A DNA stretch of 56,915 bases, counting the filler, from Trichosphaerium sp. ATCC 40318 (taxonomy: Eukaryota > Protista > Tubulinea): assembly GCA_038496445.1 (NCBI GenBank). It is 2 parts of 2 records of this genome, joined end to end, with 100 filler letters (N's around TTAATTAATTAA, not from the genome) between each part and the next. Parts side by side here need not be neighbours in the genome. Positions count along the whole stretch, not along the records: positions 1 to 26,685 come from JALMLS010000212.1; 1 more part is not named here. One strand, 5' to 3'. Shown piece after piece: positions 1 through 56,915 of the stretch. The position numbers and the translations under genes are program-made. Each line of letters begins with the position of its first letter. Within the stretch, counting starts at the first letter, position 1. A model generated the notes under the pieces. The model worked only from the letters and a program-made list of their open reading frames with translations. It ran no database searches and had not been told where the DNA came from.

Positions 1-1030
1 GTGGTGGTGCGTACCTTGTTTTGTCAAAAAAAAACACGTGCTCTTATCGAAGGTTTGCCAAAAAAAATCTGCTTTTTGCATTTGACTCACAAAATAGTTG
101 CCTATCATTGGATAATTTGCTTGCCAGATAAAACTTCGTCAATGACGTTCTTTGGTTATTTGCAATTGCTACAAAGTCGGCTTTAACGCTATCACTAAGA
201 AAGAATTATAACATTCTTGTCCTCAAACGGTCTGCTATTGTCCTTACTTTGCATTGCCAATTATTTATCCCATCACTTGATACCAACAACGCTTCCTGTT
301 AATCAGAAGAAGGAGTAAAGGCACTCAATAATATTTTGGGAAACGTACAGACTAAACAATGACGTCTGTCATTTCAGTAAGCTGTTTTGAGTGTCGCAAT
401 CCACTATGGATCACTGTCACAACTCATGTTAAGTCTTGTTTTGGTTGTCAATTTATACATGCGCTCAACTATCACAGCGCAACAATTAACCATTTATGTT
501 TAAGAATTGTAGTATTACAGTCAATAGTTTACAAATAAGACAGCTCGCAGTAATTCGTTGTTGAAGATTATGTGTACTTTAGTCTAAATCGTATTAGGTC
601 CCTATCGTCCATTGACTCCTTAAAAACAACAACAACACATATTGGAGGAGCCTATCTCTTGGCTTGGTCACGAAGCCTGAGATCGTTGTTTTATTCACGG
701 TCAAACAAGAAAACTACAAACAACTTTTCTAGTACATCATAGTCATTGCGTAATTGCATCCAGATTACTCTGGTCTGCCCAAATCACAAAGCGGTATGCT
801 TTCTGTTGTTTGCTTGGACACGTGCTTAACTCTCTTTTATTAGCCACCATTCAAACATTTAAGTGCTCAAGCACAAGATATATTCAATGCTCACCGGAGG
901 CTTCCAACCAAGACTTTAGAGGTACGCAAGAATTTTCAACTTTTTGGAAATAAAAGATTGCTGCAGAATTTTTTTAAGTGCTTTCCATATTATTCTGCCA
1001 TTGCTTGAACAACATTTGCAAGAGTAAACG

Positions 1031-1458
1031 ATGCTTAATTCTTCAGAGTATGTTCTTGCACATTAATTAGGCCGTTTATGGCTCAATTAAACATAAACCC
1101 TGCTTATTGTGCTGACTATATGCGTAGGCCATTAGAATTGGTGTATCTGCCAACAGAAATTATATTTTGTATCCTGGCGTTGTTGGGTAAGAAATGCCGT
1201 ATATCTGCAACGTTTGTTTGTAAACTCTTCTCTACGATCATTCTAGAGCATTTGGGGTATTTAAAGGTGACTGTCAAGTCAAGAGAAAATCTACTCAAAC
1301 TAAATGGAAGTCCTCTTTTGAAAAATACAAAAATACTTATTCGAGGCAATTTTACAATGAGTGATGATGACTTTAAAACTCTCTCTAGTATCCGTAACCT
1401 CCATATAATGGATAAAATTCCATTAGATCGGATTTTTGTAAGCACTTTCCACAAATAA
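1031..1458 (+). pseudogene. Truncated F-box/LRR family paralog (exon 1 1031-1047, intron 1048-1127, exon 2 1128-1458)
   Basis: Spliced MLNSSE-PLELVYLPTEIIFCILALLGKKCRISATFVCKLF is an F-box-like motif, near-identical to the 24048-25447 gene. It stops after the first LRR. Confidence 0.75.
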
Positions 1459-2607
1459 AAAAAAACCCTCAGAACAAGGTTGGTTTACTTTCAGACAGAG
1501 TACTATATTTCTTGTTTGGCTAGCTTATTTTACATTTCATCTACTTTGCGTTATATACGTGAGCTATGACATCTTTGGTGAATGTATCACTCACACCTTC
1601 TAAATTATTGTTTTCTCTTCTTATTTTTGTATCTAAAAACAATACTATAGGCCTACTCCCAAATCGAACTAAAGCCATAACAAACATTACAATTGTGAAA
1701 AAAACCCAATTTTATTGTGCATAAGAATTGTTTTTGCTTATATGAAGGGTCACACAACTCTCCAAGGTCACCACCATCCTCAGCTTCGTATTCTGAAAGC
1801 CTGCTTCTTTCTTTGCTTGTATCAAGCGGTTTTTGACATTCAGCATGAGCTTCAGTGTTCCAAAAGGTACTGGTGTCATCATCTTGCTCCAAACTTTCAT
1901 TCAGGTATACAGCCTTTGTATAGTACTCCACTCCTACTACCGACCTAAAACTCAACTGCCCTTCTTGCCTACGTATCAAACATAAACTAATTTCAAAGCC
2001 GTTGAGAGCATGCAGAACTTTAAAAAGCATGTGGAGCCATGGTACAACACCAACAAAATCTCACACTTTTAAATGAAAAGCTAATTTTAATCACCGGCAT
2101 GAAATAGCAGGCATCTAAAGGAGAAACATCATTGCACTTTACAACATGATGTGGGTTAAAACAAAATCCTACTCGCTAGCTTGTTTCAATTATTTTTTAT
2201 GCCTCAATTAGAAGAAACATTTACTGATTTTTTTTTTCTTTGATGTGTTTTAAAACTCAAAACCAGTAATATTGACTTAAGTGACGTGTTTGATATCGTA
2301 TACGCTCTTGTGCTGTACAAAATGCCATGTACTAGCCATGCTCCATATACTTACACAATTATAGGTAGTCTGAACGGACGAAAAACGTCCACATTGTCGC
2401 CTTCTGTTGCTTGTATTTCAGCACTATCATTTTTTGTTGCTAGTTCAAATGCTTCTTTTGTTGTCACTTGTCTTCCTTCTTCTAAAATAGGCTTATTTCT
2501 TGCAAACTTCAGTATTGAATGCTAGTTTATTAACATTCTACGTTAAGTTTCCAAACTTCCTTTATATCAAACGTCCATAAAACTGTAGCACAACAAACAA
2601 CACAGTT

Positions 2608-3922
2608 TTATTTTCTTTGTTTTTCATGTATTTTGGCTAGTGCATCTCCAACGACTTGTTCAAATGCCATTGGTTCATATTTTATTTCCTCTGCCGTATC
2701 GGTTATACATGCCATCACGTGATCAGGTCTAGGAGATCCAAAAAAAGCTATTGACATACGCTCCTTAATAAAACAAGTAAGTATATAAGACCGCTAGAAT
2801 CTTGACATACAGCTTCCTCTTTAGCCCATCTTACTCTATGTGGTGTCGGTCTCCATCTGTCGTTAGTCCATCTACCCATTACCATGCCTAAGTTTACAAA
2901 CAAAGCGTTAGGAACAGGATCAGCGAAGACCTAAAGGTAGAGTCTCGTCAGATTACAAATGCAAATGGTTGTTCATTTAGTACCCATTCGTTGTTCGTTT
3001 TTTGGACCTCTAAAGATTCTTTAACATCACTCATTGCTAGAATAGTGACAGTAGTAAAATCAAAGTGCTCAGCCATTCTCAGTTGGTTTCCTTTTGGCTT
3101 AACTTTAGGGTATTTGTACGCTTTCAGCAAATGTCCTCCGTCCACATGAGGCTCAAGAAGATCTTTCGGCTCTACTTTCAATGCAGCTGCTGAAATCCTT
3201 CATCATATTAGAATAGTTGTGCCATCACATGCTCTTGAAAAACAAAAAGAATACTACTCTAACAAGATACCTCAACAACTTGAACAACAAGTTCCTTACA
3301 GAGTAGTAGTAATCTCTTATGGCTATATCGTGGTCATGAGATGTAGGTGGTAAATTGCTATCATAGAGCAGGTGCGAAGCCAGCTCTTTTGGAGGCGAAG
3401 TGAACGGACCAACACTAAATTTTTCAAGTGGGTCATTTGGTAGTCCAGGTCTTCCCTGATTTCACGTGTTAGCTAACGTTAGTAACGGGTACTAGATAAA
3501 TGCGTACAAATACAGCATTAATGTTTTCGCCTTCCACAGGAGAATATCCGCGACCAAAAAAGCTCTTTTTGATGAACTTCGTTTTCTCCTCAAGAGGTTT
3601 ACTGAAAAACTTTTCAGACTCGTTAAACATGTTGTCTATGATGCTTGGATCAATACCATGACCAGTGACATAAAGGCATCCGATATTGGTAAACGCTATA
3701 CAGCGTCAGAAGAGCAGGTTTAAGTTTTCAAAATAGTTATTAAAGGTACCATTTTCAACTGCATCTACGACTTCTTGTTTTCTGTCTGAAGAACCAGAGA
3801 AGAAAGGAGAAATATCTACTACAGCGAGACCGTTTTCAAGAGTCCCTATTAAACAATATTAGTTGTACGCTAAAGTAAATCAATTGCGTACTACAAACAG
3901 ATTGTTGATGATTTGAAGCCAT
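2608..3922 (-). CDS. 2-oxoglutarate/Fe(II)-dependent dioxygenase (IPNS/DIOX-like), multi-exon
   Basis: Spliced exons give VDISPF...GCLYVTGHG, RGYS, HFD (HxD), NDRWRPTPHRV (distal His) and ERMSIAFF (RxS). ATG 3922, TAA 2608-2610. Confidence 0.88.
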
Positions 3923-4430
3923 GTTGCTGAAATAGTGTTTGTTTGTTTAAGGGCGACCAGACACGTGCTCAACAGTGGACAATAGTAAATCGCGTGATCA
4001 GTACGTGTGCTATGCACTGATTATGATCAAGTAAGTACACATTTCATTAGTTGAAACTGTAACATTATGGAGTATTCCTGGAACGTAGTTTGAAAAATAT
4101 CACGTGATTTAAAGTAACGTTCTTCCATACGAATATACGCAAATTCATATTCACGACAAAGAACCTTAGTATTTATTCAAATAATTCATATTATTCCTGG
4201 CGATACCTATTCAGACTCTTGGAGTTTGCTGCAGTGAAGTTTGCAAAAAAAGTTGTTTGGTGTTTTCTTCACAATCACCTACTTTTCAAGAGTTCTAAAC
4301 TCTCTAAATGGCTGTAATATTTGATTTGAATCTATTGATGGTTGAAAACCAACAATCAAGCGTGTTTAGCTACGGTATGTTAAAACACTTCTTAACCCTA
4401 TTGATAAAAATCCATGCTTAATTTTTGTAG

Positions 4431-4764
4431 CTCTGTTGGACCTATCTTACTGATAATATTGTACCATCAAGTTTCAGTCTTCCTGAAGTCCCAACTGTAA
4501 GTAATTCAACAGTGGACGCATTTGTAGCTAGAACACGTACGTCATGTTTTAATCTAATGTTCAACGTTGTCTAACATTTGAACTGTAGAGGCAGACGCTA
4601 ATGCACTTATTGATGGACAAACAGCTTTTGTTGCAGTTGAGCTAGGAAATGCTTACGCTTTGCTATTTTATACATTTCTCATTGTGATTGTCGGTGCTTG
4701 TATATGGTTTTATTATATACGTCGTTCTAAACAAGTAACAATGAAGGGAAGCGATCATGTGTAG
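4431..4764 (+). CDS. 3' exons of a small single-pass membrane protein; 5' end unresolved, possibly a pseudogene
   Basis: Two exons splice to ...AYALLFYTFLIVIVGACIWFYYIRRSK...* (TM helix plus basic stop-transfer). The upstream exon has in-frame stops. Confidence 0.35.
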
Positions 4765-5322
4765 AAACAAAAAACAAATACAAACTAATGTAAATAAAAT
4801 AAATAAAACTAAAAGCCCGAAAGTACCCTTCCTTAACACAAAATATTTCGTCTTGTGAAGGCAGATTACTTGTTAAAATTGAGTTGTTTTGATATCATAT
4901 TAGTTGATTATTATGTTTACCCACGTGCATGATCTACATATGGGCTGGTTAAATCACGTGGTTTGAAACGGTTAGATTCACAAAAAAGAAAATTTTCGAC
5001 TTGAAAAGCGCAGTAGCAACGTAAAATTACAACGTACTATGCGCGGGTAAATGGGCGGTTAATTTAGCCTAACTAGAATTGACCAGAGCCAGAAAAACGC
5101 TTTTTTTTGTTAGTGACAGCCTTACTTGATGGACAACAGTACTGCTTTCAAAACAGTAGCGTACCTGTATGCTAAAATTCATTTTGTATGTTGATTTCGG
5201 GTGGTTAGCGTTATTGTCGTTACTAGTTGAGGAAAAAACGAATTTAGTCACGTGACGTCCTGTAAAAATATTCCGATCATCTAACAATAATAATAACAAA
5301 CGTTCAAGCGTATATTAGCAAA

Positions 5323-6643
5323 ATGAGTGAAGAAGAGACTAGCCAGAACATTAGTGACCTTGTCGCGCTCCCCGTTGAACTAATAGTTCATATTCTCAAA
5401 CAAGGCACTTTTACACTTCGTTTCGCACAAACTTGCCGCTTCTTGCGGGATATTGTCCATAACCATGTCGGATATGATCGAATTATTGTTAAAAGCACTA
5501 CCGAGGTGACGATGCTTTCTGGCAGTCCTTTATTGCAGAATACACCCATTCTGTTCTATGGGTATAGAGATGTAAACGACAATCAGTTGAGGTTACTAGC
5601 GGGAGTACATACAATCAATTTTTCCTGTTGTGAATCAATAACAGACGAAGGCATCAAAGCATTGGCAGGTGTACACACTATAGATTTAGGTTTTTGTGAA
5701 TCAATAACAGATAAAGGCATTAAGTCATTGGCTGGAGTACATGACATTGGATTATCAAGTACAAACGTAACAGACGAAGGTTTGAAGGCGTTAGCAGGTG
5801 TACACTCTATCTATTTATATGGTTGTCTATCGATAACAGACGAAGGCATCAAGGCGTTGGTTGGTGTACACACGATTGCGTTAGTAGACACCAAGGTAAC
5901 TAATGAAGGATTGAAGGCATTGGCAGGCGTACACACTATCAATTTGTGTCGCTGCAATGTAACTCATGAGGGCATCAAGGCGTTGGTTGGTGTACACAAA
6001 ATTAATTTATCGTATACAAAGGTAACAGATAAAGCTTTGAAGGCCTTGAAAGGTGTCCACACTATCCAGTTGTATAGATGTAAATCAATAACAAATGAAG
6101 GCATTAAGTCATTGGCTGGAGTCTATGGCATTGGATTATCAGAGACAACTCGATTTGATTATGAGCTAAAAAAACATGGAAAATGGGTTATACATGATGC
6201 AACAAACCATGTTTCGAAGCAAGTCTTACCGTGGATAACTACAAAACGACAAGAATATTATTGGAAACATGGTAAGCTTAACGGACAACGTAAATGGTAT
6301 GCAAATGGTCAAATAGCTGAGGAGCTTATTGTCAATGATATTGGTGATGGAGAGTTTAAACGATGGCATACAAACGGTCAAATGTGGGATAAGTTTCAAA
6401 TCGCTAATGGTAAACAAGAAGGTGATCACAAGAATGGTTTAAGAACGGGCAATTATTAAGACTTTGTCATCGTGTTAAGGTAAACTACATGGATTAGAAA
6501 TGGAATGGTATGATAATGGCCAACTGAAAAAGGAGTGCACATACGTTAATGGAATACGTCATGGACAGTATAAGTTTTGGACAAAGAGTGGTACATTGAA
6601 ACAGCAAAGCGTCTATGTCATTGGTACATGTACTGACCAATAA
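5323..6643 (+). CDS. F-box-like + ~8 LRR + MORN-variant repeat protein; ORF ends 6459, MORN tail continues to 6643 across two frameshifts
   Basis: LVALPVELIVHIL (F-box-like); repeats ITDEGIKALAGVHTIxL; then WYANGQ/WHTNGQ and, frameshifted, EWFKNGQ, EWYDNGQLKKECTYVNGIRHG. Confidence 0.8.
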
Positions 6644-6889
6644 AGTCAAAAGAGTTTTGTAAAATGTCTTGTGTATTGTGCTATTTACAATATTGCTTTA
6701 ATGTTGAAGAGACTTGGAATCTATGGGCTCTGCCCATGCAGTTTTAAATGCTGCTTGTGTCGCCACTGAAAGAGGTGTGGATGTTCGAGTATAGTGGGTA
6801 AGGTTGTGTAGTAAGTATCATTACATTACATGACTTAAGCATCCTTACAAATCTAGAGTGTAAATATACAGTTTTGAGTAAGCAAGTTT

Positions 6890-8161
6890 CTATGGCAAAT
6901 ACGTAGAGGAAAACGCTTCTTGCCACATATTAAAGGACTGGTTTGTGATTTTTACAATGCATCCTAGAGAGTCAACCATCTTCTTTGTTATATGAGTACC
7001 ATCACAATAAATGTAATCAAGGCTTGTTAAACCAACAATTCCATCATCTGTGATTTGTGAGCAGTACTCTAGAGATAATTGCTTAACACCAATAAGACTG
7101 TTCACTCCTTTATCTGTTATGTGGTTACAATTGTGAAGGCTTATGACTTTAACACCAACCAAGTATCTTAAACCTTCATCTGTTACAGATGTGCGATTAA
7201 GAAAAATTGCATGTACTCCAGCAAGTGCCTTCAAAGTAGTATCATTAACACAGTCAAGATACGAAATATCAATGACTTTTACACCTGCCAATTGTTTTAT
7301 CCCATCATTTGTTACTAATCTACAACCAGCCAAGGCAATGCGACGTACTCCTACCAAACATGATAGAGTATCATCTTTAATATGTGTATAACCAAGCCCT
7401 ATACAAGGTATACCAGCCAAAAGTTGTAACACATTGTTTGATATTTGAGTACAGCGATTAAGATTAATTTTTTTGATTTTGTTTGTTGTTTGATTTTGTG
7501 TTAGCAGATACTTTACTCCTTCATCTGTAATGAGTTTACACCCACCAAAAGATATTTCAGTTGCATTTGTTAGTGCTCTTACACTTTTATCTGTAATACA
7601 ACAGCATCAAGCTTTATCTTGTGTACACTACCTGCAATGGCAATGACACCTTTGTCTGTAATATAGTAGCAATATGTTAAGTTAATGGTGTGAACCCCAG
7701 CAAGCGCTTCAAGTCCTTTATCTCTTATATTTGTACGTGTAACATCAATTGTATGAATACCATGAAGTGATTTAAATCCAAAATGTATGAACTTGCATCG
7801 AAATTTTCTTATTCGTAGTTGCAGATGATGTACACCTGAAATATGTTCTAACATAACATCTGTAAATGAAATCCTCTGATCTTTTATTTCAAGGTGATGG
7901 ACACCAGAGAGATTTTTAAAGTCATCATCAGTCATTTTCAAATGATTAATAAGTATTTTAGTATTTTTCAAAAGAGGACTTCCACACAGCGTGACTAGAT
8001 TTTCTCTTGACTTGACAGTCACCGTTAAATACCCCAAATGATTTAGAATGATTGTAGAAAAGACTTTACAAACAAATGTGGCAGATATACGGCATTTCTT
8101 GCCCAAAAACGCCAGAATACAAAATATAATTTCTGTCGGTAGCTGAAGCAATTCAAATGGC
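6890..8161 (-). pseudogene. F-box/LRR paralog with 1-bp frameshift near 7606 and no in-frame ATG in exon 1
   Basis: ORFs 7579-8151 and 6890-7432 are collinear with 24048-25338. KIKLDHCC becomes KIKLDAVV* by a 1-nt deletion. Same intron (8231-8162). Confidence 0.8.
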
Positions 8162-8839
8162 CTGGTAATACGTAATTAGGAAAGATTGTGGTTTAGCGAG
8201 TAAAAAGCTAGGCTATTGTAAAAAAACGCACTCTAGTGTTGCACAGTAAGACCTTGTGTTTTATTTCCTTATAAAAACAGTTTTTCAAGGCACGGGAGGG
8301 AAATAAAAAGGTGAAGATTTTGAAGTGTAATTGTAAACAGCAAATCTTTTTCCAATGCTGCTTTTTTATTTGAAAAAAAATCAGTCTTGACTGTCTCTAA
8401 CAGCTGTTCTTTAGCAAAACACAAGCATACCTCAATTTTTCTACAATCCCAATCGCTGCCGGAGTTACTATGAAACCGGATATTGTGGATACGGCAACCT
8501 CTGCAGGTGGGAACACGGAGAAACTGACTGGCTTCCAAAATACAAGCAAAATGAAGTTTGCGAAGGAAAAGAAAAAACAATTGAGACTATGCGTGACGAC
8601 CCCTTTATTGCTAGATACGGCCAACGAAAACGTGGACTACAATAAAATGTATGCACTTTTAACAAATACTGTCATGTCGCACATGTGTTCTAATGTGATA
8701 AGGTTGAACAATTTAGACCTTCCAAATTCGATCAGAAACCAATATTGTACGCCAGAAAAGGAAACCACGTGTAGCTCCATTTGAGCATATTGTATTACAA
8801 AGAATACAGATTACACTAAATAGAAGTATACCCTTAAAT

Positions 8840-9430
8840 CTACGTATCTACAGTTCCTGGGTTGCGAAGAATCTCTCCTTCATATGTTTTGAGTTGTTTC
8901 ATAAATCCATCATTTGGCTCTACAAACGGCCTCACGGTTCTAATGTGATCTATAGCTTGTTTTATACCGTAACCTTCAACATTCATCATGTATGCAATAA
9001 CTATAGTAGGTGCTCTACTTGCTCCAGCGCCACTAAAAACCACAATTAACGAGTCACATTTTCGTTGAAGTTATGTTCAAAGTATTTTGCTCTTCTTACA
9101 TACCAATGAACTAAAACTCGTCCTTTGTTCTCTAGCGCTTCTGAAATGAACATATTACACTCTTGAAAGTGTTCCCGGATGTTTGTCTTTTCATTATCCC
9201 AGAATGTAAGTACTTTGTACTTAAAACAGTCTACGAATGGAGGAAAAGGCATTGTATCGCATATCATCACAATATGGGTTATTTTATTTTTATCAAGCGC
9301 TTTTTTATCGTTAGCATCGCTTCTTGAGCCCTTTCAGTGCGTTAGAATGTGGTTTTAATGAAAAGAAATGTATGAATGGACAGAATTGTTTATGACGTAC
9401 TAAAAACAGACCAGGCAATACTTCATTCAT
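8840..9430 (-). CDS. Atypical dual-specificity protein phosphatase
   Basis: MNEVLPGLFLGS...ITHIV, FWD, spliced VHCGAGASRAPTIVIAYMM (HCxxGxSR), RPFVEPNDGFMKQL. Confidence 0.88.
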
Positions 9431-9668
9431 TGCTTGTACGTGTGTTGTATTATTAACTTGTAATAAATAGGTGGCACAAAACCCCGATTGTTCAGTGAAC
9501 TACTTTAAGTTTAACAGCAATCATGTTTTACATCTCTCGTAGTCAATAACGTGATTTTACTATTATTCACAATCACGCGTGTTACCAGTTGCAACAACCA
9601 TCAATATATACAAACAGAAGTAAAGGAGAACAAAGAAAGACATGATAATTAAGAACTTTTTTTTTGCT

Positions 9669-12503
9669 TTATTGTTTAGCTTTACCAGCCTGTAGAATCT
9701 CGTCTACCAAAAGCAAATTCGTTGCAACACTGATAGCAGAGTGAAGAAGTTGTCTTTTAACTCTGTAAATATCATAGACGCCAGCAGCTTCAGGGGACAT
9801 TGGCTTACCACTCCAGATATCAAGTCTTTAAATAAAACAGTAAGAACAAGCTTGGGAAATTATTTTTCTAATTGTTTTTTTCAAAGTAATATATTGGCTC
9901 CTGCAGAAGGAAAAACTACGTTTAATATCCGTAGAGCGCCATCCAAGAAGCCGTAATGTGCACGCACAGAAGAAGAAAAAAAAGAGAAAACACAAGGCGA
10001 GAAAAAGAGATGAGAGAAAAATAGTGAAAATCAATTTTGTTTCATGATAACATACCCAACGCAGTGACCCTTTTTATGTTCAGATTTAAGTGCCAACAAT
10101 GCATCAATTTGGTCAATACCAGAGTTAACAGCAAGAGTCTTTGGGATAGCCAAGAGAGCATCTGCAAGGCATTCTACACCAAGACGTTTACGGCCTTCTA
10201 CAGATGAAGCAAATTCATGCAAGAAAGCAGAACATGCCATTTCAAAAGCACCACCACCCTAAAAACCGGCGAGTCAGAATCGAGCGAGTACAGTTCACCG
10301 AACAGCGAAATAAAGAAACATTTCAAAAAAAAAACAACAAAATTGATTGATTTTGAAAATGTTCAAGAAAGAAGGCGTACAGGGACAACACATTTATCAT
10401 CAATGGTGTTTTTAACAGCACGAAGACCATCACGGATAGCATCCTTAATTTGATAGATAGTATGCTTGTTAGGACCTAGAGAGAAAGTCAAAAAAAATCC
10501 TTTTAAAAAAAATGCGATAAAACCAGAATACTTCAAGCTTCGTACCTTTAATCAAGATACTGCAAGAGTTTGGATTTTTGACGTCCTTTACAAAAGTGTA
10601 TTTCTCCTCTCCGAGAACTTGAGTGTAAACAGTACCGGCTTGACCCAAAACTTCTGGGGAAATATCTTCCAAGGAGTTTACGGCAGTACTAAAGGAAAAA
10701 TGTTAAAAACGAACATAAAAAAAAAAAAGAAAACAGACGTACCCGCCACAGGCAAGCATGAGACGTTCCATGTTTCTACGCTTAGCACGTCTGAGGGCCA
10801 TAATACCTTCTTTAGCGAGCATATCAAGGCTCATAGGGTCAATACCCTACAAAGAAAGATTAGCTGAAACATCTCCACAAAAAAGAAGCTTGGTCCAAAT
10901 TTGTGCAGTTTTTATGTTTTAAAGCGCTTACCTTTTGGTTGATAATGACGAATCCTTTGTCTTCAGTATCACATACTTGTCTCTTAAGTTCGATGATCTT
11001 TCTTACCTTATCATCACAAAATTTACGTTCACCTTCAACGAGTTTCTGACGTTGTTCAGCAGATTCCCAACTGGCTTCTAAAGAAAAAAAAAATAATAAA
11101 CACATGCCCAACATGTTACTTTAAAACATTTTCTTATTAAATGAGGGGGTTTAAAATCAGCTATCTATGGGTTTGAGTTTCATCGTCAAAGAACTTACGA
11201 AGACCGTCGTTGTTTCATCATTTAAACAAAAAATCGAAAAAAAAAAAAAAACCAAACAACCGAGAAAATAAAACTTTGTTGGAAGAAAAATGGCGTACCA
11301 TTGTTAGTATCAGCTTTCTCGAACTCAAGGGATACGTTACAGGTGAGAATAAAGCACTAGTTATAAAAATGAGATAAAAAGAAAGCGATGTAAATGAAAT
11401 AAAATTAAAGTACGTTTTTAAGACGTTTTGGCATCTCTGGGTGTCTAGGACCGTGATCCAATACTAAACCCTTTACTAGTTGAGTGTCTACATCTGATTT
11501 ATGTTGCATAGCTTGGATTTCAACCTATACATTACGTCAAAACAAGAGTATCGAGCAAAAGAAAGTTGCAATCAAATTTTAAGCAAGATAGAAAATCCGC
11601 GCTTAAGGAGTTGTGCGTTTTTCTATTTCGCGAGAATCTAGTATCGTACCATGTGTAAATCGATTGGTTTTTCACCTTGTTTGACGCATAGAATGGCATC
11701 AACAACAACAGGCGTTAAAACGTTAGCGAGCTTGGCATGAACTTTAGTTGCCAAAGATGCGTTTGCTACGCATGACAAGAGTTCGTTGGTCATCTCTTCT
11801 GGTTTCTAAAAGCGTACCTGTCAGTCACGTAGAAAAATTAAAAAAAAACATTTGAAAACCCGCGTTAAACCACTGACGCTTACCTTTTGGATGGCGCATT
11901 TGTCTAAAAATTCCAATGCCTTTCGCTCAGCGAGGTGGATACCGTCTGCGAGAGCCCGTGGGTGAACACCTTCTGCCAACCATCGGCTAGCCTGAAAAGT
12001 GTCAGACGCGATGTAATAGTACGTTGTCGCTTACTTGGGAGAGGATTTCGCCAATAATGATGACATTGGACGTTGTACCATCACCTGTAATTTTATCTTG
12101 TGCTACAGCGCTGCGAGCGATTAAACTGGCGGTAGGGTGGTTTATGTGCTAGTAAATTACTTAGATGAAAATAACTGCGATTTAGGCGAGATCTAGAATA
12201 CAGCGTTGATGGCTAATGTACGCACCATTTCTTTGAGTAATACGTTTCCATCCTTTGTCAATTTAATATCGCCAGCACCAGAAACCAACCTTGAAGCCGT
12301 GTGAGGAAAATCAGTGTTTAGTGCCCCTGAGCGCTTCAAATCGCTCCAAATTACGGTATATCGTACATTTTGAGTGTTCCTCTTGGTCCTAGGTTAGAGG
12401 CGAGAATTTTTTGCAAGCTCTTCGCTGAGTTAATATTAATGAGCAGAGCATGCTGTGCGCTGGCAATTTGAGCGTCCTTGCTAACGAGCTTGAGGGCAGA
12501 CAT
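9669..12503 (-). CDS. CCT6: T-complex protein 1 subunit zeta (CCT chaperonin), multi-exon
   Basis: [83 protein letters not shown]; all characteristic of CCT-zeta. Confidence 0.95.
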
Positions 12504-12798
12504 GTTGTACAGGGTGTAAAAAAGAACAACAAAAAAATCTTTAAATTTCTACAAAAAACACTTAAAGAACCCGTTCATCAAACCCTCTCAAGGTGTACAT
12601 GTACACCATAAAAACACTGTCTCACAACAAGCATGCTGAAATATTTCGGCTTCCTCTGAAATGACTTGACATTACATCTTGAGGGAAAATACCGTACAAA
12701 ACTTTTTCGGTTTTTTTTTTGTTTGTAGCGAACTAAGTTCAGCGTCCTGCTGTGTCACTCCTGTATATAACCATCGCTTGTATCCACGCGTATTTTAA

Positions 12799-13455
12799 AT
12801 GGAGACAGCCGAGAAAGTGTGGCAGGTGCTCGTCACTGGCTTATGGGGTAGTCGTGAGGGCGTTCTTCGCCTGCATGGCATAATAAACGTAACTTACGGT
12901 ATTGCTGCTTTGCTATCACCTACTATGGTGTTTCAGCATTTATATTCCGCTTCAGACAGTACGTAGATCAATATTATATTAATACAAGCGTTTTGGCTAA
13001 CAAAAGCGTAGTAATGTTCAGAACACTTGATTATTACTTGATGTGGGTACGTATAACGCAATGCTAGCTTTTCGTAGGCTTATACAACTGTCAGGATATT
13101 TTCGCTTGTCAGTGCCTGCCTTTAGGTGCACTTCAGCTATACGCATCGACTTCAAAGGAAGAAGACTTAAAAAAGGTACGTTGTCACTCAATAAACAAGA
13201 TTTCACTTATTGTTCGTGTCACTAAACAATTTCGCTTACAAATATCAGCTGGTAATCGCTTCATCTTTCTTTACACGCTCAGTATACGTTTTCTGCATAT
13301 TCTTTTATCCACTAGCCCACAATTTCGATTTTGGTTACCTGGTTGATAGGCCAATATCTGCGTTCTATAAGGTCGAAAGGATTTGGAGTTACTACTCAAT
13401 TTATCAACATTTTTATTGGGCTTTCTTACATGACGTATCAGACTATTTTATGTAA
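12799..13455 (+). CDS. Putative small multi-pass membrane protein, multi-exon; one junction near 13047-13077 is unresolved
   Basis: METAEKVWQVLVTGLWG...VTYGIAALLSP, LPLGALQLYAS, LVIASSFFTRSVYVFCIFFY; GTACGT donors. Confidence 0.4.
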
Positions 13456-13473
13456 CATCAACACTTGTATAAA

Positions 13474-16400
13474 CTCGTTATCCGTAACAAAAAAAAAAAT
13501 TACCTGTAACAAGATGTAATAAAAACCACTGTTGACCACCACAACTTTAATACTACTACAGTTGTTACCTATTCTGATAGCGCAAAAGTCCAATCACGCT
13601 GAATAAAACGTAAAACATTAGCAAGCTATGAAATCACGTAAAAGACGTGCCTATACACTTCATTTTCAACGTGATAATGTTGGCAGGGCTAAAGAGAAGG
13701 CACAGGCAAAAAAACGTAAACTATCTGACACTCGAGCGCAAAACAGACTAAAAGCGCAAAAAAAAAAACAAATAAGAACAACAGAGCAGAGTACAAACCT
13801 AAACAAAGTAATTGACGATGGTTGGCAAGTGTTACCGGACGAGATAATTTCCTTCCCTGAAATCAAGCATGTCTCTGAACCCTCTGGTAAAACTGGACGT
13901 TTTATATCCAACGCAGCTAAGTTGTTTGAGCGGTTGATACCTAGACACATTTGGGAGTTTATTTTTGAGGCGACAGAACAAACACGTCAAGACCACGAAG
14001 ATGAGTTCCCAGAATCAAACAGGACTTGGCATACTCCGTTTACCTTGCAAGAGATAATTCAAATGTTTGGTACATTACTTTTGTGGGAACAACGTTCCGG
14101 TGAGAGTAGTTACACGAATTTTTTGAACCAATTGAATGAATGGAAAAAAAAGGCACGTTGGTGTAAAAAAAAACCTATTCCAGAAAGGCGATTTGGTGTT
14201 TTAAGGAAATGTCTTACTGCTGATGTGTATGAACTGTGTCGTAAGGTGTCAAAGTGCTTAAAAATGGCTTGGAAATCAGGGTACATAATTGTAATAGATG
14301 AAACAATGTTAGAATGGAAAGGAAAAGGAGACAGTATAATGTGTATCAAAGGCAAACCCCATCCACTAGGCCTTATGATCTACCTAATGGCGGTTTATTC
14401 TGACAAACATCAACACAAGCCATACATTTTGGGAATATACCCACATTGGATGCCTCATGCAAAGCCACTGGATGCAACTAAACACTTGTTGGATTCCTTT
14501 TCATCACATTATAATTTCAAACCACATGTTGTGTTAGATTCAAGATTTATGGACAGGAGTTTTATGGGTTGGATGCGGCACTACATTGGAAGTGATGAAG
14601 GAGGAGCTACTGTTGCAATATCTGCTAACCAGCAGAAAAAACTATTTACCACTCTTGCTTGTGACGTTCCAGTTAACAAATGGAGAATTGCAAAGAACAA
14701 CAAGACAGGTGAAGTCGCTTCTTACAAACATGTTCACAATGATAGTGGGGATCCTGTACATTGGCGACTATTAACATTAGGTTGGAGTGTTGGTAGCCAC
14801 GCCATGTTGAATAGCATGCCTGCCTTTTCAAAGCTTGCAGAGTTTGAACTTTTGTGCAAAAATTTTACTGTAGACTCATTAATAGGCTTTGTTAGAAACA
14901 GCAACAAAGTAGCAACAGGTGGCAAAGAAGAGTTAGCTATGGCAGCTTTAAACTTAACTGCACTTGACGTGGCATCACTAAGAGAGGTGCGAGATATTAG
15001 AACTGCAGAACAACAAGCCAGGGAAGAGCAAAAAAACAAACAACAACGAAAAACCGACATTCATTGTGTGAAAAAGTGTTTATATGGAGGCAAAGATGAC
15101 AAAAAAAAAGCAATGATGTTGTGCAATTGTTGCAGCACATGGTTCCATGGAAAATGCTTAGGATTGAGTGATAAACAACTTGCTCAATCAAACCCAAAAG
15201 AACGTTTTTACTGTAAAAGTTGTGAAAACAAACTGGTTCAAGTCCGCACTAAATCAAAAACCTGGACCAGAGAAGAGTTAGAAAAAATGGACAAAACTGA
15301 ACTACTAATCCAATGCCAAGTGTTGGGCGAAAAACGAGCTGGTAACAAACCAGCATTAATTGCTAAAATCTTAAAAGCAAGTGATCCAACATTTGAAAAT
15401 AATTTTGCTATTCAAAATAAGCAATTTTTGGGGCCTCCTCGCTCTGGTCCTGCCGTGATGCATGATTTTTATAAGTCTCACTTTGATGTTGTTGATCGTG
15501 CTAATCAAACTAAGTGGAGTACCTCAATACCTGGTCGAGCAACAGAACAATCTTATCGAATGATTATTGGAATAATGAAAACAACCATTACATCTCTTGG
15601 TGCCATCATGGATTATAATTTGGAAGATAAATGCCCTAATCACAATCAAATACATCTTACGCTTGCAAAGGCCATGTACAATGGCAACATTTATAAGTAA
15701 TGTATACCAATAAATAAAAAAAAATTTCTTTGAGACTACGTTTCCAATTGTTTATTCATAGTGTAGCGTTAGTGAAATTATGATAGTAGCTACCTAGTAG
15801 CACTGTAGCTGAGTAACAGAAAGTGTTTCAAATAACAACAAAGTAACTTTCTGAATTTTTTTTTTGTATTCACGAAAAACAACCCAAAAAAAGTAATCAC
15901 AAACAGCAAAAGTCATAAAACAATGTTGTATATATAAACACAGCTGTATTATATAGGATCAAATAATCAATTTAAACCACATGCACAATTGTAGCATGTA
16001 AATTGCCTTTTGAAAACATACAAAAAGTCCAAAAATCCATTTTGTGGAAGTGTTTGTAGCTACTTCAGATGAACAATTCAAGCACAGTGCTCATATATGA
16101 CCCATAACACGGCAATTTGAATAAAAATTATCCAAAATTGAATGAAAGAGTCTGTGTAGCAAACACGACAAATTTGAAAAAAACAGGTTTTTAATTTTCA
16201 ACAAACTTTATGACACTTGCCAACTCCATCACCAACATTTAGTGCTTCAATTAGTCGGTATGATATTACAATGGTCTTCATTTACATTATAAGCAAACAA
16301 CCGCAAATGCTGAGTCAAATGATGGAACATTATTGCTATATTGTAAACTCATGTATAAAAAACGGGAAAAATTGGAATCAGTAGCTTTGGACTAACAACT

Positions 16401-16561
16401 TGTTACGAAATACTATTATCATGAAGACGTATGTTTTGAACTTACAGGCATGATTAGAAATGATGATGCGTACAGCAAAGAAATTCGAAATAAGGGTGCT
16501 GAGGAATAAGAGTAGAAAAAATTTGTTACAGGTAACTTTTTTTTTTGTTACAGGTAAAGAG
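13474..16561 (+). mobile_element. piggyBac-superfamily DNA transposon, full length, 39-bp imperfect TIRs
   Basis: Left TIR 13474-13512 CTCGTTATCCGTAAC(A11)TTACCTGTAACAA; right TIR 16523-16561 TTGTTACAGGTAAC(T10)GTTACAGGTAAAGAG; ATAAA on both flanks; encloses an intronless transposase. Confidence 0.85.
13628..15700 (+). CDS. piggyBac-like DDD transposase with internal SAP-like, PHD and SAP domains
   Basis: IVIDETMLEWKG...KGKPHPLG (D224), HVVLDSRF (D304), FYKSHFDVVDRANQ (D623); C4HC3 PHD at 15065-15223. Confidence 0.88.
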   Translation: MKSRKRRAYTLHFQRDNVGRAKEKAQAKKRKLSDTRAQNRLKAQKKKQIRTTEQSTNLNKVIDDGWQVLPDEIISFPEIKHVSEPSGKTGRFISNAAKLFERLIPRHIWEFIFEATEQTRQDHEDEFPESNRTWHTPFTLQEIIQMFGTLLLWEQRSGESSYTNFLNQLNEWKKKARWCKKKPIPERRFGVLRKCLTADVYELCRKVSKCLKMAWKSGYIIVIDETMLEWKGKGDSIMCIKGKPHPLGLMIYLMAVYSDKHQHKPYILGIYPHWMPHAKPLDATKHLLDSFSSHYNFKPHVVLDSRFMDRSFMGWMRHYIGSDEGGATVAISANQQKKLFTTLACDVPVNKWRIAKNNKTGEVASYKHVHNDSGDPVHWRLLTLGWSVGSHAMLNSMPAFSKLAEFELLCKNFTVDSLIGFVRNSNKVATGGKEELAMAALNLTALDVASLREVRDIRTAEQQAREEQKNKQQRKTDIHCVKKCLYGGKDDKKKAMMLCNCCSTWFHGKCLGLSDKQLAQSNPKERFYCKSCENKLVQVRTKSKTWTREELEKMDKTELLIQCQVLGEKRAGNKPALIAKILKASDPTFENNFAIQNKQFLGPPRSGPAVMHDFYKSHFDVVDRANQTKWSTSIPGRATEQSYRMIIGIMKTTITSLGAIMDYNLEDKCPNHNQIHLTLAKAMYNGNIYK

Positions 16562-16789
16562 ATAAAAAGAAAAAAAAGAAACAACATCACAAAATTCTTG
16601 CGTGTCATTCATCTAGTACCTGTCATGATAGACTTTTTACCCTTAGGTTTCAACCAAGAATCGATGCAATCAAAACAGTATTCAAATCTGTTGGCTTGCG
16701 ACCATGGTTGACCGGAGGCACTTATCGTTTGGCCTATTAGGCAGGTTTCTTAAATAGGCTATCGCGACTGGCATCAAATTGTTCGCTTG

Positions 16790-19284
16790 ATGTACACATT
16801 TATAAAGCAGAAAGTCAGCCAAGACAAAAAACGGTGTAAGTTACTTGTATTGAACAAAAAGCAACGCGCAAAACTGTATATAGTCACTTGACGCGTTTTA
16901 AATTGTTTTACAATTTTCTGTATCGAGAGTAACCTTCAAGTAGTTAATGATGGCCGATACGATTTGGTAATAATATGCGTGTATTATTTCTAACGCTAAC
17001 CGCCGATCTTTAGGATTTGGGCTATATAACGCCGCAAATCATTGGTAACTTACCTCCTACGCCTTTTAAATACTAAAACCACTTAGCTATGGGTTTCCCA
17101 GCAACTGGTATTGAAGCTACATACAGAAATGATATAAGTCACGTCTCGGCAATGTTAAACGAACGTCACAGGGATCATTACTTGGTACAATAGATTTGGA
17201 AAAAAATATAAATCAATTTACAAAAAAAAATAGATATTTAATCTCAGCCAACGCAAATACGATACAGAGTCATTCCACAATAAGGTAACATTAATTACCT
17301 TCATATTCTAGTGAAGAGCTACGCGTAGATAGCAAAAAAGAAAACATGCCAAACTACGCTGTATACTCTCTTCACGTTTTTAGTCTACCTTTCCCAAAAA
17401 TCACGTGTTTGAATCTTTCAAAGATATTTTCTAAATCAATACTATGTTTTCACGGTTTTATTAATACGTTACAGGTATTGGATGTCGGGTGGCCTGATCA
17501 TCACGCGCCGCCACTTCCCTTATTATTCAAAATAGTAAAATCCCTTCATTCTTGGCTTTCTGTTAGCCAAGAAAACGTTGCTGTTGTACACTGCCTCGCT
17601 GGTCGTGGTCGTACAGGTAGGCATACATTTGGATGCATTTTATTAGAGTAGACACGCTCCTTTTTTAGGTTTTTCGTGGTTCATTTTTTGTTGATTTCTT
17701 CGCTCATTTGACGAACTAAATTAGGAACTGTGGTTATAAGTTACCTCATGTATATATCAAAATTTTTACATATAGACAATGCCATGAAGTTTTACGGTAT
17801 CCGTCGGTCGCATAATCAGGTTGGAGTGCGACAACCATCACAACGAAGGCACACCTTTTTTTTTTTTCAATTCTTTCTTCTTTTTTGTCGTTTGTCAAAA
17901 TAACATACATGACTGTATTGTAAAACATAGTTTTTGCATAGATCTCGCTCTCAGTAGTCTTTTTAGGCTGTTCACGTTTTTTTGGCTTACATGGTATTTA
18001 GATACATTCGTTACTTTGGCAGAATTATGCAAGGTGAAGATCCACGCCCAAAATACTTCAGGTAAAGGACTTTAGTCTTCTTATTGTTTGTTTTAATATT
18101 ATTTCTAGACTCAATGCAGTCAGGATAGGACCTATACCTATTATTGGAGGCGGTGGTATGTCTGAAAGTTTTCATCTTTTTTGCCTCTTTTTTCCAAGCT
18201 TGGGTTTTGTTTATTGTTGGAGGTTGGTTCCAGTGATTGGGGCTAATGTAATGTAGGTATCCGACCTCTCTTATATATCTACAATTGCTCTAAAAACAAA
18301 GAGAATACACTATTCTGTTCAGAGACAAAACGTGAAAAAGCTACAAATTACTTACCACAAGATGGAGTGAGTGTTATTTGGTTTTGGGTTTAGCCTCTTT
18401 TGACGTTTATACAAGGTAATGAGGTTTGATACAAGTGGCATAGAGCTGAAAGGGGATATTGTAATGAAATTGTATCATATTGGCGGAAGCGCTTTGCTTG
18501 GTACAAAGCGGTAAGTTGATCAGGTCTTCATTTGAGAATCTTTGTATTTGGAATTTTTGTTTTGTTTTTTGGATTCGTCTTTTCTGACGGTTTTTAGGGA
18601 GTCTCTGGTCCGTTTGTCATTTAATACGGCATTCTTAAAACATGATGAAAATGGAGATGTTGCTTTTACAAAACAAGATATGGATATTGCTTATAAAGAT
18701 AGCAGGTAAGATTTTTTTGAAAGTCGTTCAAGACATTCTCTTGGTTCGCTGCTCTCTCAATATATAGTGTTCTAATTATTTGTGTAGGATATCAGATGAC
18801 TTTAAAATAACTTTAGTAGTCTCTGAAGGTGATGAAGACGTGTCAGGTGCGTAACAAGATTCTTATTTTTTTCTTCGTTTTTTTTCTCTTGTAATGCATT
18901 TCTCGCTTACTTAATTATGTTCTAGATTCATGGAACCCAACACTTGTTGAATACATGCTAGATACACATAACAAAATGAAAAAATCAGCTAAACCAATCG
19001 ATGGAGATCCAAACTTTGACATTAAAGCATTGGCAAAAGCAGGTGGTAAAAATGAGCCAATAGAAGCTTTAAGAAGTGATTGGGTTGTTGTTGACTTGAA
19101 AGGTAATAAGCTGGTTGAATCGAACGATTCAAAAGGAGAAGACGATCCAAAAGAAGACTCTGAGGATTCAGAGGATGAAGACGAGGAAACCACTAAAGAA
19201 GATACTGATAAGGCAGATAAAATACGAATGACATTAGATGAGGACAGCGAAGAGGAACCAGAGAAGGGTATTGAGACTATGTAA
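16790..19284 (+). CDS. PTEN/tensin-type phosphatase with C2 domain and acidic tail, multi-exon
   Basis: MYTFIKQKVSQDKKR, DLGYITPQIIAMGFPA, YRN, WPDHHAP, HCLAGRGRTG, PSQRRYIRYF, LKGDI, FNTAF. Confidence 0.88.
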
Positions 19285-19677
19285 AAATAAAAAAACTGTT
19301 ATCATTGAATGAAAAGCACTGTAGCTCACAGTTGGCACTATCTTATGTAACAAAAAAATTCCCAAGACTACAAACAATCAAAAAATAACTTTTAGCTAGT
19401 ACATCTGCTTGTGTTCCAGTGAATGTCTTGTAAGGTTGTATCGGTTAGTAAAGTAGTATCACGTGCCATTTACACGATCGCGACTCACCGTTCATTAACT
19501 CGGAATACCCACCCGCTCATAGTTATTTAAAACGAGAGCTTACAAAACCTTGCCTTGAGATGTTAGAAATTTTGGTTAAAATAGTCCCAAGTTCCCGTGA
19601 AATACATACCAAAACTGAGAAGAATTTGGTGAAAAACTAGTTAATTTTAGATTTTTTGTGTACTCGGCTCAGCAACC

Positions 19678-22600
19678 ATGAAGCACCGTGTGGAGATTGT
19701 ACATCACCCTGAGGATGCGCCTAACGTACAAACAAGCGCTGCAGGACGATTTAGAGTGGAATGGTACCGACCGGCTCTAAAGTACTGTAAGTGATCAAAC
19801 ATCGCTCTCAATCAATAATCAGCGTGTATTTACGCTATTTTCAGGCTCAATCCGTACAAATAAACCATGGGATATTACAAACGCATCAACAGTCTCTTAC
19901 TTTGAAGTAAACATTGAACAGTGCTCCGACGCTATCGGAATAGGGTTGACAGCTGATAATTATGAGTTAAAGGATAAAATGCCAGGTAGATACACAAACA
20001 CGTTAATCATTTATACAAACCAACGCCGGCCATTAATTTTTTATTTGTATGCAAACTATTTTTAACGGTCTTAGTTCTTTCTTAATTGTGTTTTTTTTAA
20101 ATGCTGTTTAAGGTTGGTCTGAGGACTCTATTGGTGTACACTCAGATGATGGTAAGCTATTCGTAGATGCAGGGATCGCTAGAGACTTCACAAACCCGTT
20201 CAATAACAAAGGTAAAATTATTGTTTTGTGTTTTGTGTTTTGTGTTTAGGCCTCTTTTGATGATTTTGTTGTTAGGCGCTGTCGTTGGTGTTGGCATGTA
20301 TCCTTCTGGTAAAGTATTCTTTACCCGTCAGGGTAAATTTATAGGCACTCTTTGTACACTTGCAAAGGATGGTTGTCAGTTTGTGTATCCAACAGTTGGT
20401 TCGTTCTTATTTTTTTTATTGTTTTTCACTTTTGCATCACGTTTCTCTTATACATTGCGTAGGTGTCGCCGATAGGAAAACATCAGGAACGATAATAGAA
20501 ATTGTTCTGTCTGGGCCATTTAAATTCGACTTGAAGAATCTTGAGCCTGATGTAGACGATAAGGAGAGTTATCGTGTTGCATCCTGGGGTTATGGTAATC
20601 TTGGAAAGCTTGGTCATGGAGATCTCGTTTCTCATCAGTTCCCTTGTGAGATACCTTTACTAGAGGATAAATATATTATTTATACATCAGCAGGACATGA
20701 TCACAGTCTCGCTATAACACGTTAGTTCCTTAAGAATTGTAGTATTAAACTAACACTGGATATTAAGAAACTGGAACAATTATGGCTTGGGGAGCAAACG
20801 CTTTAGGTCAACTGGGTATAGGAAATAACGACAAGAGGGTTTTCAAACCAAAGGAGCTAACGTATCCAAAAAGATGCTTCACACAAGTGCGTTGAAACTG
20901 CTACATTCTGTTTTTTCAAAGTACTAATTTTTTTTATCCAAAAAGGTATCAGCTGGCTATCATCATTCTTTGGCATTGACACGTGCGCTCTGAATAAAAT
21001 GCATTTCTAAATTTACATTTTCATAGGAGAGGGCGATGTCTTTTCTTTTGGTTATGATGGTAGCACTGGATGTCTTGGTGTAGGAAAGGATAAATCTTAT
21101 AGTCTTACTCCTGTACCAATACAAACACCACGTGGTGTAATATTCAAAAAAGTTGTAGCAGGAAGTTCTCGTAGTGCTGCATTGGATGGTGCGTTCAATA
21201 GAAATACGATTTTTATCTCTAGTGGCTTGAGTTGATTGTATTTGTAGTAAACGGTGGATTATGGGTGTGGGGCGAGTGGTCATCGCCTGTTGTTGAGCCA
21301 AAAAAACTAAGTATTTCTAAGAATAAGTTTATTCAAGTCGCTCTTAGCAATTACATTGGTGTTGCAATGACAGGTACTTACCTGTTTTTTTTTTCTGTGT
21401 TTTGAATAGTGTTGCTCTGGAGAGTAACTTAAAGTCTCGTGTTTTACTCACTGATGTTTAGACAAGGGGTATTTGTACTCGTGGAGACATGGATCAAAAC
21501 CTGCTGCTATGAAAGAAGCAAAAAATATTCAATTCGAAATGTTAGATGCATGTGATGGACATATTATTGCTCTTTCTGTTGATGGTAGATTATTTTCTTG
21601 GAACCATGGACAGCTTGAGGATTGTGAGAATAGGCTAACTTTTAGAGGATATGATATATGCTTGAATAAGCTTGAAGGGAAGGGCTTAAAATTTACTAAA
21701 ATTGCAGCTGGTTGGAGACACGCTCTTGCGCTTACAGGTTCTTCTTGTTTTTTTTTTGAACTAAATTTGTAGCTAAGATAGTACTCACTCTTATACTTAG
21801 AAGCTGGTGAATTATATTCAGTTGGGTTTTCAAAACTGGCAGGGACTTTAAGTTCAAAAGCAACGTTAACAAAGATGGATGGTATAACTCGTTTTTTGTT
21901 GATTTGTTGTTAACACGTGTTTTTTTAAGGTTATTCTGACGTTTCGTTTACTGATGTTTCTGCTGGCACAATGCACTCTTTAGCTCTTTTACGGAGCGTA
22001 GAACAACCTTGGCATATTCCTAAGGACCTTATATCATCAGGGAAATGGGAGCCAATAGCATCAGGCCGATACCCTCCAAAGAAAAAAGAGATTGAACCAA
22101 ACAGGTAAACAATACAAACAGCATTTTCTACCTCCTTATAAATTTTATCACGTGAAACTTATGTTATTTACTTAGGTTTCTAAAGAAACCTGAGGGTGTG
22201 GAATATGCTATTGCGAAAGACTTATTTTGTGAAAAGCTTGGTGGTCAAAACTTTGAAGTAAAAAAAGTTTTCGTTGTTGAAAATACTGGACTAGAAAACG
22301 CTTTCACTTCAGAGCTGGAAAAACTTCGACACAAGTTCGATGCTACGCCGCACCTATTTAGAAGAGGTGATTGGGTCGATCTTCCCAAGAGAAAAGAACG
22401 AGATCATACACTCAATAGACTAGGAAAGTTCTCAAATCAGTTCACTTGGAACGCTGGAAGAGAAGTAAGCTTACTTAGTGTATTTTTTTACATTGACTTA
22501 TCAACGTTTCAGGTCACTGTTGTTCCTACTGTCCATGGTACAAATAAAGAAGCAGTATGGAGTATTTGTAGTGGAGGGTTCAGTTCATTGGCAAGGTTAA

Positions 22601-23957
22601 ATGCTGGATTCTACGGAAGGTATTTAAAAAGAACTAACCGAGAAGTTTGTTTTCTGTACACAGTTGTTATTTCAAGTATTAATCTACTTTTTAGGGGAAT
22701 GTACTTTACAACACATGTACCTTATGCAGCTGGTTATAGCGAAAATTTTGAAGAAGAAGAAGCGGAAGAGCAAGTATTTATTGTTAGCTATGTAGTTCCT
22801 GGTAGTACTCTTCCTGTTGTTGAGCATCCTCATGGTAAAGATTCCATTCAAGGTATGTATACAATTCTTCCAAACAAGCTCAGATTTCATGGTATTTCTT
22901 GAACCACAACACAGCAATTCAAAGAATTTGTTAGCAACAAAGACAACTATGAATGTGAAGATAAAAACTGATTTTTTATTGTAGGACAGCCTGTCAGACT
23001 AGGTTATCAGAGTCATTATGTTACGGGTATCCAATATATTAGGTTATAAATCCACATGATTAATATTGTATAATAGTTGATAAAGAGGGTATGCCGAACA
23101 CCAGAGGACCATATGATGAACTAGTAGTTTTTCAAGGTATTTTTTACCTTTTTGTTGGTTTTTGTAGTGGTGGATGAATTTCATTCTAAATACTGTTCAA
23201 GAGAGTCAAGTTCTTCCAAGATATGTCATATTCGCCACTAGAAAAAGTGGTGATGACAACATTGATGATAAACCACTTATAGAAGTACCAGGAGACATCT
23301 CACGTTCATCTTTTGAACTTTTAGTTCAAAAGGTAGAGTCAACGTTACGAGTACCTGAAATCGCAGGTACTGCAATCCTTCGTATTGATGACATCAATTC
23401 TTATTTGTTTTGTAGAGAATTTATCGTATTTCGATAGTAGAAAAGCAAATGAAACTGTAGAGAGATGCAGAACATGGTTATCATCTAATCCATACTCGTC
23501 AAAAGTTCTTTACCAGTTCTCAAGACTTAAAGCAGCCATAGAAGCTATCAATACTGTGCATGAACAAAATATGGCTAAAAGTCGTTCTGTTGATGCAAAC
23601 GGCAGTATGGAATCTAACATAGATACAGTCGAGAAGACAAAAGAAAATAGAAGGTACGAGAGGAATTATCCTGTCTTGTTTTGTTCTCATTTTTTTCTTT
23701 TTTTTAGAAATCAACTTGAAGATCCTCCTGTACCTGATAATATGACAAGAGATATGTTATGGAAAGAGGTTCTTAAGTTGCGTAAAGAAGTCGAGTCTTT
23801 GAAGAAGAGACAAGGAGATAGAAGGCCAAGAAGACAAAAGAAAAAACAAAAAAGGAACAATAAGAAGCAACCGAAAAAAAGAAGAACAACATTACAATCA
23901 ACAATTCCAGTAGGTGCCTGTACTGGTCTTCAGTATTGGGTTAGTGGAAATTTATGA
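19678..23957 (+). CDS. SPRY + RCC1-repeat + PARP-like ADP-ribosyltransferase domain protein, multi-exon
   Basis: SPRY (SYFEV, IGIGL, MPGWSEDSIGVHSDDG, VFFTRQG); RCC1 repeats (SWGYGNLGKLGHG, SAGHDHSLA, WGANALGQLG); ART motifs VHGT, GFYGRGMYFT, YDELVVFQESQVLPRY; coiled-coil/basic tail. Confidence 0.82.
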
Positions 23958-24047
23958 CAGTTGTGTTTCAATCTTGTAAGTTGAATGAACAAAACTTGTA
24001 CTTGTTGAATGTGTTATGTATTTATAAGAACTAGATGTCTTTATATG

Positions 24048-25447
24048 TTAAAAATCAGGCCACAATTGCTTTTCGACAAGTTTGAGGCCTAGAGAAACAG
24101 CTGCTTTCTTTGGTATTTGAGTACCCTCAAACCAAAGGTAATCTAGGCTTGTTAAATTGACAATTCCATTATCTGTGATTTGTGAGCAGTGTGCTAGATC
24201 TAATTGCTTAACACCAATAAGACTGTTCACTCCTTTATCTGTTATGCGCTTACAATTGTAAAGACTTATGACTTTAACACCAACCAAGTATCTTAAACCT
24301 TCATCTGTTACAGATGTATAATCAAGAATGATTGTATGTACTCCAGCAAGTGCCTTCAAAGTAGTATCATTAACACAATCAAGATACGAAATATCAATGA
24401 CTTTTACACCTGCCAATTGTTTTATCCCATCATTTGTTACAGATACACAGCCATACAAGTCAATATGACGTACTCCTACCAAGCATGATAGAGTATCATC
24501 TGTTACTTGTTTACAACTGCGCATGTCAATACAAGGTATACCAGCCAAAAGTTGCAACACATTGTTTGATATTTGAGTACAGCCATCAAGATTAATTTTT
24601 TTGATTTTGTTTGTTGTTTGATTTTGTGTTAGCAGATACTTTACTCCTTCATCTGTAATGAGTTTACACCCACCAAGAGATATTTCAGTTGCATTTGTTA
24701 GTGCTCTTACACTTTTATCTGTAATACAACAGTGGTCAAGCTTTATCTTGTGTACACTACCTGCAATGGCAATGACACCTTTGTCACTGATGTTTTTACA
24801 CCAGTCTAAATTAATAGTGTGAACCCCAGAGAGTGCTGAAAGTCCTTTATCTGTTATTTTCGCACCTGTAACATCAATTGTATGGATACCAGCAAGTTCT
24901 TGAAGCCATTTATCTTTACAATACCATTTTGTAGTTAGTGTATGAATACCATGAAGTGATTTAAAACTGCATTCACTTTCACGTTCAATCTCTAGGTCCA
25001 GATGATGTACACCTGAAATATGTTCTAGCATAGCATCTGTTAGTAGTACAGCACCATTTATTTCAAGGTGATGGACACCAGAGAGATTTTCAAAGTCATC
25101 ATTAGTCATTATTAGAATACCATCAATAACTATTTTAGTATTTTTCAAAAGAGGACTTCCACACAGCGTGACTAGATTTTCTCTTGACTTGACAGTCACC
25201 GTTAAATATCCCAAATGCGTTAAAATGATTGTAGAAAAGAGTTTACAAACAAACGTGGCAGATATACGGCATTTCTTGCCCAAAAACGCCAGAATACAAA
25301 ATATAATTTCTATTGGCAAGTAAAGCAGTTCTGATGACCTAGTAATACGATTAGCTATCGAGATGATACAAAAATCATAACTAAAAACCACGTGACGTAT
25401 TATGCGAAAAAAACATACTCTGGTAGCTCTGCTGATGTATTTAGCAT
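24048..25447 (-). CDS. Intact F-box/LRR protein (exon 1 25447-25419, intron 25418-25339, exon 2 25338-24048)
   Basis: Spliced MLNTSAELPE-SSELLYLPIEIIFCIL (F-box-like) followed by ~14 cysteine-containing LRRs (ITDKGVxxLxGVxxIxL). Confidence 0.85.
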
Positions 25448-25611
25448 ACACATACTTTTTGGCTCTCGTAAAAGGTGCATTCTTGAATAAAATTTTAATG
25501 TATTAAGTCTGTGCCTACAGTTAAGACCTACACCATGGGGTGACTGTTTTATAGTTTGTAGCGCTTGGGTAGTATATTCAAAGAGGTCATCATACGACTA
25601 TCGAGCGTTTC

Positions 25612-26685
25612 ATGGTCGTTAAACGATTGTTTAACAAAGAACATTATGCAGACTTGAAACAGCAATATTGGAGAGCTCACGAGCGTCGGAAACAGTTTTT
25701 GATTGAGGTAAACGGGTTTTGTGTAAAGTGCGATTATGTTACTCTGACGCGTTTCTAAAGGTGCAAAAAAGCCATAATATAACTAATCTAGACGGTTGGT
25801 ACAATTTAAGCTGCAATGACATTCTTCTCGCTGGCGGCGCTAAATTACTTAGGTACACGTAAACTTATGCGTATACGATACATAAAACGATATTTAACTA
25901 ACAAGTCAAAGAAACTATTCACATTCCCTTCACGAGTTATTAAAAGATGTCTGGCCAAATCACCAGTGGCATCAGTGGCTTTTTACAACAGGTACAAAGC
26001 AAATCAAACAAAACATGGCTCGACATCTTCATTTTTTTGTATTTTTTTTCTTTCCGTTTTGACTCAATTTCACGTAAAAAGAGCAACCCCGCCCTTCGTT
26101 CTGGAAAAATCTTGATAATCACCGTGTTGTATTTATTAAAGTACGTATTTTTTGAAGATTCAAAATTGTCGGTTTTGTTTCAACTAAGGAAGCACGTGTT
26201 TGATTTTTTTTTTAGGCAGAAGAAAAGTTTGACATAAAAAATATTAAAGATTGGTATAAATATCAAACTGATGATTTCAGACGTCTTGGTCCTGCATTTG
26301 AATCACTTGTTATGTATGTGAATACACAAAAGTGTAGTGTATTGTTTAATTGATATCCTGTTTTATATAGGCGTTATGATAAAAAGTTATTTGGACTTCT
26401 TCGTTATTGCTATCCTGATTTTCCTTGGAAGATGTGGCTTTTTCGTATGTACCTTACCACAAATACGCGAATAGTTTACCCAAAAAAAATAACTTTACGT
26501 GTAGCACGAGGTGGATACCCAAGCTTCTGGGAAGAAATTGGAAGAGCAGACGCATTTCTTAGATACGTATGTTCTCCTTTCTTATTTTTTTCTGCATTTG
26601 TTTGATTTTTTACAAGGCAGAGGAGCAATTAGGAATACATGAAATTAACGATTGGTATAAAACAAGCTATAACTCTATTTCTTTT
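25612..26685 (+). CDS. Trp-rich ~70-aa repeat protein, partial (runs into the gap)
   Basis: Three spliced repeats: YW...RKQFLIEVQKSHNITNLDGWY, FWKNLDNHR...FDIKNIKDWY...YPDFPWKMWLF, FWEE...EQLGIHEINDWY. Confidence 0.65.
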
Positions 26686-26785
26686 NNNNNNNNNNNNNNN
26701 NNNNNNNNNNNNNNNNNNNNNNNNNNNNNTTAATTAATTAANNNNNNNNNNNNNNNNNNNNNNNNNNNNNNNNNNNNNNNNNNNN
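26686..26785. other. Assembly gap with artificial TTAATTAATTAA spacer
   Basis: 100 positions: N runs flanking a 12-mer (26730-26741) that gives stops in all six frames. Confidence 0.95.
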
Positions 26786-29700
26786 AAAGGAGGAAGAGTG
26801 CGCCAAACAAAATAAAATCGTTTTATTAATTAACAATTACAAGACCACAACTTCCCGACAATGCACTCCATGTCATGGCTGAAAGAGGTGACCTAGATGC
26901 TGTGGGTAAATTGCTTCTATTAGGGTAAGTGAATGATGTGGTTATTTGCCATGTTGACGAGTATTAGTACCGATGTGAATAGACTTGACGACGAAGGAAA
27001 CACTGCTCTTTTTTACGCTATAAAGAATGGTCATGCTCAAACTGCCAAATGTCTACTAGAAAATGTACGCTTTTGAACCCAAAGACATCTTGATCAATGG
27101 AAAGAAATAATACTTCAAAAGGGTGCTAGAAAGAATATTTCACGGAAAGGCTATAACATGTACTACATAGCAGCACAAAATGGTAAACAAACTTTTCTTG
27201 TTTTTTTCTTTTTCTTCAGCTAAACTTACACTTTCCTGTTAGGTCATCATGCTGTTTTGATGATTCTTACACTCAAACATGTACCTGGTATAGATAGGGT
27301 ATCACCAAGCGGATATACGGTTAGAAAAAATTGATGTGTTGATGCTAACACGAGCGTGATAGCCGCTTTGCATTGCAGCTCAAAAAGGACACATGCAATG
27401 CGTAAAAGTTCTTCTATCTACAGGCGCTGTTAATGTGATGTATAAGTTCCAAGGTCGTTGGACAGTAGCTGATATCGCAAGAGATAAGCATCACTTCAGT
27501 TTGGCAACCTTCTTGAGCTTGAAAATCAAAGGTAGTTGCCCTGTAACAATTCGAGCTGTTTTCGGTTAACAGCTTTTTTTTAAGAAAAACAGGCAAAAGA
27601 GCGCCCTAAGCCAGCACCAGCAAGAAAATACACACCTCCACAACAGACTTACAAGAAGAGTCAGCAATCGACATCAAATACAAAAAAGTTTACTAGAAGT
27701 GAACTTCAAAGAATGTCAGTATCGAAACTAAAAAGTTTGGCTTCTGAGCGCAATATTTCATTGGCTGGTGCTTATGAAAAGTCAGATGTAATAAACAGAA
27801 TCTTGGGTGGATCTAAAGCAATTCCAAATAATGCTTATCCACAAAAGAAGTCTGCCCCTAAGCCAAAACCGACAGGTGATAGTGTGGATGTTTGTATCGT
27901 AGTTGAGTTTTCAGGAAATAAGAAAAGAATGGATTTCAAAGCTACTACGATGTATGAAGTCAAGACAACTGTTGCAAGTAGATTCCGTATTTCAGGAGAT
28001 GTACGTCACTTTTAATATGTACATTTTAGTTGTTGAACTAAGCATATTATTCTAGACTTCAAAGTTCGAGTATTATGATGGTTTATTTGAAGAGTATGTT
28101 GATTTACCGGAGAAATTAGCAGAATTGAAAATGCCCGCCAAAATTAGAGTAACTGAGCTTCACGTGCGTGTTGTTTTTTCGTCCTGTGAAATAACATCTA
28201 ATACTGGGTACTTAGGATAAGGAACGTATGGCGTGGGATTTCTCGAGTGCACTTACGTCAAGTGATGGTTGGGTACAAAAAGGTAAAACTATTCTGATGT
28301 TTTGTAAAAAAAAGTGTTTACATGATTCAAGGGTATGGTGATAACATTTACAATTCCTTGCTACTCAAGGACGGAAACAAAATAATATTCCCAACGGAAC
28401 TTAAAAAACTAAAGAGCTTATTACGGAGGTTAGTACACTAAGAGTTAGAAAGCTTGAAAAGTAGTAATTACTTTGAAGGTATCATAATGGAGATGGCTTG
28501 GATATTGTCAAAGCATATGCTATTGATAATCCTACATTAAACTCTGCATTCAAAGCTTATGCGAAGAGTAATTGGGGAAACAGGCGATCTTCACCAAATT
28601 TGTTTAACGTACACCTTTTTTTTCTCATTTTTTTCCTCATTAGTATTGCGTTTTGTGGTGGCTATTGCTACTGCGGTTAATGGGCGTAAAGAGAATTATG
28701 ATATATATCTATCACTTAAACTTAAAAGAGTTCTCAAAAACGTTTTCATATAATTGAAGATGTCTTCTTTATCGATTAAGGGAATGTTAACAAAGTTGTA
28801 GTTAAGAACCTGGAAGAACGATCAGTATTCACATAGAGCGTGGACAATTAAGCCTCTGTTTAAAATGATTCAAGAATGCAATTGGAACGAAGGTACTGAA
28901 AGAGAACCTGTTGTACCTATGCTTCAAGGAACAAAGCTTGAGCAAGTATGGAAAATTTGCCAAAATGGTTACTCCACCACTGCAACACGTGATGCTGGAT
29001 GGTTCGGTAAAGGTACACAGAAAAGTGATTGCCTTAATTGTTTTGAACTAAAATTTTGTTTCAAGGGATGTACTTTACGTCCTCTGCAGCGTATGCGTTG
29101 ACTTATGCTGAGAAAGACGATAATGGTCACAAATGTATCACATTGAATTTGTGTATCCCTGGTAATGTATATCCTGTAATTGAAAGTCCTGTTGGAAAGG
29201 ATTCTCTAAAGGGAAAGGCTTATGTAAACGGATACCAATCGCACTTTGTCCGTGTATCGTCTGGGATAAGTGGTGCGGTGAATTCTTTTTTTTTCTCAAA
29301 ACTTTTTCGCTTTTTGTATCTAAAACTAAAAATAACTCTTGTTCAACTTTTCTAATGAGCTAGTAAAAGACAACAAGATTTTTTGATACTATTCAAATAA
29401 CTTATTGTTGGCTTGTTTTTTATCGCTTTAATGTCATATACTGCAACTTCAATAAGTGGTATTAGCACCCTTTTTGGTTTCATGGTAGTCTTCACGACAT
29501 CAACACTTTAGCATTGTTTTTGTAGACCGTTTTCTAATAAATTCATCAAGATATGGGATATCCTGCAAAGATTGATACAGAGGGATGTTATGACGAACTG
29601 GTAACGTTTCAGGTGTGTTTTTTGAGTAAAAAGCTTCAAAAATGGAAAAAAAAGAGGAATGCTTGTTTTAGAAATTTGAGTGTAACGTGCTACCCCTTGC

Positions 29701-29794
29701 AGTCATTTTTTTATTTATCTGGGCAGTCACTAACCTCGATTTTATTTAGAATTATCAAGTGCTCCCGAAATATGTTATTATAGTAAAAACATAA
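26786..29794 (+). CDS. Ankyrin + HeH/SAP-like + PB1/ubiquitin-like + PARP-like ART domain protein; 5' end in the gap
   Basis: Ankyrins (NALHVMAERGD, GNTALFYAIKNGH, TPLCIAAQKGH); LQRMSVSKLKSLASERNISLAGAYEKSDVINRI; EYYDGLFEEYVDL; ART MLQGT, GWFGKGMYFT, GYQSH, YDELVTFQNYQVLPKY. Confidence 0.8.
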
Positions 29795-30146
29795 AGAACC
29801 GTTGTGTAATGTGTGATGGTATTATTAAAGCTGTAGCACTGTTATAGAAGAGGATTACTAATTTACACATAAAAGATATCCTTCAAATAAAAATTTCGAC
29901 ATTTATAGTTTTGGCATTACACCAGCTGGATGGATTTATTACAATGTAGTTTTGCCTTTGAATTGGGTACAAGAGGTTTAAACAACTGCTGAATAGCTTC
30001 TTGACAGAGACTTACCACTGTTGTTCCACAAAAATGGTAAACTTAAAGCCATAAGGTAAAAGTAATAAAATGTAACAAAACGGTGATTGCGTCTCGTGCC
30101 TCCTATCAGTTACGACAGCCATTAGTACACCATCGAACACCTACAA

Positions 30147-30236
30147 GATACGAAGTATAAAATTGAGCTCAAGTCAATCGCCTTAACCACTTGGCTACTC
30201 TCCTGTTGATAGGAGAGGCGGGATTCGAACCCGCGA
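30147..30236 (-). tRNA. tRNA with TGA anticodon (Ser) in permuted order: 3' half 30236-30210, 5-nt spacer, 5' half 30204-~30147; may be a pseudogene
   Basis: Minus strand: GCGGG-TTCGAAT-CCCGC-CTCTCCT-A-tcaac-AGGAGAG-TA-GCCAAGTGGTTAAGGC-G-ATTGA-CTTGAGC-TCAAT-ttt-ATACTTCGTAT; all stems pair. Confidence 0.6.
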
Positions 30237-31057
30237 GAGTTTGTTTTTTGTTATTTGGTGTGACAACATACTGGGGGTATGAGACACGGTGACTGAGATT
30301 ATTGCACCGCACTGAAACAGAGAACCAACATGTTTAAGTACACGTAATAGTTGACAGAAAAAATGATTGTGGGATTTCATTCTGCTAAAATTAGCAAAAC
30401 ATCAAAGAACATGAAAATTACTTTTTTTTGCCACTGCTGGATTACTTTACCTATACGTAACGTGCATTTAATTGCGGGTTTAGTCAGTATCCATACTTTT
30501 AATGAGTTCTCCAAAAAGAGCCTAGCTATACAACAGAGTTTACCAGAACTAGAACAAGACATTGTGGAGCGGTATAAACTGTCCCTACCTAAATGAACAA
30601 ACGATCACATACCAATTTATGTATATTTGATTCAAACACATACGGAGTTGTCGAAATAAAAAGAATTAAATACTTCATCTCTACCTTCAACTTTTTTTTC
30701 CACGTGTCCAAATAGATGAAACGTATTGTCCGTATCATTCAAGTTTGCATACCTTTGCAACTTTTTGCTGTTTGTGACTTTTGGTTTTCGTGTTTAGTCA
30801 GATCTGACAGTTCTTGCAACTTCTGTAAGTTCTTACAAGATCTGACACTAGTGAAAGTGGTGAACAAAAATGACAAAAAACGTTAAGTGTTATAGTTGAA
30901 CTGCCATTAACCATCCACAAAACCAAATATTGCGTAGATATGGCCAGGTCACATATCTAGCTTTAAAAAAGAGTAAATTGACACATTTTTGTAGTTAAAA
31001 AACTGCGAAATTTCCCGATTTATGAGTGTAACTTAGTTTTCAAATAATTCTACGAAG

Positions 31058-32396
31058 ATGACAACCGCGGTAGTTAGCAATACCATAATAACACGTACTG
31101 TAACCACTCAGCACTCAAAAAGATGTAGAGCAAGCAGGAAACCGATGACATTTACTTTTCTAATTGACGTATCATTCTCAATGGTGCGTATAAATCAACG
31201 CATAGTGACCTGCGAGTGCCTGTACCTTATGCTCACGTGTTTGTATAAAGTCCGGCTCAAGAATTAGAGCAACAACTCAAGCAGTACAAACAATGGCGAA
31301 AACAGTGCTAGAGAAGCAAGATCTTGTGGCTCTCAAAGTTTTTAATGATGCCGACGCACGTACAATCTTTGGATTGAAACAACCTTCTAGCGTACGATGG
31401 AATGTAGCGAAATCTAAAATAAAGACAACTGGAGGTACGTTACACGTTTTTTGAAGCGTCGCGCTTGTGAAAAGTCTGTCAGAGACTTTGTTACAAAGAG
31501 GCGTCTAAATGACTTCTCTTACCTCTAGGCACACGTCTATATGATGCTATTGATAAAACAATGTCAGTTATGCCTTATGGAGCGAAATACAAGAAATATC
31601 ACCGACAACTTGTTGTTTTGACTGACGGAGAAGACAACGGATCTAGAATGTCATACGAAGCGTTAAAAGCGCGTATCAAGGAGCCTGGTATTAAGAATTT
31701 TCACTTGATACTTATTGGTGTTAACGTCAGTCCGGAATACGAGAAGAAACTCAGGTATTCAGATTCATAGTTTTTTGGAAAACGTGATATTTTGTGCTGA
31801 CTTTCTTCTTTAGGAACCTTTGTGACAAGCCTCACTTCCGGTACCTTGATTGTGGTGCTAGTAGTGAAGATATCAAAAAGTCGTTTGGTCGTGCGAAGAA
31901 GGTTGTTATGGAGTACATCACCACAACAACAACAGAAACTCGAGTATCAACTGTAACAACCATGAAAGGAAAAAATCAAAAAATGATATCGCCACCTCCT
32001 TCGTCAATACCTCTTGATAAGAACCTCATAACAAACTCTGTGCAATCAAACAGACAGCCACTGCGCAAGAAGAAGAATCCAACACGTAACAAGAAGGGAA
32101 CCAGCTGCTTTGTAGGAGGTATAGAACACGAGGTACGGATGAGAGTGCTAAAGAGTTCAACGGCTTACTTTTTTTTTTTTTTGAAAAAGTCAACAAAAAA
32201 GGAATTGGAAGATTTTTTCGCACCGTTTGATGCCAATTGTTGTGTGACCTCTGAAATAAGATATAACAAGAAACATCAAGCTTATTTTGCATTTATCAAG
32301 TTCTCAACATCAGTTGCAGCAGAGTTTGTGTCATCAACAGCTTTCATTGAAGAGAACAGGTTCAAAAAATCGAAGCTTACTATAAATATCGTTTAA
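31058..32396 (+). CDS. von Willebrand A domain + C-terminal RRM protein, multi-exon
   Basis: FLIDVSFSM (DxSxS), GGTRLYDAI, LVVLTDGEDN (MIDAS); RRM RNP2 CFVGGI and RNP1-like YFAFIKF. Confidence 0.75.
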
Positions 32397-32487
32397 CCTC
32401 TTCATTGGCAATGATTGCGAGTGTTATAAGCCTTAAATATCAAAGTTACAATGCACATGTAAGGGTTTTATTAATGTATTGAATACT

Positions 32488-33331
32488 TTAAAAGAAATAT
32501 TCACCATACAGTTCAAAGTCTTCCTCAACATTATTATTCTTAAGTATATTTTTAATTTCCTTGTGGCATTGTTCCAGGTCACCACTAAAAATACAAACTC
32601 CACGAAAAGCTGCACTTTTAAGCTTGTTTTTTCTAGATTCAATAATTAATCTCAACTGTTGTAATACCAAGCCACAACCAGGCAAAAACAATAACCCAAG
32701 TTTCTTCAATCTCGGCAAAAAAAGTGGGTCAGCAAAACTCTTAAGTTCTGGTATGCTTAGTTTCATGTAAGTACATGAAAACACTTTTATACTTGATTTT
32801 GTGTTCCTTAATGCGTCAATAAGAGCTGGTGTGTACTCAGTCTTGAATCCTAGTTTACCTAACCTAATACGCAGTTAGCAACTAAACAGCCTTCTTAGTG
32901 ATAGTACCCGAACCAAAAATGTATTGTAAGCTTTTCTAATGAAGTACACAACTTGACAGCATCCATCAGTTCAAACCAAGTGTTTTCACCAAAAAAAACA
33001 CCTTGCAAATCTAATGTAACCAGTTGGTTCATAGACATACGACAAGCAATTGCTCTGGAGATATTTTTCCATATAACAAGTCCGTCCATGTTACAACAAT
33101 ACACAGAGTTTATCTTCACTTTCACGTGGTACTTTAAAATAATTTGAATTATCTCCATTGGCAGTATTCCGAACAAACCATCTTCTTTATAATGAGATAG
33201 CAGTACTAGTCTTGTTGATGACCATCTTAAAGGTTGGTGTTCCTCAAAACTCCAAAAATTCCATTCAAAGTGTTTAATGTCATCTTCATGAAACACACTT
33301 ATGGCATCGACACGGACTGAAAGATCAAACC
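32488..33331 (-). CDS. 3' exons of an F-box-like/RNI-LRR-like protein; upstream exons probably at ~35422-35930 beyond the pogo element
   Basis: RLVLLSHYKEDGLFGILPMEIIQIILKY; LVTLDL, LEKLTI, LKKLGL; an intron near 32864-32906 joins the two ORFs in frame. Confidence 0.55.
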
Positions 33332-33425
33332 TGGGTATCAAATTAATAATCAACCAGAAAAAAAAGCAGTAGAAAACCCTAGAATATATGCCATAGCAGC
33401 TGTGACGTTTTTCAGATGAGAATTA

Positions 33426-35400
33426 GTGAAAAGTATAAAATGTCCCAATTCTAGGTAAAATGTCCCCACTTTTCAATTTTTAAAATGCCTTGCAGAAGTG
33501 CCGCAAAGGCTAAAAACATGGCAGAGGCCACAAAGGAAGTACTTTATAAACTAAAGAAGCGTAAACCTTCACAAACACTCTCAATTCGTCAAATTTGCAT
33601 CACAGTGGCTAAAAAACACTGTGTTAAATCAGAATCGCTACGAAAGCGTGTTCAGAGGGCATTTGCAAAGGAGAATTCAGAGAATTTCAAATCTCATGGC
33701 AACCAACTTTTTACGGATTTTGAAGAAGAAATGTTGGTTGGCTACTGTTTGAGTTTTAGCGGGCGTCATATGCCTCTATCACGTGCAGCCTTGATATCTA
33801 TGGCACAAAGTCTGTACAAGAAGAAGAAGTCGACCAGTATGGAAGCTTGGTGTGATGGCTTCACTGAAAGACACAATATTGAACTCAAAGCCACTGTTTC
33901 GAAGACAATTCGCCGCTGCCGTGTATCTCCTGTCACTCTGCCACGTGTAGAAGCTTGGTGTGATGGTTTTGAGCGATTCTCAGAGATGTATTATATGAAC
34001 CCAGATTTGATGTTCAATTGTGACAAAAAGTTGATAACAGCATCAAGTGACAAGTATCAACACATTACCTTTCAAGATAGAACGATGAAAATTGCTGGGC
34101 GGCTGAACAATAACACAAGCAGCCCTCTCACGTTGATTCCGTTTGTTTCAGCCTCTGGACGTGTACTGGTGTCAATTTATATAATGGCAGCAAAAAACAA
34201 AGGTGATGAACAAAAAGTGCATCAAATGACAGTACCCAGAACAACAAATACCCGCTCTTCATGGCCTAGATACTATATATTTCATGGTAAAGGGTATGTG
34301 ACCAACGAAATTTGGCCAAAAATTCTTGATGTGTTCTTAAAGCACTTGAAAATTTTTCAAGGGGACAGGGTTGCATTTTTATTCCTTGATAGATTGGCCA
34401 GCCACATTAAAACAGAATCGTTACAAAAATGCCTTGAACAGCATGTACACACTATCACATGGGTGCCTCATACCTCACATTTCACGCAACCCTTAGATGA
34501 CAAGCCATTTGCTACCCTAGCTCAGGCATATAAATTAAACAGGAAAATTACAATTGAAAGTGGCACAGAGATCAAACATAAAACACGACGTTATGACATA
34601 ATGGCTGTTGCAGCTGCAAAGACCAAAGCACTGTCTCCCAAAATCTTAAAATCGGCATGGAAGTCCGTGGGCATTGTACCCTACAACAGAAAGTTGATCT
34701 TAAATCATGCTTCAAAAAATGTAGGGGTCCAACCTAAACAATCACCTTCCTTCATCACCGATACTGCTAGAAAAGCCAAAAACGCTATGAATGAGCTATA
34801 CAGCCACAGCAATCAAGTAAATGCCCTAACAATCGGTCCAATGACAGTACCAAAAGGGGATGCTTATATTGCTACCCAAATGGTTGAATTAGCAAAAAAA
34901 AAAAAGATAGATAAAGAACAAGAAATTAAACACAAGGCAGAGCTAAGGCAACTCAAGAGAGATGCTAAACAAAAAAAATTGAGGAGGAGAATGTTTGTAG
35001 AGAGGAGACAAGACAGAAAAAAGAAAAAAAAAAAACAGGAAAAAAAACTTGCTGCTGCTAAGAAGGAGTACAAAAATGAATGTGAGACCTGTCAGATATG
35101 TGGCGAGCGCATATGGAGGGGAGGATCTACGTGGGTGTGGTGTGAAGTCTGTGATCAGTATGGGTCATGCCCATGCTGCTTAAAAGAATTTGATGGAAAA
35201 AAAATGGTTGAAATGCACGAAGAAGAATGTACAGGAGGGCGATCTTTTGGTAACTGGTACTCAACGCAAATGGACACATCATGTTAAAATCAGAATAAAA
35301 AAGTATTTTTTTTAAGAGCATAGCATCAATTTTTTGTTCAAAAAAAGTGTTGAAAAGTGGGGACATTTTACCTGTGGTTGGGACATTTTATACTTTTCAC
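33426..35400 (+). mobile_element. pogo/Fot1-like (Tc1-mariner superfamily) DNA transposon, 51-bp TIRs, TA target duplication
   Basis: TIRs 33426-33476 and 35350-35400 match at 47/51 and each contains two TAAAATGTCCC repeats; TA at 33424-33425 and 35401-35402. Confidence 0.92.
33485..35287 (+). CDS. DD35D pogo-type transposase (CENP-B-type HTH + DDE_1 + C-terminal Cys/His finger)
   Basis: FTDFEEEMLV...AWCDGFTERH (HTH), FNCD, LFLDRLASH, HTSHFTQPLD (35 aa between D2 and D3). Confidence 0.9.
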   Translation: MPCRSAAKAKNMAEATKEVLYKLKKRKPSQTLSIRQICITVAKKHCVKSESLRKRVQRAFAKENSENFKSHGNQLFTDFEEEMLVGYCLSFSGRHMPLSRAALISMAQSLYKKKKSTSMEAWCDGFTERHNIELKATVSKTIRRCRVSPVTLPRVEAWCDGFERFSEMYYMNPDLMFNCDKKLITASSDKYQHITFQDRTMKIAGRLNNNTSSPLTLIPFVSASGRVLVSIYIMAAKNKGDEQKVHQMTVPRTTNTRSSWPRYYIFHGKGYVTNEIWPKILDVFLKHLKIFQGDRVAFLFLDRLASHIKTESLQKCLEQHVHTITWVPHTSHFTQPLDDKPFATLAQAYKLNRKITIESGTEIKHKTRRYDIMAVAAAKTKALSPKILKSAWKSVGIVPYNRKLILNHASKNVGVQPKQSPSFITDTARKAKNAMNELYSHSNQVNALTIGPMTVPKGDAYIATQMVELAKKKKIDKEQEIKHKAELRQLKRDAKQKKLRRRMFVERRQDRKKKKKKQEKKLAAAKKEYKNECETCQICGERIWRGGSTWVWCEVCDQYGSCPCCLKEFDGKKMVEMHEEECTGGRSFGNWYSTQMDTSC

Positions 35401-36002
35401 TAAATGATATTTTTTGAGTTTTACTCAATAAAATTTTGAGTTGTTAGCTTCATAGTTGTTTGTGCCCTTGAGGCATTCATTTTTTCAAGTTCTTAGCCCA
35501 AACGAAATTTTTCTCATACATTCTAAATGAATTGAAGAAATCACTTACAGTTCTTCACAATGTGGTAGATCGTATGCGATTATTGCCTCTCCAAATGTCG
35601 ATCTGAATTCTTGTATGATTGGATGTCTTTCTGATGGTTTTGAGCAGCTCACAGTTAGGCAATGAACTCTACAGCTGTCCCAGATATAAATTGTACTAAT
35701 TGCGTCGAAATCATAGAACACGTATGTCTTTGTACGGTTTACTAGTACCAAACCGCTTAGAAAAGTCTTAGCATCCTGAATAGATACCAAGGTGGCCTTA
35801 GACAACGTCATACTCATTGCGAAATGAACAAGTCTTCAACGGTCTTGTTTGCTTTTATGTGATACTGTTTGGAGCTATAACTTGAATCCGGATGTGGTAA
35901 TACCTTAAAATAGCGGAGTTTAACAATAACACATCAAGTAGGAGAACAGAATGCTTGTGGAAAAAAAACAGAGTTTTACTTCTTATTTTACATACGTAAT
36001 AC

Positions 36003-36553
36003 AACATAGCTTGATTTAATTCATTACGTTTTTCTGATCTATCATCTTTTTGTGCCATGTTTGCATAAACTCAGGGTCTGTTGGTAAGGAGACTCTTCAA
36101 AGTAAGCATGTCTTACAATTTCTCGTTAGGCGTTCCAAGTAGCTTGAACATCTGATAAGAAAAAAAATCAGAAAATAATAAAAACACAAACACGAAGCTG
36201 TACTAAGACAAGCTGTTCGATTTCACTATAGCCCCATAAAAGAGGTTCTCCAATAAGTAGTTCTACAAAACACATCTACAATATGTGGATGTTCCACTTC
36301 ACGAAGACTGTGAGTGGAAATCCTTCTTTTTCTTTTTGCATTTTTACTTTCTTTAATGCAACGATTTCGCCTGTTTGTTTATCCTTTGCTTTATTTGTTA
36401 GTGTTTTAGTGTAGCGCATGTAAAAATCGTTTTTGTACAGACAACACCGAATGTGTCTTCTTCTATTTTATTCTCTTTAAAGAATGCGTCAACGGATCTA
36501 CATGCTTGTAATACAGCGTCGGCAGGCACTTTTGGCTGTCTATAAACTAAAAC
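36003..36553 (-). pseudogene. Internally deleted duplicate of the CDK11-like gene
   Basis: Blocks near-identical to ~38742-38857, ~39243-39407 and ~40052-40352, retaining intron sequence, joined by deletions. Confidence 0.9.
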
Positions 36554-36884
36554 TTTCTTTTCTTCCATTCAGCTATAAACCCACTAATTGTGGCCGCTTT
36601 AATACGTAAAGTGTAACTCTGGCTTAATTTACCCAATTTCTTTTTCAATGACACGTTTATCAGTTCTGCTGAAAAACAGCTACTATTATGGCTAAGGAGT
36701 ACAGTAGAACCCATCTTGGTGCTTTTTTTATTGATCACGTGTTAATATGGTTGTGTTCGAAACTTTTCGGACACCTTTGTACAAACAGTTTATTCGTTTA
36801 AAATTATTAAAGTGCTCCTGACAGCGTATGTTAACTCATCACATGTTGTCATTTTGTGTCTGAGATTTTTGGTGTTTCACTTAA

Positions 36885-37410
36885 GGGGACACTGAGAATG
36901 GAATGACCTTAGCCCTACAGGCATCTTCGGGCTTTAAACCCATCTAAAATCGCGTAAAACGCTGAAAAAATATGATAGCGAACTGTGTAGATTGATTACT
37001 TGAAATGTCATTTTTTTTCTCAACTTTTTGACCTTAATTACACGGATTTGAAACAACTTTTAAAGTTATTCGTCCGCTATTGCACCACTCGGAGACGCAT
37101 TTTAGGTGGTGTAGAGCAAATTCATTATTTTTTTTTGCTTTCAAATTGAGACTTTTTATTGAAAGTGTACCCATAGCATGTACTACGTGTGTAGATGCTA
37201 TGGGTAACGTAGTTTTGAACAAATGTGCTTTTAAACAGAAAGATTGAAAAAATGCAAGTCGTTTTTTGAAAAAAAAAACTTTTGCAACAAAAAAACGTCA
37301 CAAAAAGGCACACGCTAAAAGTTGGGTTTTTCAAAAGCCCTCATGTCAAAGATATAGGCACGAAAATTTGAGCCGATTTGAACAATTTCTGCACATCTCA
37401 GCGTGCCCCC
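36885..37410. mobile_element. Non-autonomous TIR element (MITE), TTAA target duplication, Kolobok-like GG...CC termini
   Basis: TTAA|GGGGACACTGAGA ... TCTCAGCGTGCCCCC|TTAA; no credible ORF inside. Confidence 0.7.
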
Positions 37411-37507
37411 TTAATCTAATTCCAAGTCAGTTTCGCGAAAATGAAGCATTAAGCTAAAAAGCAATACAAAAAAGAACTCAAAGTAAACAAACACCAACAA
37501 GAATAAC

Positions 37508-38276
37508 ATGGCAGCAACAAAAATTAAAGTGGTTGTAGTAGGAGACAAAGCTGTAGGAAAAAGGTAAGATCCAAAGTACTAACGATAAGCACTTTCCTCA
37601 CTTCTTTTTGTAGGGCTTTGCTATTTACATACGCAAAAGGAAAGTTCCCTGAAGACATACCGATAGTATTGTAAGTGCTTCACGTTTACTCATCCTTTTG
37701 ACCACGTGTTATGAAGCAATTACTTATATTTACTTTAGTGATAATTATAAATGTAGTTTAAACACATCAACTGGAAAGAAAGTCAACTTGACACTTTGGG
37801 ATACAGCAGGGTACGCAAAAGTCTTTTTGAATTCTGCACAATAAAAAACCTGTTTCAATGATTGTTGATCTAACCAGTTTTTTAGGCAAGAAAAATATGA
37901 TAAACTAAGACCACTTTCATATGCCGATGCTGGGATTTTCCTAGTTTGTTATTCATGTGATAATAAGAAGTCATTATCAAATGTTAAAACAAAATGGATT
38001 CCAGAAATTTCACATCATGCTCCTGATGTTCCTTTTATCTTAGTAGGAACAAAGTCAGACTTGAAACATATTACACCTGATGGAGTATCTACACAAGAAG
38101 CTCAATCAGTTGCTAAAAAGCTGGGCGCAGTAACACACATGGAATGTTCAGCAAAAACTGACTATAACAGTATAGAAGATATATTTACTAGCATAGCACA
38201 AAGCGTTTTACATTCAAAGAAAAAAAAGAACAAGAAACACAAAAAGTGTGTATCTTGTAAATATACTCAAAAATAA
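37508..38276 (+). CDS. Degenerate Rho/Rac-family small GTPase (possible pseudogene), 4 exons
   Basis: IKVVVVGDKAVGK, LWDTAGQEKYDKLRPLSY, KWIPEI, LVGTKSDL, MECSAK, polybasic tail. Confidence 0.85.
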
Positions 38277-38369
38277 AAAACTATGTACATAATTTGCGTG
38301 AGGGTTTCTGACTAGGCCGCTCGTTTTTACTCACCAATGAGAAGGATGGCGGACAAAGAATTAATTCCA

Positions 38370-38520
38370 ATCCAAAAAACCATCTTGTTTATAATGAGTC
38401 TTGTTGATGACCACCCCTATTCATATAACTACGAAATTCCATTCAAAGCGTTTAATGTCATCTTCATGAAACACACTGGTACAAGACAGACTGAAGCTGG
38501 GTATCAGATTAATATCATAG
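38370..38520 (-). pseudogene. Decayed fragment of the 32488-33331 F-box-like gene
   Basis: Aligns with ~33160-33350 (gtgtgtttcatgaagatgacattaaa..ctttgaatggaattt, ggtcatcaacaagact) with stops and deletions. Confidence 0.75.
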
Positions 38521-38694
38521 AAAAAAGGTGTTGCTTGCTTTTATGTTCTGCTTTCTGGTATACGTTTAGGTTAATGTTGACTCTGTAAGAGCCTATTGTA
38601 GCTGATGCAGTTTGTAATCACATGTACACATATTAATCCTTGTGAACACATCAAGAATATTAGCAATGTAGAAAGTACAGATTTACTTCTTATG

Positions 38695-40431
38695 TTACAT
38701 ACGTAGTACAAAGCTACTTGATGCTTTATCTTTTGATGGAAGCACAGCATGATTTAATTCATTACGTTTTTCTGATCTATCATCTTTTTGTGGCCATGTT
38801 TGCATAAACTCAGGGTCTGTTGGTAAAGGAGACTCTTCAAAGTAAGCATGTCTTACAGCGTCTTTTGCTTTTATTCTTTTTTCAGGATTGTAGCACAACA
38901 TATTCATTAACAGTAAAAACCCTGTTTCACTAAGCCTGTCCTTGGCTATTTTAGAGCGTATGTTATTATACGGCTGATTTTCGAATTTTATCTGAGTGGT
39001 AGTTAGTATGCAAGTTGTTTACTTAGTGAAAAAAAACCCGTAAAAAGTAGGTTCATAAGTATGGTTTAGAGCAAGGCTAGTAGAAAAAACACGTGATTTG
39101 TGAGTTGGAAAAAAACGAGATTAACCAAAAAATTGAGAATTTGAACGAGGAAGTAAAATTCTTCAACCAATTGACAATAAAAACCCTGTTACTTAATATG
39201 ACGTACTTTTTGTACATTAGGCAGTTTGGAAAATCCAGGCCACAATTTCTCGTTAGGCGTTCCAAGTAGCTTGAACATCTGAAAAGAAAAAACTTAGAAG
39301 ATAATAAAAAAACAAACACGAAGCCGTACTAGGACAAGCTGTTCGATTTCACTATGGCCGCTTATAAGAGGTTCTCCAATAAGTAGTTCTGCAAAAACAC
39401 ATCCTACAGACCACATATCTATTGCTGTTGAATATATGCGTTGTCCAAGCAACAGTTCAGGCAACGGTACCTTAGTATGGGTTAGAAAGAACGTCACATC
39501 AAACTATCTTTTTAAGTACCATAAGGTAACAACTGGTTGTGACATTGCTTCTAAAGGATCACTATAGGCTCTTGCAAGGCCAAAATCACATATTTTAATT
39601 ACACCCTCGTTATTTAGAAGAAGATCTAGTGTTAAGGAATAAAAAAGAACTTGAAGTTTTAGCGGTTGGTAAATGACATGAAGAAAGAACGGATACTGGC
39701 TGTCTTGATATCACGATGGATCAACCAACTTTCATGTAAATATTCAAGTCCTTGTAATAGACCTAGCATGAGTGTTTTAACCTGTGTAAAAGTATCAGTG
39801 AGCAAACTTGGTTCAGTGAAAAAATTCTGATTGCAAACGCTGTGACACTTCTGTGTACCTCTCCAATCTTAAATGGTGATTTTATATGTTCCATTAAACC
39901 CTTTAGATCATGGTCCAAAAATTCCATAACAATGAATATGCTACAAAAGGGTAAGACGAGCTTGAATTGGAAAATTTTTCATTTTCTTTCTTTTGGCTTA
40001 TTTATGCTCTTTACCTGTTGCCATTAGGACCTGTGACGATTTCTTTTACGTCTACAATATGTGGATGTTTACATTTGAGAAGTATATCCACTTCACGAAG
40101 ACTTGTGAGTGGAAATCCTTCTTTTTCTTTTTGCATTTTTACTTTCTTTAATGCAACGATTTCGCCTGTTTGTTTATCCTTTGCTTTATCTGTTACTGTT
40201 TTAGCTTTGTGAGGGCATGTAAAAATCGTTTTTCGTACAGACAACACCGAATGTGCCTTCTTCTATTTTATTCTCTTTAGAGAATGCGTCAACAGATCTA
40301 CATGCTTGTAATACGGCGTTGGCAGGCACTTTTGGCTTTCTATAAACTAAAACTGCCTTTTCTTCTATTGGCGCTTCAGTTAGTTCATCTACCTTCTGTT
40401 TCTTTGACGTGTGGTCTGTTTTGTCTAACAT
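38695..40431 (-). CDS. CDK11: CDK11/PITSLRE-like cyclin-dependent kinase, multi-exon
   Basis: [80 protein letters not shown]. Confidence 0.9.
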
Positions 40432-42180
40432 CTTGTTATATTTTCTCAAACTAAACCGAAATAATGTGGATGATTAGAATACGTGCTTTCATCGTTTCTA
40501 GGACGCTTTTCACCAACAATCTCTGCATTTTGCTCTGACATGTGGTATGACACGGAGACAGTGGCAACAAAACAGTATTCACAATGTCAAGGGAGTGTAC
40601 CAGGTAGTTTTCGGTGGATAAGCCGCTTCTAAGAGGTTACTAAGATGACAACTTTAAGTTGCATAGAAATGGTAAAAACAGGATTGCCAGAAATGACAAG
40701 GTATTTCATTTTTAACCAGCTTTGATCGAGATGATCATGTTCTGCTTTTAGGACGAACACATATAAAAGATGAAAAATAAGTTGTAAGTGCAAAATCTGT
40801 TCCTTAAGCTCCATAATTATCGCAACCCCGAGTGACACAAAATGCGTATTCTTTTGATATGTACCATCCTTATAGTACTTAGTAGTACTACGAAAGGGCA
40901 AATTGATTTTAGTGTACGTAAAGCCTGTAGTCGTTGCCCTTTTAGTCTTAATGTGCTTTAGATATACGAAGGAGCCTTTTGTGACGGCATACCGTTTAAC
41001 AATTTCACACGTGATTATAACACTTGTTATGGTGCTAAAAACACTATACCTGCTCTAAACCAAGACATACAATACGTTAACTGCGAGAGCGATAAACAAT
41101 CTTCAACTGTTAGCCTTAAAACCATAGAAATGCTATTAACGGGTACTTTAGTTGATATACAGGACATACAAGGACAATGCAACAAAGTGTCAAGAGTTTT
41201 TCGAAGAAGATACAATCTCTACAGACTTTTGCATTTCAGCTGGTCCCTTTGCGTACAAAATAACTTGTAAGCCTAACCCTGTACGTATATTTCAGTTCAC
41301 TTCCAAAAAGGAAAGATAACTTTACACGTGTAAAGCGTAAAGATAAACTTCTATTTATCTAATTTTAATTCAAGTCGCCTCCAGCTCCGTTGAAGATATC
41401 ATCGTTGGGTTACTTAAACTCTGACTGTTCTGGTAACCCTGCTTATATTGCAAATTTTACTAGTGGTAAATGCTCTACGGATAAAAAAGGAACGGCGTTT
41501 AGTGTAACGTGCTATGGTGTACGTTTTAACAAAATCCTTTTTTTTTCTTAGATTCTGCTCACTCCGAATTAAGGGCTCTCTTCAACAAACCCAGTACTTT
41601 GATGCCGAATGTAACCAACCAATTGGAGGTGGCGGTTATATGAATAGACAAAAATGTAGTACAACACCTGGGATTGGTTTATCTAATAGCGTTGTTTGTA
41701 CAGAAAAATAAATGGCGGTTACACACAAAACACTTGTGGTAGTTTGTTGTATAAAATAATACCATGAATTGTACACAAGCGAAATTAAACAGTATTGAAG
41801 TACACAACTTGTTGCAGTCACGTGTCGAACTTAAAATTGAAAAGTATGGCAAGTTAGAAAGAACTTTCTGTGGTACGTTGCATGATACACATCTATAAAC
41901 TTCTATTCACATTTGGAACTGATGGGGCTTTACACGACGCTTGTTTGTAACTGAATATTTTGTAAATACTTTGTGCGCATTACACTAGTACAGTTAAGTT
42001 CAGGCAAAGCACAACCCTGAATGGGACTGAAATCACAATTTAGGCATTCTACTCTTTTCTCTTTACGCCTACGTACAGCGTTTAACTATTACTATTAAGT
42101 TCAATCACTTACAAAACTCCGGTTACACAATCTGATTATTGTTTTTACAAACAATAGTAATACACCACTTCACTGCCACA

Positions 42181-43491
42181 ATGAGCTTGGTATTATTCCA
42201 ATTATATATAATTGTGACTGCATGGCTTGTTTCTGGTTCGTTTAGGAATATACAGCAATGAAATTAACAACCAAACCGCAGACCACCAATTATACGCCCA
42301 ACCGGTGTTACCTCAATCTCGTGGCTGTAAGTGTCAATGTGAGGCGTGTAATGGATGTATGTTTGAAGATTCGACCGCTTGCCCGCGTCAAAATGGCGGT
42401 GGAGACAGTACGAACTTATTTCTGTAATAACACGTGTTTTGGTTAATGTTTTCCAAAAGTTGACCTTGGATCACTTGGCGTAGATTGTGTCGTTGTTGAC
42501 GCAAGTGCTGGTACAATTGTAGGAACGGATGGTGCTGATTGTATAATGATTACTGGAAGCTCTACAATTATATCTGGTGAAGTTACAGGAGAAAGAGGAA
42601 ACGACTGTATCATAGTACAAGATAAAGCAACTGTGATGAATTTACGTGGAAGTATGTCAGTTTTGTAGCTATTTATAGCTGACACGTGCTTACCAATCTA
42701 TCAGACCAAGATGATGACTGTATAAGAGTTATTGATTCAACAACTTCTAGGGTAATCGGTAGCAATGGAGTGGACGATATTATCTTCGAAGGAGTAAGAA
42801 CAGATTCAACTGGCTCGTATGACTATGTACGAACATCACATTCTAACATTATCACAGGTTTGCGGACATAGAGGGTAGAGCAGGAGACGATTGTATACGA
42901 GTCTTACCCTACAATGGAGTACCTTCGATTCTTAGAGACATACAGGGAGACACAGAAAATGATTGCATTGAAGTACAAAATAGCGTAATGGAACGAATAA
43001 GAGGTAATAATAGCATCGACTCTTGAATAATGACCAAAATTATAGCTGGCGATGGCGATGACATAATAGATGCAAGATGTTCATCAATATTCTCTGCTGA
43101 AGGTAGAGGTGGAGATGACGTAATTATCTTATCTTCAATAACAGTTCGCACGTGACAATTCCTCAATTAAATCTTATTTTGATCATAGCTGTGTCAGCAT
43201 CAGAAGTTCGAATTGTACGCGGTGGTAATGATCGGGATTTGATTATAATAGAAGATGAGATTCAGAACTCAAGAGTTGATGGGCGTATAGATGGAGGAAA
43301 CGACGAAGATGTGTATGTAGACTATCTTTTAGTTAAACTAACACTATTTAAGGTGCTGTTTGGCAGATCAAATGGGTACTGAAATAAGAGACTGTGAGAT
43401 TCCCACGACATGTGTATCACCTTGTCCAATGATGCGAACGCCTTCAATGTGCAATAGACGGCTTAGTACTTGTATTGCATTGACAACCTAA
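42181..43491 (+). pseudogene. Secreted RTX/hemolysin-type Ca-binding-like repeat protein with introns, disrupted
   Basis: Hydrophobic leader; repeats GTDGADCI, GERGNDCI, GSNGVDDI, GRAGDDCI, AGDGDDII, GRGGDDVI, GGNDEDV; frameshift near 42245 and in-frame stops near 42870 and 43024. Confidence 0.6.
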
Positions 43492-43685
43492 GTGCAAATA
43501 CTAAAACAAAAAATACAGTTCATTCTCTATGGGCGAATGTAATCATATCACGCACAGTGTAGTGTGCACACTTGAATTTATATACAGTCTTTTTCCTTAC
43601 TACAGGGATTAATGTAATTATATCACTAACAGAGCAATGGTTGTTGCTTTAAGTAAGACAAATTCATATATTTTACGGTGAGATT

Positions 43686-43746
43686 TTGGTGGGTATAGGC
43701 ATTCGGTTTTTGTATCGAATTCTATTTTTTCGAATTTTTTCTTTCG
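43686..43746. repeat. 61-bp perfect inverted copy of 44222-44282
   Basis: Exact reverse complement by direct comparison. Confidence 0.9.
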
Positions 43747-43821
43747 TTTCTTTTCCGCAGTTTTAATGTTTGACAGCTTTTGACCAACAACACCAAGCGC
43801 TAGAAGTTATATTCGGCGTGA

Positions 43822-45281
43822 ATGGAACAGTTACCGCCTGAAATATTGCTTTACATCGTCGAATACATTAATAGTCCATCGTATTTAGCAAATACTATGC
43901 AAACATGCTCTTTGCTTGCGTCTGTTGCTAAATCATGTACCTTATACAAAGTACAACATTATAAAGCCAATTTTCGGCTTGTTTATTTAGTTTAGTTTAT
44001 GACTAGTGACCACAAGGTAACGAGAGTAGCAGGGAGTGGAGAAGGATACCAAGATGGTAATACTAATGCTTTGTTTAATTATCATCAACTCAATTATTTG
44101 TGGGTTAGGAGATGCTATTACAACTGCAAGGTTTGATTTCATATACGCTCTGGCATTTGATAATAATGGTGACGTATGCCATTGCTGTTTTTAGGCGGAC
44201 CCACGTTTTTTCCGAATTTTTCGAAAGAAAAAATTCGAAAAAATAGAATTCGATACAAAAACCGAATGCCTATACCCACCAATGGATCACTATATGTGAG
44301 CGAAGGTCGGGTTCTAGTTCCGAGCACAGCGAGGACCCGACCGTAAGTGAACCAGGCGCTTTCTAGTTTAGTGGACTGCCCTAGCTATGCATCTTTCTAC
44401 GAATTCTATTTTTTCGAATTTTTGTTTTCGGAAAATTCGGAAAAAACTATGGCCCTGTTTTAGGATTGAAGCATTAAGATTATCATCAACTAACTTGTTT
44501 CTACGTAAGCTCATTATATCTGATAGTATGAATCAAGTGATACGAAAATTATGTATGAAGACAAATATAGTGAGTACATTTGAAGGCGTTCAGTATAAAT
44601 TACGACATCCTGAGGGCATTGCAGTTGATGAATGGAATACTATTTTTATAGTAGATGGTGCATATGTACAATATTGGGTGAACTCAAACCTTAATTTACG
44701 TAATATTTTTTAGCGGATAGTATACTTGGACAGTCAGTCTGGAGAGCTCAAGGAACTTGTAAAATATCCTGGCAAATGGATAAGAAGAATTGCAATTGCT
44801 CACGGGTATGTTCTATACACCTCAAGAAACAGTTACTATGTAGAATCTACCAAACACCCTCGAATGACTCAATCCATATCAGTGAATACACTTGAATTTC
44901 CAAGAGCAAAAGACTATATTTGTTGCATCGCAGTTGATGATAATGAGAATATTTACTTCAGCTGCTACAAGTATATTTATAGAACAGACAACAACTTTGA
45001 AACAAAGATTATCTATGAGATGCCAGCTGAAGCAAGCGAGTTCTTTTCTTATGCAAAAGGTATGACGTGTAATCATAGAATGTATTTTGCTGATATCTTC
45101 TGCAGGGTGTTTATTTTTTGGTAGTACGGCTAACTTGTATTGTTTGTTTGTTGAATCAAAGGATTTGTTAAAGATTAAACTAGATGGAGTTTCCCATATT
45201 GATCACGTGACATATTACGGAGAATCGTTGTATTTTACTCACGCTGGAACTCGCATAAGCAAGATTGATATGAACATTTAA
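43822..45281 (+). CDS. F-box + NHL-repeat beta-propeller protein, multi-exon
   Basis: MEQLPPEILLYIVEYI (F-box); VTRVAGSGEGYQDG, ARFD...ALAFDNNGDLIISDSMNQVIRK, LRHPEGIAVD; splices in frame to the stop at 45281. Confidence 0.75.
44196..44454. mobile_element. MITE with ~55-bp TIRs inside an intron of the F-box/NHL gene
   Basis: GTTTTTTCCGAATTTTTCGAAAGAAAAAATTCGAAAAAATAGAATTCG with its inverted copy at ~44400-44447; flanks CTGTTTT(T)AGG on both sides (possible ~10-bp TSD). Confidence 0.65.
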
Positions 45282-46007
45282 AGGTCAATACACATTGCTT
45301 TCAATAACCTTGATGTCTTCCTTGCAACCCTCCCTCATGTTTGGTCCAGAGACTGGCTACAGCCAGATTATGTAGTTACTCCCACTTTTAAAACAAATTT
45401 TGACGTTGAAAATAGTTTGTTATGATTAACGCTTGAGTAAATTGTATTACATACTATAAATAACATATATAGAGTATATAAAAATTCATTAATAGTAGCG
45501 TACTCTACAATGACTCTAAAAAATAGTTTAATTTGTGTGACTTAGCTGGTTTTTTTTTTTCACAGGATTTTGTACCCAAATTTTCAATTAGAATTTTTAA
45601 TGTCGGAATGTTACTCTAGAGCCATTTTACTACCCAATCAAGTTGTTTAGAGTGAAAATAAGGATTGATTGATTAGTGATTTTTAAGGTAAACATGGTCT
45701 TTTCATGAACGAAAATGGCAAAAACACAGAAAATAAGTAAATAATTTTTTTTGCCCTTACAACGTAACTTTATACTCTCACGCTCCACCACCTAGTTTAA
45801 CAGCACCTTTTAAAGCCGATAAGCATGTGTGAAATGCTTGCGTAATTTGGCTCTAGGTCAATTGTTTTAAATAAACCTAGACAGTTTTGGAAGGTATTTA
45901 TTAGATAGCAACCATTGGTAGTGTTTGCGGGTTTTTTTTTTGCTCCTTGTGTAGATTGAAATAAATATTATTAAGGAGAACGAATAAATATTTCTATGTT
46001 GCTTCAG

Positions 46008-46930
46008 CTATTCTTCGGTCGTCATGGGTAGGTTATCATATAACCAATCAAATTCTTGCATATATTGTTGTCCTACTTGTAAATGTACATTTTCTTCTGA
46101 TAGAGCGGAGCAGTCCACAAAATCAAAATTCTGCTGCTGGAAATCACGATATTGACACTGTCCATCAATACCAAGCTCACGTTCGTCAAGACAGTTTGTC
46201 TCTTCTGTAGCGTGTGGGTATGTAGTGTCCATGGGGGTTGGTTCCAAACGATTCATCTGTGATGTTAAGGCGCTGTAGTCTTGGCCCATGTCATTGAGAT
46301 TGAACGCCAGTTGAGTATTATAGGCTGTTTGTGTGGTATTAGTATCGAGCAATTGTTTATTTTCCTCCACTGACGTATCATTTGCGTTTATTGTAACTGT
46401 TTGAAATCCTAGAGAGTGATAAGAAGTCAAGATTTTCTAGAAATGCTGTAAAACATCTTTTTTTAAGTACCCTTCATTATATGTTGCCTAACTAAGCTGA
46501 ACGCACAAGGATTAAAATGCGACGTCATATCAGGTACTTCAGGATGGAATATAACGAACTGATATATGCATTGGCCACCGTGTAGCACTTTTTTGAACTT
46601 CATACGCTTACCCTAAAAACAGGTTTAAAAAAAAAAGAAATTTGGAGAAAAGCGGCTCACTGATATTGTAGACCGTATACAGAACTTGTATAGGTTTCTG
46701 ATCATAGTATTTTTAGTTGTGTACATCTGTTCGAGTGTTTTATAGCTTTCATCGCTAATGTAGACTATGTATCCCTTGGTATCGAAGTCTGTAAAATGAA
46801 CCTATACCAGGGTGTTAAAAAATACGTTTTGAAAAGAATCACGTGCGCAACATTCTTTTGAAAGGTGCCTGTAAGGTAATACCATCCTTAAGAAGCGCAC
46901 TAGTATAGTCTCTTTTTTGGTGGCGCTCAT
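46008..46930 (-). CDS. Uncharacterised protein, paralog A (conserved N-terminal domain + acidic low-complexity tail), 4 exons
   Basis: Splices in frame using a GC donor at 46846; homologous to 49071-50038 with the same intron positions. Confidence 0.65.
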
Positions 46931-47679
46931 AACTTGTCTGTTAGTTTGGAGAATGAGTTATTCAAATATTACCAAAAAAATGGACCGCCCACGTTGGAAG
47001 TTTCCAAAAAGTTTCACAGATTCGCGAATCTTGGGTTTTGTGTTTGGCTAAAAGATAAATCTGCAATCACACCTACATTTACAAACACACAACAATCTTT
47101 TTTTGTTACTATGTTAGCGTCATAGTTTTTTAGCGTGAAAAAATTCACATTACTTACTCAATAACGCGGAGTTGATACTAAAAAGAGTAAAAAATTCACA
47201 CTGGTCTTTCTTGAATAAACGAACTTTGTATTGCTGTGTTTGATCATTTACGAAGCGTTACTATGGATGCCAACCAGAACTTCCGTTGGATATCTTTTTA
47301 TCATAACGGTGACAGACATGGTTGTATTTTTGTACCACTTAGAGATGGCAGAAATACATGGTTTGAACCAATTCAGGTCCAAAAAAAACGGTTCATAAAC
47401 GGTCCAAATAGTCCGCTGTCAAGGGAAGTTTGGAAAATGAGAAATTAGCTGAAAAGGAATTTTTGTGTTTCCCTTGATTTTTATGGATGAATATGTAATC
47501 ATTTCAGGCGTTTGAATTCGTGAGACCGAAGCTCAACATTGATCTCAACAGAAGACACATTAACTCAATTAACTATGGCTAATATCAACAACACCCACAA
47601 ACCCAACCAACTTGAACACCCTATACCCCCCTTACCAAATTCAATCAAACCTAATGTTACTAAACCGCCAAACCTTGTA

Positions 47680-47968
47680 TGATCAGTGTGTAATAATAGG
47701 GACACACTCAAGGGATAATAGTCATCAATCAAAGTATTACGGCACCTCGAGTGCCAAGTGATTGAAAACTATGGTGGTAGAATAATAACACCTGTATCCA
47801 CTCCAACCAAATTCAATCAAAACTCATATGTAACTAAAGAACAAGGTTGTGTCTATTGATCAATGTGTAATAATAGGGACACACTCAAGGGATATTAGTC
47901 ATCAATCAAAGTATTACGGCACCTCGAGTGCCAAGTGATTGAAAACTATGGTGGTGAATATTAACACC
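47680..47968. repeat. Two tandem copies of a ~112-bp hairpin-rich non-coding unit (47680-47792, 47857-47968)
   Basis: Near-identical copies containing GGCAC-CTCGA-GTGCC inside TCAATCA...TGATTGA, and TGTGT...ACACA stems. Confidence 0.85.
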
Positions 47969-48199
47969 CACAAACACCCTACTATCAACCCTTGAAAACT
48001 TCATTTTCTCTCCAAAACCTTTTCTTTTTTTCCAATTTTCGTTTTTTTTTTTCTTATTTTTCAAATTCACATCTTGGATGTAATGTAATTCGCACAAGTG
48101 CGCTGTAGTGTTTTATTATGTACAAATATACACGACATCAGTGTGCTATTGATAGCCACTAAGACGTTGTCTTTCCTCCCAAACAATCGCGTGTTAGTT

Positions 48200-48932
48200 G
48201 TCTAGCTGGCGCAACGGGTATTCTAATCAGTCAAAACGGTACTCTTGTCACAAAATCTCAGAGCTGCCTACTCACTGTGTGAATGCACATAAGGTGGCTG
48301 TAGAAAATACTCCATCCCACCTGTTCGAAAACGTTCAGAATCATCTCAAATTGAACCTCGTGAGCTGTTAGCGATGTGTTTCTATTCCTTCCTGAAAATA
48401 ACAAGAGATGTTTGGTTCGAAAACTGTATGGAATTTTACATTGCGTTCGAAAGTCTTATTGGTGTGCGTTTCTATTACGAGCAGTTATTTTTAACAATTC
48501 ACTGAAATACAAGTCTTGAACTAACATATTACCTCAAATGTCCATCAATATTTTTGACGAAATACAGAGCAATCTCGAATTCTGGGTCCCTTAGCAGAGC
48601 TCTACCGCCACTAAAGAATACATGAAACACTACAAGAGCTCTTAATCCCTTGATCTACCAATTGTTGAGGCAAACTTCAATCACACAATAATTGTTAGCT
48701 GCAGCTACCAAACTCAATGGTAATTCCCAGGCGCGACCAATCTCATTTATAATCTGCTCGAGCTTGTATAGGATCTGCATTCATCTGATTCAATAGAAGC
48801 TGAACATAGAAGACGAGTACACTTAGAGATCGGGCAAGCTGGGATGGTGATTTTTTTCGATGTATTAATCTTGTAATTATTATTATGAATAAAGTGGGCT
48901 ACGGCGCTGGCCTCTTGTTTGAAAAAAAACAT
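48200..48932 (-). pseudogene. Possible degenerate ANTH/ENTH-like gene
   Basis: Exon IKGLRALVVFHVFFSGG resembles the ANTH KALxxxHxLLxxG helix; neighbouring exons contain stops. Confidence 0.25.
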
Positions 48933-49070
48933 AGAAGACGTAGCAAACAGTCTCTTGCGCTAGCAGCTTTTTTTGTTCGCCACCAAAGCTGCTGTAGTCA
49001 TCACATGTCAACACCAAATTAGGAAGCGTACTTTAAATTCTAACTAGTTGTTTATTAAACATTACATTTT

Positions 49071-50038
49071 TCAGTATTCGCTAGCAAGCACACTATTTTG
49101 CATTTGCTGTTGGTTCAATAGCCATATTTTTCTTTCGCTTTTTAATAGCTCGTTTTCTTCTTGAACGTCGCTAAACATAACCAATAAATCCAAGTACATT
49201 TGCTGCCAATCACTCTCTTGTTATTCAAGAATGTTAGTTACATAATGATAAAGGTTGTTTGTACCATGGGAATAGGAAGTGTCGATTGCCATTGGGTCTG
49301 GTGAGTTACCTTTGGAAGGATTGGAAAGTTGTTCAAGGCACTGAACGTTGGGTTGATATTGATCTTTGACGACATACTCGCCTTTGTACTAAGGATTAGA
49401 AGATTCAAAAGTACAGCTTATTGGCACGTACCAGTAAAACAGTTGTAAAAGTATCCATTCTGGGGTGTTACAAGTTCCAGTATTGTATGTTCTTGTAGAA
49501 AAACATCACCGCATGCTTGTATATTTTTAAACCCTAAGAGTTGATAAGTCAAGCTTAGATTTGCCTTAAAATGTTAAGTACCGTTTATTTGCGCTTGTCT
49601 TACAAGTGACAGAGCACTTACTTCATAGTTTGAATTCATATCAGGAACTTTAGGATGAAACACAACCAGTTCACACAACTCCTCGCCGCTACAAAGAACC
49701 CACTTGAAAACCACACGCTTACCCTTTACAATGAATTAATGGTTTGTTTAAGGGTTTATTAGTAAACACGTGCCGGACAAGTGGACTTGATACAATATTT
49801 GTACATGTTAGTAGTTGTTGTCTTGCGATTCGTATACTTTTGGAAAATTTCATCGTAGGTCTGTTTATTGATGTAAATAATCCAGCCCTTTTGGCGTAAA
49901 CCGCATTCAAAGACAACCTATGTGTGACTGTATTAGCATAGGAGAATTGAGGAACCGTACATCACATTGTTTAGCAAGGTGTCTATAACCCTTTGCTGCA
50001 GTTAAAATAATCTTGAAGATAGTTTGTCTCCTACTCAT
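49071..50038 (-). CDS. Uncharacterised protein, paralog B, 6 exons
   Basis: MSRRQTIF...YRHLAKQCD|VVF...KGWIIYI...NMYKYCIKSTCP|GKRVVFK...VVFHPKVPDM...SLVRQ; splices in frame using a GC donor at 49773. Confidence 0.65.
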
Positions 50039-52252
50039 GCGTTGTTGTTGGAAAGTGAAAAACAAAAAAATAGTGTAAAAGTGGTTTGGTTCACATTTTT
50101 ACTTCGGAGGCTAAACAATTTTTGAATAATACCAAATCCTGGTGGCCACAATGATTTTTTTAGCGAGAACAAGTTCTATGCGAAGCCACATCAAGTAAGG
50201 ATGGTATTTTGTATACAACCAAAATTTTGTTGAATAGAACCCTAAATTCTTTATAAAAAACTCCCACAATGAAAAAACCAAACAACTGGCTGAAGTGACT
50301 CTATTTGTGTTATGGTAACTGTAAAAAAAACTAAACGGAGCTTTGTAGTAGCGTTGTATTGATATTGTGAGTTAACCATTCTAAAACAGAGGGAAAAAAA
50401 AAAGTAAACCAACGGTTTTTTTTGTCGTTTCATTTGAAAAATAGATAAATTGCTGCAAACAGTTGTACCGTTACTAACACAAGGTTTACCTTGTACTAAC
50501 GCAGTTGGCAAAAGCCACGCTGAAGCCTGTCATTGTGCAGATTGAGTTTTAGTACACGATTAAAAGCAGACAGCTTTATACATATTCTTGATGTGTAACC
50601 TGTTGAATTTGGCTATAAAGTGGGTAGAGAATTATCACTTGTTTGTGATAAATATGGTATTTATCCCGCTAGTAGGGCGGGTATGGCCAAATTACTTTCT
50701 GACAATACAGTTTTTTTCTAGCAAAGAAAGAAAACTATGTTCTGCCACGGTAAACTCAAAACATAGAAAGTTGTGAGCAAAGTAAAAGTGACGTTACAAT
50801 TTTGCAGTGGTAGCTTTTTGTGCACAACAGGGGAAAACAGCACGAAATATTAATAGTATTCTCCGAACAAAAGGATGTTTAGTAAGAATTTTCAGCCTAC
50901 ATGGCATCATACTTTTTTCTATGAACTTGGTGAAACAAGAATCGCAAACAATAGCTAGAGGTTACCAGTGTTTTCCTATCTTTTTGGTAATCTCGGTGGT
51001 AATTTACTCCGAGATTATATGCTCACTGCAATGAAACACATTCCAGTTGGCTTTTTTTTGTAAAATGAAAACAAACACACTATTTTGTACTCCAAACACA
51101 TGGAAAGGTTTTTTAAGGCGTAATCTATGTGATTACTAAAAAGTTTAGAAAATCACATTTATGTTACTTGAAACAATTGCTCACAAAAACAAAGTTCTCT
51201 TACAGGTAAAACGCCAAGTTGTAATACTGTAGCCATGCACAGAGCGTAAAGCACTGGTCGTGTATTCTTACCGCACAACTTTCTCAAACACTCGTCATAC
51301 TTCAAATTGAAGAGCTCCAGTGGGTCCTAGATTACAAAACATGAAGGTTAGCCTCGCTGTATTTGTTGTAAAAACACCTAACTTTGAATTAAAAAAAAGA
51401 ACAAAAAAAGATTTGTGTGGTTTCGGAAACGGAGGGATCCATCACGTGATTAAAAACGTGACAACTACGCCGCTAATACAAACGCATGGAAAAAGCTCAC
51501 AGTTCTATATAAAAGGTTTTACTATGTGCATGGCTTAAAAGAACCTAAACGTGTAAAACAATTACCAGGAGGTTTTTAATACAGTTTTGTATAACCAGCC
51601 TTTTAATGAGTTTTGACACACGGATTTTTTTTGTACCTTTACACAGAGAATTTTCAAGCGAAAAAAAGATCGAAACGGCTTCTACACACCATTTTTGAGG
51701 ATGTAGATGGTATGGTTTGTCATTTTTCCAAAAAAGCACGCACGTATCGTTGATTGTGAACAAGCCACTTTTTTACCCTCGCTGATAGTACGAGCCATAA
51801 TAATGAATATATATGTCGACGCAGCAGAATAAGAACATTCCGGCGGTTTTTTTTTGTGCGTGAAGAAAAAAACAAGCGTAGTAATAAAAACTAATCTTCA
51901 GACGCACTAATTTGTACTCAAAAACAGTTGGAAAGGGTTTTTAGAAGGTATAAAAAAACCGTTACAATTTTTTTCAATACTAGCGTACTCTCACTCCAAA
52001 ACCGCTCACGTTCGCGGTTATACGTTGATGTATACGTAACAATTACGGCTATACCAAAGTTTTTCCTGCTGTTTGTAATATGGCGACGCACATAACGAAT
52101 GTTGAGAAAGAAGATAGCGTCTGGCATATTTTTACACTTTAGGCCTATCAAAAAAATTGTTACACGTGACAATAAAATAGCAGTACCTAGATAACAGCTG
52201 TATATCACTATCTCACCATAAATTAAAACTGGCACAATAGTAAGGGTATACT

Positions 52253-55200
52253 TTACTGATGAGTTGTAATTATAGCACTATGCGATGACAACCCCGGAGA
52301 AGTTGCTGTAACAACAATAGTCCCAGAAGTAAAATCGGCTTGAACAATTGCACGTGATAAACCATTGAATGAAGATCTCTTTGTCGCTTTATCTGGCTCA
52401 TGACAACTAGGGTCTCCATTACCAACACCAATTATTGAACCTGGTCCAGTAATAGCGAATGAAATCATATTACTGGCAGTTGGTACAACTCTTCCGACGT
52501 CATCAACAACAGAAGCCTAAAATTCTCATACGTAAGCCATAAAAAAAAACCTGTTGTTCGTCTATTCTTACAGATATCATCGCTGAATCCTGTCCATCTG
52601 CTTTTATTCCACCGCCTCCGACTTCAACCACCAGTTTTATACTATGTGGCACACCGGTCGTCTAGAAAAAATAAAAACAAAAAAAAAACTGCAACATTAC
52701 GATTTTCTCACCTCTACTGTTTCTGAAGAAACTTGTGTTCCACTCCCATCGTAGCCTTTTGCTGATATACTACCTTTTTCGTATAAAACACTCCATGATA
52801 CATGTCCATAAATAGGAACGTCTTTTTTGCCTTGAGAAGCACCTACAAAATAACAGTTAATAAGCACAACTTTAGTTCTGTTGAGCGGTTACCATTGATG
52901 AATAGCTCAACTGACTTGGCATTTGAGTACACCCACACAGGCCTTATAGAACCGCTGTTAGTTAGACACCTATCGCCTGCTGCGCCTGAAACGATTGTTT
53001 GACCTTTCAAAGTCCATTTTTGATTTGATCCTTCATCGCACGTGTACACACCAACCTCAAGTGATTTTAGTTTGTTTCTTTATTTGCTTTTTAAACGTAC
53101 GTTTGGTCCTTCTCCTGAATCCCAAAGATCCATACAACCACCATTAGCAACGTTTTTAAATGATCCGCCTTTTTCGTGAGTGAAAAGCTGGTTTTTATCG
53201 TCTAGTTTACATTCCACAAGTGTCAATGGGTCACAGCCCTTAGATACGTCATTGCATGTAGCATCAACACACATGCCAGAGCTATGCTGGATAGTTCCTA
53301 GAAATATTTAAGAGCTATGCGAGGCAAGAAAAAGGAAAGACTGTTTTGCATACCTGCGGATCCTTCACTTCCTGAGAAAGTAAATGCTTGCTCTTTGGAG
53401 AATGATCCACATAAAACAGCGCTTAAATGAAGTGATGATGAAGCTTTCAATTCATTCCAATGAGGAAAGATATGTAACACAGGCTCAGAAGTCCACCAAG
53501 ACTACAAATAATAAAGTCAACTTAATTCTTTAGGTTTCCAAAGTCTTTTCTAATTTCGTACTTGGTAGTACCAAAAGGCGTCCTTTGGAAATCCAGCTAA
53601 ATCTATAGCGCCAAAGTTGCTATTAACACAAGGCCAATTGTAAGGCGTTGGTTCACCTTGACTTGTTAGAAATGCGGTTTTTTGTAGTTTTGTTTAGTGG
53701 TTACCTTTGTAATCGAATCCTGTCCAAGCAAATCCTCCGGCGATAAAATCACGTGTTGAATCTACGGTCCACCAATTTTGCATGCAACTATCAGCAGAAA
53801 ATACAGATTTATGTGCCGCAGTATCATTTGTAACATAAATACCTCTTGCACACGTGCAACTTGCTGTCTCGCTCTAACGAAATGAGAATATTTCTTCTTG
53901 CTAATAGGCCAGCTGGACGTACTTGAATCATAGGTTTATCTGGATATGTTTTATGATACACATCCAGTTCTTCGTAATTATAGTTGACACCTTGAACATC
54001 CATAACCTGAGGAAGAATGGTAAGTATTCTGCGGTTTTTTTTTTATTGTTACCTTTGGTCCCCATCCGTAGAGTAAGTCTTGTAACTTTGCATTCCAGGC
54101 ACCACTTACTGGCCTTGTATCGTCTATTTTATCGATAATAGACTTAAGTTCCATGGCAATATCTAGAGCTTTGGTATCATTGGCTGCCTCCGAGCAACCT
54201 ATTTTTAAATGTCTTTAGTGAGTTCTTAGAAATCAAAGTAGCTCATATAACCTACCTCCTTCGTTACACAATGACCAAATTATAATCGAAGGATGATTTC
54301 TATCCCTATGAGGTAACACAGCAACATCAGATAAATACTGAGATGTATCACCAAAGTTTCTATTCTCATCCCAAACCAGCATACCTTAAAAAAACGTGTT
54401 TGTTTCACAAGGTGATGTTTACGAAGTACCATTTTCGTCCGCGAAATCCAAGAGTTCTGGATTTGGAGGATTATGTGACATTCTCCATGCGTTAGCACCC
54501 ATTGACATTAATTTTTGAACCCGGAATAAGTTGATACGATCAGGTACAGCTGTTCCAACACCAGCAAAGTCTTGATGATTGCAAAATCCTAGCAGTTTAT
54601 TATTAAAAAGGAATGACATGATTCATCGCTACCTTTGACTTTTACAGATTGATCGTTGAGTATCATACCTATAAAATAATCAATACTAGTGGCGCTTGTA
54701 GGAACGGTTTTTTTACATGTACTGGTGCAAACCACAGAAGACCTGTTTTAAATTAAAAGTTTGAGATGTACCTTTATCTTTATCAAAAACTACTTTGCGT
54801 ACACCTACGCGAGTACTGACTTCGTCTATGCTAGAAGCCCCATTCATGATACTACTTACTAAGGTGTACAGATATCCATCTCTGACATGCCATAGATTCA
54901 CCTTCAAAGAGATGAGTTAGTAAAACAACTTCAAAAAAAAAAACATATCTCACGCACATCTTTCATAGTCATTGTCAATACTGCCGTGGTTGTGCCTTTT
55001 GGACCCAATTGAATGGACTTCGTTGTATTCGATCCAACACTCTTCATTTGAGCATCTTTAATAGATGTAGAAAGCTATCACCACAGTTAGATCAATGAAA
55101 AACACGAATCTAAAAATGTACTGTGAAAGTTTCCGTTGATGAACCGTCGTTGATAATGTCTATGCTGATATCAAACATCGCACTACTTGAAACAAGTCCA

Positions 55201-56661
55201 TTTGCAGTACTAGAAATAGTACCAGTCACCCGAGATTTAGCATAACTACAAAGTGAAACATTAGAATTTCAGTCAGATTCAAAGTGCTTTTGAGAAAAAA
55301 CGTACACTCCCCAAGGTACAACATGTAAAGGATTCGCTGTAGTTAGCCATACATGCCTGTATACACCACCACCTTCATACCTAATTGGTAGAGTGAGAAA
55401 ATTCATCTATAAAACTGACTGTTATCAACATTATATACAACGCACCACCATCCTTCATTGTGTGTTGAGTCTACTTTTATAGCTAGTACATTAGGACCAT
55501 CATACCGTAAATAATCTTGGATGTAGTATCTGAAACTAGTGTATCCAGACGGGTGATTTCCTAGTTCCCAAATAAATACAGTAAGCTTGAAATCTGTGTA
55601 CAACAAAACGAAAAAAAAACACAAATTGTACCGAGAAGATGTCCGTTCAAGTAAGCTGTACTATCACGGTACACACCATCAAAATCCAACCAAATCGTTT
55701 GACCTTTAGAATCAGAAGGCGCATTAAATGTCTTTCTGTACCAAGCGATACCCTACAAGCAACTGTTAAATCTGTAAGTTGCTAGTGCCAAACGTGACGT
55801 ATAAGTCAAACGGAAAAGTTGAAGTAAAAAGTGGAATTGTGCTTTGGCTTGTTTCAATTTTTCCCGCTTTGTCTCCTGAAGAACTTCGTAGATTGTACCT
55901 TTGGTAGGTACCCATGACTCCTGTCACCATTCTTGTTAAATGTTCCCTCTATTACAAAATCGTGTGGTACGTTCAAAGACCTCCAAGATGAATCATTAAA
56001 ACCAGGCATACAATATGGATCACCACATGTTTGATTATTCAATGGAGGTTTTACAGTTCTCCCTTTTGAAACCCATCCCTTACCCAGTTTACAATCCGCC
56101 GTACTACCTACCCAGCAAGTCCCAGCAGGCGTACACTCAGTAGATCCTGGTGGACACCTACGAAACAGTTTAGTACCACGTGACCTATTAACTCACAACA
56201 AATATGTACCACTGCCACGTGCCGCATTCTACATCTGCGCAACAGGCGTATCGACACTCATCTACATTTTTCGCTGCGTTGTATTGAGAAAGGCCAAAAC
56301 ACTGCGTATCGTTCATGTCGATCGGAAATGTACTCGAAGGGCATACAACAGTCTTTTTCAACAGATAAAACTTCCATCTGCGACAAAATAATATTAGCAC
56401 GTGATTTTAAGCGTTAAAAACGTGTTGGAGTGCGATTAACGAACTGAAAGAATCAGTGATAAACCGTTAGAAAAGTTTTGCGTTCACCAAAGATCAACCC
56501 AAAAGCGAATCCAAATAAATAGACAAACAATACTCCAGAGTGGTATTAACATACCCAAAGTCAAAACTAGATCGCTGGCGACCTGATACAGCTTTTGCTG
56601 AGCTTGAAGCTATAATCAACGTTACCAAGCAGCAATATAGTAATACTGTAATGCGGAGCAT
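52253..56661 (-). CDS. Secreted glycoside hydrolase family 2 beta-galactosidase with Cys-rich and ricin-B-like inserts, multi-exon
   Basis: Signal peptide; [78 protein letters not shown]. Confidence 0.92.
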
Positions 56662-56915
56662 GCTTATGGAAAGAGCAACACTTAAACTCAATGTACCTTT
56701 GACTTAACGGTACGTTACATAAAACAGCCTGTAAACCAAGTCTCCAGAGACCCACGTGATTGCGCTTGAGTTTCCGAAGTGTGATCATTCTTGTGGTTGT
56801 CTAAGGTGGTCGAGTCGGTGTGTTTCTAACACCCAAAAACAGTTTTAAAATTATGTTTTATTATTACTTATTTCTTTTACACTAAATTGGTGAATGCATA
56901 CCAAGCCTTGTATCA

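Follow-up and report, generated by a model that had tools for sequence, protein, structure and literature searches.

The window analysed here, a stretch of 56,915 nucleotides (filler included) from Trichosphaerium sp. ATCC 40318, contains one intact copy of a 3.1-kb element at positions 13474-16561, with a single open reading frame (ORF) between terminal inverted repeats (TIRs). A CCT-like and a PTEN-like gene, transcribed in divergent directions, lie on either side of the element. The nearest host start supported by homology is the putative ATG of the PTEN-like gene at 16947, about 386 bp past the right end of the element, and not ~230 bp away as given in the first-pass annotation. A neighbouring F-box/LRR protein has its best match, at 30 % identity, in an MMETSP transcript. 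Rfam and tRNA scans of the window returned nothing. The element and its immediate flanks comprise the following features:

13469..13473, unstranded: left flanking 5-mer ATAAA, a putative target-site duplication, identical to 16562-16566 and abutting the TIR
13474..13512, + strand: left TIR, with a CTCGTT terminus, a 12-mer, an A11 tract and a second 12-mer (GTTACNNGTAAC-type palindromes)
13628..15700, + strand: transposase ORF, 690 aa, a piggyBac-type DDD enzyme without a cysteine-rich domain (CRD) at its C-terminus, from Pfam, the family profile and the model
13628..13816, + strand: N-terminal basic helix, residues 1-63, from the model and the alignment of relatives
14297..14299, + strand: first catalytic Asp, D224 (IVIDET), from the family profile
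14537..14539, + strand: second catalytic Asp, D304 (VVLDSRF), from the family profile
14792..15436, + strand: cassette, residues ~389-603 (~215 residues), from the last strand of the insertion domain to the third-Asp helix
14828..14947, + strand: SAP-like helix-extended-helix motif 1, residues ~401-440, with model helices at 415-424 and 433-440, from hhalign
14960..15046, + strand: long helix, residues 445-473, a possible coiled coil, from the AF2 model
15062..15226, + strand: PHD finger, residues 479-533, from Pfam, ligand alignment and the domain model
15269..15382, + strand: SAP domain 2, residues ~548-585, a family-wide module, from Pfam in relatives and the family profile
15494..15496, + strand: third catalytic Asp, D623 (DVVDRANQ), from the family profile
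15701..16522, + strand: 3' non-coding part of the element, without a notable ORF
16523..16561, - strand: right TIR, whose reverse complement begins CTCTTT
16562..16566, unstranded: right flanking 5-mer ATAAA, the same as the left 5-mer

The TIRs, annotated as intact at first pass, are real: their 39-nt arms are 90 % complementary, with mismatches at 4 of 39 positions, and reach an alignment score of 58 against 24 +/- 2.3 in shuffles. Two other sets of candidate ends were discarded. An outer inverted pair (13328-13354 / 16729-16755) is 74 % complementary and was rejected because its score of ~19 lies below the shuffle maximum of 34, and a check of all TTAA pairs around the ORF gave TIRs with at best 9/13 matches, which is chance level. 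The termini read CTC(G/C/T)TT in all six elements compared (the window element and five metagenomic relatives), and the TIRs of the lineage are ~40 nt long and contain an A-tract. Canonical piggyBac has short TIRs with a 5'-CCC start; unlike these, the window termini have no CCC start.

The target site also departs from TTAA. Not one of the six elements is flanked by TTAA at both ends, and the window TIRs are flanked on both sides by ATAAA, a pairing with a chance probability of ~0.003 at fixed boundaries by our own estimate from base composition. It appears that 5 bp, and not TTAA, are duplicated at integration. The perfect 5-bp duplication is seen in the window only, with the metagenomic contigs, which are possibly chimeric, showing 4/5 matches or mismatches.

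The ORF runs undisrupted for 2,073 bp (690 codons plus stop) and, as previously annotated, encodes an intact 690-aa protein on the + strand. Its M-x-K/R-R-K-R start is kept in full-length relatives, and the basic N-terminal helix is probably a nuclear localisation signal or a DNA contact. Pfam places DDE_Tnp_1_7 at residues 203-286 (26.8 bits, cut-off 22.4). The three catalytic residues lie where they had first been assigned: in the family profile aligned to solved structures, D224 corresponds to piggyBac D268, D304 to the Asp of the piggyBat 'MDNYY' motif and D623 to piggyBac D447 in 'GGVD'. Their conservation in the family alignment is near complete (50/52, 52/53 and 46/46 sequences, respectively).

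Canonical piggyBac was out of reach of single-sequence searches and was recovered only by the family profile, which matches 6x67 with an E-value of 4.7e-23, and by fold. The AF2 model of the transposase (mean pLDDT 86.6) superposes on piggyBac 6x67_C with Z 29.1 and an rmsd of 3.5 A over 366 aligned residues (VIA-align). In this superposition, model residues 81-687 correspond to chain residues 117-514; ~210 extra residues therefore lie inside the core, and the CRD is left without a counterpart. The absence of this domain, already proposed from the sequence, is clear: the protein stops at the residue matching piggyBac 514, only one Cys occurs beyond residue 563, zf-Tnp_2 has no Pfam match in the window transposase, and the CRD is missing from all full-length relatives too. 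In piggyBac, the CRD binds the transposon ends. Together, these observations support a deeply divergent lineage related to piggyBac.

The extra residues form the cassette. As first described, a SAP-PHD-SAP block is located between the second and third catalytic Asp, in agreement across the family profile, the superposition and the alignment; HMMER puts the PHD above the Pfam cut-off, and the AF2 model puts the cassette inside the piggyBac fold. The individual parts differ in how well they match known domains. The proposed first SAP is SAP-like against the SAP2 profile (hhalign, 92.9 %, E 3.8e-7), but its PDB match, to the DEK SAP, is weak (E 0.36), and residues 401-440 were assigned no member-level Pfam match. 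The annotated coiled coil corresponds to a predicted long helix at residues 445-473, which is one single helix in the model. The second SAP stands at the level of the family, where Pfam SAP matches 19/62 members and SAP_new25 10/62, the family profile matches the SAP of Ku70 (E 1.6e-12) and that of THO1, and ~47/62 relatives carry the domain. The window copy aligns in register with the family but, taken alone, falls below Pfam detection.

The PHD finger is matched by Pfam at residues 484-532 (30 bits, cut-off 24) and has all eight C4HC3 ligands (C480, C484, C499, C502, H507, C510, C529 and C532), every one of which is kept in the relative P0005. The first ligand pair has an atypical C-x3-C spacing, common to PHD+SWIB proteins, and the earlier description of the finger as 'canonical' is therefore slightly generous. 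Alignment to PHF2 puts H479, Y486, M496 and W505 at putative cage positions, following the cage numbering of published reader structures. The Met and Trp had been singled out at first pass, and both are indeed retained, as M496 and W505; they are invariant across 27 aligned PHDs. The position of H479, presumably the equivalent of PHF2 Y7 or BPTF Y10, is a His here and aromatic in readers, and P0005 lacks the Tyr486 equivalent.

Among solved structures, the nearest PHD sequences are those of PHF2, CFP1, DIDO1, PHF8 and BPTF, and the domain model matches BPTF, PHF2, PHF8, TAF3, Pygo, MLL1-PHD3 and CFP1 at rmsd 1.7-2.6 A. The PHD is modelled with no more than moderate confidence, at pLDDT 48-78 within the whole protein and 74.5 as an isolated domain. 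The best sequence and fold matches are all H3K4me2/3 readers; with the Trp, the Met and one Tyr kept, the finger looks like such a reader in sequence and in the predicted structure. The Pfam RAG2_PHD match is weak and sub-threshold (14.3 bits). The closest PHDs are those of host PHD+SWIB chromatin proteins. Relocation of the piggyBac CRD was also considered as the origin of the internal zinc module and was rejected, since the matches of the module are with host-type PHDs (PHD+SWIB proteins among them) and zf-Tnp_2 is not matched.

Relatives of the transposase are distant. It took an exhaustive HMMER search to retrieve them; word-based protein searches, with the single protein or a 10-sequence alignment, found nothing, and no relative in any database exceeds 44 % identity. 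A phage collection gave no match. Scanning metagenome loci with the single protein also returned nothing, and scanning them with alignment A3 recovered one further contig of the P0005 element.

For three of the five metagenomic relatives, near-identical copies (99.6-100 %) occur with different flanks. Five contigs with the P0005 element match L002 at 100 % identity over 2199 bp, and the copies diverge exactly at CTCGTT and AACGAG into two kinds of 5' flank and four kinds of 3' flank. For the P0182 element, from the P0002 cluster, identity is 100 % across 2370 bp in copies whose flanks differ, and the 23-nt TIR is perfect; for the P0100 element, identity is 99.6 % across 2331 bp, and the 5' flanks are unrelated.

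The cassette varies across the family. The SAP that precedes the third Asp occurs throughout the family, and the PHD is a clade-specific addition found in three elements only, the window element and two metagenomic relatives, which are confined to one small clade. Sister elements have a four-Cys knuckle where the PHD stands: P0001, P0002, P0009 and P0022 carry only CxxC..CxxC, aligned to PHD ligands C2, C5, C6 and C7. In the tree, the window element, P0005 and the C4 trio form one clade (SH-aLRT 100). Throughout the lineage, a SAP sits in the loop that joins the insertion domain to the third-Asp helix. One clade, to which the window element belongs, added the SAP-like motif, the long helix and a zinc module at this place; the zinc module is a full PHD in the window element and its two relatives and a four-Cys knuckle in the sisters. 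Knuckle-bearing sisters still transpose, and a reader function is therefore not essential to the lineage.

Taken together, the evidence strongly supports 13474-16561 as an autonomous cut-and-paste DNA transposon of a divergent piggyBac-related lineage. It might instead be a domesticated, immobile host gene, like PGBD or the ciliate Tpb2/PiggyMac, with its PHD and SAP modules serving a chromatin function. Such a gene would fit with an ORF that is intact, keeps every catalytic residue and lies where genes are dense, with the single copy within 26.7 kb and with the existence of domesticated piggyBac proteins that bind histone tails (Tpb2p, PMC3861120). Against it, significant inverted repeats of 39 nt and a flanking 5-bp repeat enclose the ORF, and the CTCGTT motif and TIR layout are common to multi-copy relatives with different flanks. 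Domestication is very improbable on these grounds, and the window element is a transposon. It is also unlikely that this is a real transposon copy that is now inactive, an old single insertion with an ORF left intact by chance. The four differing TIR positions, the right terminus (CTCTTT against CTCGTT), the lack of a relative above 44 % identity in the databases searched and a look-up of DNA and RNA sequencing runs that came back empty point in that direction; on the other side, the flanking 5-mers remain identical, and an undisrupted 2,073-bp ORF with catalytic and zinc residues all conserved is unlikely to last long without selection or recent activity.

The explanation that best accounts for the locus, to which we assign a probability of roughly 0.7, is a divergent piggyBac-related transposon in which SAP probably takes the place of the CRD and the PHD would tether or gate the transposase at H3K4-methylated promoter chromatin. 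As a conjecture, the SAP module would provide the DNA binding performed by the CRD in piggyBac, possibly at the TIRs with their A-tract. The PHD, if it binds the methylated H3K4 tail, would leave the transposase tethered or gated at active promoter chromatin, and in a compact genome such tethering could lead to integration upstream of genes. Histone reading and promoter targeting by the window transposase are putative. The insertion-site record consists of one genomic copy with reliable flanks in a divergent intergenic region, a position that selection alone would likewise favour in a compact genome. The full proposal, in which H3K4me reading by a PHD inside the core tethers or allosterically gates integration at active promoters, in an undescribed lineage with SAP for CRD and a 5-nt stagger in place of TTAA, is tentative and has less than even odds.

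A competing view, which we regard as doubtful, is that the PHD is no H3K4me3 reader and instead binds unmodified H3, another protein or DNA, or is a zinc module of structural role in transition to the four-Cys knuckle, with integration independent of the mark. It draws on the relatives that retain only CxxC..CxxC, with the P0182 element of the P0002 cluster still mobile, and on H479 in place of an aromatic cage residue and the unusual C1-x3-C2 spacing. In addition, PMC5861402 describes the canonical piggyBac CRD as a PHD-like cross-brace finger that binds DNA. These points are countered by W505, M496 and Y486 at cage positions, with the Met and Trp invariant in the PHD alignment, by top sequence and fold matches that are all H3K4me2/3 readers, and by the proximity of the finger to host PHD+SWIB proteins and not to the transposase CRD, zf-Tnp_2 being unmatched.

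PiggyBac is a main tool of transgenesis and gene therapy, and engineers aim to make it insert at selected chromatin. In this lineage, the loop ahead of the third Asp tolerates a block of ~215 residues that comprises three modules for binding DNA or chromatin, and elements bearing such a cassette, whether with a PHD or with a knuckle, have moved in recent times. If the PHD reads H3K4me3, the element would be a natural case of DNA transposition guided by a chromatin mark, a template for targeted vectors and a parallel to RAG2 and chromodomain integrases. A piggyBac-type core combined with CTCGTT ends, a missing CRD and what appears to be a 5-bp duplication also makes the lineage useful to compare with piggyBac as regards the basis of TTAA specificity and of seamless excision.

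Compared with T. ni piggyBac and piggyBat (PDB 6X67/6X68, 9C0F), the window transposase has the same fold (Z 29.1 and 27.6 over ~350-366 residues), the same DDD triad with like motifs around each Asp and an insertion domain that separates the second Asp from the third, and all of these elements consist of a single ORF with TIRs. The window enzyme differs in its ~215 extra residues (SAP-like motif, helix, PHD and SAP) before the third-Asp helix and in having no C-terminal CRD, and the element in TIRs that start CTCGTT and in an apparent 5-bp duplication without TTAA. Ciliate Tpb2p/PiggyMac likewise joins a piggyBac-type nuclease to a PHD-like zinc module. In Tpb2p, the CRD binds methylated H3 tails, with a preference for H3K9me3/K27me3, and directs the position of DNA cutting (PMC3861120). 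However, the module in these proteins is a degenerate C-terminal CRD in an immobile host gene, whereas the window element keeps its ends and has a bona fide C4HC3 PHD, resembling those of H3K4me readers, inside the core.

PHD and SAP recur as accessory domains in transposable elements and are sometimes placed within the enzymatic domain (PMC8557442; PMC6446971). Rehavkus, CR1, Chlamys Penelope-like elements and Zisupton carry PHD or SAP too, but belong to other superfamilies. The literature on such accessory domains yielded no report of PHD or SAP in a piggyBac-type transposase, and a literature search found no published description of the SAP-PHD piggyBac-type architecture. The suggestion that the lineage is undescribed agrees with the literature searched. 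The pairing of a piggyBac-type core with SAP is already on record in the ESM Atlas, in clusters under the name 'Transposase IS4/SAP domain-containing protein' that combine DDE_Tnp_1_7 with SAP. These clusters share the core and SAP with the window element and come from Chlorophyta and diatoms where taxa are known; they have no PHD recorded, and their proteins are longer (864-1137 aa). They probably fall in the same broad lineage, although feature scores of only 0.82-0.83 make this a lead and not a result. A feature search of the ESM Atlas with the cassette half gave no usable match.

In RAG1/RAG2, a DDE-type cut-and-paste enzyme is coupled to the H3K4me3-reading PHD of RAG2. The window element shares this concept, with PHD homology limited to the generic fold, while RAG belongs to an unrelated, Transib-like superfamily and carries its PHD on a separate subunit.

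An unbroken ORF (13628-15700, plus strand) encodes a 690-aa protein in which, counting only Pfam domains above their curated cut-offs, a piggyBac-type DDE_Tnp_1_7 domain lies at residues 203-286 (26.8 bits, cut-off 22.4) and residues 484-532 form a PHD finger (30 bits, cut-off 24). The first-pass annotation had named three catalytic aspartates, found here in the contexts IVID224ET, VVLD304SRF and DVVD623RANQ, and an alignment of 62 relatives bears this out. Searched against solved structures, its profile matches piggyBac transposase 6x67 (E 4.7e-23) and piggyBat 9c0f (E 8e-16). Profile alignment pairs the family's 'vvavDE' with piggyBac 'LTIDEQ' (D268), 'vvlDAaF' with piggyBat 'YMDNYY' and 'FYkehFnlVD' with piggyBac 'YYNQTKGGVD' (D447), and Asp occupies the three columns in 50/52, 52/53 and 46/46 sequences, respectively. 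An AF2 model from the same alignment (mean pLDDT 86.6) superposes on 6x67_C with Z 29.1 and rmsd 3.5 Å over 366 residues. Model residues 81-687 correspond to chain residues 117-514, so that 607 residues cover 398 of piggyBac, and the C-terminus coincides with the end of the piggyBac core, ahead of the cysteine-rich domain at piggyBac's C-terminus (CRD). The anatomy initially read from the sequence is therefore correct: the long D304-D623 spacing, the insert inside the catalytic core and the missing CRD are all real.

The inserted cassette (residues ~389-603) substitutes for a ~13-residue piggyBac loop between the insertion domain's final strand and the 'kP..i..YN' segment. Its parts follow in this order:

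Residues ~401-440: SAP-like motif 1, helix-extended-helix (family-profile hhalign)
Residues 445-473: single long helix (AF2 model)
C480, C484, C499, C502, H507, C510, C529, C532: ligands of the PHD finger
Residues ~548-585: SAP domain 2 (family-level Pfam and profile)

Two SAP domains had been proposed. The second stands, as Pfam SAP is matched in 19/62 family members and SAP_new25 in 10 more, and the family profile matches the SAPs of Ku70 (E 1.6e-12) and THO1. The first is weaker: its family profile matches that of the second in hhalign (92.9 %, E 3.8e-7, 36 columns), but the match to solved SAP domains is weak (DEK, E 0.36), and we term it SAP-like.

A word-index protein search with the transposase gave no match. 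Exhaustive searching with HMMER retrieved 144 proteins, every one of metagenomic or Logan-assembly origin, the closest of which share 36-44 % identity; where they carry a name at all, it is 'hypothetical protein'. About 90 are transposase relatives and the remainder match the PHD only. Among the 62 aligned relatives, ~47 have a SAP ahead of the third Asp and ~20 have SAP-like motif 1. Clusters combining DDE_Tnp_1_7 and SAP also occur in the ESM Atlas, those with an assigned taxon coming from green algae and diatoms. In a tree built from core columns, leaving out the cassette and the relative P0022, the window transposase, P0005 and the trio P0001, P0002 and P0009 form one clade (SH-aLRT 100), within which the trio is nested (SH-aLRT 89). 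The window element and P0005 carry a full PHD, as does a third element, P0100. The trio carries CxxC-x(3-7)-CxxC in its place, a knuckle whose cysteines align with PHD ligands C2, C5, C6 and C7; the P0022 knuckle has a spacer of x8. Together, this domain distribution and the tree indicate that a SAP before the third Asp is a trait of the whole lineage and the PHD a rare trait of one clade, with apparent reduction to a knuckle along one branch.

The window transposase gene is without introns, unlike those of relatives, which hold short GT..AG introns (~43-60 nt) at differing positions on metagenomic contigs (L007:1097-1139; L008:about 895-955; L013:about 2440-2490), one of them interrupting the part of the P0100 gene that encodes SAP2.

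The sole significant inverted repeat around the ORF (13474-13512 / 16523-16561) is 39 nt long and 90 % complementary, scoring 58 against 24 +/- 2.3 for shuffles (maximum 34). In each arm, a hexamer at the terminus is followed by two 12-mers, the first palindromic and of type GTTACNNGTAAC, with an A/T tract of 10-11 between them; all of the clustered GTTACNNGTAAC-type 12-mers in the window, four in number, fall within these arms. The P0100 element shows the same arrangement (CTCGTT, next about 12 nt, A9 and TTACTGTATCA...), including TTAC..TGTA after the A-tract, and CTC(G/C/T)TT termini occur in 6/6 elements examined.

A transposase-like ORF could also be a host gene, and relatives' contigs argue decisively against this, as identical or nearly identical copies have differing flanks. 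Each of five contigs with the PHD-type P0005 element matches L002 at 100 % identity where the two overlap (2,199 bp in three). The match stops precisely at the end of ...AACGAG, beyond which four unrelated 3' flanks follow, and precisely at the first base of CTCGTT..., which two unrelated 5' flanks precede. The knuckle-type P0182 element, of the P0002 cluster, occurs in two contigs that agree at 100 % over 2370 bp and differ in their flanks; its TIR is a perfect 23 nt and begins CTCGTT. In two P0100 contigs, 99.6 % identity extends over 2331 bp from a start exactly at CTCCTT, and the 5' flanks are unrelated. The lineage is thus mobile, with recent transposition in the clade bearing a PHD or knuckle cassette. 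Because these multi-copy relatives share its termini, the window repeats are the element's true ends, which confirms an intact ORF and TIRs in an element of 3,088 bp.

Several further features of these contigs were observed. The 5' TIRs of the two P0100 copies differ by A9 -> T9 (L014:242-290 vs L013:233-281). At L009:2140-2256, the 3' end of the P0010 element is fused directly to its own 5' end, lacking the first four bases (CTCC), a join that could reflect tandem copies in head-to-tail order, a circle formed by excision or an artefact of assembly. The gene for a DDE_Tnp_4 (Harbinger/PIF-type) transposase (L008:2193-3632) adjoins the P0010 element tail-to-tail.

No TTAA was found flanking the element ends. 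The following flanks were compared:

Window: 5' ATAAA, 3' ATAAA
L001: 5' TTTAG, 3' TTTAT
L004: 5' TTGAA, 3' CTGAA
L011: 5' TTTAA, 3' G+TTTAA

From base composition, we estimate the chance of identical 5-mers at fixed boundaries, as in the window, at ~0.003. The L010 5' flank reads X-TTCAA and the L008 3' flank TTGAA-TTGAA-rc(X), as two opposite-orientation insertions into a repeated target with 5-bp duplication would give. Flanks of the other contigs are unmatched, and these contigs are demonstrably chimeric across the repeat. A 5-bp, TTNAA-like target duplication is the likely but provisional reading.

The genes on either side of the element are:

Exons 9.7-12.5 kb, start near 12503, minus strand: CCT/TCP-1 chaperonin gene, left (Cpn60_TCP1 hits)
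Putative start 16947, exons through 17618, plus strand: PTEN-like phosphatase gene, right (Y_phosphatase hit)

Given these orientations, the element lies in a divergent intergenic region, with the CCT/TCP-1 start codon about 970 bp away on one side and the putative PTEN-like one about 386 bp away on the other. As a single case, this fits promoter-proximal insertion. Survival would also explain it, since insertions persist under selection in such regions.

Window genes with short introns encode a dual-specificity phosphatase, the CCT/TCP-1 subunit, the PTEN-like phosphatase and an RCC1-repeat protein (8843-12503, minus; 16947-17618 and 20360-21772, plus). The best database match of one neighbouring protein reaches only 30 % identity. 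Paralogous F-box + LRR_6 genes (6890-8172 vs 24048-25451, also 1078-1458) share blocks of 82-98 % identity; a single 467-aa ORF makes up the 24048-25451 copy, and that at 6890-8151 is broken into ORFs of 180 and 190 aa, which may reflect pseudogenization or an intron. Elsewhere, 46 bp separate the end of one P0005 copy from the downstream ATG of a 163-aa candidate ORF with no Pfam match (L002:2245-2736). Another P0005 copy adjoins a tRNA-3'-half-like sequence (L007:2359-2400; GGTTCGATTCCC T-arm, then an acceptor-like end), where ARAGORN found no complete tRNA; this copy may have inserted in a tRNA gene or tRNA-derived repeat.

The closest solved structures to the PHD by sequence are PHF2, CFP1, DIDO1, PHF8 and BPTF. 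Modelled alone from a 27-sequence alignment (pLDDT 74.5), it best matches the folds of BPTF, PHF2, PHF8, AL1, TAF3, Pygo, MLL1-PHD3 and CFP1 (rmsd 1.7-2.6 Å), all either solved with H3K4me2/3 peptides or known for them. Aligned with PHF2, whose cage we take to be Y7, Y14, M20 and W29, these positions are H479, Y486, M496 and W505 here. Both the Met and the Trp, whose retention had been noted at the outset, are constant throughout the PHD alignment, and all eight ligands are present. The C1-x3-C2 spacing is unusual and recurs, with the pattern [YH]C-x3-C-x-[YF], in the PHDs of multi-PHD + SWIB proteins. This shared sequence signature points to a PHD captured from a host chromatin protein and disfavours a relocated transposase CRD. 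Histone binding is inferred from these comparisons, and a chromatin-reading mechanism is a reasonable though tentative reading, at a probability of roughly 0.35-0.4.

This intact element belongs to a mobile lineage undescribed in the literature searched, where no piggyBac-type transposase with a SAP or internal PHD was found. The element's core is of piggyBac type, but CRD, TTAA target and CCC termini, three classical hallmarks of piggyBac, are all lacking. In Tpb2p, it is the CRD that binds H3K9me3/K27me3 tails (PMC3861120). Among other transposable elements, Rehavkus, CR1 and Chlamys are known to carry PHD fingers, and Zisupton and a Physarum Penelope-like element to carry SAP (PMC8557442, PMC6446971).
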